From contig CAZDTP010000007.1 in the NCBI GenBank assembly GCA_964508365.1, forward strand, positions 1 to 64,000: 64,000 bases of DNA, read 5' to 3'. The stretch comes from an uncultured archaeon. GTDB taxonomy: Archaea; Asgardarchaeota; Lokiarchaeia; Sigyniarchaeales; SOKP01. Position 1 is the first letter of the stretch. Every line of letters starts with the position of its first letter. The position numbers and the translations under genes were made by a program. Shown piece by piece: positions 1 to 64,000 of the stretch. Under the pieces are notes generated by a model that had not been told where the DNA came from, made no database searches, and saw only the letters and a program-made list of their open reading frames with translations.

Positions 1-760
1 TAATTAGATTTCTTAAAATTTTTACGATCTCTCTTTTTCTATCTTCATCAATTGCATAAACAAAGTATTCAGAGGGAATTCTGGCAATTGAATACAACTG
101 AACCATATCAGGTTCAATCTTAGCTATTAACTCTGCTAGTTGCTTAATATTTTCGGGATTATTGTTAGAATGAAAATTTTTATTGTAAGAATTAGAAATT
201 AGGCATTGGATTGCTAATTTCTTATCTGGCATATCTTTTCTTAACTTCATTAAAGATTCAACGATTCTTTTTGTATCAGGACAGTCAGTATGTGGTCTAT
301 TTGTCTGTTTTAAATCTTCATCGGTTGCAGCGTCTAATTTTGCCAGCACAAGATCAAAATGCTTTACTCTATCGCGAATCTCATCAATATATAGGGTGCT
401 GGAATTAGTAAAAAGCGTAAGTAGAGGTGGTGTCCCTGTCCATTTCAATTCATTTCTAACATCAAAAGCTATTTTGTAGAAATCTAATAAATTATCATTT
501 AAACTGGGTTCTCCATTATAACCGAAAGTTATTGAGTCTAAATGCGGAACATATTTTAATATATCTTTAAGTTCCTTTCTAAAATTTGACGAAGGAGGGG
601 CAATAATCCTATATTCTGGGGAAACTACGTGATATGTCGGACCGATTTCACAATATACACAATTATAGGAGCACAATTTATAATTAGGTAAGATATCTAC
701 CCCGAGTGAGACCCCTAATCTTCTCGAATTAAACGGACCATAAGTATATTCTCTTGGCAT
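1..760 (-). CDS. Radical SAM Fe-S oxidoreductase (COG0731/TYW1-like family), 3' end runs off the window
   Basis: Not in the ORF track. Manual translation from ATG at 760 gives MPREYTYGPFNSRRLGVSLGVDILPNYKLCSYNCVYCEIG..., with a CxxxCxxC SAM-cluster motif and ITFGYNGEPSL, open to position 1. Confidence 0.85.
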   Translation of the reverse strand, partial: MPREYTYGPFNSRRLGVSLGVDILPNYKLCSYNCVYCEIGPTYHVVSPEYRIIAPPSSNFRKELKDILKYVPHLDSITFGYNGEPSLNDNLLDFYKIAFDVRNELKWTGTPPLLTLFTNSSTLYIDEIRDRVKHFDLVLAKLDAATDEDLKQTNRPHTDCPDTKRIVESLMKLRKDMPDKKLAIQCLISNSYNKNFHSNNNPENIKQLAELIAKIEPDMVQLYSIARIPSEYFVYAIDEDRKREIVKILRNLI

Positions 761-773
761 ATTCCTTGTATCG

Positions 774-1541
774 CTATAAATAATTACTAATGAAATTCTC
801 TATAGCTTGATTAACCTCGTTTGGCTTTTCGAGCATAACCATGTGTCCAGCTTTGTTGATTATGTGGAGCGCTGAATTTTTGATTTTATCGTGAGAAAAT
901 TCCGAGTATTTAACAGGAGTTAATTGGTCCTGTTTCCCAACGATTATTAAACATGGAATTTCTATAGTATTTAGTTTGCTTAGAACGTCAAAACCATCGC
1001 AAATTTTAAAATCTTTATAAGTGACTTCCGGGCCGATTTTCGATGTTTCTTGAATATAGAGTTCTATTATTTCTTTTGAAGTCGTGCGATAGAATGCACC
1101 AACTGGTAGAAAATTCAAAAATTGGCGATAATTATTTTTTAAAGAATTCAGTATGAAAGGAGCAACTCTTAATTTTCCGCCTGTGCTGCATAGGATCAAA
1201 CCTGAAACTTCCTTAGGATATGTAAAATAATATTGTAGGCCAATTGCGCCTCCTAAAGAATGACCGCACAAAATTACACTCTTATAATTTAAAGAATTAA
1301 TTAACTGGTGAACTACATCGACATACAAGTTGAGCGATAAATCTGAAAAATTGTCTGATTTATCATGAGAGGGTAAATCCAATGCGACTATATCATAGTC
1401 AATATCTAAATGTAACTGATTTTTCCAGGTAGTTGAGTTTCCTCCCGATCCGTGAATAAATATAAGAGCTTTAGATTTTCCCGATTCCCTTACAATGTAA
1501 AAGATCTTCTTATTTTCAAATTCTAAATACATACTTATCAA
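774..1541 (-). CDS. Alpha/beta hydrolase (MhpC/MenH-like)
   Basis: FIHGSGG oxyanion motif, GHSLGG nucleophile elbow, GKQDQLTP Asp and AGHMV His. Confidence 0.9.
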   Translation of the reverse strand: MISMYLEFENKKIFYIVRESGKSKALIFIHGSGGNSTTWKNQLHLDIDYDIVALDLPSHDKSDNFSDLSLNLYVDVVHQLINSLNYKSVILCGHSLGGAIGLQYYFTYPKEVSGLILCSTGGKLRVAPFILNSLKNNYRQFLNFLPVGAFYRTTSKEIIELYIQETSKIGPEVTYKDFKICDGFDVLSKLNTIEIPCLIIVGKQDQLTPVKYSEFSHDKIKNSALHIINKAGHMVMLEKPNEVNQAIENFISNYL

Positions 1542-1653
1542 TCAAAAACAAAATAATTGATGTTACATAATAAAAAGAAATGGTGGTTAAATTAGATTTA
1601 TCAAATTACTAATCGTTGATAAAAAAATCAAGATGAAAAAATATTATATTGAA

Positions 1654-4203
1654 TTATTTTTGGAACTCAAAATCTCGATGCTGCATTTCCAACAACCGCT
1701 TGTACTTGCCATTTAATTCGAGTAAAGATTCGTGGGTTCCCTGTTCTATTATACCTTTTTTATCTGCGCTTAGTACAATTATGTGGTCTGCATTTTTTAT
1801 TGTAGAGAGTCTATGTGCGATAATTATTGTTGTTCTACCCTTTCGAGCTTTATCTAAAGCATCTTGGATCAATGTTTCAGTATAAGGATCCACGGAAGAG
1901 GTTGCTTCGTCGAGAATTAAAATCTTAGGATCCTTTATTAAAGCTCGAGCAAAAGCTATTAATTGACGCTGTCCAATTGATATATTAGAAGCATTTTCTT
2001 TAAGTTTCGTATCGTACTTCTTATGTAATGCTTCAATGAAATTGTGCAAACCGAGAAATTTCGATACCTCAATCATTTTGTTTTCTATTTCTGGTGTAGG
2101 ATTATCGAATGCATAAAGTAAATTTTCTCTTATTGTCCCTGTAAATAGAAACGCATCTTGTGGTACTAAGCCAATCAAGTTTCGAAGATCTTTCTTAGTG
2201 ATCTCCCTGATATCGATATTGTCAAGAGTTATTTCTCCACTGGTTACATCATAAAATCGAGAAATCAATTTGGTTATAGTTGTTTTGCCAGCACCCGTTT
2301 CTCCTACGATAGCCATAGTTTTACCTGAAGGAATATCTAAATCTAAATTCTTTAGCACATAACCCTTTGATTGTTCGTGCTGAATTATCCTCTTCTCTTC
2401 ATCTAATGCTTCCCTAACTATTTTGGGAATTTGCTCGTATACTTCTTTTTTAATTTTGACTGTTGCTAGAGTTCTAAGCATGGATTGAGGCGACATTTGT
2501 GGCATAGCTCCACCCATCATTCCACCACCTTCACCCATTTCACTACTTGAAGATGGAATTGCAGGTTTACTTTTCAAATTCTTCTCAAGAAATTTGGTCA
2601 TTTTTAAGATTGCTTCAGGGGGTAGAGCTGGAATTGGAGAAGGTTCTTCTTGATTAGCATTCAAATCACCTTGTTTAAAAGAAGTCTGCAACTCCGGATG
2701 ATTGTTAGCATTCTCCGTGCCGGGGACAGCGTAATTAAATTCGGCTAAAATAGTATCAATTAGTTTTGGAGCTTCAGAAGGATTTTGATTCATGAGACTC
2801 ATAAATAATTGCTGTCTAATATTTTGAGGCATGAGCATGACATTCTTCATCATAAAAGAAGAATATGGCTCTGGAAGTGCCTTCATAAAATCCATTGCAC
2901 GCTTCATCATCTGTCTCATCATTGGGTTATCCGGTAAACCTGGAAGTCCTGATTGTTCCGGGGGTCTCATATCCTTTGGTTCAATTTGAGCTGACTCTGA
3001 TTTTAAATTGATGTTTTTCCCATTTTCTAATGTATAACCAAAATTCACAGAATCAAATTTAATCTCACCAAGGATATTTTCAAGGCGTTTAGGGTTTTCA
3101 GTATCGGGAATTTCGACTTTTTCTTCGAGAAGCGTATATATTCTGTCGCTCGCTGCTAGTGCTGACGCGATCATTTCTTGAATTTGCATTAATGACATAA
3201 AAGGTCTAAAGAATTGACCCAAAATGCTAATGAATGCGCTTAAAACACCTACAGAAACTTTAATACCAAAAACAGAAACATTTCCTAGGACTGCGAAACC
3301 TCCAGCTACTAATATACCAGCGGTTATCACCGTTGTTACAAGATTAATTAAAGGAAAAATAGTAGCCATAAATCTCCTTATTTTTATCATTGCGTTATAA
3401 TTAGCAGTATTTGCTTTATCGAATTCTGTAGAGGCTTTTTTTTCTTGTCCATATGCTTGAACAACCTTCGCTCCTGCGATATTCTCCTGGATTGAGGAGG
3501 TTACCTTACCAATTGTTTTTCTTGATTCCTTAAAAAGCCCCATTGCTACCTTCCTAAATAAATACGTGAATAGAAAGAAAACCGGAAAAATTACTAAAGA
3601 AAGTAGAGCTAGATAGGGATTGAGGAAAAACATTACGAAGATTGTAAGAACCAAACTAACAACACTCGTTATAATTGATACAAACTGACCTCCAACTAAT
3701 TGATTTAGCTGAGTCACATCGTTGGTTGTTATAGACATTATATCTCCCGATGACCGTTTGTCAAAATAACTCAAAGACATATCTTGAAGTTTATAAAATA
3801 GGTCATTTCTAACTTCAAAAGTTATTTTTTGCGATATTTTCCCCATACCATACATAGCAAAGTATGTAGTAATCGCCATGAATACAAGTAAAGAGAAGTA
3901 GACGGTACTCATAAAAATAATATACGCACTATCTTTTGCTAGAATACCGTAGTCTACTATATTTGCTGAAATAATCGGACTTATTGATGAAACAAGTGTT
4001 CCGATTAGTAACAAGATTAGTAAGATTACAAATTTCCACTTATAACGACCCAAATACGAAAAAAGCCATTTCCATAACTCGCGTCGGGGGTGTTCTAATT
4101 TAGATTTTCCACTACCCATCATTGGCGGCCCATGACGCATGCCAACGCTTGGTTGAATAATTTCATTTTCTTCTTTTTTATCTTCCCGATTATTGCTCAT
4201 CAT
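1654..4203 (-). CDS. Heterodimeric ABC exporter subunit (TMD+NBD, consensus half) with a 224-aa insertion in the NBD
   Basis: Six-TM ABC membrane domain, Walker A GETGAGKT, signature ISIGQRQ, Walker B LILDEATS, H-loop IAHRLS. Start placed at ATG 4203/4200 because of the GGAGG SD at 4209-4213 and overlap with the upstream gene. Confidence 0.9.
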   Translation of the reverse strand: MMSNNREDKKEENEIIQPSVGMRHGPPMMGSGKSKLEHPRRELWKWLFSYLGRYKWKFVILLILLLIGTLVSSISPIISANIVDYGILAKDSAYIIFMSTVYFSLLVFMAITTYFAMYGMGKISQKITFEVRNDLFYKLQDMSLSYFDKRSSGDIMSITTNDVTQLNQLVGGQFVSIITSVVSLVLTIFVMFFLNPYLALLSLVIFPVFFLFTYLFRKVAMGLFKESRKTIGKVTSSIQENIAGAKVVQAYGQEKKASTEFDKANTANYNAMIKIRRFMATIFPLINLVTTVITAGILVAGGFAVLGNVSVFGIKVSVGVLSAFISILGQFFRPFMSLMQIQEMIASALAASDRIYTLLEEKVEIPDTENPKRLENILGEIKFDSVNFGYTLENGKNINLKSESAQIEPKDMRPPEQSGLPGLPDNPMMRQMMKRAMDFMKALPEPYSSFMMKNVMLMPQNIRQQLFMSLMNQNPSEAPKLIDTILAEFNYAVPGTENANNHPELQTSFKQGDLNANQEEPSPIPALPPEAILKMTKFLEKNLKSKPAIPSSSSEMGEGGGMMGGAMPQMSPQSMLRTLATVKIKKEVYEQIPKIVREALDEEKRIIQHEQSKGYVLKNLDLDIPSGKTMAIVGETGAGKTTITKLISRFYDVTSGEITLDNIDIREITKKDLRNLIGLVPQDAFLFTGTIRENLLYAFDNPTPEIENKMIEVSKFLGLHNFIEALHKKYDTKLKENASNISIGQRQLIAFARALIKDPKILILDEATSSVDPYTETLIQDALDKARKGRTTIIIAHRLSTIKNADHIIVLSADKKGIIEQGTHESLLELNGKYKRLLEMQHRDFEFQK

Positions 4204-5935
4204 ATTCTCCTCCCTTCGATTTTTGTTTTTGATACAACGTCTCAAATATTTGTTTATATAACACATTCGATTTTACTAAATCTTCGTGATTGCCTAATCC
4301 AACCACACGACCTCTATCTAAGATTAATATTAAGTCCGCGTTACGAATTGTTGATATACGCTGGGTTATAATTATGGTTGTTGTTTCTTTCATTATTCTC
4401 ATTAGAGCTTCTTGAATCTTAAATTCCGTTTCTACATCAACCGAACTAGTTGAGTCATCAAAAATCAGGATCTTAGGTTTCACAATTAGAGCCCGGGCAA
4501 TAGATAATCGTTGTTTCTGTCCTCCTGACAATCTAGTTCCTCTTTCTCCTACTAATGAATTATAGCCGTTTGGTAAACCCATAATAAAATCGTGTAGTTC
4601 TGCAATTTTAGCGGCTTCTACGATGTCCTCATATTTTGCATCTTCCTTACCATACGCAATATTATCTGCAATACTTTTATTAAATAAGTAAGTTTCTTGG
4701 GAGACTAATCCAATGTTTCTTCGTAAATCTTTCAGTACATATTTATCTATGCTAACACCATCGATAATAATAGAGCCCTCATTGATTTCGTAAAACCGTG
4801 GGATCAAGTTTATAATTGTTGATTTACCTGAGCCGGTTGTTCCTAGTATTGCTAACTTCTTTCCTTCCGGGATTTTAAAGGATACATCCTTTAATATTCT
4901 ATGTTCGGAGGTGTAACCAAAAGAAACATTTTCAAAAACAATTTCACCCTTCATTGATTCTATTGATATTGCGTCAGGAGAATCCTCAATTTCTGGTGCA
5001 GAATCAAGAATCTCCCTCACGCGCGTAAGTGCAGCATCAGCTTGCACATAAACTAACATTATTTGTCCTAACATCACTAAGGGGAACCCAAGTGAAGCTA
5101 TATATGATATCAATGTTATGATTACATTTAATGCCATTTTACCCTCAATATACCACAATCCACCTAGGAAAAAAGTAAGAATTATCATGAAACCTATTAC
5201 TACATATACAAGAGGCATATATAAGGAGTTAAATTTAACGGAATCAACACTAGCTTTGTAGAATCTTGTATTACTTTCTTGGAACTTATGCATTTCTTTA
5301 TCTTGTGTGCTAAACATCCTAACAACCTCCGCTCCAACGATGTTTTCTCTTATTGTATTAGTTAAATCGCCAAAACTTTCGCGAGTTTCCAGAAAAATCG
5401 GCTTTAGCTTTTTCGCGATGAAATAAGATACAGTTAGAGACCCTCCAAATGCAATTATTAAAAATATCGATAGTTCGAAACTAAAAAAGAGAAAACCTAC
5501 CAATACGCCTCCCAATTGAAGAATAGATTGCAATCCCATAATTAATCCCATACCAAAAATCATTTGAGTCTCCTCAATATCGCTTGTAGCTCTTGAAATT
5601 AATTGACCCGTTTCTGTCTTATCAAAAAACGAAAAAGATTGGCGATATATTGCATTACTAATATCTGTTCGCAAATGGTATATCGCTCTTGCCGATACTT
5701 CGGCACCTTTAAGCCTGCCAGCCCGGTTGGTAAAATATACCAAAAAAGCGAAAACTAACACGAGTAAGAAATTTATTAATAACTCGTTAATATTAACTAA
5801 TGCTCCAACTAATCTTCCTATAAATATAGGAATAAACGTGTAAAAAATCGTCGATAATATGAGATATAACAATTGGAAAATGAAATCTTTTTTCGATCGT
5901 GCCCAATATTTAATTATCATTTGCATTGAATTCAT
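4190..5935 (-). CDS. Heterodimeric ABC exporter subunit (TMD+NBD, degenerate half)
   Basis: GTTGSGKS, LSGGQKQR, Walker B IFDDSTS and switch ITQRIS (D for E, Q for H), the TM287/TmrB-type degenerate pattern. Confidence 0.92.
   Translation of the reverse strand: MNSMQMIIKYWARSKKDFIFQLLYLILSTIFYTFIPIFIGRLVGALVNINELLINFLLVLVFAFLVYFTNRAGRLKGAEVSARAIYHLRTDISNAIYRQSFSFFDKTETGQLISRATSDIEETQMIFGMGLIMGLQSILQLGGVLVGFLFFSFELSIFLIIAFGGSLTVSYFIAKKLKPIFLETRESFGDLTNTIRENIVGAEVVRMFSTQDKEMHKFQESNTRFYKASVDSVKFNSLYMPLVYVVIGFMIILTFFLGGLWYIEGKMALNVIITLISYIASLGFPLVMLGQIMLVYVQADAALTRVREILDSAPEIEDSPDAISIESMKGEIVFENVSFGYTSEHRILKDVSFKIPEGKKLAILGTTGSGKSTIINLIPRFYEINEGSIIIDGVSIDKYVLKDLRRNIGLVSQETYLFNKSIADNIAYGKEDAKYEDIVEAAKIAELHDFIMGLPNGYNSLVGERGTRLSGGQKQRLSIARALIVKPKILIFDDSTSSVDVETEFKIQEALMRIMKETTTIIITQRISTIRNADLILILDRGRVVGLGNHEDLVKSNVLYKQIFETLYQKQKSKGGEYDEQ
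4209..4213 (-). promoter_or_regulatory. Shine-Dalgarno GGAGG for the second ABC subunit
   Basis: Minus strand reads gggaggagaatATGATG, embedded in the 3' end of the upstream gene. Confidence 0.65.
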
Positions 5936-5942
5936 GGATATC

Positions 5943-6497
5943 CTATACCTCTGTTTGTATATTATTTAATTTCTGTAGTTTAACTTTTTCCTTTCTTATT
6001 TTTAATAAAATTTCTTTCACATCTTTTTCCATATAGGTCAAAATATTAATTTTTTCTTTATTAGGAATATCTTTTTGCATTATATACTCAACCGGACTAG
6101 ACCATACACTAAAAGTCGCATCCTTAAGAAATTTCTCATGGTCAAATTCGATGCTACTTTCCGGGAATCTATATTTAATAAATTCAAAAATTTTTCCAAT
6201 TTTTTCACGAAGATCTAATAATTTGCTTTCACCTTTATCGGTTAAGAAGTAAAGGTGTTTAGGTCGTCCGGTATCTTTACTTACATCATCTTTTATTGAC
6301 AGAAAACCTTCTTCTGCTAATTCCTTCATCATTCGATATACTTTCGAATGTGGAATGTTTCCAAACTTCTTCAAATCGTAGTAAGTTAAACCTTCTGGAA
6401 AATCTTTTATTGTATTGAACATAAAAAGCGTTTTTAATTCCTCTGAGAATTCTATGAAAAATTTAAACCCTTTAGGCCACATTTTTGTAGAAAACAA
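5943..6497 (-). CDS. PadR-family winged-helix transcriptional regulator heading the ABC operon
   Basis: GLTYYDL...HSKVYRMMKELAEEGFL...GRPKHLYFLTDKG wing motif; 7-nt gap to the ABC gene. Confidence 0.8.
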   Translation of the reverse strand: MFSTKMWPKGFKFFIEFSEELKTLFMFNTIKDFPEGLTYYDLKKFGNIPHSKVYRMMKELAEEGFLSIKDDVSKDTGRPKHLYFLTDKGESKLLDLREKIGKIFEFIKYRFPESSIEFDHEKFLKDATFSVWSSPVEYIMQKDIPNKEKINILTYMEKDVKEILLKIRKEKVKLQKLNNIQTEV

Positions 6498-6651
6498 TAA
6501 ATAAAGAAATTCTTTTCAAAATGAAATATTATGAAAGGCTAAATAGTCTTTAATTTATAATTTTTTTCATTTTGAAATATTAATATTTTTATGAAATCTT
6601 TTTATAATTAATCGCGATTATTTATATTAAAATTATATTTAAAAGATTAAA

Positions 6652-7980
6652 ATGACTGAAGTTTTTATATCAGATACAAAAATGGGTGTTAGTAAGGCTG
6701 TAAATGAGATATTTTCGAATTTAATGAAATCCGGACCAATCTTAAAAAGTTCAAAAGAAGTGTATATTAAGGTAAATGGAATCGATTTCAAAAAACATGC
6801 CTATACATCACCAGAAGTACTTAAAGAAGTTATTAAATATTTAAGGGATAAAGATGCCAAGATTTTTGTAATGGAGAATTCTACTCAAGCAAACATGACT
6901 CGAATTGTATTTGCAATCAACGGCTTTAAAGACGTATGTGATGAAACTGGCGCAAACATAGTATACTTAGACGAAGAGGATACGGAAACTTTTGAATTTA
7001 AGGGGAAACCTTCTGCAGAAGATACATCTAAGGGATATAACTTAAAAACTTTTAGATTGCCTAAAACTATCGTTAAAATCATGAAAAATAGGGATTTAAT
7101 AACTTATATAAATCTTCCTAAACTTAAAACTCATTCAATGGCAGGAGTAACGCTCGGAATAAAAAATCAATGGGGATTTCCACAACATGCTGATCGAGGG
7201 AAAGATCATAACTATAATCTACATTCAAAATTAGTAGATGTTTATGAATATATTAAACCAGACATAACGATTATTGATGGAATTGAGGGTACAATTCATG
7301 GACATTACCCTCCTACCGCATGGGAAGATCTTCTTGTCATACCATTTAATGTTTTAATTGGTGGAAGAGATACATTAGCCGTTGATGTTGTTGGGGCTAG
7401 GATTTTTGGTCTAACATTAGACGATGTTCCTCACCTTAAAATAGCTTATGAACGAGGTTTAGGGGAGGGTGGTTTAAATAAGATTAATGTAATCGGGAAA
7501 GATTTGAACGATTATAAAGAGAAATATGATTGGGATTTACTCCAGAAGTTCCCTGAAGATGTAAAAATTATCAAAGGTAAGGAGATGTTGTGTAGAGAGG
7601 GCTGTCAAAACAACCCATTGGTGACATTACAAGTATTTGCTTACGACCACAAAGAAAAATTTAAGGGAGGCTGGTTTATCGTCATGGGTAAAGGTCATGA
7701 CGAGGGTATTGTGGAACAATTGAAGAAAGAAGGATATACTAAAGGTCTTGTAGCAGGATATTGTGCGATTAATGAAGTTGGTGAAAAGCTCAGAACTGAA
7801 TTTGGTAAAAGGAAAGTATTTTTTTCAGGTGATTGTAACAACCTAGCCGATACAGTAAAGGCTGAACTTAAATTATCTGGGCTAACTGTTTTTGATTTAG
7901 TTTCTCTTTCAACTGAGGAGTTAATGTCACTTATTGATTCTGCTAAAGAACATGGGAGTACTGCACTAGTACCATTATAA
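6652..7980 (+). CDS. DUF362-domain Fe-S protein
   Basis: VYIKVNG, INLPKLKTHSMAGVTLGIKNQWG, TIIDGIEG, DTLAVDVVGARIFG; C-terminal CREGC, YC and GDC cysteines. Confidence 0.8.
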   Translation: MTEVFISDTKMGVSKAVNEIFSNLMKSGPILKSSKEVYIKVNGIDFKKHAYTSPEVLKEVIKYLRDKDAKIFVMENSTQANMTRIVFAINGFKDVCDETGANIVYLDEEDTETFEFKGKPSAEDTSKGYNLKTFRLPKTIVKIMKNRDLITYINLPKLKTHSMAGVTLGIKNQWGFPQHADRGKDHNYNLHSKLVDVYEYIKPDITIIDGIEGTIHGHYPPTAWEDLLVIPFNVLIGGRDTLAVDVVGARIFGLTLDDVPHLKIAYERGLGEGGLNKINVIGKDLNDYKEKYDWDLLQKFPEDVKIIKGKEMLCREGCQNNPLVTLQVFAYDHKEKFKGGWFIVMGKGHDEGIVEQLKKEGYTKGLVAGYCAINEVGEKLRTEFGKRKVFFSGDCNNLADTVKAELKLSGLTVFDLVSLSTEELMSLIDSAKEHGSTALVPL

Positions 7981-8438
7981 TGCTTAAATTATAGATCATA
8001 TTAATCTAATGTTAATTATGAGCTTTAATTCAGTAGAGCTATGGTTGTGTTTACTAGCACCTCTCTCTATTATACTATTTTATAAACAATCAAAATATCT
8101 TGAGAAGAGAATTAATACACAAATATGATCTCTTAGCTAAAGAATACCATCTTAGAGAAAACTCAGAAATTTATCAAAACCTTTCTATAGAAGTAATGGA
8201 AATGCTTACGTTGAGACTTACAATGCTTAGTTTAATGGAATATGTATCGGACGAATCGTTTGAATCAATACCTATAAATTAAATTGTCTATCCTTATGCT
8301 CTTCGGGTTCTTCAGAATTTTACAATGAATTTTTATTTTTTCTTAAAGATTATTGAAATTTATTAATTTTTCGATAGGTAAATTATTAAATATCAATTTT
8401 GATATTATATTTAAAAAAATCAATTATTTACTCCTAGT

Positions 8439-9920
8439 GTGAGAAAATTGGAAGAAAACGATGAACCTTTAACCCCCGAAGAAATAGAGAAACAAAAGAA
8501 GATCGTTGATGACCTATATAGAAAAGAAAAAGAAGATAGAGAAATCTATTTCAAAAACTTCGAGGAGGAACGAAAAGTTGCTTTTGAAGAGAGTAAAAAT
8601 CTTATTTCCTCATCAATCTCAGAGAAAAGTTTCATGAGAGAAAAACAAAGAGAACAAGATTTAATAAGAATGGAGATTAAGCCTGAAATCGAAAAAGCTG
8701 GTGAAGCGATTGAAAAAACCATAAGTGAAAAAGCTTTTATGAGAGAGAAACAAAGAGAAGAAGATCATATCAGGATCGATCTAAAACCGGATATTAGAGG
8801 TGTAGGTGAAGCAATAAGTAAGACTATTGACGATAAGGCTTTTTTAATTGGAAAAAGGAGAGAATCTGACGAACACAGAATGAAGATCAAACCTAACATT
8901 GAACAGACAGGAGAGGTAATCAGTAAAAATATTGACGAAAAAGCTTTTTTAATAGAAAAAAAGAAGGAGAGCGCTTCGGTATTGCTAGATTTAAAACCGG
9001 ACAGACAAACTGCTAGCAGTGCAATTAGTAAATCCATAGAGGAGAAGTCTTTCTTAAGAGAAAAACAAAGAGAAAGCGATCTCAGTAGAATGCAGATCAA
9101 ACCAGACTTTCTGAAAACGGGTGAAGCAATAAGTAAAACAATTGCCGAAAAAGCTTTTAGAATTGAGAAAAAAAAAGAGACCGAACAAAAAAAAAGGGAA
9201 ATACATCCAGATATTGAAGGTAAAGGAGAGGCAATAAAAACAACGATTAACGAAAAAGCATTTAGGATTGATATGCAAAAAGATAAAGAACGAAAAATTA
9301 AAGAGATGAAACCGGATATCAGCAAAGCCGGAGAATCCATTGCCCAATCTATTGGAACAAAAGCTTTTCTACGCGAAACGCAAAGAGAAAAGGATTATGA
9401 GAGAAAAGACTTGAAACCAGATTTTTTAAAAACTGGAGACGCTATTAGCACTACAATAGCTGAAAAAGCTTTTAGAATGGAAAAAAGTCGCGAAATTGAC
9501 GAAAAAAAACGTGAATTAAAACCTGATATAAAAAAAACCGCAGAAATAATTAGCAAATCTATAGAAGAAAAAGCCTTTTTAAGAGAAAAGCACAGAACCG
9601 AGGATTCTAAACGGATGGAAATAAAACCAGACGTAACAAAAGCGAGTCAAGCTATTAAATCTTCAATTGACGAAAAAGCGTTTAGAATTGAGAAGCAAAA
9701 AGAGATGGACCTGAAAAGAATGGAATTAAAACCTGACTTTGAGAAATCTAGTGAAGCTATTCAAAAAACAATTGGGGAAAAAGCATTTATTATTGAAAAA
9801 CAAAAAATACGTGATTCGGAACTAAAGGAACTTAAACCAGATATTAAAGGTATTGGTTCTTTAATCGAAGGTAAAATTGAAAAAATTGAACGGAAGAAAA
9901 AGGACGAGAATACTACTTAA
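8439..9920 (+). CDS. Uncharacterised charged protein made of about 12.5 tandem 35-aa repeats
   Basis: KPD-x4-GEAI-x-K[TS]I-x-EKAF recurs with exact 35-residue spacing from aa 46 to about 480; no TM segment or signal peptide. Confidence 0.85.
   Translation: MRKLEENDEPLTPEEIEKQKKIVDDLYRKEKEDREIYFKNFEEERKVAFEESKNLISSSISEKSFMREKQREQDLIRMEIKPEIEKAGEAIEKTISEKAFMREKQREEDHIRIDLKPDIRGVGEAISKTIDDKAFLIGKRRESDEHRMKIKPNIEQTGEVISKNIDEKAFLIEKKKESASVLLDLKPDRQTASSAISKSIEEKSFLREKQRESDLSRMQIKPDFLKTGEAISKTIAEKAFRIEKKKETEQKKREIHPDIEGKGEAIKTTINEKAFRIDMQKDKERKIKEMKPDISKAGESIAQSIGTKAFLRETQREKDYERKDLKPDFLKTGDAISTTIAEKAFRMEKSREIDEKKRELKPDIKKTAEIISKSIEEKAFLREKHRTEDSKRMEIKPDVTKASQAIKSSIDEKAFRIEKQKEMDLKRMELKPDFEKSSEAIQKTIGEKAFIIEKQKIRDSELKELKPDIKGIGSLIEGKIEKIERKKKDENTT
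8574..9878 (+). repeat. In-frame 105-bp tandem repeat array (about 12.5 units, synonymously diverged)
   Basis: gaaaaagcttt-like cores and aaaccnga cores recur every 105 nt with no indels. Confidence 0.9.
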
Positions 9921-9951
9921 AGGTTGAAATCTTCTATACTCTTATCTAAAG

Positions 9952-10455
9952 CTATAATTGGACATCAAATTTGAATAAAGTATTTAAATTCATATTTTCT
10001 AATCTTTTTTTATATTGTAGAATTGAAGGATCTATGTTTCCATTAAAATTTCTTATTACAGATTCGAACTTATAATAAAAATCTTCCATAATTTGATGTA
10101 AAATTACTCTCTCTACTTGTAAATTGGTTTTTTTCGAAATTCCGATCACTGATAATCTACCTCTCCTTTCATACAAAATTCGACTCTCTTTAAAATTCAC
10201 TTCTTGAATTTCATCGTTTATTGATTCAGGTTTAATCTCACTCATAAAAAGATTAAGCGCATTAAGAAAGCCACTTATCAAATCGTCATGAGAAGAAAAT
10301 TTAGCGTTGCGCGTATATTTTTTGCTAAGCAGTAAAGAACCTGTTATATTGTCTAAGAAGTAAATAGCATGGAAACGATTATCGTCTGAATTAATTCTTT
10401 CTATATTAAATCCATAAGTTTTTTCTAAATTTGTATTAATCCATTTGTATGACAT
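9952..10455 (-). CDS. Stand-alone longin-like (adaptin sigma/mu-N-like) domain protein
   Basis: AIYFLDNITGSLLLSK beta-hairpin, DDLISGFLNALNLF helix, then IQEVNF..SRILY..GRLSVIGIS strands, the typical Asgard longin pattern. Confidence 0.7.
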   Translation of the reverse strand: MSYKWINTNLEKTYGFNIERINSDDNRFHAIYFLDNITGSLLLSKKYTRNAKFSSHDDLISGFLNALNLFMSEIKPESINDEIQEVNFKESRILYERRGRLSVIGISKKTNLQVERVILHQIMEDFYYKFESVIRNFNGNIDPSILQYKKRLENMNLNTLFKFDVQL

Positions 10456-10699
10456 CTTTCGACTACTTTCTTACCTAATACTATTCCTACTAAAAAATGA
10501 AATCAATTACGATTTAAAATGTAAATATTATCTTAGTGACATCTAAATAGTTTTCTGAGCTAGCAGAAGCTTGATCTAATTACGTTTAATTGAGTAGTAT
10601 CAATTTAAATATTAGATATACTTTTCAAAAAAAAACTAAAAATTTAAAATAAAATCATTTTATTATTAGACATATACTCTTCTAATCACATTTTAATTT

Positions 10700-11176
10700 T
10701 TGATGAAAATGGGTGCAAATAACAACTACGGAAAACAAAAAAATAAAATTTCGGTTGGTAAAATCTTATCAAGAGAAGATTTCAATTCCACTATTTTCCC
10801 AGAAGATGTTAAAGCAGAAATAAACGAAGCTCCTTATTACTTGCTAATTTTCATTTCTCGCGAAGATTCAATAAAAATTAGCTGCTTTCCTACTAATACG
10901 AGTGATATAAAAAAAATTCTTATTAAGTTAATTGAGTTCTCGCCCGATCTTGTAAAGGGAATATCGACCGTACTTAACGAACTTAACTTAAGTAAAGACA
11001 TCCTGCATACTACGGGAATTTGTTATGAGCTGGAAAATTGCTTCTACGAGACCTATCTGTTAGGAGGCACTCTAAAATCGGGGTTCATGTCTATAGACGC
11101 TATAAAAGAAAAATTCCTCGCAATTGAGAAAATCGTCAATGTCGTAATAGAAGATATACCAATCCATAACGAGTAG
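10700..11176 (+). CDS. Hypothetical protein, C-terminal half possibly ACT-like
   Basis: Coding-like composition; beta-alpha-beta-beta pattern IKKILIKL..PDLVKGISTVLNELNL..ILHTTGIC..CFYETY. The fold is inferred. Confidence 0.6.
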   Translation: MMKMGANNNYGKQKNKISVGKILSREDFNSTIFPEDVKAEINEAPYYLLIFISREDSIKISCFPTNTSDIKKILIKLIEFSPDLVKGISTVLNELNLSKDILHTTGICYELENCFYETYLLGGTLKSGFMSIDAIKEKFLAIEKIVNVVIEDIPIHNE

Positions 11177-11188
11177 ACTTCTCAGAAA

Positions 11189-11395
11189 ATGAGCGATAAA
11201 AAAATACCCCCTCCCCCAACCTTACCCCCTTCTTTTGCAGTATCAGATAATTTCTGTCTGTTTCATAAAGGGGAGTTGTCAGAAGATATTTATACTTGTC
11301 CTAAGTGTAAAACAATTTATTGCCTAGAATGCGCAAAAAAAGCTCAGGCTGATAGGAAATCGTGTATTAAATGTAAACAGATAATTTTATTATAG
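11189..11395 (+). CDS. Small Cys-rich zinc-finger protein (RING/TFIIH p44 C1-like)
   Basis: CxxH-x10-CxxC-x4-CxxC-x9-CxxC spacing after a Pro-rich N-terminus; ATG 12 nt after the upstream stop. Confidence 0.75.
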   Translation: MSDKKIPPPPTLPPSFAVSDNFCLFHKGELSEDIYTCPKCKTIYCLECAKKAQADRKSCIKCKQIILL

Positions 11396-11398
11396 GGT

Positions 11399-11815
11399 TT
11401 AAATATGCTCCTCCTCAAGTGAACTAGATTTTATTGAACTCAAACTACGCCACGCCTTCCAAAAAATTAACCACAATATGATAAATATAAATATAGTTGT
11501 CGCAAAAGTGTAACCTCCAATAAATAGATCTCCAATAATTAAAAACGGAATACCCGCACTCGCAAATCCTATCAAATAACCATATCCCCAATACCGGTTA
11601 ACTAAGGCTATTATTACTCCCGGAATCATCGTCGTGAATATAATTGAAAGAAACGCTAAAACCTCAATTGAGCGAGGAGCATCTTGTATGAACGTCATAT
11701 TTACCCAAGAAGCTACAAAACCAATTATTACGAACGAAAAAGTCCAAACATTTAAACTTAAATCTTTCTCAGCCTTATCTCCTTCGTTTTGATGTGATTT
11801 TGTTTTTTTTTTCAT
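11399..11815 (-). CDS. Hypothetical membrane protein (about 4 TM)
   Basis: Four hydrophobic segments. Start placed at ATG 11815 (MKKKTK), since the upstream 44 codons look like AT-rich filler. Confidence 0.7.
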   Translation of the reverse strand: MKKKTKSHQNEGDKAEKDLSLNVWTFSFVIIGFVASWVNMTFIQDAPRSIEVLAFLSIIFTTMIPGVIIALVNRYWGYGYLIGFASAGIPFLIIGDLFIGGYTFATTIFIFIILWLIFWKAWRSLSSIKSSSLEEEHI

Positions 11816-12095
11816 CAATGTTACTCTTCTTATCATAATTAAAAAAAATCCTTTAAAGTTGCTAAAGATAATTCTCATTATCAAAAATAATTGACGATTA
11901 AATAACTGGAAACTAGGAAAATTTATTCGGAAAAGCGTGAAGCTCAATAAATCTCGACAAAAGTATTAAAATAGTGACAATTCTTTTAAATAAGACTAAA
12001 GATATTAGTACTATAAGATAAAAATTTATATGTGTAAAACATATAATAATCGTTGAAGATAAAAATTTAAATGTAAAGCAATACAAATTCACAAA

Positions 12096-12249
12096 AAATA
12101 AAATAGGGATTTTACCTAAAATGACACCTAAAATGACTCCTGCCCCGCCCTGGATTTTTGTCTTTTGGTAGTGTGTAATACACACTCATTTCGCCCTCCT
12201 CCCCCTATTTTATTTCTGACCTTATTATTAGGTCTTGGTGGCAGGAGTC
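12096..12249. ncRNA. Candidate structured RNA or cis-regulatory element
   Basis: Perfect 13-bp IR (12096-12108/12203-12215), perfect 10-bp GC-rich IR (12135-12144/12240-12249), hairpins 12170-12186 and 12218-12234. About 47% GC over 12135-12249 by hand count, within very AT-rich flanks. Confidence 0.4.
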
Positions 12250-12513
12250 TCCCTTTACATTTGAATTTTAATAAGTATCGCTATAAATCATCCTTCAATC
12301 AGATTTTGTCAGTTTTATGAGTTGCGTAACGAGAAAATTCTGATCTAGAAAAAACAAAAGAAAAATATTAAGCTATAATTGTAAAGCAAAGCAATTCTTT
12401 TTTATGAGTTAATACTTAAAATACTATTACTTTTCGTATAAAATTAAAATACAATAATGTTTTACTTAAACAAATTGTTAATTAAACAAAATGATTCTTA
12501 AAAATTAACGAAA

Positions 12514-14223
12514 TTGATACTTATGACAGAAGATATTATAAGACGGACAACGAGTATTTGCCCAGAATGCTTACAAACCATTCCAGCGGACATCTATGTT
12601 GATCCAGAAACTAATTGGGTCATGATGAGAAAAGATTGCAAAGAACACGGACACTTTAAAGACAAGCTTTCCATTGATCCCGAAGAATACAAATGGGGCG
12701 AGACTTTCACAGACGACATAGGATCTACAGTTGATAACTCTACACAACCTCAGTACACTAGTTCAGGAATAAAGGAGTGTAATGAAGGCTGTCCATACGA
12801 TTGTGGCCTCTGTGAAAATCATAAAAGCGCCCCTAACATTTGTCTAATCGATATAACAAATCGCTGCAATTTAACCTGTCCAATTTGTTTTGCCAACGCA
12901 AGTGCAAAAGGTTATGTAGTAGAACCCACATTTAATCAGATAGTGCAAATAATGGAGCACTTCAGGTCCATGAAACCTGTTGCAGCTGTTATGCTCCAAA
13001 TATCTGGTGGAGAACCTACAATTAGAGATGACCTTCCAGACATTATCCGTAGCGGAAAAGAACTCGGTTTCACTGAAGTTATGGTCACAACGAACGGTGT
13101 AAGGTTCGCGAAGTCGATTGATTTTTTACAGAAGTGCAAAGACGCAGGAATGGATGCTATTTATTTACAATTTGATGCTACAGACGATCCAGAAGTTTGG
13201 AAAAAGATTCGTGGTGTTAATCTATGGCCATTAAAGAAGCGCGTTATTGAAAATTGTCGAAAAATCGGTTATTTCGGTTTAATGTTAGTTCCTGTAATTG
13301 CGAAAGGCGTTAACGACCACGAAATAGGTAATATTTTAGATTTTGCGAGAGATAATACCGATGTAGTTTCAGGTGTGGTATTTCAACCAGTCGCGCTTTG
13401 TGGGCGGATTAGCTTTGAAGAACTAATGGATTTAAGATACACAACTTCAGATCTTAAAGTAGCAATTAATAATCACACTAATAATGCAATTAAAAAATTC
13501 TATCCTATCGCAACCACGGCTAAAATGACCCGTTTATTAGCGTGGTTCGATAACATGCCGGAATTTAGTATGACCAGCCACAAGGATTGTGGTTTCGCAA
13601 CAATAATAATTGTCAATGACAAGAACGAATGGGAGGCTATTGAAGAGTATTTTGATTCAGAAGGTCTAATTCGATGGTCAAACAAGGTTTATGACATGGT
13701 TCAAGGGAAAGAAATCCCAAAACCCACAGGGTTTTTAAAAGGTATACATCTTGAAGATTTTGGAGCAATTGCGGGCACTGTAGGAAAATTCATCGACGAT
13801 ATGACCGATTTAGGATATCGGCAAATGATGAAAGCTTATTATTTTGCGGGAGCAATTAAGTACGTAAAACATCCAGAAAAAGTCTTAACTAGTAAAACTT
13901 ATCAAGGATTTGCGCGACTTATCGCATCCCCGAACTTAGCAAGTGCCGCGAACTTTTTACATTCAAAAAACCTGATGATTTCGGCCATGCATTTTCAGGA
14001 CGCATACAACTTCGATTTGGACAGAGTTTGTCGATGCTTAGTCCATTACGGTGTAGTAGATCCTGACGATAACACAAAAACGCTTGAGGTTCCATTTTGT
14101 GCTATGAATACGCTACACAGAGAAAGACTTGAGCTTGCGAACGCCATTAAAGGCGAAGAAGCAAAAAAAGCAGAAGTTATTCAAGCTGAAATTAAGGAGC
14201 TTTTAGAAACCGTAAAAGAATAA
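12514..14223 (+). CDS. tes: Tetraether lipid synthase Tes / GDGT-MAS (MJ0619-like) radical SAM enzyme
   Basis: N-terminal CPEC...CKEHG metal site, GCPYDCGLC cluster, NRCNLTCPIC SAM motif, SHKDCG, MHFQDAYNFDLDRVCRCLVHY and PFCAMN. Confidence 0.85.
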   Translation: MILMTEDIIRRTTSICPECLQTIPADIYVDPETNWVMMRKDCKEHGHFKDKLSIDPEEYKWGETFTDDIGSTVDNSTQPQYTSSGIKECNEGCPYDCGLCENHKSAPNICLIDITNRCNLTCPICFANASAKGYVVEPTFNQIVQIMEHFRSMKPVAAVMLQISGGEPTIRDDLPDIIRSGKELGFTEVMVTTNGVRFAKSIDFLQKCKDAGMDAIYLQFDATDDPEVWKKIRGVNLWPLKKRVIENCRKIGYFGLMLVPVIAKGVNDHEIGNILDFARDNTDVVSGVVFQPVALCGRISFEELMDLRYTTSDLKVAINNHTNNAIKKFYPIATTAKMTRLLAWFDNMPEFSMTSHKDCGFATIIIVNDKNEWEAIEEYFDSEGLIRWSNKVYDMVQGKEIPKPTGFLKGIHLEDFGAIAGTVGKFIDDMTDLGYRQMMKAYYFAGAIKYVKHPEKVLTSKTYQGFARLIASPNLASAANFLHSKNLMISAMHFQDAYNFDLDRVCRCLVHYGVVDPDDNTKTLEVPFCAMNTLHRERLELANAIKGEEAKKAEVIQAEIKELLETVKE

Positions 14224-14368
14224 TCGTTCTTTTAAATTTTTATCTTGTTTTATATCTTATTTTTTCTTCATTTTTAAAGAAAGTAAAGAATTGAGTACTA
14301 ACAGATAGTATTTAAATTCAGACTCTTATTTATTAGATATATTAAGAAGTAGATATTTTTCGGATTTT

Positions 14369-14956
14369 ATGGTAGACAATACGGAGATTATTGGGGAATA
14401 TCGGGGAATAGTCAAAAACAGAGTGTTAACTGCGTTATTACAGTCCTATATGGATAACTTAGATTATGATGGAATGAAGTCAATTTTAAAAGAAGCAGGA
14501 CTGTTAGAACTGAAAGATATACGAGATGTAGATCCCGAGGGAGAGATAGACTTTTTTTCGTTTAAAAAGATAATTTCTGCTCAAAATTGTTTACTTTACG
14601 ATTCAACCGATTTATTATCTGAAATTGGTAGAAAGTTCTCATTTTATTTGTTCCCTTTTGGAAAGATTTTTGAGGAAATTGTCGATGATATAAATAACTT
14701 GATTATTACTAACTGGCAAGTTAAGATCGTGGAAAATAGCGCGGAGACCGTTATTATTCGAGTTGATAAATGTATTTTTTGTTCTGAGATTGGCGTTTCT
14801 TGTGAATTATTCAAAGGATTTTTAATTCATTCTTTGGAGAAGAGTTTATCTTCCAATTATAGGGTAATACCCATTGAAACAAAGGAAAATATTAATAATC
14901 CTAATCATAATTCTTTTATTTTGAAATTAAGAATTGAGAAAATATTTTTATCTTAA
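14369..14956 (+). CDS. V4R (4-vinyl reductase) domain protein
   Basis: IIRVDKCIFC...SCELFKGFL V4R Cys pattern with the N-terminal GMKSILKEAGL helix. Confidence 0.7.
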   Translation: MVDNTEIIGEYRGIVKNRVLTALLQSYMDNLDYDGMKSILKEAGLLELKDIRDVDPEGEIDFFSFKKIISAQNCLLYDSTDLLSEIGRKFSFYLFPFGKIFEEIVDDINNLIITNWQVKIVENSAETVIIRVDKCIFCSEIGVSCELFKGFLIHSLEKSLSSNYRVIPIETKENINNPNHNSFILKLRIEKIFLS

Positions 14957-15045
14957 AATAACGAAAGCTTAAATATATCAAAAATCAAAATACTTTTTGT
15001 ATTATTTAATCAAAAGTAAAAATCAGAAATTAATTACTATTAAAA

Positions 15046-15609
15046 TTGCCAAGAGAAGAGATTTCCACAGAAATTAAGGAATATGTATTCAAGATTACAA
15101 TTCTCGGACAAAGTGCAGTAGGTAAAACTTCATTAATTAATCAATTTGTAGAAAGCTCGTTTCAAGAAGACTATAAACCAACACTCGGTGCAAATATAAT
15201 CCGAAAAGATGTTAACATAGAAGAAGTTAACGCTAAAGTTCGATTAATAATGTGGGACTTAGCAGGCCAGGAGAAATATAATGTAATACGAAGCATGTAT
15301 TTCCAAGGATGTGTTGGGAGTCTATTCGTGTATGATGTCACTCGTCACGATAGCTTTGCTGCGATTGAATCTAAATGGCTTAAAGATTTTAAAAACTATG
15401 TGAAAAAAGAGGGTGCTTACATTTTAATTGGCAATAAAATCGATTTAGAAGACCAAAGATCGGTGAGAAATGAAGATGGCCAAAAATTAGCTAAGGAGAT
15501 CGGAGCTAGTTCTTTTATTGAAACCAGTGCTAAATTAGGAAAAAATGTAGAAAAGGCCTTCAAGAACTTGGTATATCAAATTTTACGGAATTATGGAGAA
15601 AAAATTTAA
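15046..15609 (+). CDS. Rab-like small GTPase
   Basis: G1 GQSAVGKT, G2 YKPTLG, G3 WDLAGQE, G4 NKID, G5 TSAK; no C-terminal Cys. Confidence 0.95.
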   Translation: MPREEISTEIKEYVFKITILGQSAVGKTSLINQFVESSFQEDYKPTLGANIIRKDVNIEEVNAKVRLIMWDLAGQEKYNVIRSMYFQGCVGSLFVYDVTRHDSFAAIESKWLKDFKNYVKKEGAYILIGNKIDLEDQRSVRNEDGQKLAKEIGASSFIETSAKLGKNVEKAFKNLVYQILRNYGEKI

Positions 15610-15686
15610 TCATTCTTTACAATTCAAATTTCTCTCGTTTCGCTTTATATAATTTTATTAATAACCTCTCAAACCTTTTTATATAA

Positions 15687-16847
15687 GTGGTAAAGATGAA
15701 AGAATTAGCAATAAAAGTAAAAGACGCTCCAAGATCAAAAATACGCGAGCTTTTCGACCTTGCTGCAGGGAGATCCGATGTAATTAGCTTAGGTATTGGA
15801 CAACCTGATTTTTTAACCCCTCAGCCTGCTATAGAAGGAAATATTGAAGCGTTAAATAAAAATATCACCTATTATGCACCAACTAGAGGAATTCCCGAGT
15901 TATTAGAACAACTGGAGCTAAAATTGAAAACTGTAAATGGAATTGAGACTTCCTGGAGGGATAATATAATTCTAACAAATGGAGGCTCGCAAGCTCTTAA
16001 TCTTACTTTTGCTTCAATATTTAATCCTGGCGATGAACTTATATTATCTTCTCCAAATTTTATCTCGTATTTTTATTTAGCTACTTTTTTTGATGTGAAA
16101 GTAATTGAAGTAGAGAGAAGGAGTAATTTCGGACCAGACATCGATAAAATGAAGAACTCCATTACAGATAAAACTAAGGCTATTTTAATTAATTCACCTA
16201 ACAATCCGACTGGTTATTCACTAAACAAAAGAGAACTGGATGAAATCGTAGATATGGTTAAACAAAACGATTTGTACTTAATCTCAGATGAAGTTTACGA
16301 GAACTACCTCTACGACGACGCTCAGCATACTAGTCCCGCATCCCTTAAAGATATGTTTAACCGAACGATTACAATCAATGCAATGTCAAAATTATATTCA
16401 GCTACGGGATTTAGGTTAGGTTATATCGCAGCTAAAAAGGAAATTATTGATATTATGGAAAAATATCATCAATATACTGCAGCCGGCACAAATCATGCGG
16501 CTCAATATGGATTTTTAAGGGCTTTGCAGATGGATTCAAGCTTTTTCGAAGAAATTTTAGTGAGTTTTGACGAGAGGCGTTTATTAGCTTTTAATCGATT
16601 GAGCGAAATGGGATTCGAAGTTGTTAAGCCAAATGGAGCGTTCTATATTATGCCTAAAATTGCCAAGTTTGGCCTTACCGGAGCGGAATTCTCGAATCGA
16701 ATTATGAAAGAACGAGCGGTAGCAATAGTTCCGGGCAATGTTTTTGGTTCTTACTCTGATACTATGCTGCGGATGTCATATGCAACAAAAATAGAAAAAC
16801 TTATAGAAGCTATGGATAGGATAGAGAAGTTTATTAGTAGTATTTAG
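15687..16847 (+). CDS. PLP-dependent aminotransferase class I/II (aspartate aminotransferase-like)
   Basis: GIGQPDF, NSPNNPTG, SDEVY, SKLYSATGFRLG. Confidence 0.92.
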   Translation: MVKMKELAIKVKDAPRSKIRELFDLAAGRSDVISLGIGQPDFLTPQPAIEGNIEALNKNITYYAPTRGIPELLEQLELKLKTVNGIETSWRDNIILTNGGSQALNLTFASIFNPGDELILSSPNFISYFYLATFFDVKVIEVERRSNFGPDIDKMKNSITDKTKAILINSPNNPTGYSLNKRELDEIVDMVKQNDLYLISDEVYENYLYDDAQHTSPASLKDMFNRTITINAMSKLYSATGFRLGYIAAKKEIIDIMEKYHQYTAAGTNHAAQYGFLRALQMDSSFFEEILVSFDERRLLAFNRLSEMGFEVVKPNGAFYIMPKIAKFGLTGAEFSNRIMKERAVAIVPGNVFGSYSDTMLRMSYATKIEKLIEAMDRIEKFISSI

Positions 16848-16850
16848 AAA

Positions 16851-18044
16851 TCAAACTAAAATATTCTCAGGAAGATAAGTTTGTAAAATTGCGTTTGTTA
16901 AATGTTCTATTGCTTCAAAAATCTTTTCTATCTCAATAAATTCGTCTGTTTTATGTATATCCGCCGGATTTCCTGGTCCATAGATTACAAACGGTATTTT
17001 CGAATCAATCTTGTCAATATTAGCTAAATACACAGCATCTGTAGCGTAGGGTAACCCTATTATTTCCTGTTTAGAGATGTTATGCAAGTTCTGAACGAAA
17101 GGATGATTAAGATCTGTAAAAAGGGCTGGAAGTTGTTTTAACACTTGTAATTCAATCGATAAATCATCTTTCTGAAGGATTTTCAATTTTTGAAGCAATT
17201 CTGCCTGATCTTGTTCGGGAATTAATCTATAATCAAGATCTATTGTAACTTGATCTGGAACAATATTTATAGCAGTACCTCCAACAATTTTTCCAATGTT
17301 TAACGTTGATTTTCCTAGTATAGCATTTTGTTTTTCTTCTAAGACTTCATAGAGATGAGGTATAATTTTCATGGTTTTTTCAATCGCGTTTATTCCTTCT
17401 TCTGGCATTGAACCATGAGATGCTTTTCCAGTTGTTTTCAATTTTACCCACATCAATCCTTTTTCCCCTATCCCTATCTTTAGATTTGTGGGTTCAGCGA
17501 CTATGAGTAATTTGGCGTCTTTCATGTATCCTTGATTTGCAAGGGTAGAAGAGCCAACCATTCCTTCTTCTTCGTCAGCGGTTCCTAAGAACATGACCGT
17601 ATATTTTTCCAGAAATTTTGGAATTTTGCTTAAGATTTTTATTACGCCTATTAAGAACGCTATTCCACCCTTCATATCCGCTGAACCACGACCGTACATT
17701 ATTCCATCTTTAACTTCAGCGGAGAAAGGGGGAAATTTCCATTGGGTTGTATCCCCTACGGGTATCACGTCAAAATGACCTGACAAGACAATCATGTCTT
17801 TTCCTTTACCTATCTTAGATACAAGATTATGAAGCGTTACTCCATCTTTATTGTTGGTTACAATCTGGTTTTGATAGCCTTCTTCTTCTTTGAACACATT
17901 TAAAATTAAATAGTCCACTATATCTTTAGTAATACCCGGCGGGTTCTCTGAGGGAATCTGAACGATATTCTTTAAAATTGATAGGGTTTCTTCTTTTAAT
18001 TGTTTCGTGAGTCGCATAGTTAAACTCAGTTTACAATATCTCAA
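16851..18044 (-). CDS. M20 family metallo-hydrolase (ArgE/DapE-like)
   Basis: SGHFDV, GRGSADMKGG, DEEEG, EPT, HKTDE. Confidence 0.92.
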   Translation of the reverse strand: MRYCKLSLTMRLTKQLKEETLSILKNIVQIPSENPPGITKDIVDYLILNVFKEEEGYQNQIVTNNKDGVTLHNLVSKIGKGKDMIVLSGHFDVIPVGDTTQWKFPPFSAEVKDGIMYGRGSADMKGGIAFLIGVIKILSKIPKFLEKYTVMFLGTADEEEGMVGSSTLANQGYMKDAKLLIVAEPTNLKIGIGEKGLMWVKLKTTGKASHGSMPEEGINAIEKTMKIIPHLYEVLEEKQNAILGKSTLNIGKIVGGTAINIVPDQVTIDLDYRLIPEQDQAELLQKLKILQKDDLSIELQVLKQLPALFTDLNHPFVQNLHNISKQEIIGLPYATDAVYLANIDKIDSKIPFVIYGPGNPADIHKTDEFIEIEKIFEAIEHLTNAILQTYLPENILV

Positions 18045-18070
18045 ATTTTATTTTTTAAAGAAAAAAAAAA

Positions 18071-19279
18071 TTATACATAATCCACTTCAAAAGGAGTTTT
18101 AGGAAGAACTTCTGCACCATTTTTCGTAACCAATGTTGGTGATTCTAACCTTAAGCCTCCAAGTCCTGGACGGTTGAAAACTACAGCAGCTATCTCAACC
18201 ATGTTCTCTTCAAAAATCATGGGACCCCATTCTTTCCCTGGTACGACTACTGGCCATGATTCGTTTCCTATGAGACCAATCCCATGACCTAAACCGAAGA
18301 ATAAATCGTTAGCGTATCCTTCTTTATCAGCTACTTTTCTAACTGCTTGGTAACACTCTTCAAATGTAGTTCCAGGATACATGGTATCAATAAGTGCGTA
18401 ACATAATTGTTCGTAAACATCGTTAAATTTTTTAAGCTCAGAAGGACAATGTCCAAGAATATAATTATGGCTTAAATCACCTAAATAGCATCCATATTCG
18501 CTGTGCAAATCTACGAGTAAAGATTCTCCTTCTTTTACTTCTTTGTTAGTAGCAGGGGTGCACCCATTAAACGTATAACTCGCGCGGTACCCTGAACCTA
18601 TTTCTTGGCTTCCAGTGAATGTCCATTCATAATTACTACCTGCTTTTCTCATTGCAAGGGTTCCAATACCTGCAATCTCGTTCTCGGTAAAGATTTTTCT
18701 CTCAGATCGTTCGATTAACGCATTTTTCACCGCTAACTGGCCAATATCAGTGATTTCGCTCGCTTTCCTTAACATCGCAATTTCTTCGGGTTCTTTAATA
18801 AATTGAATTCTCTCAGTCTTCTCATTGAAATCGACAAATTCACATCCAGGAAAATTTTGCTTAAGTAATTCTGCTTCCGTATAAGATAACATTTGTCCCG
18901 TAACACAAATATCCAAACCCAGTTCTACTCCAATTCGAGGAGGAGGTCCTTTTGGATTGTATAACCCCGCTTTTTTTGCGGCTGATTGAATTTTTTTCTC
19001 CCAGAAGAATCCTTTCATTGGGCCCCAACCACTCACATTTTTTAAGTGACCCTCCGCTTTGACCCGTTCTACATCTAAAAGGACAGTAAATAGTGAAGGT
19101 TCACCAGCTCCCTCTTTCGGTAAAAAAATCGCACTTTTCCAAGGAACAAAACATCCCGTTAAATAGGTAATTGACTTAACTCGAGTAAGAACACAAAAAT
19201 CTAAATTAAGTTCTTCCATTGCTGCTTGATATTTTTTTACGTGTCCTTCCCAATTTATCTCAATTTCACTCATTTTCAT
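18071..19279 (-). CDS. M24 Xaa-Pro peptidase/creatinase-fold protein
   Basis: Creatinase N-domain, FIKEPEEI, DLHSEYGCYLGD, GHGIGL, RLES. Confidence 0.85.
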   Translation of the reverse strand: MKMSEIEINWEGHVKKYQAAMEELNLDFCVLTRVKSITYLTGCFVPWKSAIFLPKEGAGEPSLFTVLLDVERVKAEGHLKNVSGWGPMKGFFWEKKIQSAAKKAGLYNPKGPPPRIGVELGLDICVTGQMLSYTEAELLKQNFPGCEFVDFNEKTERIQFIKEPEEIAMLRKASEITDIGQLAVKNALIERSERKIFTENEIAGIGTLAMRKAGSNYEWTFTGSQEIGSGYRASYTFNGCTPATNKEVKEGESLLVDLHSEYGCYLGDLSHNYILGHCPSELKKFNDVYEQLCYALIDTMYPGTTFEECYQAVRKVADKEGYANDLFFGLGHGIGLIGNESWPVVVPGKEWGPMIFEENMVEIAAVVFNRPGLGGLRLESPTLVTKNGAEVLPKTPFEVDYV

Positions 19280-19487
19280 TTCAATACTCTTGTTGTTACA
19301 TTTTTTGCTTAATGGTTATTATGTAATCTCGTTATGTTATAACTGTTACTATCCACATAAAAAAAAAGTAATTCAAATAGGAAAGGAAGCAAAAGAGATC
19401 AATTAGAATTAAAAATATAGTAGTAATGAAATGTAAAAAATAAAAGGATTTTTACTACATTTTCTATTTTCAATGCGAAATTGTTCC

Positions 19488-21767
19488 TTATTTATACAAA
19501 TTGGAGTCGCTTTCTTTAACTTTTTGGTCTTGAGCAAGTTGTTTTGCTAAAGTCTCGTATTTGTCAAGAGTGTCTTTTTGTAACGTTGATCCTACCTTTG
19601 AAAGTGCGAACTCAAAATGTTTAAATTCTACAACATCAAAATCATCCAGCTTTTCTCTTATCGCTTGCATACCTGCTTCTCTACACAGGTTTTCTAAATC
19701 TGCCCCACTATACCCTTCAGTCATTAAAGCTATGTTTTTCAAAGAAATACCTTCTTTCAGTGGCATATTTTTGGTATGAACGTTTAATATTTTGATTCTC
19801 CCTTCGTAATCAGGTGCTACTACATATAATATTTTGTCAATTCTTCCAGGTCGTAGAAGTGCGGGATCAACCAAATCAGGGCGATTAGTACTAGCTACAA
19901 TAACTATCCCGCTATTATTTTCGATCCCATCCATTTCAGTTAATAATTGGGTTATTATAGTGTCGTAAACCGCTGATCCTTTCCATCCTCCGCGATTAGT
20001 AGTAAGTGCTTCAATTTCATCGAAGTATATAATAGAAGGGGCTAATTCTCTGGCTTTTGCGAAAATACTCCTTATATTTTTTTCAGATTCACCAACCCAC
20101 TTTGACATTAATTCTGGACCTTTAACGGTTATAAAATTTGACTTTGTTTCGCTCGCTATAGCCTCTGCTAAGAGTGTTTTTCCACAACCCGGAGGACCAA
20201 AAAGTAGAACTCCTCCAATAGGACGAATTCCTGCTTTTTTGAACAGTTTTGGATGTATTATTGGCCATTCAACGGCTTCCTTTAACTCTTGTTTTATTTC
20301 ATCCAATCCACCAATGTCATCCCATGAAACTTCAGGAATATCTCTAAGATACTCTCTTAAGGCAGACGGTTTTATTTCTTTGAATGCTTTTAGAAAATTT
20401 TTATCTTTAACAAATAATTTTTGAATGATCTCAATTGGTATCGGTTCGTCAATATTAATTTCAGGTAAAATATCTCTAATAGCATCCATAGCGGCTTCTC
20501 GAGTAAAAGCCATGATATCTGCTCCAACAAAACCGTGAGTATTCTCAGAATAGTATTCTATATCCACATCATCTGCAACTGGCATTCCTCGAGTGTGAAT
20601 TTTAAAAATTTCATTTCTGGCGCTCTTATTTGGAACTCCGAATCGTATTTCGGTATCAAATCTTCCTGGTCTTCTTAGGGCTTGATCAATAGCGTCTACT
20701 CTATTTGTGGCTCCAATCACGATCACTCCCTCTCTTCCTTTCATTCCGTCAAGAAGCGTAAGTAATTGAGAGACTACTCGCCTTTCAACTTCACCTGTGA
20801 CTTCACTTCTTTTAGGGGCTATTGCGTCAAGTTCATCGATAAAAATTATTGTAGGTGCGTGTTTTTCAGCCTCGTTAAAAATATTTTTCAAATTTCTCTC
20901 GCTATCACCGTAAAATTTACTCATTATCTCAGGACCATTAATAGTAATGAAATGAGCGTTTGCTTCTTGAGAGACCGCCTTTGCCATCAGAGTTTTTCCT
21001 GTACCGGGAGGCCCATAAAACAGAACTCCTTTTGGGGGTTCAATATTCAATCTTCGGAATAATTCGGGATGTCTTATTGGTAATTCAACTACTTCTCTAA
21101 TCCTTTGAATTTCATCAGTTAAACCTCCAACATCATCGTATGTAATAATTTCCCCAGAAATATTTAGAAGTGCGACTTTTTTATTGATTTTTATCCTTGT
21201 TTCTCGAGTAAATCTAACTACCTTGTCGATTGGTCTAGTATTAAGCACTACTAATCTTAATGGTCCTAAAGTTGCTCTCTTCGGAGTTCCTCCCATATTA
21301 AGCATTCTCATAAATCCATTCATGGGATTGTTTCCGTCATCCGATTTAATAAAAGCTCCGGGAATATCTATCAAATCTCCCGCCATTACGGGTTTATCAA
21401 TTAGTTTCCCCTTTATGGCATCTGCTTGCTTTTTAATGTCATAAATATCCTTAGTCGGTGCGAGTTCAATTTCTTTCGCGGGTTCTGCGTTAATGTATTG
21501 AATAGTAACATATTCACCAATTGTAGATCCAAGGTTTAATCTTTGTATTCCGTCTATTCTTATAATATCCTTTCCTTTATCTGCAAAACTCGCCACAATA
21601 ATACCCGCAGTTCTTTTCCTCCCAACTATTTCTATAATATCACCAGTAGATAATCTTAATCTTTCCATAATTGATTGGTCTACATAACATAAACTTCTTC
21701 CGCTGCGACTAGAATCTAATCTTTCAATTCTTAGATTTGCTGATTTAGGCATTCCTTCGTTATTCAT
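19488..21767 (-). CDS. cdc48: CDC48/VCP (p97/VAT) AAA+ ATPase
   Basis: N domain plus two AAA modules (GPPGTGKT/IDELD and GPPGCGKT/FDEIE), SRH ALRRPGRFD, C-terminal LYK (HbYX-type). Confidence 0.95.
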   Translation of the reverse strand: MNNEGMPKSANLRIERLDSSRSGRSLCYVDQSIMERLRLSTGDIIEIVGRKRTAGIIVASFADKGKDIIRIDGIQRLNLGSTIGEYVTIQYINAEPAKEIELAPTKDIYDIKKQADAIKGKLIDKPVMAGDLIDIPGAFIKSDDGNNPMNGFMRMLNMGGTPKRATLGPLRLVVLNTRPIDKVVRFTRETRIKINKKVALLNISGEIITYDDVGGLTDEIQRIREVVELPIRHPELFRRLNIEPPKGVLFYGPPGTGKTLMAKAVSQEANAHFITINGPEIMSKFYGDSERNLKNIFNEAEKHAPTIIFIDELDAIAPKRSEVTGEVERRVVSQLLTLLDGMKGREGVIVIGATNRVDAIDQALRRPGRFDTEIRFGVPNKSARNEIFKIHTRGMPVADDVDIEYYSENTHGFVGADIMAFTREAAMDAIRDILPEINIDEPIPIEIIQKLFVKDKNFLKAFKEIKPSALREYLRDIPEVSWDDIGGLDEIKQELKEAVEWPIIHPKLFKKAGIRPIGGVLLFGPPGCGKTLLAEAIASETKSNFITVKGPELMSKWVGESEKNIRSIFAKARELAPSIIYFDEIEALTTNRGGWKGSAVYDTIITQLLTEMDGIENNSGIVIVASTNRPDLVDPALLRPGRIDKILYVVAPDYEGRIKILNVHTKNMPLKEGISLKNIALMTEGYSGADLENLCREAGMQAIREKLDDFDVVEFKHFEFALSKVGSTLQKDTLDKYETLAKQLAQDQKVKESDSNLYK

Positions 21768-22019
21768 TTTATTAGAAATCTTCTTTTTTATTTTGCTATT
21801 TTAAAGAAAATAATGGTACTTTATTTTCTTTTGTATTATTTAATATAGCGAGTCATGTTAGTTCGACAAACCATTATTTAAAGTTATAATTTCTTATTTG
21901 GTGAATAAATAAATGGGATTCATAGGTAATTACACTTATATTTTAGACTTTGTCTAATAAAAATAAACTAATTTTAGATTTGTCTCAATTCATCAAAACC
22001 AGAGTAATAAACTACAGTT

Positions 22020-22811
22020 TCAAATTAGATTAATTTTTAGATTTTTTGCTAAATATCTTTTAAAATCCTCAAGAATTGCATTAGTCTCAGACAAATTTTC
22101 CGTTTTTTTTTTAATATAGAATCTCCTAAATTTTAATATATCATCTTTGTGAGAGCGATTTTGAGGAACATCTAAAAGCCTTCCCACATATTTTCGGGTA
22201 ATAAGGTCTAAAGCTTCTAAGTTCGAGGAATGAAGTGACTTTTTTACAATTGTTTTATCTTCAATTTTTTTTTGATCTTCTGCTATTTCGTTTATTAGCT
22301 CTTCTATAAATTTGACTGGATCACTAGATTGAGTTGAATTATAAGTTTTTAATGGGTAATCCCATCTATATTTTTCAAAATTATCAAATTTATTGTGAAT
22401 CTTTTGAATTACCTTATTAGGGATAGGTTTACCCCTTTTCTCATTGCGTTTCAAACATAGTTCAAGAGATGTTGATATATGAATTATGTAAAAATTTGTA
22501 CCTAAGTCATCAGCAATTGATTTCAAATCATGTCTCATACTTGTGTAGTAGTTCAAATCGTCACTAATAACTATCAAACCTTTTTTGAGATATTTTCTCA
22601 CCTTTTCAAGCGTTTCTTCTCTTATATGAGGTTCATTTTGAAAATCAAAAATTTTCAGTGATGTCGTATCTCTTAATAAGTCTGGATCGATAATTTTAAC
22701 CTCAGATTGAAAGTAGAGATTTAATTTTTTTTTTAAAATATTAGCGAAAGTGGTTTTTCCCGATGCGGGTAATCCCACTAATATAATGAGAAATTTTTTT
22801 TTAATATTCAA
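22020..22811 (-). CDS. pstK: O-phosphoseryl-tRNA(Sec) kinase (PSTK/Kti12 family)
   Basis: ILVGLPASGKTT, VISDDLNYYTSMRHDL, CLKRNEKRG, EKYRWDYP. Confidence 0.8.
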   Translation of the reverse strand: MNIKKKFLIILVGLPASGKTTFANILKKKLNLYFQSEVKIIDPDLLRDTTSLKIFDFQNEPHIREETLEKVRKYLKKGLIVISDDLNYYTSMRHDLKSIADDLGTNFYIIHISTSLELCLKRNEKRGKPIPNKVIQKIHNKFDNFEKYRWDYPLKTYNSTQSSDPVKFIEELINEIAEDQKKIEDKTIVKKSLHSSNLEALDLITRKYVGRLLDVPQNRSHKDDILKFRRFYIKKKTENLSETNAILEDFKRYLAKNLKINLI

Positions 22812-23118
22812 TTAGCTCCTCTTCATTGAAAGTTCTTATAAGCTGAATTTTCTCTTTCCTAGAATATGTCTTGATTTCTAACTCTCGCTTCATAGCAGTA
22901 CTTCTCTTTAGAAATGTTTCAAAATACTTAAGTCTGATACTCTTTTTACCTCGACAAAATTTAGCACCGGTCCCCTTTTTATGTTCTTCTAACCTTCTTT
23001 GTAGATTATTCGTATACCCCGTGTAGAATCTCTTTTTATTATTCTTCGTAATCGTTTCTAAAATATACACATAATAAAAGGACATAGCAGAATCACTATT
23101 TGTAAGATAATTTTTCAA
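22801..23118 (-). CDS. GIY-YIG nuclease (UPF0213/SLX1-like)
   Basis: YYVYIL...FYTGYTNNLQRRLEEH..G.GAKF..., AMKRELEIK. Confidence 0.9.
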   Translation of the reverse strand: MKNYLTNSDSAMSFYYVYILETITKNNKKRFYTGYTNNLQRRLEEHKKGTGAKFCRGKKSIRLKYFETFLKRSTAMKRELEIKTYSRKEKIQLIRTFNEEELIEY

Positions 23119-23306
23119 CTATTTATTTTTTTTGGCAAAACTATCGCATTTTATCCTTATTAAAAGAAAATCTAAAAATCCACATTAGATTTTTTGTGTT
23201 TACCAAATTAATCTACTAAAAATTAAATTTATTAATAAAAACTTTTATAATTTTTAAAGGAAGTGTTAAGTTTTTCTGGTGAGTTACTTTTCCTCTAGGT
23301 ATTTGT

Positions 23307-23924
23307 TTGATTAAGTGGGATGAGGTTCTTGGTGGAAATATATACATGAGGTTTCCGGAAGATTTAGAGATTCTGGATAATGTAGTGCAACAAATCCAAA
23401 TTTCACATAATTTTATTGAATCATACATTACTATTGAAGAAAAAAATTGGAACTCAATTTCCTATTATAACGAAAATAGGGAAATTATCATCGTATTAGT
23501 ATTAGATAAATACGATGATGGTTCAGATTATACTGTTATATTAGATGAATTTAAAAAAGAGCTTGAGTTAGAACTAAACGAAAATGACCTTAAAAAACAC
23601 TTGGAAAGAATCTATAACTTATCTTTAAAAGTATTCAGAACAAGAGATGAAGTAATAGGGAAACTAAGTAATCAAGTTGCTCAACTCAAAACAATGGAGT
23701 ATGACTTGAAAAAACGGTTTGAGAAGATAGCTAAAGCAGACCATCTCAAAGTAAAAAGTAAAATCCAATTCTTATTAGCCGTAAAAAACGAGATGAAGTA
23801 TAAAGAACTACATAAATCGATTGATACTAGCAAAAATTGGCTCGATAAAGTCTTAACTACTCTTACAAAGAATAAGATTATTGGATATAATGACAAAAAG
23901 GATACATATTATCTTATTATCTGA
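23307..23924 (+). CDS. Putative uDENN/longin-like domain + coiled coil + C-terminal winged helix
   Basis: N-terminal KWDEVLGGNIYMRFP, central heptad LSNQVAQLKTMEYDL, C-terminal ELHKSI..WLDKVLTTL..KIIGY...YYL. Confidence 0.65.
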   Translation: MIKWDEVLGGNIYMRFPEDLEILDNVVQQIQISHNFIESYITIEEKNWNSISYYNENREIIIVLVLDKYDDGSDYTVILDEFKKELELELNENDLKKHLERIYNLSLKVFRTRDEVIGKLSNQVAQLKTMEYDLKKRFEKIAKADHLKVKSKIQFLLAVKNEMKYKELHKSIDTSKNWLDKVLTTLTKNKIIGYNDKKDTYYLII

Positions 23925-24022
23925 ATATCTTGAATAGCTGTTCTATAAAGAATTACATTATTAAAATGGTCATTATTTTTAGTATTATTAATTTATAATT
24001 TTAATTTTTAATAGTAGCTGAA

Positions 24023-25162
24023 TTGATAATGAACCTTTCAGAAGAAGAGGAGCAAGAAGTTCTAAAAGTAATGAAATCTCAGATGCTAACACTATTACAT
24101 GGTGAGTTTGTTAGTAAATTCGAAGAGGAATTCGCGCGCTATATCGGTATAAAGCATGCTATAGCAGTCAATACTGGTACAGCAGCACTTCACATAGCTA
24201 TTGCGGCGTTAAATATTGGTCCTGGAGACGAGGTTATTGTCCCACCCTTTACATTCATCGCAAGTGCAACTTCAATACTACATAATAATGCTATACCTAT
24301 TTTTGCAGATATTGACGATAAATCTTATACTTTAGATCCCAACTCTGTTAGGAATAAAATTACTGAGAAAACGAAAGCAATCCTCCCTGTTCATTTAGCA
24401 GGAATTTGTGCGGATATGAGCGAACTTATGGATATTGCAAGCGATAGTGGAATATATGTTATAGAGGATGCTGCACAATCTATTGGAACGCGATGCTATA
24501 ATAAAAAGGTTGGTTCTATAGGGCATCTCGGTTGTTTTAGTTTTTACCCCTCTAAGAATATAACCACGGGAGAAGGTGGAATGATTACTACTAATGATGA
24601 CGAATTAGCTGAACAATGTCGATTACTCAGACATCATGGTGAACCAGAATGGTATGTGTATAATAGATTAGGATACAACTATAGAATGACTGAAATTCAA
24701 GGCGCTATTGGTAGAGTCCAACTAAAAAAAATAGAAAATTTTATCAGAATCAGGAATAAAAACGCAAAATATCTCTCAGATGCAACTTCCAATTTGAAAG
24801 GCATTAATCCTCCTTTTATTCCTGAATATTGTGAACCTGCGTTTAATTATTGGATTGGAAGGCTAAATCCTGATGTTTTAGGAATTACAAAAGCTCAATT
24901 CCTAAACCAGTTTCCAAGAAGTAAAGTACTATATCCAAAACCTCTTTATAAAACAAAATTATTCCAAGAAAAAATTGCGTACTCAAAAGGATGTCCTTGG
25001 TCCTGCCCTTTCTATAATAAAGAAATAAATTATACTGAAGTCTATTTACCAATAGTAGAGAAAGTAACTCAAGAAATATTTGCTTTAGATATCCATCCTA
25101 AAATAACTAAGGAAACCCTTGATGAAAACATAGAAATAATGAAAAAAATTACTGAAAATTAA
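24023..25162 (+). CDS. DegT/DnrJ/EryC1/StrS aminotransferase
   Basis: VNTGTAALH, IEDAAQS, SFYPSKNITTGEGG, GYNYRMTE. Confidence 0.92.
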   Translation: MIMNLSEEEEQEVLKVMKSQMLTLLHGEFVSKFEEEFARYIGIKHAIAVNTGTAALHIAIAALNIGPGDEVIVPPFTFIASATSILHNNAIPIFADIDDKSYTLDPNSVRNKITEKTKAILPVHLAGICADMSELMDIASDSGIYVIEDAAQSIGTRCYNKKVGSIGHLGCFSFYPSKNITTGEGGMITTNDDELAEQCRLLRHHGEPEWYVYNRLGYNYRMTEIQGAIGRVQLKKIENFIRIRNKNAKYLSDATSNLKGINPPFIPEYCEPAFNYWIGRLNPDVLGITKAQFLNQFPRSKVLYPKPLYKTKLFQEKIAYSKGCPWSCPFYNKEINYTEVYLPIVEKVTQEIFALDIHPKITKETLDENIEIMKKITEN

Positions 25163-25182
25163 CAATAAAATTCTTTATTTTT

Positions 25183-25455
25183 ATGAAGAAACTTATAATC
25201 CATGTATATGGGATTGTTCAAGGAGTTTTTTTTCGCTACTCTACGCGTAAAGTAGCTCGTAAATTAGGGTTAACGGGATTTGTAAAAAATATGCCCGATG
25301 GAAGCGTATACATAGAAACTGAAGGTCCTAGTGATAAATTAAAAGAATTACTAAAGTTTGCTAAAATAGGACCTGATACTGCTGAAGTTGAAAAGACAGA
25401 ATATGAATACAGAGAGGCTCAACATAATTTTAAAGGATTTGAATACTCTTTTTAA
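25183..25455 (+). CDS. acyP: Acylphosphatase
   Basis: GIVQGVFFR and GFVKNMPDGSV signatures. Confidence 0.92.
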   Translation: MKKLIIHVYGIVQGVFFRYSTRKVARKLGLTGFVKNMPDGSVYIETEGPSDKLKELLKFAKIGPDTAEVEKTEYEYREAQHNFKGFEYSF

Positions 25456-25533
25456 ATATTTATGAGGATAATTATGTAAGATATTACCGGGATATTATTA
25501 CAGATGATAAATAATATTTCGATATTATAGATT

Positions 25534-25887
25534 ATGTCATTGTCTTTAAAGAGGAACAAATTTCTCCAATTATTTCATAATATCAGCAATAGTAAGATTA
25601 CACACAGAGGACCTTTAATTTTAAGATTATACGGACTGTTAAATGAGTTAGACTTTGAGACCGAAAATAGATACATACTTTGTAATTTTATCGATCAAAA
25701 TAGTGAGCTTTTCAGTTTAGGTAGAGATATTTACGAGATTAATAATGATGTAACTTTAATGCAATTGTTTCTATTCGCTTATAGTAAAGCTAGGATCAAC
25801 AACCTTATACCAAATCTTTACTCTGAATATATAAATTCTATAAATGCTATATCTCAAAAAATAGACACTCAATCAAATCTGCCTTAA
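25534..25887 (+). CDS. Hypothetical protein
   Basis: 117-aa ATG-started ORF in operon-like position; no recognised motif. Confidence 0.6.
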   Translation: MSLSLKRNKFLQLFHNISNSKITHRGPLILRLYGLLNELDFETENRYILCNFIDQNSELFSLGRDIYEINNDVTLMQLFLFAYSKARINNLIPNLYSEYINSINAISQKIDTQSNLP

Positions 25888-26013
25888 ATCTTATTAATAG
25901 ATTTAAAAATACCATTTAAATATAAATATAGATCCTTAAGTTAAGACAAAATTATTAAAAATGATAATTATTATTATGAATGTAATACAAGTTAATTGTT
26001 AAACTGAACAATT

Positions 26014-26538
26014 ATGACCATCGAACCGAATTATATTGTGAAGATATGTTTACTCGGTGAAGCTAATGTTGGTAAAACTTCATTAGTGTATCGATTTATC
26101 GAAAATAGCTTTAGAGGAAATTACAAAAGCACTCTTGGTGTAAACCTTTTAAAGAAAGATATGAAAATTGAAGAATATGGGGAGGTCTCTGCACAAATCT
26201 GGGATTTAGGGGGCCAAGAAAGTTTTAGAACTCTTCGTAAGTTGTATTTAGAAGGTGCTAATGGGGCTTTAATTGTTTACGATTGCACTAAAAGAAGTTC
26301 TTTTGAAAAACTTTACGATTGGATTCAAGATTTCAAGGATGCGAGGGGAGACGAACCTCTGCTTCTAATTGGGAATAAGAACGATTTAGCTAATAATATT
26401 AAAATAGAAGAAAGTGAAGCTTTGGAATTAGCAAAAAGTTTTAACATGAAATATATATCCACCTCTGCAAAAACAGGTGCGAATGTCGAAGAAGCATTTT
26501 TAAGGGTTCTAAAGACAATTCTTGATAAGAGTTTATAA
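26014..26538 (+). CDS. Rab-like small GTPase
   Basis: GEANVGKT, YKSTLG, WDLGGQE, NKND, TSAK. Confidence 0.95.
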   Translation: MTIEPNYIVKICLLGEANVGKTSLVYRFIENSFRGNYKSTLGVNLLKKDMKIEEYGEVSAQIWDLGGQESFRTLRKLYLEGANGALIVYDCTKRSSFEKLYDWIQDFKDARGDEPLLLIGNKNDLANNIKIEESEALELAKSFNMKYISTSAKTGANVEEAFLRVLKTILDKSL

Positions 26539-26719
26539 CATAAACCTTTTAACTTTTAGGTCAATAAATTTCGTTACTATTTTTAATAAAAACAACTAAT
26601 TCCTACAGTCATTTATAAATGCCTTTATAAATAAAAAATCATTTATAAAGAAATACCCTTTTTAAAAGAATTTAATTTTCTTAATTAGTTAAAATCATAT
26701 TTATTAAGTTTGATGTAAT

Positions 26720-27421
26720 ATGGCAAAAAAAGAAGTAAAAATTGAGGAAGAAGAAATCGATGACGAGGAAGATGAAGTCAATGACGAGGAAGATGAAGTC
26801 AATGACGAGGAAGAAGAAGTTGATGATAAAGAAGGTCTAGATTATAAAATTGAGAATGTAGTTGCGACTGTCGTCGTTGAAATCACAGAAAAAATCGATT
26901 TAAATCAAATCGCTCGTAAACATGCAGATGTGGAATATAATCCCGAAAGATTTCCTGGTTTAGTTATGAGAATTGAGAAACCAAAGGCTACAATTTTAAT
27001 TTTTTCGACCGGTAAAATGGTGGTTACGGGTTTAAGAAAAGCATCTGAAGCCGACCGAGTAGTAGAAAAAGTTGTAAAAAATATAAGAAAAGCAGGGATA
27101 AAAGTATCCAATCCCGAAATTACCATTCAAAATATTGTTGCAAGTGGAGATTTACACACCAATATAGATTTAAATATGGCAGCTATCGTTATGGAATTCG
27201 CTATGTACGAACCAGAAGTATTTCCCGGTCTGATCTATAGAATGCAAGATCCTAAAACGGTTTTTTTAATTTTCAGCACAGGTAGGATAGTTTGTACTGG
27301 AGCTAAGAAAAAAGAAATCGTTAGAGAAGCAGTGAAGAGGTTAAATGTGCAAGTACGCGAATTAGGTGTAGCGAAAAAAGAATTAGGAGATACCGACTAT
27401 CAAGATATTACTTTTATTTAA
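26720..27421 (+). CDS. tbp: TATA-box binding protein with an acidic N-terminal extension
   Basis: Two TBP repeats: YNPERFPGLVMR...LIFSTGKMVVTG and YEPEVFPGLIYR...LIFSTGRIVCTG. Confidence 0.97.
   Translation: MAKKEVKIEEEEIDDEEDEVNDEEDEVNDEEEEVDDKEGLDYKIENVVATVVVEITEKIDLNQIARKHADVEYNPERFPGLVMRIEKPKATILIFSTGKMVVTGLRKASEADRVVEKVVKNIRKAGIKVSNPEITIQNIVASGDLHTNIDLNMAAIVMEFAMYEPEVFPGLIYRMQDPKTVFLIFSTGRIVCTGAKKKEIVREAVKRLNVQVRELGVAKKELGDTDYQDITFI
26760..26822 (+). repeat. 21-bp in-frame tandem repeat (3 copies) in the 5' end of tbp
   Basis: atgacgaggaagatgaagtca twice (identical) plus atgacgaggaagaagaagttg. Confidence 0.9.
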
Positions 27422-27618
27422 TTATATTTATTTAATTACTTTTATTTTTTTTAAGGATTCTCACTCATTTTAAAGCTGTAATAGTTAATTTCTTAAGTTA
27501 CCAATATTTTAATCCAAAAAAAGAGTATAAATGCCATTATTACTTAATTGCTAAGGCTTATCTATTTTTAAAACATCTAATTTGGATTGGAAATTATTGA
27601 AAGATAAGGGCCTAAAAA

Positions 27619-28098
27619 TTAGTCTTTTTGAAACACAATCATAAATTCACAATGATCTTTACCTGATTGTAAGCTACAATCTACCTCTTGTGCAAAACAA
27701 TGATTATCTGTCATTTTTTCAACGAGTCCTGCCAATAAACCTGCTTCGAATGAACAAAAGCTTCCTTCTGTCTTTATCCCTCTATTAATGAGGTCCTTTA
27801 TTGAAGAATGCCCTTTAAGTTTTAATTGCACAATTTCTTCGGTACTTTCTGTAATCTCTACCTCACCTAAGTTAAATTCTGAGATTATTTCTTTTAAAGC
27901 AGCAGGAATGTTTTTTGCATCATCAATTTGTTTGACTTTTAAAATTGTTCCTAATTCGTGGCCTAAATAGTAGAATATAGCTTCTAACTGATGACCTAGA
28001 GCCAACAAAGCTCCTACTTTCATATCTCCAATCTCTTTTCCAATTTTCAAATTTTTTCTCATTTGTACTAAAATTTTTGATAGCAATTGTCTATCCAT
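27619..28098 (-). CDS. V4R domain protein
   Basis: FCSFEAGLLAGLVE...AQEVDC....DHCEF, the canonical V4R motif. Confidence 0.88.
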   Translation of the reverse strand: MDRQLLSKILVQMRKNLKIGKEIGDMKVGALLALGHQLEAIFYYLGHELGTILKVKQIDDAKNIPAALKEIISEFNLGEVEITESTEEIVQLKLKGHSSIKDLINRGIKTEGSFCSFEAGLLAGLVEKMTDNHCFAQEVDCSLQSGKDHCEFMIVFQKD

Positions 28099-28133
28099 TT
28101 TTTTATCCTCACTCTCGGTCTAAATATTTATGA

Positions 28134-28427
28134 TTATAATTTTACGGAGGAAATAAACCCATATAATATTGCATCTATGATGTCTTCCTCTTGAATATTT
28201 ACAGATAACCTCCTATCTGCCACAATAATTGTAGGTAATGAGGTAATCTTATATTCACTCGTTAATTGGTAATTTTTTTCTACATCTATTTTTTCTATAT
28301 ACAATTTTTTTCCAAACATAGAAATATTTATTCTTTTTAACATCTGCTCAATTGGAAGGCACGGACCGCAATGGGAAGATGAAAAAAATAAAATTTTCGG
28401 ATAACCTTGCTGAAACTTTTCTAACAT
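28134..28427 (-). CDS. Thioredoxin-fold protein (CGPC), KaiB-like in its central region
   Basis: HCGPC, IEKIDVEKNYQLTSEYKITSLPT (cis-Pro loop). Confidence 0.8.
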   Translation of the reverse strand: MLEKFQQGYPKILFFSSSHCGPCLPIEQMLKRINISMFGKKLYIEKIDVEKNYQLTSEYKITSLPTIIVADRRLSVNIQEEDIIDAILYGFISSVKL

Positions 28428-28465
28428 ACATCACCCTATATGTGCCTGCAAATCTTTTTTTCACT

Positions 28466-29014
28466 TCATACATCCTTGTATCTTTCATAAAGGTCTTTAA
28501 TTATTGCTTGGAACGCTTTATACACACCATTACCTGTTTTTGCGCTCGTTTTGTAGTAACCTAGAAATTCTCTTCTATCAACAATTTCTTTTATATTACT
28601 ATCATCTAGTTCTTCGTCATTCACTAAATCAATTTTATTTCCAAATAACACAATTGGAATGTTTCCACAATATTTCATAATATCTTCATGCCATTCTGAA
28701 ATATGCTTAAAACTATCATCAAATTCTTTTGAAGCATGAGAAAAAACTATAATTGCGGCTTTACTACCCTTGTAAAAAGTAGGTCTCATAAATGAGAATT
28801 CAGCTTGACCAGCAATGTCCCAAAAAAATAATTTTACTCCACTATCTTCTATTTTTTCATCATATTTAGAGAACTGTGCTCCTAAAGTCTTAATGTATTC
28901 TTTCTTAAAACTCCCTTTAGTATATTTTTTTATTAAGGATGTTTTCCCCACTCCACCATCTCCAATTACTGTTATTTTGAAAACGAAATCCTTCCTCTCG
29001 TCACTTTCATTCAT
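28466..29014 (-). CDS. Rab-like small GTPase
   Basis: GDGGVGKT, YIKTLG, WDIAGQ, NKID, TSAK. Confidence 0.95.
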   Translation of the reverse strand: MNESDERKDFVFKITVIGDGGVGKTSLIKKYTKGSFKKEYIKTLGAQFSKYDEKIEDSGVKLFFWDIAGQAEFSFMRPTFYKGSKAAIIVFSHASKEFDDSFKHISEWHEDIMKYCGNIPIVLFGNKIDLVNDEELDDSNIKEIVDRREFLGYYKTSAKTGNGVYKAFQAIIKDLYERYKDV

Positions 29015-29156
29015 AAAATCACATCATAGTATTAACTTGAATGTCTTTGTAATTTCTTTTACTTCTATAGAATATAAATTATAAATAGTACTTTTTATTT
29101 ATATTGCTTTTTATTATTGAATAAATTGCTATAAGTTAAAATGTGATAGATTACTA

Positions 29157-29633
29157 ATGGAATTTTTAGAAAAAATCAAAGAGATTATTACAAAATTTAC
29201 AAGTAGTAAAATCACCTTGGCCATTGCAGAATCCTGTACAGGAGGGTATATTTCGAATATGTTTACCAATATTTCTGGAGCCTCTAAAGTTTTTGAGAGG
29301 GGAATAATATGTTACAGCAATATGTCTAAAGTTGCACTATTGAATATTGATCCTAAAACTATAAATCAGCACGGAGCAGTATCGGAAACGGTAGCAAAAC
29401 AATTGGCGAATAATATTAGAGTCCTCTCCAATGTTGACATAGGAATTGGGATTACTGGCATCGCAGGACCTACGGGGGGTACGCCTGAGAAGCCTGTGGG
29501 GTTAGTATATATAGGGATTTCAACTTTTGATAAAACTTTCGTGGACAAACATCATTTTGATGTAGATCGGATAACTTTTAAGGTTAAAATATTGGAAAAA
29601 ATCCTCTTACTTTTACAGAATTTCATAAAATAA
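29157..29633 (+). CDS. pncC: CinA/PncC family NMN amidohydrolase
   Basis: AIAESCTGG, SGASKVF, GAVSETVA, GITGIAGPTGG. Confidence 0.88.
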   Translation: MEFLEKIKEIITKFTSSKITLAIAESCTGGYISNMFTNISGASKVFERGIICYSNMSKVALLNIDPKTINQHGAVSETVAKQLANNIRVLSNVDIGIGITGIAGPTGGTPEKPVGLVYIGISTFDKTFVDKHHFDVDRITFKVKILEKILLLLQNFIK

Positions 29634-29816
29634 CTCATCGACACTTATACTATCTTCTTAATTGTGGGGTAGAGAGGAATAAAAGATTTAAAGCGTTAAA
29701 AGAAGCATAAAAATGATGTATTAATCGTTAATAAAACCTTTTTCTTTAAATATCGAAATCCTAAAAATAATGTAGATTTCTATTTTGGTTAGAAATAAAA
29801 TGTGAAGGTCCTTTAG

Positions 29817-31052
29817 ATGAATGTTAAAAGGATTTATGGAATTTTTTTCTTAGTATATTTCACATTGGGAGTGTTTGAAGCGTATTTTGTTTTATACATT
29901 CCGTTGTTTTATTACGATATTTTGGCTGTTAATCGAAACAATTTAGCATTCATCCAATTTTTTGGGTATTTGTCCTTAATAATAACACCTATTTTTGCCT
30001 ACATTTTTGATGCTTATATAAAATCTGAACGAAATTATAAAATCTTTGTGTTTTTTTGCGTTATTTTGTTATGTTCGTGCTTCTTAAACTTTCTTATTAA
30101 TAAAAACATCCTATTATTGTATGGAATTTTTTTGGGAGTTTATTTTCTTAGCAGGATGTTTATTCGTACAATTATGAGTAAAGTTTTCCTCACACTTAGC
30201 GTAGAATCGCCAAAAATTAAAGACCATATAATATTAATCGTAAATGGGACAAGAACGGTTAGTTTTCTTTTAGTATCTTTGGCTTTCGATTTTGTTATTA
30301 AAGATGTTTACTCTTTACTACAATGGGAATTGTTCTTCGCGATTGGTTGGATGTTAACGTTACCATTGCTCTCTATAGTTCTGTTTTTGAGAAATAACAC
30401 TATATTCAGTGATCAAAATTTAAAAAGAAGTAATAACAATATTGAAAGCAAAAATAACAAGAAAAACCAAAAAAGGGTTTTGTGGTTTGTCGTTTTCTTA
30501 TATTTTGCTTTCTTTTTAGCGTCTTCAGATTTAATCTTTTTATCGTTAGTTAGATCGTGGGTTTTAACGAGATATAATGAACGTTCGTTAAGATTTTTCT
30601 TAGGGTTTTCTTATATAATCACAATATCTGCACTTCTTGGATATTACTTTGCTTCAAGAATCGCTAAAAGGGTAAGTAATATTTTTCTTCTCTTTATTTT
30701 TTGTTGCTTCTATTTATTTTTCCTTGTTCTCTTACCGTTCTCAAATTTCCCAGTGTTTTTAGTGCTTCAATGTGGTCTTGCATTTGTAGGTTTTATAGCT
30801 AATTATATGTATGCATCTATTGCTCAAACTATTTCAGTGAATAAGCGATATAAAACTTTTGTGTTTCAGATATTATTAACGTGCCAATCAATCGCTAGTA
30901 TTGTTTTTGTTCCTATAGGAACATCGTTATCTGCTCTTATTAGCGTGGAAATGTTGATTTTTTTCTCTTCAATCTTACTTGCCTTTTCTTGTGGAATTCA
31001 GTTAATTCTCGTATTGGTAAATAAAATCAAACAAATTAAAGAATTTAATTAA
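29817..31052 (+). CDS. MFS-like 12-TM transporter
   Basis: About 12 hydrophobic segments in two halves separated by a charged loop (KRSNNNIESKNNKKNQK). Confidence 0.7.
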   Translation: MNVKRIYGIFFLVYFTLGVFEAYFVLYIPLFYYDILAVNRNNLAFIQFFGYLSLIITPIFAYIFDAYIKSERNYKIFVFFCVILLCSCFLNFLINKNILLLYGIFLGVYFLSRMFIRTIMSKVFLTLSVESPKIKDHIILIVNGTRTVSFLLVSLAFDFVIKDVYSLLQWELFFAIGWMLTLPLLSIVLFLRNNTIFSDQNLKRSNNNIESKNNKKNQKRVLWFVVFLYFAFFLASSDLIFLSLVRSWVLTRYNERSLRFFLGFSYIITISALLGYYFASRIAKRVSNIFLLFIFCCFYLFFLVLLPFSNFPVFLVLQCGLAFVGFIANYMYASIAQTISVNKRYKTFVFQILLTCQSIASIVFVPIGTSLSALISVEMLIFFSSILLAFSCGIQLILVLVNKIKQIKEFN

Positions 31053-31173
31053 TAGTTTTTTTCCTATACTGATTATATGGTTTAATAATATTGGTTTAAT
31101 TAACTCTATTACAACTTCCTTTACTATTGAAAAGCCTTTATATTTCTTTTAAAAGTGTAAACAATGCTGATAA

Positions 31174-32355
31174 TTAAATTAATTTGCCTTTTTCCATTAT
31201 TAGTTTTTTTGTTCCATTTTTGTATTCAACAGTAATATTAACCTGAGGAGTCGTAACAAAATCCCAATGAATTTGTGAAACCGAAGTGCCTCCCATCATT
31301 TTATTTGAACCAAAAGCTAAATGTACGCTTCCATTGATCTTCTCGTCCGTTAGAATATAACCAATTGCTTTTGTTATTTCTGGATTGCATCCAATACCTA
31401 ATTCTGCAACATTATAAGTTCTTAACTCTGGTAAATTCTTCTCCTTATCAATTTTTTCGCTTTCTTTAAATGTATTAATTAAATCACTTTGATTCTCATC
31501 AGATGTAACTTCATCGATTAACAATTTTCCCTCCTTAAATCTTAAATGAGTGTTTTTAATGATCTTATTATTCATTCTGTCTCTAGTTAGGGGACAGAAA
31601 AGAGTACCTTCGCCAATTTTCTCGTGGGGAGGGAAAAACACTTCTCCTGCTGGTAAATTTCCTCCTAGTAATCCTAATGCTATTTGATCATCGGTAAGTA
31701 ATCCGTTATCTAAAATCATAGGCCGATCTTGAATTGTTACCATAAAGTCCGTCCCAAGATCATCTGAAACATATACATTTTTTGCATTTTCAAAGAAGCT
31801 TCCTAAATTTTTCGTAATTTCATCCATTTTATTTTGAGGAACGCTGATTCCACCTACTATGAATTTTTCTAATAAATCGTATTCAATATTATAATATTTG
31901 GCGGCTTTCCTCGAGGGCCATCCCGCATAGCACCACTTTTTCCCTGGCGCGTATTCTTCTTTAGCTCCATACAATATATCCTTCACAGGTGCATCATGCT
32001 TAATTTTTGCATTGAGCTTTTCTCTAGGGGCGTTACTTAAAACACCAGGGTCTTCGTAGAGTTCTATTACAATGTACGCGTCGATATTTTCGATTAATTT
32101 TCGGTAATGTAGAGGTGAAATTTCAAGAATATCACTTTTAATACTGTCATCCTGGTATATTGTATTTATGTAATTATCGCTGTTTGATATAATAACGGGA
32201 ATCCCATTGTTTCTATAGACACTCAGGGCAATTTCTTCCAGTAAATCTTGACTATAAGTACCACCCTTTACTAGGACATTTTCCCCTTTTTTTTGAATAT
32301 TAATAGCTTTTACAATATTTTTGGCACATAACTTAATTTTTTCTAATTCTACCAT
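31174..32355 (-). CDS. M29 thermophilic metallo-aminopeptidase (AmpS/PepS-like)
   Basis: NLPAGEVF, AELGIG, DEKINGSVHLAFG, IHWD. Confidence 0.9.
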   Translation of the reverse strand: MVELEKIKLCAKNIVKAINIQKKGENVLVKGGTYSQDLLEEIALSVYRNNGIPVIISNSDNYINTIYQDDSIKSDILEISPLHYRKLIENIDAYIVIELYEDPGVLSNAPREKLNAKIKHDAPVKDILYGAKEEYAPGKKWCYAGWPSRKAAKYYNIEYDLLEKFIVGGISVPQNKMDEITKNLGSFFENAKNVYVSDDLGTDFMVTIQDRPMILDNGLLTDDQIALGLLGGNLPAGEVFFPPHEKIGEGTLFCPLTRDRMNNKIIKNTHLRFKEGKLLIDEVTSDENQSDLINTFKESEKIDKEKNLPELRTYNVAELGIGCNPEITKAIGYILTDEKINGSVHLAFGSNKMMGGTSVSQIHWDFVTTPQVNITVEYKNGTKKLIMEKGKLI

Positions 32356-32594
32356 ATTTCAATTAATTTTTTTTCTAATATTAATTTTAAACATCTTAAC
32401 AAAAATGCCAAAATGATATTTTTGGTTTTCTTCTATATACTCTAACAGTTCTGATGACAAGCCTAAAACATGAAAAAATATCTTTAACAGCATTAGATTT
32501 ATTACAAAGAATTGTTTTAAATTAAATATCAATAGGTTGAATTCTTAATGAGACCAAAGTATATCGCAGCTATAATAAAAGGTAACTTAGAATT

Positions 32595-33059
32595 ATGGTA
32601 ATTCGAGAAGTAGGTTTATTATTTAGGGGATTTACTTTAGTAAAGAGAAGTTACCATAAAACTAGTTTAGGAAAAATTGATGCTGATTTAAGAAGCGGTT
32701 TGCTCACAGCACTCTTAAATTTTGCTGAAACCGCATTCTCTACGGGATCTGTCGAGTACTTTCAAGGTAATAGATTTACAATCGCGTTTATAAACGCAAG
32801 CATCTTAGCAGACGACAGCATTGACCCTGAATTATTAATTTCATATGCTATTATAGATAAACAGAAAAAGATTGACAAATATGTGAACAAATTAGTCAAT
32901 CCCCTATTAGTTAAGGTTGCGGAGAATTTTAAAACACAGAACGAAGGTAAAAATTTATCTGAGGTATCTCAGTTCAGATTTTTTAAAAAAAACCTGGATG
33001 AAATTTTCGGATCGAATACAAAAAAAATTGATCAAAAGTTAGACGGTTTGTTTTATTAA
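32595..33059 (+). CDS. Stand-alone longin-like domain protein
   Basis: IREVGLLFRGFTLV hairpin, DLRSGLLTALLNFAE helix, VEYF....FTIAF strands. Confidence 0.65.
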   Translation: MVIREVGLLFRGFTLVKRSYHKTSLGKIDADLRSGLLTALLNFAETAFSTGSVEYFQGNRFTIAFINASILADDSIDPELLISYAIIDKQKKIDKYVNKLVNPLLVKVAENFKTQNEGKNLSEVSQFRFFKKNLDEIFGSNTKKIDQKLDGLFY

Positions 33060-33097
33060 AATTATTAATTCTATTTATTTGAACTAAAGAATAAATT

Positions 33098-34051
33098 TTA
33101 AAAAGAACTTTTTTTTAAAAACCATAATATCAAAGGTAGAGCTATAGTTGCATCTGAAATAATCGTAGAGAATTTTGCGTTTTGATTTACTTTTCCCCAA
33201 GAAATAGCTTCGTGTAAAGTCGCTCCACTAAGACCACCCTGTTCTGGACGATCCATAGTTATCTGAATCGCATATTGTGCAGAGTTCGGGCAGAATTGAA
33301 GCGATTGCATAATAAAATTTTTAGGCACACCCCCACCAACAATGCAAATGCCAGCATGCTTTGCATCCCAAGCCAAGTTAACCATATTAAGCATGTCTTT
33401 AAAGTGATTAAGGTTTAAATTTTGAAAGTGGAAACCTAGTTGAAGTGCTAAACCAGAGTCAGTAAATGCAGGACAAAAAATTGGAATATTTTTTTCTGCA
33501 CATATCTTTAAAATAGATTTATTATCTGAGGGTAGATTATCCCCAAGGTACTTTAAAAAAGAACTAACGGACATATCATTACTAGGAATTTTTAGCTGGG
33601 ATACAAAATCTTCGATACCCTCGTACACTTTATTTGGTAAGTATACATCGTAGATTCTATTAAGGGATTGGTTGTGCAACTCAGAATCATTAACATCTTT
33701 AATGTTTAGTTCTCCTTGTAAATGGTGAAAACCAAGAGTTTCAGCTATATCGTGAGTCAAGGAAGCACCTGTAGTAACAAGTATATCAATAAATCCTTCT
33801 TCTATAAAATCGTGAATAACTTTCTGCATCCCTGCTGGCACTAATGCCCCAGCAAGCCCAAAAAATTTAACACAATCTCCATCTCTAATCATTTCCTTAT
33901 AAATTTCGCACGCAACGGCTAATCTCTTTGCGTTAAAACCTGTGTTTCCTAAAGATTGAATAAATGTAGTAATGTCTCCATTCTCGTCTATCTCAATTTG
34001 TTCTACCTCTTTCAATTTCTTTTTCAATTCGTCATCTGGCATTTTTTTCAA
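33098..34051 (-). CDS. dys: Deoxyhypusine synthase
   Basis: GFNAKRL, TTGASLTHD, PIFCPAFTDSG, GGGVPKNF, GGLSGATLHEAISWGK (catalytic Lys). Confidence 0.95.
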   Translation of the reverse strand: MKKMPDDELKKKLKEVEQIEIDENGDITTFIQSLGNTGFNAKRLAVACEIYKEMIRDGDCVKFFGLAGALVPAGMQKVIHDFIEEGFIDILVTTGASLTHDIAETLGFHHLQGELNIKDVNDSELHNQSLNRIYDVYLPNKVYEGIEDFVSQLKIPSNDMSVSSFLKYLGDNLPSDNKSILKICAEKNIPIFCPAFTDSGLALQLGFHFQNLNLNHFKDMLNMVNLAWDAKHAGICIVGGGVPKNFIMQSLQFCPNSAQYAIQITMDRPEQGGLSGATLHEAISWGKVNQNAKFSTIISDATIALPLILWFLKKSSF

Positions 34052-34052
34052 C

Positions 34053-34955
34053 TCATTTGCTGCTTAAAATAAAATACATTAATTCTACCATTATTTTTGC
34101 TGCCACATTTAAAGTTATATTATTTGGTAAATCTAAGGAAGGTGAAACTTCAACGATATCAAAACCAATTATATTAACATTTTTACTGACTTCTCTGAGG
34201 ATTTTCCATACTTCACGATAAGTAAAACCTCCAGGAATAGCATAACCTGTTCCCGGTGCTATAGATGGATCTAGTACATCGATATCAATCGAAATATATA
34301 TGTCCTCTATATCAGATTTTTCAAAAAATTCAATAATCTTCTCTGTAAATGAATTAACTCCTATATCGTGAAGCAGATAAGAGTTGAAATAGATTATATT
34401 GTTAGTTCTTGCGATTTTCAACTCAGGAATATCAACATCTCTTGTACCAATTATTAATAAGTTTTTATTTGAGATAAAATCCAAACTATGGATGAGGTGG
34501 GAAACAGTTGCATGAGAATAGACATTCTCTTGATATTTTTCATACAAGTCAAGATGGGCATCTAAGATAAGAACTCCTAACTTCTTTGGATTTCTAATAG
34601 AGTCTCCTATTGCTTTTATAACCGGATAGGTACAAAAGTGATCACCTCCAACCATAACTGGAATGATATCCTTTTTTTTCTCATATAACGATTTTACAAA
34701 ATCACCAATTTCTCGGATGTTCTTTTTTATGTTATTAGGATCAATCACAACATTCCCAGCGTCTATAAACTTTAATTTTGGTATTTCAAATCCCATTTCT
34801 GTTGTTAAAGCTAAGTGTTCTGAAATTATCCGTATTTTTTGAGGTGATTTGGAAGAGTTCGTATTTTCAATAGAAGTTAAGTTATCCCAAGGAATTCCAA
34901 AAATGACGAAATTCGTATCATTTTCTATTATTTCTCCAGAATCAAAAAAATTCAC
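34053..34955 (-). CDS. speB: Agmatinase (ureohydrolase)
   Basis: GGDH, DAHLD, YSHAT, SIDIDVLDPSIAPGTG, GFDIVEV. Confidence 0.88.
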   Translation of the reverse strand: MNFFDSGEIIENDTNFVIFGIPWDNLTSIENTNSSKSPQKIRIISEHLALTTEMGFEIPKLKFIDAGNVVIDPNNIKKNIREIGDFVKSLYEKKKDIIPVMVGGDHFCTYPVIKAIGDSIRNPKKLGVLILDAHLDLYEKYQENVYSHATVSHLIHSLDFISNKNLLIIGTRDVDIPELKIARTNNIIYFNSYLLHDIGVNSFTEKIIEFFEKSDIEDIYISIDIDVLDPSIAPGTGYAIPGGFTYREVWKILREVSKNVNIIGFDIVEVSPSLDLPNNITLNVAAKIMVELMYFILSSK

Positions 34956-34979
34956 TTTTCATACCTCTTTATTAATTAA

Positions 34980-36695
34980 TTACATTTGCTCCAAAACATC
35001 TATACCCAGGATATGCAAACCAATCCCAATTACGATTTGAACGCATTTAATCAACAATAATCTCGCTTTTTCTAATTCATCATCACTAGATAAGACCTGA
35101 CAAGAAGAATAAAACGAATTGAACGCTTGGCATAAAGTTAAAAGATACTGAGGAATCTGGTGAATAGTATAATTTTTTCTCACTGAATTCAAGATTTCGG
35201 GGAAGTAGTTTAGTTGCCTAACCAAAGATAGCTCATTCTCGTGGTTGATTAAATCCCAATTTACATTTAAATCGATTTTTTTTTTCGATTTAACTATTAT
35301 CGATTCAATTCTCGCATAACAATACTGAATGTAAGGACCTGTTTCGCCTTCAAATGAGATGCTCTCTTTAGGATTGAAAACAAAATCGGATTTTGGATTA
35401 AATTTAAGTATAAAAAAAGATAATGCAGCCAATCCGATTGCGGTAGCTCTTTCTTTTTTTGTTTTTTCCGTAAGATCAGGATATCTTTTATTTACTTCCT
35501 TAAAGGCTAAAGTTTGCATTTTTTCGATGATATCATCCGCATCAACTATAGTTCCTTCCCTACTTTTCATTTTACCTTCAGGTAAATAAACCATACCATA
35601 TGATAAATGAAATTTATCTTCTTTAAAACCCATCATGTCTAAAACAGCAAATAACTGCTTGAAGTAGAGGTCCTGTTCGTTTCCAACTACATATATCGAT
35701 TTGTCATAATCAAAATCTTTCTTTTTTTGATAAGCTAAGTAGATATCCTGGGTTATATATAAAGAGGTTCCGTCTTTTCTCATAAGAATCTTATCTGGTA
35801 AGTTAAAGTTTTCTTTTAGATGAGCGATAATCGCTCCGTCATCAGTTTTATTAAAAAATCCCTTTTCTAAACCCTCTAAAACCTTTTCTTTACCCTTCCA
35901 ATAAATATCCGACTCAAAATATTCTTTTTCGAACGAAATGTTCAATACTTTGTATGTCTCCTTAAACCCCTCAAGTGCCCAAAAATTCATTTTTTTCCAA
36001 AGTTCTCTAGTATTAGTATCGTTATCTTCCCACAATTTTAATAGATCGTATACTTCTTCTATAATTTTACCGTTCTTCTTTTCCATTTCAGCATATTTAA
36101 CATAGAACTCTCCAACGAAGTGATCTGATTTGATGTCTGGCTCCTTGTTGTTGCCCCATTTTTTGTAAGCATACATCGATTTACATATATGGATACCTCT
36201 ATCGTTGTTTAAGTTGACATCGAACACAATATCACCTTTATATTTTAAACAACTCGAAAGAGAGCGACTTATTAACATATTGCGGATGTGTCCAAAATGA
36301 AGTGGCTTATTTGTATTTGGTGCGGGGTATTCTATTACTATTCTTGAAGGGATTATCTGATTTATCCCAAATTCTTCATAAATTCTTCCATATTTCTCTT
36401 TCAATGTAAAAATCTGCTCAAGAAGCGCTTGTGGTTTTATTATGAAATTGATATATGGACCATCTGCTTTTATAATTTTTAAGTATTCAGGTAATTCTAA
36501 CTGTTCTTCTAATTCTTTGGCAATTTGCTGAGGTGGTTTCTTTTTAATTTTAGCAAGATGAAAACATGGAAATGCATAACTATAATTTAAATCTTGAGGG
36601 GGTATTTCAATGAAATTTTTAATCTCCTGTTTCGAAAAATTGGGGAGATAATCGCTTAAATATTCGGCGATTCTATTTTTATCGATTATTATCAT
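34980..36695 (-). CDS. argS: Arginyl-tRNA synthetase
   Basis: PNTNKPLHFGHIRN (HIGH), KDGTSLYITQD, GKMKSREG, GETGPYIQY, DALR-type C-domain. Confidence 0.97.
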   Translation of the reverse strand: MIIIDKNRIAEYLSDYLPNFSKQEIKNFIEIPPQDLNYSYAFPCFHLAKIKKKPPQQIAKELEEQLELPEYLKIIKADGPYINFIIKPQALLEQIFTLKEKYGRIYEEFGINQIIPSRIVIEYPAPNTNKPLHFGHIRNMLISRSLSSCLKYKGDIVFDVNLNNDRGIHICKSMYAYKKWGNNKEPDIKSDHFVGEFYVKYAEMEKKNGKIIEEVYDLLKLWEDNDTNTRELWKKMNFWALEGFKETYKVLNISFEKEYFESDIYWKGKEKVLEGLEKGFFNKTDDGAIIAHLKENFNLPDKILMRKDGTSLYITQDIYLAYQKKKDFDYDKSIYVVGNEQDLYFKQLFAVLDMMGFKEDKFHLSYGMVYLPEGKMKSREGTIVDADDIIEKMQTLAFKEVNKRYPDLTEKTKKERATAIGLAALSFFILKFNPKSDFVFNPKESISFEGETGPYIQYCYARIESIIVKSKKKIDLNVNWDLINHENELSLVRQLNYFPEILNSVRKNYTIHQIPQYLLTLCQAFNSFYSSCQVLSSDDELEKARLLLIKCVQIVIGIGLHILGIDVLEQM

Positions 36696-36824
36696 TTTAT
36701 ATGTTTTAAAAGTATACCAAAATTCTAATTATTGCTGATTGCAACTTTTATCTGTTTTGTTAAATATATTTAGTTTAACTCATAAAATTTATGATATTGA
36801 ATTATTAAGACGGTTGATTTAGTA

Positions 36825-38039
36825 ATGTCATTTAAACAAGAAGCTAGAAAACTTTATCCTAAATGGCCTATCTATAATGATAAAGAGATAAAAGCATTGA
36901 CTGAAGTTATAAAATCTGGAGAGTGGTGGTGTGGTGCTCCTGGTGCTCATCAAGGTAATAATGTTTGGGCGTTTCAAGATGATTTTGCTCAGCTTCAAGG
37001 ATCTGAATATTGTGTAGCAGTATGTAATGGAACTGTTGCAATAGAAGCCGCTCTCATGGCATTAGATGTAGGATTAGGGGACGAAGTAATTGTTTCTGAT
37101 TACACTTTTGTAGCATCTGCATCCGCAGTTATAGCAACAAACGCCGTTCCCATATTTTGTGATATTAATCCCAATACATTCGTAATGGATGTGTATAAAG
37201 TTGAAGAACTTATAACTGAAAGAACTAAAGCAATTATTCCAGTACATTTAGGGGGTAATCCGGTTAACATGGAGCATCTTATGGAGTTGGCATTGAATTA
37301 CGATTTAAAAGTTGTCGAAGATTGTGCTCACGCTCATGGTTCAGATTTTAAAGGTAAAAAAGTTGGGAATTGGGGGGACGCTGGCACATTTAGCTTTCAA
37401 GCTTCAAAAGTTCTTACAAGTGGAGAAGGAGGAGCTATAATTTGTAATTCTGAAGAATTAGCTGATAATATTTATTCTTATATTGACTGTGGGCGAAAAA
37501 AGAATCAACATTTCTATAAGCATTTCTCATATGGAACGAATTATAGAATGACAGAATACCAAGCAGCAGTTTTAAGAGCTCAATTAAAAAAATTCCCAGA
37601 CCAACATAAGCTACGAAATGAAAATGCCCAATACTTTATGAAAAAGCTAAACGAGATTAATGGGATAAAAACAATGAAACCTACACCTGGAACCACCAGC
37701 TTAGGGTGGTACGTATTTCCTATAGTATTTGAACTTAAAGAGTTTGGAGGTATAACGAAGTCAGAATTTTATAAAAAATTAAATAGAAATGGGATCCCTA
37801 CTGATGATTGTTACCCCCCTTTACATAGTTTAGATTGCTTCAAAACTACTAATTTAAAAAAAAGAATTGATTATTCTCGGGCTAATTGGGGAGGAGAAAA
37901 AAGTAACAATACAAATTTTCCAATTGTTTCTGATATTTATTCAAGAAGTATAGAATTCCCCCAGGAAATGTTATTAGCTAACAAAGAACAATTGGATAAT
38001 GTTGTAGACTTTATCAAATCCTTAAAAGAGAAGGATTAA
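36825..38039 (+). CDS. DegT/DnrJ/EryC1/StrS aminotransferase
   Basis: CNGTVAI, EDCAHAHG, SFQASKVLTSGEGG, GTNYRMTE. Confidence 0.92.
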   Translation: MSFKQEARKLYPKWPIYNDKEIKALTEVIKSGEWWCGAPGAHQGNNVWAFQDDFAQLQGSEYCVAVCNGTVAIEAALMALDVGLGDEVIVSDYTFVASASAVIATNAVPIFCDINPNTFVMDVYKVEELITERTKAIIPVHLGGNPVNMEHLMELALNYDLKVVEDCAHAHGSDFKGKKVGNWGDAGTFSFQASKVLTSGEGGAIICNSEELADNIYSYIDCGRKKNQHFYKHFSYGTNYRMTEYQAAVLRAQLKKFPDQHKLRNENAQYFMKKLNEINGIKTMKPTPGTTSLGWYVFPIVFELKEFGGITKSEFYKKLNRNGIPTDDCYPPLHSLDCFKTTNLKKRIDYSRANWGGEKSNNTNFPIVSDIYSRSIEFPQEMLLANKEQLDNVVDFIKSLKEKD

Positions 38040-38048
38040 GAAGTAAGA

Positions 38049-39092
38049 TTAAACCACTTCTTCTAATTTTTTAGATATTGCACTTTTATACATCGTTTCA
38101 ACAATATTTAAAATTTTATAACCGTAATTGCTATTAGTAAGCGGTTTTTGATTATATAATATACAATCGATAAAGTGAGCAATCTCTTGAGGATAACCAA
38201 AAGACCATGCCTCAGTAGGAACGGGAAAGGTCCATCCTTTTGTTGTTTCAGCTTTTTCTACAGCATAGCCATACCCGTTTTTACTATACACATTTAATAA
38301 ATTAGAAAAAGTAGGTGAAACTTTGATTTGACCTTCAGTACCAAACAGTTCAAATCGCATGTCATAGCCTCCAGGAGCTGTCCACGACTCTTCAATTACT
38401 ACTTGAGCATCGTTTTCAAAATATAGAACCCCGATTGCGTTATCCTCAACTTCGCAAGTTCCAAAAACCCCTCGATCTGATTTAATTGTCTTAATTTGAC
38501 AGAATACTTCTTTAACTTCACATTCTAGATACCAAACTAAACACGCGATATCGTGAATTCCTAAATCTAATAACGCACCACCTCCAGAATCTTCTAACTT
38601 GTAAAACCATCGAGAATGTGGTCCAGAATGTTGTTCTTTTCCTCTCCCCATATATATGTCACCTAGAGCGCCCTCCTTAATAATTTCCTTAACCTTGCTA
38701 AATGAGGGAGCATACATGTTGTTTTCGCAATAGAAAATTGTTCTATTCGAAGAATTTTCTACATCTAACATTTCATCTGCTTCTTTAATGTTTCTAGCTA
38801 AAGGTTTCTCTACGAGTGCATGTTTTCCTGAGTTCAAGATATTACAAGTTACTTCTTTATGCAAATTATTAGGAACACATGCAGAAATAGCATCACATTC
38901 CAATTTTAGTAAGTCTTCATAATTCTTATAGTAGTTATTGATAATATGATATTTTTTCATTAAACTATTGGCTTCATCTTTATTATTTGACGCTATTCCC
39001 ACAATTTCTACATTTGGTAGTAAGGAATATGAATAGCAATGATGGTCAGCAATAAAACCGGACCCAATAATACCTACTTTAATCTTATTCAT
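38049..39092 (-). CDS. Gfo/Idh/MocA family oxidoreductase
   Basis: GIIGSGFIA, VEKPLA, GGGALLDLGIH. Confidence 0.92.
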   Translation of the reverse strand: MNKIKVGIIGSGFIADHHCYSYSLLPNVEIVGIASNNKDEANSLMKKYHIINNYYKNYEDLLKLECDAISACVPNNLHKEVTCNILNSGKHALVEKPLARNIKEADEMLDVENSSNRTIFYCENNMYAPSFSKVKEIIKEGALGDIYMGRGKEQHSGPHSRWFYKLEDSGGGALLDLGIHDIACLVWYLECEVKEVFCQIKTIKSDRGVFGTCEVEDNAIGVLYFENDAQVVIEESWTAPGGYDMRFELFGTEGQIKVSPTFSNLLNVYSKNGYGYAVEKAETTKGWTFPVPTEAWSFGYPQEIAHFIDCILYNQKPLTNSNYGYKILNIVETMYKSAISKKLEEVV

Positions 39093-39161
39093 TTTAATCC
39101 TCTCTTAATAATTCTGATTAATAATAATTTAGGTTTTCAAATTTATAATTATCGTTTGATT

Positions 39162-40271
39162 TTATTTCCAGAATTCAGCAGAAGAACTGAACCTTTTAAT
39201 GTTGGAAAAAGGACAAGCAGCAATACAATTCCCACAATCACCTGAATTTTTGATCCAAAAATCAAAGCACTTTTCTACATCGACATAGTACTTTTTAACA
39301 CATGAATTGTTAGAAATCGTAGCTGGTTCAAAAGTCGGGTCGATTTCTTTTGTAATTGCGCCGGTTTCACAAGCTTCAGCGCATTTATAGCAAGTTTTAC
39401 AGAATTTCTCAACTTTTTTAACAAAATCCAAGTTCAAATCATCAGTTATTAAAGGCATATCTGTAAAAACTTTACAAATTCTAACTCTTGGACCATATTC
39501 TGGTGTAAGCAACAATCCATTTCTACCTAATGCTCCTAAACCTGCATCAATTGCCAGGGGTATACTAAGTGCAGTATCGTTACCACATTGGATCGCTCGA
39601 TATCCTAAATTTCTGATAAATTCACCTAAACAGGCAATTGCAAAAGCCATTTTTGAATAACCTACGGCTGCTGCAGCCGAGGCTGGTTGAGCAGGAGCAG
39701 TAGAAATTGCTATTTGATCCATTTCGATCGCCATAACAATAACTTTATTTATCCCCTTTGGTAAATTAATTGGGCTTTCTAATATAGAATTAGATGCATC
39801 ACCTTTTCTAATTCTTTCTTTTGAATCTGCTTCGCTGGTTAATGCAGGTCTTATAAAACCAGTTTTATAAATCCATCTTTCGTTAACATCTGCAATACCA
39901 ACTAGTGATGCTCCATAAAATTTAGCTGCTTTTTTCGTCTTTTCAGTAAATGCTTTTAAATCCTTAACAGGATACTTTTCTCTCATCCAGTCTATACCAT
40001 ATCCTATGTCTATTAATTCTTCTCTATGCCAACTGAAAGCAAAAGGAAATTTTTCGTAAACAGTCCATCCTGCAGCAACCAGTGCAAAATCAAGACGAGA
40101 ATACCCATCTTCACCCGAGTTAATATGATTGTCTATATTATACTCGAACATTTTCCCATAAGTAGGCAATGATTTATCCCATAATCTCCTATAAATCATA
40201 TTATACTTCTGATCGAAGCGACGGTATGAATTCTCGTCAATTTCATAGGGAGAATCTTTTTTTGTTTGCAA
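39162..40271 (-). CDS. rdhA: Reductive dehalogenase-like cobalamin/Fe-S protein
   Basis: RRFDQK N-motif, KFYGASLVGIA, AIEMD, AGLGALGRNGLLLTPEYGPRVR, CKTCYKCAEAC and CGNCIAACP ferredoxin motifs. Confidence 0.85.
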   Translation of the reverse strand: MQTKKDSPYEIDENSYRRFDQKYNMIYRRLWDKSLPTYGKMFEYNIDNHINSGEDGYSRLDFALVAAGWTVYEKFPFAFSWHREELIDIGYGIDWMREKYPVKDLKAFTEKTKKAAKFYGASLVGIADVNERWIYKTGFIRPALTSEADSKERIRKGDASNSILESPINLPKGINKVIVMAIEMDQIAISTAPAQPASAAAAVGYSKMAFAIACLGEFIRNLGYRAIQCGNDTALSIPLAIDAGLGALGRNGLLLTPEYGPRVRICKVFTDMPLITDDLNLDFVKKVEKFCKTCYKCAEACETGAITKEIDPTFEPATISNNSCVKKYYVDVEKCFDFWIKNSGDCGNCIAACPFSNIKRFSSSAEFWK

Positions 40272-40406
40272 CTCAATCCTTCTTCTTTATTAAATTCTTT
40301 TTTTACTACTTCTTTAAAAGAGTTAAGTCTATTATATATTATTTTAAACCATGAAATATAAAATTTTAAGAAGAAATTTATAAGTTAAAATATCATAATT
40401 CTTTCT

Positions 40407-40700
40407 ATGCCGATATATATTCTTGCAACTAAACTTCAAAACCCAAATTTAGTAAAAAACCGTAAGGAACATGGTGAAGAATATCTAAAATTAGTCAAAG
40501 AAAAAGTTCCGAATGTTAAATGGATTGCTCATTACGCAATATTAGGACCATATGATTTTATAGATATTTTTGAAGCAGATAACGAACATGATGCAGCGAA
40601 AGTTTCTTTACTTTCTCGAACTGCAGGAGCTGCTTTTGCAGAAAGCTGGACCGCCATTAAATACCCCGAATTTCTTAAATTAGTGGAAGATTTAGAGTAA
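40407..40700 (+). CDS. GYD domain protein
   Basis: YAILGPYDFIDIFEA motif and WTAI near the C-terminus. Confidence 0.85.
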   Translation: MPIYILATKLQNPNLVKNRKEHGEEYLKLVKEKVPNVKWIAHYAILGPYDFIDIFEADNEHDAAKVSLLSRTAGAAFAESWTAIKYPEFLKLVEDLE

Positions 40701-40718
40701 AAAAAATATTGTTCACTT

Positions 40719-41087
40719 ATGAAGAGGTTTATAGTACAAATAGGATCAGGCGTAGATCAACACGGACATAATGATGATTGCACTAATGCCGCAATAAAGG
40801 CAGTTAAAAACGCAATTTCAAATAACTGCCTTACAGGTCTATTGGAGATTTGTGGTATAAAAGAACCAAGCGATCTTCAAAAAATGATCGTACATGTGAA
40901 GATTGGAGCACCTTATCCCGAAAATGTAAAAAGAGAAAAGATTTTACAAGCGATTCCATTTGGTTCCAAATCAATTGAGATAGAAAAAGGAGGTTTAGTT
41001 GCAACAGGGATAATGGTTAAAAAATTAGGGGATACCACTGATAAAATAATTGTCTGTAATGCGGCTGTAACTGTATCGATCCTATAA
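40719..41087 (+). CDS. Lin0512 family protein
   Basis: GSGVDQHG..DCTNAAIKAVKNAI, AIPFG, GGL, NAAVTV. Confidence 0.8.
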   Translation: MKRFIVQIGSGVDQHGHNDDCTNAAIKAVKNAISNNCLTGLLEICGIKEPSDLQKMIVHVKIGAPYPENVKREKILQAIPFGSKSIEIEKGGLVATGIMVKKLGDTTDKIIVCNAAVTVSIL

Positions 41088-41122
41088 AAAAAAGGAAGTA
41101 CCGAAAAAGGAGAAACTATAAG

Positions 41123-41695
41123 ATGGTGAAAAGATGCAAATGGGCAGATTATAATGATTTGATGAAGGAATATCATGATAAAGAATGGGGGACACCTCAA
41201 CATAATGACAAAATGCTCTACGAACTCTTGATTTTGGAAGGAATGCAAGCTGGTTTAAGCTGGAACACAGTGCTTCAAAAACGAGACAATTTTAGAAAAG
41301 CGTTTGATAATTTTAACTATAATAAAATTATAGGATATAAAGAAAACAAAATCGAGGAATTGATGCGAAACGAAGGAATAATTCGAAATCGATTAAAGAT
41401 TCAATCCGTAATCACAAACGCTAAATCCTTTATTAAAATTCAAGAAGAATTTGGTTCATTTAATAAATATGTATGGGATTTTGTGAATAATACATCAGTT
41501 CATAATTCTTGGAAAAAGTTAGAAGATTTACCTTCAAACACTGAACTTTCAAACAGAATTAGCAAAGATATGAAAAAAAGAGGATTTAAATTTGTCGGAT
41601 CGACAATAATATACTCCTTTTTACAAGCTATTGGAGTTGTAAATGACCATACAACTGATTGCTTTCGATACAGCGAATTGATTAATTCTTCTTAG
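41123..41695 (+). CDS. tag: DNA-3-methyladenine glycosylase I
   Basis: RCKWA, YHDKEWG, LEGMQAGLSW, IIRNRLKI, GVVNDH...C. Confidence 0.95.
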   Translation: MVKRCKWADYNDLMKEYHDKEWGTPQHNDKMLYELLILEGMQAGLSWNTVLQKRDNFRKAFDNFNYNKIIGYKENKIEELMRNEGIIRNRLKIQSVITNAKSFIKIQEEFGSFNKYVWDFVNNTSVHNSWKKLEDLPSNTELSNRISKDMKKRGFKFVGSTIIYSFLQAIGVVNDHTTDCFRYSELINSS

Positions 41696-41697
41696 TG

Positions 41698-42999
41698 CTA
41701 ATTTAAATTCTGTAAACCAATTTCTTTTTCTGCATATTCCTTTAACGCTATCCATTGGGCAGCTGTTGTTCCATAATATTTAAATACAGCGATACCTAAA
41801 CCAAAATTGAACCCTCTCATTTGTTTTAGCATTTCCTCTGGGTTACATTCGACAGAATTTGTAACTGCTAACACAGGGCTTTTAAATTCGTGAATTCTTT
41901 TCTTCATATTCCTTCTGAAATACCAATAGAAAAGATTTCCAACTTTCTCCCAATACCATCCATCGTTTCGCGTTCCCATTAAATAGGGATATTCCATAGG
42001 AGATACGACATCTAAAATTGAAGATAATTGTGTCCAATCTTGCCCTAATCTTTTTTGAGAAAACATCTTCTTAGGACCAGGAAGACAAAACCATCCTGAA
42101 GTACAATCTTTATTTGTCTTCTTTATGACTGTTTGTAGCTTTCGGGCGTAATTTGCTATCGTATCAGACTTAAAATCATACCATTCATGGCTTTTTAATA
42201 TTTTAGCTTTAAATCCATAATTTTTATTAAATTTCTCTATACATCGATCACAACAGCATAAATCAGTAAAAGCTCCATCATATCTAATATAATCAGCGAA
42301 GAAACCACTCACCGAATAGTTTTTTACGACTTCTTCTGTTAGGTCTAAAAGATAATTAACATGTTTGCTATTAGGGCACATAAAACTAGTAGTAGGGATA
42401 TATCCTTCCCCTCTAGCTCCCCTTGCTTTTCCTAACTTTTCATCAATCTTTTCAGTAAGAAAGGGCACTTTCTTTTTATAGTCTTTAAATGACACACCCT
42501 CAGGCAAATTAATTCTCATCTCACCTTCGTTGTGGGTCGATATTTCCCCTTTCTTGTAGTGAATTCCAGATTTTTTGCCCGTTGTCCCATGTATGCTAAC
42601 ACGGTCAGGGTGGGTAACACCTTGGTAAGCATCGTTCATACTTGTAAACGAAACCATTATCCTTATATTGCTATCTTTACCCACATCACAGAATTCCCCT
42701 AAAATGTCTCTATTGATGGGATTCCATCCAACTGACGTATCCCAAATACACGCTCCGTCCGTATCTTTAATAACAAGTCCTAAGACATTAAAATGGCTTT
42801 CTTCTAATTTATCCATGACTTCTTTTACATTCAATTCTTTCTCAGCATATTCGTAATTTAACTTTCGAAATCCACTTGAACCCCTTACGGGCATTAAGCC
42901 CATTGCATAAATTTTCTTTGCCTTAAAAGCAGATTTTAATGCTGATACTTTTTCTGGATTGGATTTATAATAATCTGACCAATTAAATACGCCTTTCAT
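41698..42999 (-). CDS. Putative glycoside-hydrolase-like TIM-barrel protein (GHL/DUF4015-like)
   Basis: VIKDTDG, FMCPNS, GFFADYIRYD, CCCDRC, DVVSPMEYP. Confidence 0.6.
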   Translation of the reverse strand: MKGVFNWSDYYKSNPEKVSALKSAFKAKKIYAMGLMPVRGSSGFRKLNYEYAEKELNVKEVMDKLEESHFNVLGLVIKDTDGACIWDTSVGWNPINRDILGEFCDVGKDSNIRIMVSFTSMNDAYQGVTHPDRVSIHGTTGKKSGIHYKKGEISTHNEGEMRINLPEGVSFKDYKKKVPFLTEKIDEKLGKARGARGEGYIPTTSFMCPNSKHVNYLLDLTEEVVKNYSVSGFFADYIRYDGAFTDLCCCDRCIEKFNKNYGFKAKILKSHEWYDFKSDTIANYARKLQTVIKKTNKDCTSGWFCLPGPKKMFSQKRLGQDWTQLSSILDVVSPMEYPYLMGTRNDGWYWEKVGNLFYWYFRRNMKKRIHEFKSPVLAVTNSVECNPEEMLKQMRGFNFGLGIAVFKYYGTTAAQWIALKEYAEKEIGLQNLN

Positions 43000-43288
43000 A
43001 TTATCTCAATACTAATTTACTCTCTATTTTTCAAGTAACATCTTAAAGAGACACATAAAATAGATAATTTTATCTTCAAATTCGATAATTATTTAAAACA
43101 ATTCTTATAGTAAATTTTTAAGGTTATCAGAATTTTTAATAATACAATCATTAAAACATTTATTTATATATTCTAGAACGATTATTTATAATTGAAATCA
43201 TATTAAAATATATACTTATCACATCGATTTAATAGAAAAGACAAAACAATCAAGAATGATACTTTTATTTGGAGAAAAATGAACAAAA

Positions 43289-43813
43289 ATGTACGATGCT
43301 ACCTTTAAAATAATAATTTTCGGGGATGCGGGTTGTGGGAAAACAACTCTAACTCAAAGATTTTTAACAAATTTATTTATATCAGATCAAACCATGACGA
43401 TCGGAGTTGACTTTGAAGTAAAAAGCCTAGCAGTTGACGAACAAAAAGTAAAATTACAAATTTGGGATTTTGGAGGGGAAGAAAGGTTTAGGTTTTTACT
43501 CCCCACATATGTGAGAGGTGCTCGTGGTGGTTTGTTCTTATACGATATTACTAATTTTTCCTCAATTGCTCACATTGACGATTGGCTCAGCATTATACGA
43601 AAGGAAATAAGAGCTGAAGAGATATTTCCCATTATAGTTGTCGGAGGAAAGGCAGATTTAGTAGAAAGCAGAGAAGTCGCATCTGCTGAAGGTATTAAGA
43701 TTGCAAAATCAAGAAATACAAATGGTTTTATTGAAACAAGCTCTAAAACTGGAGAAAATGTAGAAAAAACCTTTGAAGCATTAACGAGATTAATGCTTAA
43801 TGACGCAAGATAG
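43289..43813 (+). CDS. Rab-like small GTPase with atypical G3/G4
   Basis: GDAGCGKT, TIGVDF, WDFGGEE, GKAD, TSSK. Confidence 0.92.
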   Translation: MYDATFKIIIFGDAGCGKTTLTQRFLTNLFISDQTMTIGVDFEVKSLAVDEQKVKLQIWDFGGEERFRFLLPTYVRGARGGLFLYDITNFSSIAHIDDWLSIIRKEIRAEEIFPIIVVGGKADLVESREVASAEGIKIAKSRNTNGFIETSSKTGENVEKTFEALTRLMLNDAR

Positions 43814-43883
43814 AGATTAAATAATTATACTCTACATATTAAATCATTTATTTGCAAAAAAAGCACTACTACTTATAACAATA

Positions 43884-44750
43884 TTATCTATTTATGATTT
43901 CAGTAATTTTTTCGGGTTCTTTAGTATTAATCCTCCGATTTAACACCATTGTCTGATACTCCATGTCCTTTTTATATTGGTTCGCATACCTAATTAACTG
44001 CTCGATAATTTCAATTTCTTCTTCTGCATCACTAATACGATACCCTCCAAAATTGGGTATTTCAGCGTAGTCCTTTTTTAGAATTTCTTGAAGCTCGCTG
44101 GGTAACACATCGGTTCTATCTTTTAATGCTGAATTTATAGCGTCAATTAAATCTCTATATATCTCCTGTTTGCCGAACTGACATAAAACGCATTTCGAGC
44201 TTCTATTTTTAAGAATATATAGTATTATAATACCAATTAAGTATCTAAAAGATTCGACTACTTCATTGAAGATACCTTTTTTCATGTATTTTTTCACGAT
44301 AATTTCTGCAATTGAGTATAAACTTGAGAAATATATGGCTCTGTAAAAATAGGCGGGATCAACACAGAACAATCGTGTGAACCAAAAGGGACTAGTTTCG
44401 TAAGGTGGATCTTCATGAAGGATATAGTTTACCAACCTTCCGTCCCGTTCTTTATATAGTGTCCTTTCTTTTTTTAGGATATTTAAATAGGTAGAAATAG
44501 TGGACCGAGCGATATCTTTAAAAAATTTCTTATACTCTAATTCTACGTCACGTGTTGTGACTTTTTTTTTCCCCTCGAGAAAGAATTTAAGCATGATGCC
44601 TAAAATTCGATTCTCGTGAAGGCGTCCGGTCTTTATCTGTTGTTCTTCTGATTCATCTTCCCGTATGTTATAAATATCAATTAGTTCAGGAGCGATTTCG
44701 TGAATTATTTTTTCTAAGATATAAATATTTAATTCAGTAATTTCTAACAA
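43884..44750 (-). CDS. Hypothetical protein with an N-terminal winged-helix domain
   Basis: VTTRDV...IARSTISTYLNIL...LYKERDGRLVNYIL. Confidence 0.65.
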   Translation of the reverse strand: MLEITELNIYILEKIIHEIAPELIDIYNIREDESEEQQIKTGRLHENRILGIMLKFFLEGKKKVTTRDVELEYKKFFKDIARSTISTYLNILKKERTLYKERDGRLVNYILHEDPPYETSPFWFTRLFCVDPAYFYRAIYFSSLYSIAEIIVKKYMKKGIFNEVVESFRYLIGIIILYILKNRSSKCVLCQFGKQEIYRDLIDAINSALKDRTDVLPSELQEILKKDYAEIPNFGGYRISDAEEEIEIIEQLIRYANQYKKDMEYQTMVLNRRINTKEPEKITEIINR

Positions 44751-44956
44751 TCCTCAAAATTGATATTTAGTTAACTTATTAAAAAAAATGTAAACTTTTA
44801 ATAATATTTATTCTAGTTGAATAGAATATTAATTCTATCTAATAAAACTACTATAAATATGGTAAGTTTAGGAATTTTTTCATAATAATATTCAAAATTT
44901 AAAAAATCTATAACAATTAAATAAATTCTAGTTTTTTAGGACTTCTTAAGTGGTGG

Positions 44957-46747
44957 CTATTGACCGTATTTTTCTTTCCAGATAGGGTCGTTTATTTGGA
45001 GAGCACGCCGTTGAACCTTCCCTATGATGTTTTTTGGCAAATCCCCAATGATAGCAATACTTTGAGGTACCTTATAATGAGCCATATTTTCTTTAGCCCA
45101 TTCTTTGATCGAATGTGGTGATAAATCAGAGTCTTCCCTTATCGAAACCCAAGCTTTTATCAATTCTCCTGACTGATCATCAGGTAAACCCGATACAGCG
45201 ACTTCTAAGATATCCGGGTGTTTCATTAAGAGTTCCTCTACTTCTTTTGGAAAGACTGAAAAACCTTTGAACTTAATTAATTGTTTCTTACGGTCCCTAA
45301 TTTCAATTGTCCCATCCTCATTCATGAATCCAATATCACCCGTTAGCAACCATTTTTTTCCGTTGTATTCAATTAAAGTTTCAGCTGTCTCCTCGGGTTG
45401 GTCCAAATACCCTTTCATTATCTGAGGACCAAAAATACATATTTCTCCAGTATGCTCAACTCCAAAATTAGTATCATCGGGATTTCCTAAACAAATCGGT
45501 CCTTTAGAAAAATCATCTGAGTGAAAAATACCCCATCCTGTTCCTGGAAAAGGCATACCTATTACCTCAACCGGACTCTCCCCAAATAAATTGCCTGCAC
45601 TTACAGCGGGACTGGCTTCACTTAATCCATATCCTTCCACAATTCTCCCTCCCGTGTTTGTAACGAACGCGTCTCGCACTTGTTTATGTAAAGGTCCAGC
45701 GCTAGAAATACATAATTTAAATTTTCCCATTACTCCTGGATATCTTCTATTCAAATCTTTTAATTCGGCAAGCTTTATAAACAAAATTTCTGCCCCCGCG
45801 TATATCAAACCTTCCGAACATGGTAGCTTCTCTATTAGCTCACATAGCTCGTCTTGAGATGGTGGTGATGGGAAGAGCATCATCCAACCACCTATTGCAA
45901 TAGAAGTGTTCATGACAATCGTGTGAGCAAAACTATGGAATAAAGGGAGTATGCCTATATTTCCTATATCTGGCATTTCCCCTCCTAACCACAGCTTGCA
46001 TTGTTCTGCATTCGATACTACATTAAAATGGGTTAATACTGCAGCTTTCGGTAAACCTGTGGTTCCTCCTGTCATAATAAATGTGGCCGCATCCTTTTTT
46101 GCGTCAATATTTATGTTTATATCGGCATCTCTTGGTTCAGTTTTCATAAGATCTTTGAATTTGATTGCTCCTTCGCAATCACATTTTCCTGTTGGAATTT
46201 TTTTTAAGAACTTTCCAAGAACTTTCTTAATTCCAAACATCTGAACTAAATCAACAAGGTTGCTATAAACTACAATTTCAATATCTGTATTTCCAATTAT
46301 GGGGCTGATGTAAGATTCATATAACGAATCCAACGCAATTAGCATTTTAGGTTTAACAATATGTATTTGATGTAAAATTTCAATAGGCTGGTATGTTGGA
46401 TTTATACCAGTGGCAATTGCTCCTATCCGCGTAATAGCATAGTAAGACACGATATATTGAATGCAATTTGGTAGATGGATAGCTACGACGTCACCCTTCT
46501 TAATCCCTAAATCCACTAAAGCAGTAGCTAACCGCTTAACATAATCTTGAAATTGCTTATAAGTTACCCACGTGTCGAGAAACCATATTAGATTATGATC
46601 TGGATACTTCTCAACTTGACCATCTAACATCTCATTCAAGGATTTTTCTTCAAACTCTGCGTTGTATGGCACACTTTTTGGCCACCACTTTTGAAACCAT
46701 CTCTTATTCTCGTCAATTTGGTATGGTTTGTTTTTACTAGTATACAT
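44957..46747 (-). CDS. Long-chain fatty acid-CoA ligase
   Basis: MTGGTTGLPK, EGYGLSE, TGDIG, RDRKKQLIK, C-terminal GKV Lys. Confidence 0.92.
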   Translation of the reverse strand: MYTSKNKPYQIDENKRWFQKWWPKSVPYNAEFEEKSLNEMLDGQVEKYPDHNLIWFLDTWVTYKQFQDYVKRLATALVDLGIKKGDVVAIHLPNCIQYIVSYYAITRIGAIATGINPTYQPIEILHQIHIVKPKMLIALDSLYESYISPIIGNTDIEIVVYSNLVDLVQMFGIKKVLGKFLKKIPTGKCDCEGAIKFKDLMKTEPRDADININIDAKKDAATFIMTGGTTGLPKAAVLTHFNVVSNAEQCKLWLGGEMPDIGNIGILPLFHSFAHTIVMNTSIAIGGWMMLFPSPPSQDELCELIEKLPCSEGLIYAGAEILFIKLAELKDLNRRYPGVMGKFKLCISSAGPLHKQVRDAFVTNTGGRIVEGYGLSEASPAVSAGNLFGESPVEVIGMPFPGTGWGIFHSDDFSKGPICLGNPDDTNFGVEHTGEICIFGPQIMKGYLDQPEETAETLIEYNGKKWLLTGDIGFMNEDGTIEIRDRKKQLIKFKGFSVFPKEVEELLMKHPDILEVAVSGLPDDQSGELIKAWVSIREDSDLSPHSIKEWAKENMAHYKVPQSIAIIGDLPKNIIGKVQRRALQINDPIWKEKYGQ

Positions 46748-46887
46748 TTCACGTCTTACCTTATTTTTTCTAATAATAATTGAATAAGATAATTTTGATA
46801 ACTCTGAATTTAAAATTATCCTTAACGATATTAAAGCCAGAAAAATAAAAAAATAAAAAAAAGAGTGGTATTTAATTTGATTGAGTC

Positions 46888-49014
46888 CTAAAATCTCGAA
46901 TCTTTACGCCTTTTAATTAAAATAGTAGCAACACCAAGTAAACCTACACCAGCAACCAAGAGAATTAAAGCCCAGAAACCTGTGGCTTCAAAAACCATGA
47001 ACACGCTGAACGTAGGATCGTGCCATATACCACTTCCTTTTTCGAACATTGGGAAGCAAATAGCGTAAACCATAACGCTAAGGGTAACATTTAAGCCAAT
47101 ATCGGCAGCAAAAGTATCTACTTCACCTGGTGTTCCTTCGAAAGTCTCATGCTTATCTTTTTCAACTTCAAACAAAGCAACTGGAAGGATGCTCGTGTTT
47201 GCAGGTGCACTCGTAATTGTTCCTTCCGGACCATAGAGGTAATCAGGTCCAGCGATATCGACAAAAGCTAATTTTTCCCTTATATTCTGAGGTAAATAAT
47301 TACCAATCTTAAGCGAACGAGTTGTTTCGTCGTAATCTTCTGCGGGATCTAATGCTTCGAGGGGGTCGTCACCAATAGTGTCGATTTTAAGGTGGAAGTG
47401 TAATACTGTTGAAACATAAACTATTGCGAGATCTAATCCAGCAATAGGGTTATTTGCACCTGGTGCATCAGGTCCGTTCCAAGGAGCAAAGAATTGATCT
47501 AACTTTACAGCACCATGTAAAACAGGTATCTTACTACCATCAGCAGCATCTAATTCTTCGTGTTTTGGCTCAAAAGTAAATCCAAATTGTATATATGCTA
47601 GGGATTCTGGAGTAGCTCCTAAGTATGAATCTGATTCTATTCCAACAGGAACTGGATTAAGTGTGGCTTGTTTTAATGTTAAGCCCCAAGAAACCTTATT
47701 ACCATCTTTTATAGGCAAATTAAAATCAAATTCACTTACCGCACCAAGCATTAATCGATGAGTTAATTCCGATCCACGAGGAACCTCTATAGGACGTCCG
47801 TCTACTAAAATCGGATCACCAGCAGAATTGTTTAGTTGTATATAATTTGCAGATATTCTATTATCAAAATTCGTATCGTTATACAAGAAAGCTCCAGTTA
47901 AGTGATGTGTGAACAAGAAAAATTCTATATCTAAACCCTGAAAGATTGCAGCAGGATTAACAGGGCCGCTACCACCACCCAATAAATTCAAAATCTCGGC
48001 GACATCAATGTGTATTTCGAAATTTTTAACCCATAATTGAAATAGATCGAAAGTAAATTCGTTAATTTCCTTTTTAACATTAGCATAAACGTCAAATTCG
48101 GTTAATAACCACTCCATATAACTGTCTTGTCTAACTTGAGCGGTTAAGTTCCATGAATCTAATATTGTACTTCCTTCCGGAACTTCTGCTTCTAATGTGA
48201 AATCAGAATCATCTCTCCCATCTTCACCAGTAACTTTCCAAGTTTTACTAAGACCAAATCCTGCACCTGTTATAATTTCTAACTTCCGCCATGAAATTGG
48301 ATTTAATACAAACAACTCTTCGCCCGTAAAAATGTCGTTAATATGAATTAAAAACCAAGTAATCAACTCAACGCCCTTTTGAATTAATTTATCGGGAATT
48401 CCTCCAATAGTAGAAGGACCAGTTATTGTAGGACTTGAGGACATAGGACCACCCATGTAAGGTTGAATTTCAAGGAAAAAATCAATGATTTTTTTCACTG
48501 CATTGACAAAAGAGCCATCGTTATCCCATATAATTAAAGTAACTCCAGCACCTACGGTTAAATTATACTGGTATGTTCCAGAGGTTTCAACTTCGCAATA
48601 AGCATATCCATATTCACTCACATTATACGATCCTGCGATGTAATCAAAAGGAACCATGTAATATTCTTTCCTTGGACTGCTGAAATCTCTTAAGGCAGAA
48701 TAAGTATTTTCTTGTGTTGCGCTTAGCGCATACACTCCCGGCATGATTTCCTTACCGCTAAAGTTCGTTAATGTTTGCATAAACAACATTTCAAATACTG
48801 TCGCTAAAACATTACCCCCGGGACCTAAACCCCTAAACATCATACCAAATATGCTTCCAAAACCCCCGATAAGAGCAGTGGGTTCTAAATTTCCAAGTTG
48901 GTCGTAAGTATAATCATTGTCGTTTTCGTAACCAGCTACCATCATTGGCGTGGCTGTAAAAGAAGCTACCACTAATGTTATAACCATTAGACTTTTAGTG
49001 CTTACTTTTTTCAT
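46888..49014 (-). CDS. Large secreted, C-terminally membrane-anchored cell-surface protein
   Basis: Signal peptide MKKVSTKSLMVITLVVASFT, acidic beta-rich body, C-terminal TM followed by KRRK. Confidence 0.75.
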   Translation of the reverse strand: MKKVSTKSLMVITLVVASFTATPMMVAGYENDNDYTYDQLGNLEPTALIGGFGSIFGMMFRGLGPGGNVLATVFEMLFMQTLTNFSGKEIMPGVYALSATQENTYSALRDFSSPRKEYYMVPFDYIAGSYNVSEYGYAYCEVETSGTYQYNLTVGAGVTLIIWDNDGSFVNAVKKIIDFFLEIQPYMGGPMSSSPTITGPSTIGGIPDKLIQKGVELITWFLIHINDIFTGEELFVLNPISWRKLEIITGAGFGLSKTWKVTGEDGRDDSDFTLEAEVPEGSTILDSWNLTAQVRQDSYMEWLLTEFDVYANVKKEINEFTFDLFQLWVKNFEIHIDVAEILNLLGGGSGPVNPAAIFQGLDIEFFLFTHHLTGAFLYNDTNFDNRISANYIQLNNSAGDPILVDGRPIEVPRGSELTHRLMLGAVSEFDFNLPIKDGNKVSWGLTLKQATLNPVPVGIESDSYLGATPESLAYIQFGFTFEPKHEELDAADGSKIPVLHGAVKLDQFFAPWNGPDAPGANNPIAGLDLAIVYVSTVLHFHLKIDTIGDDPLEALDPAEDYDETTRSLKIGNYLPQNIREKLAFVDIAGPDYLYGPEGTITSAPANTSILPVALFEVEKDKHETFEGTPGEVDTFAADIGLNVTLSVMVYAICFPMFEKGSGIWHDPTFSVFMVFEATGFWALILLVAGVGLLGVATILIKRRKDSRF

Positions 49015-49326
49015 TATTTATGATCACATTGTTTTTTTTTAAATTTGGGTACTTAAAATAGGAATATCCTTTTTGTTTTTAATTGTTTATATTCTAATTC
49101 AATAGAAAATTTAAAATTAAGAGTTTTATCCTTACTAAATTTCGTGATTTCAGTATCATAAATTGTTTCGGTTAAATTAATTAATAATTTTGATATTTCT
49201 TTTAATTTAATGCATGGTTGATTTAATCCAATATCTAAATTAATTGTCCTTAATAAATTCTCTACAGATGATAATTAAACGGAGTAAAAAACAAGAAAAG
49301 TTGAAAATAAATGTAACAATTAAAAT

Positions 49327-50334
49327 CTATTCATCTAAAGTAATGAAAGTGTAAAATAACACGAAGATGTATAATATCGCTGAAATCAATAAACTCGATA
49401 CCCTCAAAAATCCTGAGATTTCATCAGTTGTTAAAATCACATTTGAACCAATAAACACCGCTGCGATTAAATACCCTAGAAAATAGCTTTTAAAACTGCC
49501 ATATTTTGACCTACCCCTTATAAGATTAATGAGGTACGTAAGGATTACGATTACTAAACCCGCAGTATAGATCAGGTCAACGATGGGATAGTTATATAAG
49601 TCCAAATACAAAAAAAATCCAAAAAGAAATACCACTAAAACCTTCACATTTGTAAAACTCTTTTTTTGAGTGGTGTCTACAAATAATTGCTCGTACTCGC
49701 TAATACCTGAATTAGAACACAAAATAATAAGAGAGCCGATTGATAAGGCTGTGAATAGGGAATAAGATATTTTAAAAAGATAATCAATAATGTTAAGCCA
49801 AATGTTATTCCATAGGAAAAGAGGTAGTTCTAAAAATTCAGGTATTATACTCACAGTACAGAAGATCGGGATTAGAGACGCTAAAACCATTACAAGCTTT
49901 GTTAAAAAGGAGGTTTTTGTATCTTCTTCCCAACTATCTTTTCTAAAAGTTGTTAAGCGCCATGCAAAAGAAGCAAAACTTAAAATAGAAATTACTGGGG
50001 TTATGATTGGAAAGACAAATATAAAGAGAATATAAACAGCATTGATTCCATAAAAAAATTTTAACCTTGATGGGACCACACTTATTTTATCATCAAAGGA
50101 TTCCATTGTGTTAGCAAATCGATTCGCAAATAATATTAGGAAAAATAACCAAGATACACTATAAACAATAGGGCTTAGAATTTTTATGACAATAAAATTC
50201 AAACTTGCATCGTTAGAATACCATAAGTTAAAGTCAACAAATGAAAATATCAAAAAAATACTCAACGGTACTAAAATAATAGCAAGCAAAACAATTAAAC
50301 GAGGGATTAATATTCCCTTAACAGTTTTCGTCAT
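49327..50334 (-). CDS. Polytopic membrane protein, unknown function
   Basis: About 9-10 hydrophobic segments. Confidence 0.7.
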   Translation of the reverse strand: MTKTVKGILIPRLIVLLAIILVPLSIFLIFSFVDFNLWYSNDASLNFIVIKILSPIVYSVSWLFFLILFANRFANTMESFDDKISVVPSRLKFFYGINAVYILFIFVFPIITPVISILSFASFAWRLTTFRKDSWEEDTKTSFLTKLVMVLASLIPIFCTVSIIPEFLELPLFLWNNIWLNIIDYLFKISYSLFTALSIGSLIILCSNSGISEYEQLFVDTTQKKSFTNVKVLVVFLFGFFLYLDLYNYPIVDLIYTAGLVIVILTYLINLIRGRSKYGSFKSYFLGYLIAAVFIGSNVILTTDEISGFLRVSSLLISAILYIFVLFYTFITLDE

Positions 50335-50507
50335 CGATCACGTACACTTATCCTCTTTTAATAACTATATATATAATGATGATACGATATTTTAAAATCT
50401 CTGTTTTATATGTGTATCTTTGAGGAATCTAATTTATCTAGTGATTTAAAAAAAGAAAAAAAAAAAATAAAATGATATGGGTATTTATCTTCTGTTTCCT
50501 AATTATT

Positions 50508-51242
50508 TCACGCCTTCATTCCACAATTAGTACAAAAATCATTACCTGCAACAAGTTTAGCTCCACAGTTAGTGCAATGATCACTATCTAAAATGGGTTC
50601 TTTATCATCTTCAACTTTCGCTTTAGATTTCTTACTTTTTTGTCTACTTCCCGCTCCAGTTGGCTTATATTTCAAACTGCCAATAAATCCACCAAAAACA
50701 GCACCTACAAGACAGCCTTCTAAAATAGCTGTAGATACGGCTAAAACATAGGGTAAATCAGTTAAACCCATTACTACTCCGTTAATTATCCCCCCAATGA
50801 TAGGGCCGATAACAGGGATCAGAGGTAATAAGAAATATAATAGTAAAGCAATGATTAAATACCCGATTCCAATAGCAAGACATGTTCGAATGCCTTTACC
50901 TGGCGTTTTAGCGTTTATACCGCATATCATCGAACAAGCTAATATCCAAGGCAATGTAACGGAGATTAACAACAATACGTCATCGGGGCGATAAATTAAG
51001 CACCAATGAATAGGAAATATTAGGATTAATATGAGTCCCAAAAATGCTCCCGCGAGAATACCAAGAATACCGCCAATTCCTGGCAATAATGACCCTAAAG
51101 AACTTAGGGCGACATTTACATTTACGATTAAATCTCCTGTAACGCTTGCAGTTAGGTCTAAGAATTGAAAACTAATCCAGGATGTTAATAAAAGAAATAT
51201 CATTCCTACGATTCCTGTCCAAAGTACACGTCCAAATCCCAT
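50508..51242 (-). CDS. Gly-rich membrane protein with a C-terminal zinc ribbon
   Basis: About 5 Gly-rich TM segments, a basic linker, then CTNCGAKLVAGNDFCTNCG. Confidence 0.8.
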   Translation of the reverse strand: MGFGRVLWTGIVGMIFLLLTSWISFQFLDLTASVTGDLIVNVNVALSSLGSLLPGIGGILGILAGAFLGLILILIFPIHWCLIYRPDDVLLLISVTLPWILACSMICGINAKTPGKGIRTCLAIGIGYLIIALLLYFLLPLIPVIGPIIGGIINGVVMGLTDLPYVLAVSTAILEGCLVGAVFGGFIGSLKYKPTGAGSRQKSKKSKAKVEDDKEPILDSDHCTNCGAKLVAGNDFCTNCGMKA

Positions 51243-51499
51243 GTGAAATTTTCTCGAATTCTTAATTCAATTTTATTTGATTTAATGATATTACATACTT
51301 ATTATTTGAAACATGCTTCGATTATTTAAAATTTTGTTTTTATCATTTTTATAGAAAATCTACACAATATTTTATAACAATTTTGAAAGTTCTGAACTAT
51401 TTTAGAAAGGGAGAAACACAAGGTCAATGATTTTAAAATTGGGATGATCTCTGGGTGATATAAATAAAATTTGAGATAAAAAAAGTTAAATAAAATTAG

Positions 51500-52192
51500 T
51501 TATTTAATGTTGAGAATTGCTCCTTTTTCCATTTTAACAACTTTATCAGCATAGGACGCTAAGGAACCTCTATGGGTTACAACTATTACAGTAGTTTCCA
51601 TATCTTTATTGATTTCCTTTAACAGATCCATAACTTGCTTTTCAGATTCCGGATCGAGATTTCCCGTAGGTTCATCAGCTAAAAGTACTCTGGGTCGATG
51701 GATAATGGCTCTAGCGAGACCACACCTTTGTTTTTCGCCACCAGACATCTGAACTGGATAATGATCTTTTCTTTCAAGTAAGTTCACTTCTCTTAACGCA
51801 GCTATCGCTCGGTTTTCAATTTCTTTTTCTCGTAAAACTGTTGGCCATAAGAGGGCTTCAACATTTTCAATTGCTGTTAGAGTAGGTATTAAGTTAAAAT
51901 CTTGAAAAACAAAACCGATTTTTTGTCTCCTTATCCGGCTTAATCTATCTTCTGTAGCCCTCGCTATATTTTCTCCATCAAATATTATTTTTCCAGAATC
52001 AGGTATGTCGATTCCGCTTAAAACATTAAGGAGCGTACTTTTACCACATCCCGTTGGACCCTGAACTAATACAAATTCACCTGCTTTAATACTAAGGCTT
52101 ACATCAGCTAAAGCTCTAATTATTGCTCCGGATCTTCTATATTCTTTATTAACATCGATTGCTTCAATCATGGTATCTTTATCTATTGGCAT
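51500..52192 (-). CDS. ABC ATPase, LolD/MacB/FtsE family
   Basis: GPTGCGKST, RRQKIGFVFQDFNL, MSGGEKQR, LADEPTGNLD, VVTH. Confidence 0.93.
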   Translation of the reverse strand: MPIDKDTMIEAIDVNKEYRRSGAIIRALADVSLSIKAGEFVLVQGPTGCGKSTLLNVLSGIDIPDSGKIIFDGENIARATEDRLSRIRRQKIGFVFQDFNLIPTLTAIENVEALLWPTVLREKEIENRAIAALREVNLLERKDHYPVQMSGGEKQRCGLARAIIHRPRVLLADEPTGNLDPESEKQVMDLLKEINKDMETTVIVVTHRGSLASYADKVVKMEKGAILNIK

Positions 52193-52200
52193 TTTTTAAT

Positions 52201-52206
52201 CCTCCT
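52201..52206 (-). promoter_or_regulatory. Shine-Dalgarno AGGAGG overlapping the upstream stop codon
   Basis: Minus strand reads gaaTGAggaggattaaaaaATG, suggesting translational coupling. Confidence 0.7.
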
Positions 52207-52760
52207 CATTCACCTACTTTTTTTAATGCAATTATTGGCCTTACTTTCAAGATTTTCCGATTCGCTAAAACAATTGCTACCATTTGAACTACGATAAATA
52301 TAAAACTCGTTAAAATTACAGGAATTAACCCAATTAATGTCAATGGGAGAGATACTGATATAGCAGCAGATTGAAGATAACCAATTACTGCAGTATAGTG
52401 AAACAAGAGTTCAATGACTATGATAAATCCCATTAATGTCGTAAATAGGATTTTACCTGTAACCAATGAATTGATATTTTTGTTTGTATAGCCAATGCAT
52501 TTTAATGTTGCCCAGGTTCTCCTATTTCGAGACACGATAATCCACGCGTAAAGTAACGATAAAAATAGACTTGTTCCAAAAAAAATCAATACAAAATATC
52601 CCGCAATTTCACCAATTTCACCTGTAATAGCCAATTCCCAAAATAAACTCGTAATGAAAATCAACGAGGTGTAAATTAGCGTAAAAACAGAAAATAATTT
52701 CTTTTCTCTCAGAGTCATTAGAACCGCTTTTTTCCACATTCTAAAAGCCATAAATTTCAC
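52206..52760 (-). CDS. Minimal FtsX/MacB-like permease (4 TM, no extracytoplasmic domain)
   Basis: RNRRTWATLKCIGYTNKNI (FtsX motif RRxE.a.lra.G), C-terminal LKVRPIIALK. Confidence 0.75.
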   Translation of the reverse strand: MKFMAFRMWKKAVLMTLREKKLFSVFTLIYTSLIFITSLFWELAITGEIGEIAGYFVLIFFGTSLFLSLLYAWIIVSRNRRTWATLKCIGYTNKNINSLVTGKILFTTLMGFIIVIELLFHYTAVIGYLQSAAISVSLPLTLIGLIPVILTSFIFIVVQMVAIVLANRKILKVRPIIALKKVGE

Positions 52761-52829
52761 CGTTTGCTAAAAATTAATTTTTTATATGAATTGTTTGTAT
52801 AGTTATATAATAAGATTATTATTTTAATT

Positions 52830-53243
52830 TTGGGTATCATGTCTGTAGAAATTGAATCAATTATTGATGATCTCCTCTCTGAAGAAGAAAATATTTTTGG
52901 AGTAGCAATTATTAACAAATCTGGCACGCTTATCACACAAACTGAAAATTGGAATCTTAGCAACGATTTAGAAACGATTAACGAATTGCTTGGAGCCAAA
53001 TTAGAGTTGGGACAACGAGGTATGACAAGTCTAACAATTCAAGGAATTAAATATATGATCGTCGAAAATACTGAAGAAAGAAAGATCGGAACCAATATTA
53101 CGGGAAAAGGTCATGTTATTATATCACCAATTCCAATAGGTGGAACGGGTGCGTTAATTTGTTATATAAATCCTCAAGCCGGACCCCGAGACGCCTTATT
53201 TACCGTTCAATCTTACGCATTGAAACTACAAAAGCTAGTATAA
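52830..53243 (+). CDS. Asgard (Loki-type) profilin
   Basis: IIDDLL..EEN..G.AII...G..ITQTENW, IQGIKYMIVENTEERKIGTNITGKGH, PIPIGG.GALI..NP.AGPRD; closely recalls LokiProfilin-1. Confidence 0.88.
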   Translation: MGIMSVEIESIIDDLLSEEENIFGVAIINKSGTLITQTENWNLSNDLETINELLGAKLELGQRGMTSLTIQGIKYMIVENTEERKIGTNITGKGHVIISPIPIGGTGALICYINPQAGPRDALFTVQSYALKLQKLV

Positions 53244-53365
53244 ATTTTTTTATCCTTTTTTTATAGAATTGACAATGTTATCCTCATAATTAACTAGTCT
53301 GAAAATAAATCTCTAATAATAAATCTTTAATTATAAATATTGATTCACAAATTATATAAAAAAAA

Positions 53366-53761
53366 TTGACAAAAGAGAGAAAAAAAATGCTAAATCAAAT
53401 AGATGAGGTCTTATTCTCATATCTTATAACCTATCTACCGAACGTACTATCAATTACTTTCAATATTGTACTCCTAGTTTTTGCGATCTTAATATGTAAG
53501 AGAAATTCATATAGTTATGGAATTACACTTATGCTCTCTTCAATCATATCATTAGCTTCAGAAATTATCTATATTTTCATTCAATATCCAATTTTGAGAT
53601 ATCGATTGCAGGTAGAATTAGGGTTTCCTATGGGTGTAGTGATGCTAATAGTTACGACTGTATTTCTCGTTCTTATGAGTTTAAATGCGACAAGTGCAAT
53701 ATTGATGGTTGTCTCAATATCTCTGATATATAAAACCCATAAAAAAGATAGAATTGATTAG
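53366..53761 (+). CDS. Small membrane protein (about 3 TM)
   Basis: Three hydrophobic segments; likely ATG at MLNQ. Confidence 0.65.
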   Translation: MTKERKKMLNQIDEVLFSYLITYLPNVLSITFNIVLLVFAILICKRNSYSYGITLMLSSIISLASEIIYIFIQYPILRYRLQVELGFPMGVVMLIVTTVFLVLMSLNATSAILMVVSISLIYKTHKKDRID

Positions 53762-53828
53762 AATTGCAATCCTTACAATAGATTCAAAGAAATATCCAGA
53801 CTTACAGAGCTAACACATCTCATTTTTT

Positions 53829-54929
53829 TTAAATCTTTATTTTGGTCCAATAAGGATTTAACAAGTTTTTAAGAAAGGTTTTAATTTTATCTATCTCCTT
53901 CCTCTTAGAATCGTCTAAAAATGATAGATTTTTCTCATAGTCAGGAGGTTCGTACTTTTCCTTTAATAAAGCTTTAATTATAGCTTCAACACAAAATGGT
54001 AATCCAATTATGTCATAACCTCCTTCTAATATGAAAGAAATTTTACCTTCACATATATTTTCAGCAATTTTTAAAATTTTATCCGCAAATTTGTTGTAAG
54101 CAATACTGGTTAACGAGCAATTACCAATAGGATCGGCGTAATACATATCAAATCCCGTAGCAACAACGATAAGAGCGGGCTGGAATTCATTGAGTATTGG
54201 GTCTAATAAGTCAAGACAATAATAAAAATCTTCATTAGTTATTCCTTCTGGCACGGGAAAATTAATATTTTTACCAATTCCTTCATCCATTCCAAGTTCG
54301 TCAACCATTCCTAAATCTCCTTCAGTAAAGTCAAACTCGTGTATAGAAAAGTAAAGAACGGAGGGATCGTCGTAGAAATATTGAGCTAAACCATCTCCGA
54401 AATGGTCATCTATGTCAATTATTGCAATTTTCTCGCTAAAACTTAACTTTTTGCGCAAATATAGAATTGAATTAGCAATATTGTTAAAAATGCAGAGTCC
54501 TGATGATTTTTCTCTATGGGCATGATGTCCTGGAGGTCTGATTAAAGCAAACGACTGAGTAAAACTGTTCTTTACTACTCCTTCAATCGCTTCTATCGCA
54601 CCACCAACTGCTTTTTTAGCTAAATCGAATGTATCCTCAGTAACAAACACCTCTTCATCGAGTAACCCGCCACCTACGTCAGATATTTTTTTTATTGTTT
54701 CTATATGATATTTCGAATGAGCTAGTTCTAAAATCGCATCATCAATTTTTTTTGGTTTAACTTTTACTACGCGATTATCTTTAAAAATTCCATTTCTTTC
54801 AAGATGATTCAAAATACAGTTAATTCTAACGGGATGTTCAAACGATATAAAAGATGGTTTAGGGTATGGAGGAATGTGTTTGGACCCAAAATCATCGTCA
54901 AGAATAATACCTATTTTTTTCTCTGGCAT
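53829..54929 (-). CDS. Histone deacetylase superfamily enzyme (class II/AcuC-like)
   Basis: EHPVRI, RPPGHHA, GLCIFNN, DIDDHFGDG, SIHE, GFD....DP, LEGGY. Confidence 0.92.
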   Translation of the reverse strand: MPEKKIGIILDDDFGSKHIPPYPKPSFISFEHPVRINCILNHLERNGIFKDNRVVKVKPKKIDDAILELAHSKYHIETIKKISDVGGGLLDEEVFVTEDTFDLAKKAVGGAIEAIEGVVKNSFTQSFALIRPPGHHAHREKSSGLCIFNNIANSILYLRKKLSFSEKIAIIDIDDHFGDGLAQYFYDDPSVLYFSIHEFDFTEGDLGMVDELGMDEGIGKNINFPVPEGITNEDFYYCLDLLDPILNEFQPALIVVATGFDMYYADPIGNCSLTSIAYNKFADKILKIAENICEGKISFILEGGYDIIGLPFCVEAIIKALLKEKYEPPDYEKNLSFLDDSKRKEIDKIKTFLKNLLNPYWTKIKI

Positions 54930-55023
54930 ATTATAAAAATTGGAAATGTTAGAATGACTAAACTCTTATATTAATATTTGCATACTAATATTAAAAAATA
55001 ATTCCAAATTTAAAAAAAAAGGT

Positions 55024-57261
55024 TTGAGAATAGAAATGAACTTTGTTGAAATAGTTGCAATGTTCTTACTTAATGCTATTCCTATAATTATACTCGTTAT
55101 CCCGTATTTTTTCATACGAAAAAAGCTTGCTGGGAAAATATATTTTAGAATAATACTAGGGATCATGATTTTTTACCTAGTTTACTGGGTCCTTCCAATA
55201 ATATTTCAAGTAGGAACCCCTCCATTAGAATTAGAATTGCAAGCTGGCGATGTAGGTAATATAGGTCTAGGAATAGGATACATAATCGCTCATGTTGGTT
55301 CTTTAATCGCATTATTTGCTTACTACCCTCTTGTAACACTTCCATTCATATTCTTTGTAGCGCCCTTTATTTCAATTATCTATGTAAGGAACCGTATAAA
55401 GAAAGAAGTTGGAACGAAAAGCGAAAAATTGAAAAGCTTAACATATCAGATTATCGATAGTCCTTACAAGAGAATTAGAACAGATCTGTTTAAAGGTGAC
55501 TGGTCAAGAGAAAAAGACATCTTAAAGCTCCTTATCGTCCTTTTACCTATTTCTTTATATTTATTACAAGTTCTCCTTAAAATTACTGGAGTTCAATCAG
55601 CATCTATAGCTGATGACGCTAACGCTTTGGGTTGGTTTATTGAAATCTTATTTGTGTACCTCGCGACTTTCATTTTTAGTTTAGAAATATTGTTAAGTTC
55701 CCAGATCGCATTAAGAGGACGATACTTCGGAGAAAATATCAGAGAGCAAACTTATAGGAGTTTATACACAGTTGGTGCACCAATATCTATTTTATCCATC
55801 ATTCTATTCCTCGTAGAAGATTTTGGTTCAATTGGATTGATAATATATTTCTTTGCATATTTTTTTATGGCGTCGTTTATTTTTATTCTGTTCCTTAAAA
55901 TTTTTGAACCAATATCGATAATAATATTCATAAAAATAATCAATTGGTGGAAAAATAAAAAGGAAAGCAAGAAAAAAATAAATATCACTAATGTCTATTA
56001 CGGGATCGTTTTCAGTTGTTTAGCTTTTTTCATTTTTTTCATATTAAATAATTTTGTATTTGGCTCAGCTTTTCTCTTAATATTTGACGACCCAGAAAAC
56101 ATAATTAATTCGGCTAATTTTACTACAAGCGGTTCAGTCTATTTACACGAAAGTTTGGGATTTGATTTAATGAACATTTTCAATTTCGTAGCATTAATTG
56201 TGGTTTCGTTAATCATCGCTGTAATCTTTCTTAATCTTACTCTTAGGTTTACGAAAAGCATGTTTTTAGGGATCATCTCCTTTCTACCTATTTTAATCCT
56301 GCTTTCGATATTCTTCGTGATACTGGGTGGAAATGGGATGATAAATTTCGCACCAGATACATATTGGATAACTGGACAATCAAGTTATACTTCGATTTTT
56401 GGGTTTAATTTCTATACTTTAAGAACTGCGGGATTCACAGCAGATTTAACGGGAATCTTGTATTATCTTGCCATTCCTTACCAAATAACACAGTACATAT
56501 TCAATATTATCTTCTGGAGCTTACTGATATACTATATAAGAAAGAACTTTAGAGTAACTAATGTAGGTATCGACGAAAGACACTTAGAAAAGGTGATATT
56601 CTCGTCAATAACTGAATTTCCAAGCTACGAAGATTATTCGAAAGGTAAAATTCGTTATTTGATAACCAGAAGTGAAGATGTTGCTCTGAAGAATTTAGCT
56701 CTCGAACGAGACGAAGTAAAATCCTTATTAACATCTGTTGAAACTGAAAAAATATTAGAAGATCTTAAACCCACGGACAAAAAGGAGATGGAGCGATTTT
56801 ACTTTACGCTCAAATACTTGTACAACAATAATTACATTGATGTTTTAAAACAAGAGTTCAGTTACATTTTTGAAAAAGCTGAAAAGCAAGGGCTTTACAT
56901 TATATACGATGATGGTAGAGGAATTTTTGATTATAATTTCGCGGAGGATTACAATCACGATCCTGGTATTGTTTCGGGTATGTTTTCAGCAATAACTTCC
57001 TTTATTAAAGAAACTACTAAGTCTCAAGAACTGTTAAAAACAATTGACCACGGCGATATTACCATCTTAATCGAATATGGAAAGCGCATTTTTGGAGCTT
57101 TATTTATTAAGGGAAAACAAACTACAGAAGTTCGCTCTTCCTTAAAAGAGTTAGTGAACACATTTGAAGCCAAGTATGCAGATGTCTTAGCAGATTGGAG
57201 CGGAGCGTTAATATATTTCAAAGAGGACAATAAATTAGTAGAAAATATTTTCAAAGATTAA
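55024..57261 (+). CDS. Polytopic membrane protein fused to a C-terminal longin-like domain
   Basis: About 12-13 TM over the first ~510 aa; C-terminus GLYIIYDDGRGIF...GIVSGMFSAITSFIKE...KTIDHGDITILIEYGKRIFGALF. Confidence 0.75.
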   Translation: MRIEMNFVEIVAMFLLNAIPIIILVIPYFFIRKKLAGKIYFRIILGIMIFYLVYWVLPIIFQVGTPPLELELQAGDVGNIGLGIGYIIAHVGSLIALFAYYPLVTLPFIFFVAPFISIIYVRNRIKKEVGTKSEKLKSLTYQIIDSPYKRIRTDLFKGDWSREKDILKLLIVLLPISLYLLQVLLKITGVQSASIADDANALGWFIEILFVYLATFIFSLEILLSSQIALRGRYFGENIREQTYRSLYTVGAPISILSIILFLVEDFGSIGLIIYFFAYFFMASFIFILFLKIFEPISIIIFIKIINWWKNKKESKKKINITNVYYGIVFSCLAFFIFFILNNFVFGSAFLLIFDDPENIINSANFTTSGSVYLHESLGFDLMNIFNFVALIVVSLIIAVIFLNLTLRFTKSMFLGIISFLPILILLSIFFVILGGNGMINFAPDTYWITGQSSYTSIFGFNFYTLRTAGFTADLTGILYYLAIPYQITQYIFNIIFWSLLIYYIRKNFRVTNVGIDERHLEKVIFSSITEFPSYEDYSKGKIRYLITRSEDVALKNLALERDEVKSLLTSVETEKILEDLKPTDKKEMERFYFTLKYLYNNNYIDVLKQEFSYIFEKAEKQGLYIIYDDGRGIFDYNFAEDYNHDPGIVSGMFSAITSFIKETTKSQELLKTIDHGDITILIEYGKRIFGALFIKGKQTTEVRSSLKELVNTFEAKYADVLADWSGALIYFKEDNKLVENIFKD

Positions 57262-57383
57262 TTCCATTTTCTTTATTTTTTTCTTTTTGCTGATTTAATT
57301 GATAACGCCTATTGTATTAATTCACTAGAAAATAAATAGAAGATCTAAAAAACGCTTAAGAAATTCCTAATTCTTTATATTCG

Positions 57384-58184
57384 TTAATCAGGAACACTTG
57401 CAACAGCTCTAACCCAACCAGCGCTTGCCCTAGCTATTTTAATGGGAAAACAATAAATTGTAGCTCCAACAGGTGGAATTTTATCTAAATTTATCATTTT
57501 TTCCATCTGAAAATAACCTAATTCTATCCCTGCGAAGTGACCTTCCCATATTATTGAAGTATCAGGTTTTTTCTCTTTTACTGATTGTTTCCATTTTTTT
57601 GCTGTGAGTGTAAATGGAGCGTCCCAAGACCACGCATCGATTCCAACTACGTGAACGCCTTGTCTAACTATATGTAATGTAGCTTCCTTACCAACTCCAA
57701 CACCATGATTAATATATTCTTTAGTTCCATAATGTTTTGGTGCATTCGTGTGAATGCATAGGATGTCACCCTCTTTTAACCGATGGTCTATACCCTTTAA
57801 TTTATTTTCAATATCTTGAGGAGTCATTATGTATCCTTCCTCGTAATCTGTGCAATCCAGAACAATTAACGGACCAATGCCCCATTCTAATGGAAACTCG
57901 TCGATCGTCATAGCTTTTTTCTCTCCAATTTCTCTATCTTGAACAGGAGCAAAATGCCACGGAGCGTCCATGTGGGTTCCAGAATGCGTACCCAATGTAA
58001 CACTTTCTGTAGTCCACCCCTTTCCAACTGGTAGATGTTCTGGTTTCAACCGAGAAAAGATAAAACCCATCTCTTCAGCGCCTCTATCGTGATCACCATA
58101 CTCAATATGCGGTTGCGTAAGAGGAGGGTCAAATATAAGCTCGTCGGGATTTATAATAGGGATTGAAAGATCAATAAATTTCAT
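57384..58184 (-). CDS. Cyclase family protein (kynurenine formamidase-like)
   Basis: IDLS, THSGTHMDAPWHF, VVGIDA, MEKMINLD, FPIKI...SAGWVRAVA. Confidence 0.9.
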   Translation of the reverse strand: MKFIDLSIPIINPDELIFDPPLTQPHIEYGDHDRGAEEMGFIFSRLKPEHLPVGKGWTTESVTLGTHSGTHMDAPWHFAPVQDREIGEKKAMTIDEFPLEWGIGPLIVLDCTDYEEGYIMTPQDIENKLKGIDHRLKEGDILCIHTNAPKHYGTKEYINHGVGVGKEATLHIVRQGVHVVGIDAWSWDAPFTLTAKKWKQSVKEKKPDTSIIWEGHFAGIELGYFQMEKMINLDKIPPVGATIYCFPIKIARASAGWVRAVASVPD

Positions 58185-58274
58185 TTTTCACACTTCAATG
58201 ATTTAGTTTGTTCTATTATTATAAGAAATCAATGAAGATATTTATTAATCTACGAAAAAAGTTGATTTGTTTAT

Positions 58275-58745
58275 TTAACCCAAGAGTTTATTCGTAAACT
58301 GAATCCTTTTTCGATTGAGAAAAATATATGTAAGAGCAATGCTAAAAATCAAAATAATACCGATGTACAAAATAGATTGTTTAATTATAAAGACAGGAAC
58401 GAGATCTAAAGTAATAAAATAAGTAAAATAGGGGCGCCAGAGAAAGGGTAATATTGGAAGGCGGGTGCTACAACAATAATAGACTTCCGTTCCGTTATTT
58501 TCAGGGATTAGAACATGTGGAAATGAATCAAGATTATTAATTCTTAAATGCTTATAACAATAATCAGGGTTATTGCGATAATTGGAATCAATATACCAAT
58601 TATCACCCAATTGATAAAGTATCCCTGTACCTGATCTTGCTCTTACCACTTCTAAAAAAATTATAGAAATAACAGAAAATGTTAGGATAAATTCAATTAG
58701 CCGTTTTTTCACTACTTTTTTTAAATACCTTTTAGGAAGCCTCAT
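58275..58745 (-). CDS. Hypothetical membrane protein
   Basis: N- and C-terminal TM segments flanking a Cys-containing loop. Confidence 0.55.
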   Translation of the reverse strand: MRLPKRYLKKVVKKRLIEFILTFSVISIIFLEVVRARSGTGILYQLGDNWYIDSNYRNNPDYCYKHLRINNLDSFPHVLIPENNGTEVYYCCSTRLPILPFLWRPYFTYFITLDLVPVFIIKQSILYIGIILIFSIALTYIFLNRKRIQFTNKLLG

Positions 58746-58977
58746 ACAGACGACTATTTATAAGTTGAGATCTCTAACAGCTAAAAAGACATGTATATTA
58801 ATAAAACTATCTTAACTTAATCAAGCAACTGTGAGCCATTACTCCCGATTTTTTTTACTCGACATTCAAATTTAAAAAAAAAGGTGCAGAAAAATAATTA
58901 TTTATAACGCACTAAATAATTTTCGATATTTTAATTAAAAATATATAAATAGTCAACTAAACGTTATATTATTTAGT

Positions 58978-59397
58978 GTGTCAATTTCAGCAAAAACTAT
59001 AAAGGTACTCCTTCTCAGTGGCGTAGTTCTTTTTTTTATTGGAACCTTTTCAATTATTTTTTATTTCATAATGGGTTTTGTAATTGAGATAATTATATCT
59101 CCTTTATATCCTATTATTGGATTGATATTATTCGTTATTGGGGGATTTTTTATTGTAATAACACCAAGGAAGTATTACCATACTATAAAAAGGGGGAATA
59201 AGAGCCCTTTAGAAATAGAATTACTTATTATAGGTTTATGTGGATTAATATTTTGTACTTCTATATCTATAGCTGCTGATATTTATATTTATAGAAATGA
59301 TGGTGTATTTCCCTTTCGAACATTATTATTTTTTACTGCTAGTTTTGTAGGATTTATTACAATAAAAATTAGACGGAAAAAAAAGGCTAAAATTTGA
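58978..59397 (+). CDS. Hypothetical 4-TM protein
   Basis: Four hydrophobic segments and a basic C-terminus; very AT-rich. Confidence 0.5.
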   Translation: MSISAKTIKVLLLSGVVLFFIGTFSIIFYFIMGFVIEIIISPLYPIIGLILFVIGGFFIVITPRKYYHTIKRGNKSPLEIELLIIGLCGLIFCTSISIAADIYIYRNDGVFPFRTLLFFTASFVGFITIKIRRKKKAKI

Positions 59398-59438
59398 TTT
59401 TATTACATGCGAAATTATTAAATACGTTATAAATAGTA

Positions 59439-61178
59439 TTATTCATTCATCTCATATGCGTCCTTTAATGAGTGAACGGTATTCCACACTTTACCAAACC
59501 GCTCAGGATCCACATTAGGTTTTTTAATCATCTTCAAACACCATTCCATCTGCTCAGGAGTAGTACCCGATTTATGATATAGATTCAATGCGTATTTGGA
59601 AAAATCTCTCACTAGAAAATCAAATATTTGATCTAAGGTATCTTCATCAATATCATATATCGTAGCGTTTTCAATGATTAAATGGGCATATACAATAAGA
59701 GAAAAGATTTCGCCAATCCCTGAAAGCATGAAGTCCATATCTTTTTGTTGCTCGACACTAGGAGTAGCTTTAACTCCCATGATGTTAAACATCTTAATTT
59801 GGTCCAAAAATATGTTGACATTGGGTAAATTATATTGCTCAAACGCTGGTTTCCAATCATGAAAACGAACCTTTCCCAATCCACGAGTTGGTCCTTGATT
59901 AAAAAGGAATATATCGTCTTTAGCTTGATCTTGTCGAGGAACTTCTTCATATTTCTTATGATTCATAAAGAAATTTATCATAAATTTCAAGATCAAGGCG
60001 ATATTTACATGAACGGTGCCTTCGAGTTTCGGTAAAGCACGAATATCCTTTGCTGCCATTTCAAAATACATATCTTTTTCGAAACCTTTTGCCGCGATCA
60101 CATCCCATAGAAGATTGATAACTTCCTCTCCTTGAGTAGTCGTTTTCATTTTCATAACGGGAGCATAAAGAAGATATCGACGGTCCTTATCAGATGCTAT
60201 TCTCATATAGTCAGCCGTTCTTAGGCCAAATAATTTCATAGCGATTAATCGAGTGTAAGCATCAACAAAGTTTTGTTTAACGTGCTGAAAATCAGTCACA
60301 TACATATTATAGAGCCTTCGATAAGATGCGTGATGAATTGCTTCATAAAATGCATGGGTGCAAATTCCTATTGAAGCCCATCCTAGGTTATATTTCCCCA
60401 CATTTACCGTATTTAGGGACGAATTCCATGCCTCCTCTCCTTTAGAAAGGATATCTTCTTCGGTTATGGGATAATCGTGAAGTGCAAAATTTGAAACGTA
60501 ATTTTGGCTGTTGCATACATTTTTTATTAATTCATAGTTTTTGTGTTTATAATTGGCTACAAAGAAAACATATTGTGCCTTATTTTTCATGTCATAGGGA
60601 GGGATATTACCGTCTTTATCAGCAAGTTTACCGAAGTTTGAGACCATTTCTGCTTCGTTACCATTGCCAATATAATACTTTTCTCCATTAGCTCTATATG
60701 AACCGTCTTCTTGAGGTGTTAATGCCATTTCAGTGCCGTAAATATCTGCTCCATGTGCTTGCTCAGATAGTCCGAAAGCAAATATAGCTCCCTCCTTAAG
60801 TAATTTCGCTGCTTTCTCCTTTGCTTTTTCATTTTTACTCATCCAGATTGGTCCGAGTCCTAGAATTGTAACCTGCCAAGTATACCAATAACTTAGACCA
60901 TAAAATGCCAGAATTTCATTAAACTCACATACTCTCCATGTATCCCATCGAAAATTCTCATTTTCTCCGTATTGAGAAGGGGTTAATAGATGGGCAAAAA
61001 TTTTATTTCTTTTTTGAAATTCAAGGAAATCAGAATACCATACTCGCTCGTGATCGTCCTCTTTAATTTTCGCTTTCCCTTTGTTTTCAAAAAACTCTAT
61101 GGTTTTAAGCATAATGTCTTTTGACTTCTCGTCCGGATAATACCTTTTATGTTGCTTTGGATTTAATAAAATTGTCAT
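59439..61178 (-). CDS. Acyl-CoA dehydrogenase
   Basis: AFGLSEQAHGAD, GEKYYIGN, LNTVNVGK, DIRALPKLEGTVHVN. Confidence 0.9.
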   Translation of the reverse strand: MTILLNPKQHKRYYPDEKSKDIMLKTIEFFENKGKAKIKEDDHERVWYSDFLEFQKRNKIFAHLLTPSQYGENENFRWDTWRVCEFNEILAFYGLSYWYTWQVTILGLGPIWMSKNEKAKEKAAKLLKEGAIFAFGLSEQAHGADIYGTEMALTPQEDGSYRANGEKYYIGNGNEAEMVSNFGKLADKDGNIPPYDMKNKAQYVFFVANYKHKNYELIKNVCNSQNYVSNFALHDYPITEEDILSKGEEAWNSSLNTVNVGKYNLGWASIGICTHAFYEAIHHASYRRLYNMYVTDFQHVKQNFVDAYTRLIAMKLFGLRTADYMRIASDKDRRYLLYAPVMKMKTTTQGEEVINLLWDVIAAKGFEKDMYFEMAAKDIRALPKLEGTVHVNIALILKFMINFFMNHKKYEEVPRQDQAKDDIFLFNQGPTRGLGKVRFHDWKPAFEQYNLPNVNIFLDQIKMFNIMGVKATPSVEQQKDMDFMLSGIGEIFSLIVYAHLIIENATIYDIDEDTLDQIFDFLVRDFSKYALNLYHKSGTTPEQMEWCLKMIKKPNVDPERFGKVWNTVHSLKDAYEMNE

Positions 61179-61397
61179 AATAATCTTTTCACCTTATGTT
61201 ATAGTTAACGATTTAATTATAATTTAGAATCACTATTTCAAAATTACCTTTTTTATTTACTTATTTAATTAAATAGTTAGAATTAAAAAGAAGTTATAAT
61301 ATAAAAGGAAAAAATGTCATAAATACTAATAAAAACTTAATTAAAATCCAAGTAAAAAGGCTTAATTAAAACAAAAAAAAAGATTTTACTTGATTTT

Positions 61398-62285
61398 CTA
61401 GCTATTTACTTTATCAGCGTTTTTTGCAATTGCATCTACAATTTGAGGCCAAATTTCAGGCGGTAAGCTATGTCCCATGCCCTCAATGATTAGTAATTCC
61501 GCTCCAGGTATAGTTGCAGCTGTTTCTTTACCACCTTCAACTGGAACTAAAGGATCGTCACCTCCATGAATTACAAGTGTAGGAACTTTTATTGAGCCAA
61601 GTTTTGGAACACGGTTTTCAGCAGCTAATATTGCAAACAATTGTCGCGTTATTCCTTGGGGATAAAAAGAACGGTCATATAAAATAGCTGCAAATTCACG
61701 TTCTTTATCTTCGTTATAGGGAAAGCCAGATCCATAAAGATAACGCCGACGATTCACTGATTCCTCAATATAAGCTTCACGATCTGTAGGCGCAGGTTTT
61801 AATAGTAATTGCATAGCTTCTGGCTTAGCTTGAGGGAGATTAGGATTTCCGGTTGTGCTCATTATTGAAGTTAGACTCAGAACGCGGGTTGGATGGCGTA
61901 ATGCGATTATCTGAACAATCATTCCTCCCATCGAAGCGCCACAAATATGAGCTTTTTCTATGTTAAGGGCATCTAGAAGACCAACTGCATCATCAGCCAT
62001 ATCTTCTACAGTATAGGGTGGCGATATCGTCTTTCCTTGCTGGCGTGCCATAAATTCCTTCATAATATTTGGTACCCCAGCTTCTTCAAATTTAGTAGAT
62101 AAACCGATATCGCGATTATCGAATCGGATAACATAAAATCCATTATCTACAAACATCATACAAAGCTCCTCAAGCCAGGTAATCATCTGAGCTCCTAACC
62201 CCATCACCAAAAGTAAAGGTTTTGACGAGGGATCTCCAAAGGTGTCATACTCTATCTCAATATTGTTAGCTTTCGCTTTAGGCAT
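61398..62285 (-). CDS. Alpha/beta hydrolase
   Basis: FDNRDIGLS, GASMGG, HGGDDPLVP, GMGH. Confidence 0.92.
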   Translation of the reverse strand: MPKAKANNIEIEYDTFGDPSSKPLLLVMGLGAQMITWLEELCMMFVDNGFYVIRFDNRDIGLSTKFEEAGVPNIMKEFMARQQGKTISPPYTVEDMADDAVGLLDALNIEKAHICGASMGGMIVQIIALRHPTRVLSLTSIMSTTGNPNLPQAKPEAMQLLLKPAPTDREAYIEESVNRRRYLYGSGFPYNEDKEREFAAILYDRSFYPQGITRQLFAILAAENRVPKLGSIKVPTLVIHGGDDPLVPVEGGKETAATIPGAELLIIEGMGHSLPPEIWPQIVDAIAKNADKVNS

Positions 62286-62464
62286 TAATATTACCTTAAT
62301 TGTTTTTATTTTTGTTTCTATTGAATTATTCTTAATAGATCATTATTGCTTTTTTCTTATTTAAAAATATTTTTCTAATTTACATATCTCAAATTTATAA
62401 AAAAACAACTTAATTGGGTAATCAACGGAATTGATATAATCGGCTGTGGACTCTCTCAAAATAT

Positions 62465-62515
62465 TAAGAAAAAATTAAAAGAAAAAGAGAAAGAAAAAAT
62501 AAATAAAAAAAATAT
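62465..62515 (-). terminator. U-rich tract after the thermosome gene (archaeal-type terminator)
   Basis: Long oligo-T runs on the minus strand immediately after the stop codon. Confidence 0.4.
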
Positions 62516-62521
62516 ACTAAG

Positions 62522-64000
62522 TTAATAATCCATTCCGCCCATGCCCGGCATGCCACCCATGCCGCCCATGCCACCCATCCCCGGCATGCCTCCCATACCG
62601 CCCGGAGGCATTCCACCAGGAGGGCCAGCTGATTTCGCACCTGCGATAACATCGTCGATGCGTAAAATCAATGAGGCTGCTTCGGTAGAGCTTTTAATCG
62701 CTTGAATTTTCACCACAGTTGGTTCAACTACGCCAACTGACATCATGTTGAGGATAACGTCTCCAGTTTCTAAGTCGGTTCCGGCAAACTTGTTTCCTGT
62801 TTGATGTGCGGCTCTTAATTTCATTAACACGTCAATCTGGTCTAATCCGGCGTTTTCTGCGAGTGTTTTAGGGATGATATCAAGGGCATCGGCAAAAACT
62901 TCGACTGCGAGTTGTTCGCGACCTCCTAGAGTTTGTGCGTATTTTCTTAATTGGATAGCAGTTTCGATTTCTGGAGCTCCTCCGCCGCCGACAATTTTCT
63001 CGTCTTCGACGACATTTCTGACTACGCATAAAGCGTCGTGAATAGCTCTATCGACTTCATCTATGACAAGTTCAGTTCCGCCTCGAATTAAAATTACGAC
63101 TGATTTAGGATCTTTGCATTCTTCGATGAAAATCCAGCTATCGTTCATAATTTTGCGTTCTTCGACTAATCCAGCGAATCCTAGCTTATCTTGAACAATA
63201 TCGTCGAGATTGGTGAAGATCATTCCCCCAGTAGCTTTAGAAAGCTTTTCTATATCAGATTTTTTGACTCGTCGAATAGCCATTACTCCGGCTTTTGTTA
63301 AGAAGTGTTGAGCCATATCGTCGATTCCCTTCTGGCAAACTACTACATTTGCTCCAGATTTCACGATCTTGTCGGCCATGTTTCTAAGCATGCGTTCTTC
63401 TTCGTCTAAGAATTGTTGAATTTGATCTGGGCTCGTAATTTGGAGTTTAGCATCAAATTCAGTTTTTTCAATTTCTATAGCGCTCTGTAATAAGAGTACC
63501 TTAGCATCTTTAACGATCTTAGGCATTCCGGGGCTGACAACTTCTTTATCCAAGATAATTCCTTTAATGAGGGTAGTTTCGTCAATTGATTCTCCCTCCT
63601 TTTTTTGGATTTGAACTTTTTCGATATCAGCGACCCATTTACCGTTTTCGCCTTTTTCGGCTATTGCCTTTATTGCATCGATACAAATTTCGGCTAGCAT
63701 ATCTCTTGATTCAGAAACGAGTTTTGAGGACATACAAGTCATTGCAGCATTTTTTAATCCTGCTCTATCGTCAATTCCGCTTTTTATTGACATTTTTTCT
63801 AGGATTTCAACCGCTTTCTCAGCCGCTTTTCTGAATCCCTCAGTAATAACTGTTGGGTGAATTTTTTGTTGTAGTAGCTTTTCTGCGCGCTTTAATAGTT
63901 CACCAGCAAGGATTACAGAAGTAGTTGTGCCATCACCCACTTCGGAATCTTGAGTTTTAGCAACTTCGACCATCATTTTAGCTGCAGGATGTTGAACATC
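62522..64000 (-). CDS. ths: Thermosome (group II chaperonin) subunit, 5' end off the window
   Basis: QHPAAKMMVEVAKTQDSEVGDGTTT, GGGAPE, SSTEAASLILRIDD, GGM tail; open to the window end. Confidence 0.97.
   Translation of the reverse strand, partial: DVQHPAAKMMVEVAKTQDSEVGDGTTTSVILAGELLKRAEKLLQQKIHPTVITEGFRKAAEKAVEILEKMSIKSGIDDRAGLKNAAMTCMSSKLVSESRDMLAEICIDAIKAIAEKGENGKWVADIEKVQIQKKEGESIDETTLIKGIILDKEVVSPGMPKIVKDAKVLLLQSAIEIEKTEFDAKLQITSPDQIQQFLDEEERMLRNMADKIVKSGANVVVCQKGIDDMAQHFLTKAGVMAIRRVKKSDIEKLSKATGGMIFTNLDDIVQDKLGFAGLVEERKIMNDSWIFIEECKDPKSVVILIRGGTELVIDEVDRAIHDALCVVRNVVEDEKIVGGGGAPEIETAIQLRKYAQTLGGREQLAVEVFADALDIIPKTLAENAGLDQIDVLMKLRAAHQTGNKFAGTDLETGDVILNMMSVGVVEPTVVKIQAIKSSTEAASLILRIDDVIAGAKSAGPPGGMPPGGMGGMPGMGGMGGMGGMPGMGGMDY
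62528..62625 (-). repeat. GGM/PGM low-complexity coding repeat (chaperonin tail)
   Basis: Repeated ggcatg units encoding GGMPGMGGMGGMGGMPGMGGM. Confidence 0.85.

Follow-up and report, generated by a model that had tools for sequence, protein, structure and literature searches.

The window analysed here, a stretch of 64,000 nucleotides from an Asgard archaeon, carries on its forward strand a gene for a repeat protein, preceded by a promoter-like element and divisible into a head, a degenerate first unit, a run of canonical units and a short tail (Table 1). The gene is single copy in its own genome (4.07 Mb, 149 contigs, 100% complete). Its upstream neighbour is a truncated gene, peculiar to this locus. 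An exact-sequence cluster look-up with either candidate start did not find the protein in the collection.

Table 1. Features of the repeat-protein locus, in window coordinates
Feature	Position	Strand	Remarks
Conserved AT-rich upstream element, promoter-like	8373..8419	+	TATA-like core 8398-8419; ends 20 nt 5' of GTG
CDS of repeat protein	8439..9920 (including stop)	+	493 aa from GTG 8439; alternative start TTG 8448
Head, aa 1-45	8439..8573	+	Acidic N-terminus, then conserved helix PEEIEKQKKIV..LY.KEKE..
Unit 1, aa 46-80	8574..8678	+	Degenerate: KVA in place of KPD; core ISEKSF
Units 2-12, aa 81-465	8679..9833	+	Eleven canonical 35-aa units, 105 nt each
Tail, aa 466-493	9834..9917	+	Partial 13th unit KPDIKGIG..IE..IEKIE.KKK; kept among orthologues

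The start codon is ambiguous. The GTG is conserved across the genus; codon 4, the alternative TTG, is ATG in some congeners, and its position coincides with the start in other genera, so that the true start may be this codon rather than the GTG. The AT-rich element ahead of the gene has hardly changed even among orthologues with saturated synonymous sites in the coding sequence, and this suggests that the gene has its own, putative promoter and a very short leader. Across orthologues, dN/dS relative to the window gene is 0.08–0.28, indicating that the ORF is a real gene under purifying selection.

The protein consists of 17% Lys and 16% Glu, with a pI of 9.0 and neither Cys nor Trp. Its GRAVY value is -1.13, and the highest hydropathy over any 19 residues is 0.38, in keeping with an initial reading made from the sequence alone (below, the sequence-only reading), in which it had no transmembrane segment.

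Period and composition of the array

The array had been described as twelve units of exactly 35 residues from residue 46, followed by a partial thirteenth, and when printed in a 35-aa register it does fall without gaps into twelve full units and a 28-aa remnant. Self-identity of the protein is 0.42, 0.40, 0.41 and 0.40 at lags of 35, 70, 105 and 140 residues, and at most 0.15 at all other lags below 150. The unit consensus is K-P-D-[IF]-x-K-x-G-E-A-I-x-K-[TS]-I-x-E-K-A-F-x-x-E-K-Q-[RK]-E-x-D-x-x-R-x-E-[LI]. Each of the canonical units (2–12) is made up of a KPD joint, an I-x3-I-x2-K-A-F core and a charged second half. Across the units of the window protein, I11, I15, K18 and F20 are invariant, and K1, P2, D3, E17, A19, E23 and K24 nearly so. 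Pairs of opposite charge at i,i+3/4 are enriched (0.29, vs 0.22 ± 0.017 in shuffles).

A comparison of 11 units from each of 15 orthologues gives a similar picture, with P2, I11, K18, A19 and F20 nearly invariant and the second half of the unit variable and charged. Proline stands at the unit boundary in 163 of the 165 units, and the aromatic residue at position 20 is Phe in 161 of the 165. Position 21 is Leu, Arg or Met, and position 16 is Asp, Ala, Glu or Gly.

Two types of unit, A and B, had been distinguished in the order AABBABBABABB, and a simple rule on positions 21–22 reproduces that order. A three-unit super-repeat, also proposed, was rejected: mean identity between units is flat, at 0.46–0.49, over unit lags 1 to 7, without a rise at any of them. 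The claim that similar units have diverged synonymously is borne out by units 6 and 9, the most similar pair in the window protein, which are 74% identical as protein and 73% as DNA and use the same codon for 54% of their identical residues. In the DNA the array goes undetected by Tandem Repeats Finder, so that its copies must be old as nucleotide sequences.

Distribution and origin of the family

A profile search of 399 Asgard genomes found the repeat protein in 109 of the 134 genomes from the window's own Promethearchaeota family, in 11 of 13 genera, and in three of 17 genomes from other families in the same order. It was not found by profile in any of the 247 genomes searched from other Asgard families, and three single-contig genomes of a neighbouring family gave no match in a profile search. 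Related loci come almost entirely from Promethearchaeota/Promethearchaeia MAGs. The literature on Asgard repeat or SAH proteins, on Lokiactin binders and on Asgard archaea together with nebulin contains no description of this repeat family.

Unit length is kept closely among near relatives. Seventeen of the 18 full-length congeneric orthologues (492–495 aa, down to 53% identity) have no internal indels relative to the window protein, and the remaining one is short by exactly one 35-aa unit. At 42 homologous loci in public genomes, with identity down to ~40%, the K[AS]F cores lie 35 residues apart in practically every case; in the rare 32-aa units the three missing residues fall in the charged second half. 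The array-bearing genera sampled within the window's own family keep both the 35-aa unit and the KPD joint, in arrays of 3 to about 13 units, and one genus of that family has only a two-unit form, with 37-aa spacing and without KPD. Farther away, the units are 37 aa long and lack Pro in one genome of the neighbouring family (lag-37 identity 0.35), and the period is ~40 aa in two genomes of a third. Homologues contain between 2 and about 13 units. On these comparisons the unit period is tightly held within the clade and not universal across the wider family. The expectation of a fixed repeat length among homologues holds for the near-invariant 35 aa of the window's own family, but not for the 37 and ~40 aa of distant homologues.

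In some genomes there are runs of nearly identical adjacent units, suggesting that whole-unit duplication is still going on. Some other genera have an extra basic C-terminal motif, EKWL.QLKK.RK, after the tail. Synteny around the gene is kept over more than 15 kb throughout the window's own family and is lost in distant families. Because it is conserved across the whole family, the neighbourhood is uninformative; there is no actin-related gene among the conserved neighbours that were compared.

The head and the first core motif align without internal gaps across the clades compared. A profile of this region matches open frames of 65–68 aa in two other Asgard families (E 1e-9 to 1e-12), where they are present in five of five and six of six searched genomes. 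The encoded proteins correspond to the head, terminate directly behind an x-I-x-E-K-A-x-K motif and have no match in Pfam. The homology of the head to these small proteins of two other Asgard families indicates that the array was grown onto an older small Asgard protein, by reiteration of its C-terminal end.

Matches to known families and predicted structure

In Pfam, the best match to the window protein has an E value of 0.07, and no Nebulin, TPR, PPR or WH2 family is matched by any of 19 orthologues at E ≤ 10. In a six-frame scan of the genome the Nebulin model was silent at the locus, with two weak matches (E > 1) on other contigs, and the PPR_2 model gave no signal at the locus. The WH2 model (PF02205) had no match at E ≤ 10 in the protein and none anywhere in the genome. 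NCBIfam gave no match to the repeat protein, an ESM Atlas feature search no usable match, and a search of PDB sequences with the unit profile nothing meaningful. Of the kinships that the sequence-only reading had considered, descent from nebulin is not supported by the Pfam and six-frame results, nor is a relation to WH2 by those for the protein, the orthologues and the genome.

The relation to TPR and PPR proteins is less simple. An exhaustive phmmer search of 1.84 billion representatives yielded 48 matches, mostly fragments of the family, with a few shorter relatives and several TPR proteins; the last have E values of 1e-12 to 1e-5 and are matched in the repeat register. A family profile run against the PDB gave a weak match to the designer PPR protein 6een (21 bits, E 8e-4); the alignment covers 259 residues without a net gap, in perfect 35-aa register. 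The residues shared with the TPR proteins and 6een are the inter-repeat joint, [LI]-K-P-D-[FY], and the K-A pair. When the unit profile was aligned to TPR units with hhalign, only seven columns around KPD were aligned, with a probability of 5.6%, and TPR/PPR ancestry of the whole unit was rejected on that result. The matches are put down here to a common joint motif that recurs at a matching period, and not to homology of the units.

AlphaFold2 models were made of the full protein, with 19 orthologues, and of a fragment comprising units 5–8, with 18 sequences; both alignments are shallow. The full model (mean pLDDT 63, pTM 0.18) has a long N-terminal helix in the head, its best-scored part (pLDDT 81–87), and then one helix of ~30 residues per unit, with breaks only at the KPD joints. 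The fragment (pLDDT 81.6, pTM 0.28) consists of four helices of 31–32 residues, with no turn at the K-A-F core. Each unit is thus predicted to be a single helix of ~31 residues, without tertiary packing, in an extended rod. The PPR alternative of the sequence-only reading fares badly here as well as in Pfam and the six-frame scan, with one continuous helix per unit in place of a hairpin. A compact solenoid or coiled coil formed by the repeats alone, named earlier as the outcome that would count against filament binding, appears in neither prediction, at these low pTM values and shallow alignments.

Foldseek found no matches in the PDB for the full or the four-unit model. In a wide search with VIA-align the best Z was 6.9, to generic long coiled-coil strands (tropomyosin, lamin, ROCK) at rmsd 11–13 Å. 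The four-unit model, of 140 residues, was aligned end to end with long straight helices, which indicates that it is an extended chain of helices and nothing more.

Possible roles and known counterparts

So far, the Asgard actin regulators that have been described are chiefly profilins and gelsolins. The profilin noted earlier in the window is confirmed as a profilin-like protein at 52830–53243 (Pfam Profilin, 25.9 bits against a cut-off of 25, E 1.1e-5); at a distance of 43 kb it is not linked to the repeat gene. The genome also has a canonical Lokiactin copy, cut short by a contig end and sharing 99.4% identity with those of congeners, together with an 83% Lokiactin paralogue and further actin-family genes. 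Lokiactin filaments in situ have a rise of 27.9 Å and a twist of -167.7 degrees (PMC9834061). The strand repeat is then 2 × 27.9 = 55.8 Å, and 35–37 helical residues span 52–56 Å, so that the unit length is geometrically compatible with the actin strand repeat, if the rod is presumed to lie along the strand. When Lokiactin was subjected to Co-IP in L. ossiferum, a profilin, gelsolins, an ARF GTPase and BAR-domain proteins came down with it (PMC13716822). This organism probably belongs to the neighbouring family, and because the single-contig genomes of that family have no match, the experiment cannot speak to the repeat protein.

The reading preferred here, with a probability of roughly one in three, is that the protein is a multivalent periodic side-binder or stabiliser, with one core per partner subunit; a filament would be the most plausible partner, and Lokiactin the leading candidate. 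Binding, partner and the stoichiometry of one unit per subunit are all putative. That it may bind something periodic, rather than serve as a passive spacer, is suggested by the near-invariant core, by the helix breaker kept at unit boundaries (P in 163/165 units), by a unit length that stays fixed while copy number drifts, and by the absence of predicted packing. Conservation of P2, I11, K18, A19 and F20, all invariant or nearly so, goes beyond what a pure spacer would need. The strict 35-aa spacing at the 42 loci, rare 32-aa units aside, the single unpacked helix per unit and extended rod of the models, the enrichment of opposite-charge pairs, the clear purifying selection, the agreement of the unit span with the Lokiactin strand repeat and the presence of Lokiactin and several actin-family paralogues in the same genome are all consistent with side-binding.

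On this preferred reading, the protein is cytoplasmic, highly charged and rod-like, and specific to one Loki-type Asgard family. An old helical head protein of ~65 aa gained its tandem array as the motif at its C-terminus was duplicated, a whole unit at a time. Each unit is predicted to form a ~31-residue helix whose first two thirds carry the invariant I-x3-I-x2-K-A-F core and whose last third is a salt-bridged, charged spacer; the KPD joint breaks the helix and resets its phase. The rod would lie along a repetitive cellular partner, docking one core motif per subunit.

Several observations weigh against side-binding, most of them against actin in particular. Lokiactin is universal in Asgard archaea, yet most Asgard genomes lack the repeat family. 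Unit length depends on the clade, and the 37-aa and ~40-aa units of distant homologues weaken the argument that 35 residues correspond to one actin. The conserved neighbours include nothing related to actin, and synteny is lost in distant families. Because unit number varies from 2 to ~13, the protein is not a fixed ruler. The exact period could also reflect in part in-register unequal recombination, as the nearly identical adjacent units of some genomes suggest, and both AlphaFold2 runs rest on shallow alignments of 18–19 sequences.

Among the alternatives, a passive rod or tether survives best, and is somewhat unlikely. The protein would then be a semi-rigid spacer of ~60 nm, like an ER/K SAH domain, between partners bound to its head and tail, with the number of units setting the distance. 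This would account for the conservation of head and tail while unit number varies, for the charged and salt-bridged second half of the units, for the extended model without packing and for the additional basic C-terminal motif in some genera. A stiff spacer has no need, however, of invariant hydrophobic and Lys residues in each unit or of a boundary Pro, and the Pro would be unfavourable.

Self-assembly into bundles, sheets or filaments is rather improbable. Helical-wheel positions computed from the consensus would place the conserved residues in two hydrophobic ridges on opposite helix faces (I4/I11/I15/I22 and A10/F20/L21/L35), and the long N-terminal helix has the highest AlphaFold2 confidence; but the models leave the helices unpacked (pTM 0.18 and 0.28), hydrophobic residues make up no more than about a quarter of the total, and any long coiled coil would be interrupted by the boundary Pro.

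An amphipathic helix array on a membrane or lipid surface, of the apolipoprotein, perilipin or LEA kind and perhaps coating membrane protrusions, is very unlikely. Pro-punctuated helices are found in apolipoproteins, and a narrow Ile ridge, a K/E-rich composition and helices predicted to be unpacked alone would also fit; against this, the hydrophobic face is narrow, the helical wheel would put Lys opposite the ridge, not flanking it, and the invariant Phe on the polar face, and the self-identity scan has no 11-mer periodicity. A degenerate TPR/PPR-type alpha-solenoid, with 35-aa helix-turn-helix hairpins stacked in a superhelix around a protein or RNA ligand, is favoured by the in-register phmmer matches to TPR proteins, the 259-residue match to 6een and the frequent G, D or N at position 16, but is highly improbable in view of the seven-column profile alignment, the lack of Pfam TPR and PPR matches in all 19 orthologues and of a PPR_2 signal at the locus, the charged helix-B core positions and a predicted helix that is continuous through positions 16–20.

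Should side-binding to actin prove true, this would be the first prokaryotic actin side-binding "ruler-type" protein. Confined to one lineage, and with a helical period that is strict, under selection and near the actin strand repeat, it offers a concrete candidate for a filament-associated protein of a new class. Being restricted to one family, it sheds little light on how eukaryotic actin regulators arose. Should the partner be something other than actin, the family still shows cleanly how a long periodic rod can grow from a 65-residue protein by whole-unit duplication, with unit length strongly constrained.

Three known systems invite comparison. TPR and PPR repeats (34 and 35 aa) have the same or nearly the same period and share the [LI]-K-P-D-[FY] joint. 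The likeness is limited to about seven columns, however, with no hairpin in the models, charged residues at the helix-B core positions and no Pfam matches. ER/K SAH domains, continuous charged helices with an i,i+4 E-K/R network and no conserved hydrophobic seam, resemble the second half of the unit, which is rich in E, K and R, enriched in opposite-charge pairs at i,i+3/4 and predicted to form helices that are stable unpacked; they differ from the Asgard array in lacking its invariant hydrophobic and Lys core, its strict period and its Pro break every 35 residues.

The comparison with nebulin, from which the actin hypothesis arose, is the closest in layout. Nebulin modules vary from 31 to 38 aa, 35 being the usual length, and many have Pro5 together with the motif S-D-x-x-Y-K at residues 18–23, of which Tyr22 is fully conserved. 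Each module comprises two helices and touches three actin subunits (bioRxiv 10.1101/2021.10.06.463400). In the Asgard unit the core after Pro2 is x16-E17-K18-A19-F20, which has only [ED]-x-x-aromatic in common with SDxxYK: the Ser is not conserved, the aromatic residue is Phe, and the invariant Lys inside the core has no nebulin counterpart. Unlike nebulin, the Asgard array has no seven-module or other super-repeat (unit lags 1–7 being flat, as above), no SH3 or other nebulin terminal domain, and 2–13 units as against ~22–185 modules, and its origin, from a 65-aa Asgard protein, is independent.

The resemblance claimed at the outset thus holds for the layout and not for kinship, and the sequence-only reading is supported in part: the repeat protein is nebulin-like in layout only. 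A nebulin-like association with actin would be convergent and not a matter of homology. The more specific proposal of an archaeal counterpart of nebulin or nebulette, arisen by convergence, whose I..I..KAF core would dock on each Lokiactin subunit (55.8 Å) and stabilise or bundle filaments in the cell body and protrusions, is improbable as a whole. What the two systems do have in common is a tandem array of mostly helical modules of ~35 aa without a globular fold (PF00880; nebulin, nebulette, LASP and N-RAP), a single Pro near the start of each module, an acidic-x-x-aromatic core 15–18 residues later, and a module length near that of one actin subunit along the strand.

The gene upstream and ORFs on the opposite strand

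Almost every relative has a conserved gene of 247 aa, for which Pfam gives no match, between the DUF362 and repeat genes and on the same strand. In this window (positions 7981–8438) it is reduced to its C-terminal ~60 codons, with ~590 nt of the gene absent compared with the 92%-identical relative at locus L021. The loss is a genuine deletion or else an artefact of MAG assembly. The neighbouring repeat gene is intact. Two long ORFs antisense to the repeat gene, both rich in S, F, and L, most likely reflect the K/E-rich composition of the repeats instead of being genes.

Features near the repeat gene and actin-related genes of the same genome
Feature	Position	Strand	Length (aa)	Remarks
Remnant ORF of 247-aa gene	8100-8282	+		within 7981-8438
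Antisense ORF	8765-9340	-	191	inside repeat gene
Antisense ORF	9054-9347	-	97	inside repeat gene
Small conserved neighbour	9952-10455	-		
Small conserved neighbour	10700-11176	+	158	
Small conserved neighbour	11189-11395	+	68	
Profilin-like protein	52830-53243	+	137	Pfam Profilin, 25.9 bits (cut-off 25), E 1.1e-5
Lokiactin-type gene	L065:1495-2640	-		contig C22
Lokiactin-type gene	L066:1474-2522	+		contig C60

Downstream neighbours and C-terminal motif

None of the three small conserved neighbours has a significant Pfam family; the 68-aa one gives weak zinc-ribbon/RING-like matches (E ~0.01). In another family, homologues of the 158-aa protein are found ~6 kb away from distant homologues of the repeat protein.

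Some genera have an extra basic motif, EKWL[DE]QLKK[HI]RK, C-terminal to the tail (loci L138, L139, and L140; proteins P0001 and P0005), which is missing from the repeat proteins of the window's genus. It could serve for end-specific binding or as a membrane motif.

Actin-related genes

The profilin-like gene is 43 kb distant from the repeat gene. Two Lokiactin-type genes were found in the genome to which the window belongs. The canonical one (349 aa, cut at a contig end) has 99.4% identity to those of congeners; the second is complete, with just 82–83% identity to every relative's canonical Lokiactin. Several relatives have two Lokiactin-type copies as well.
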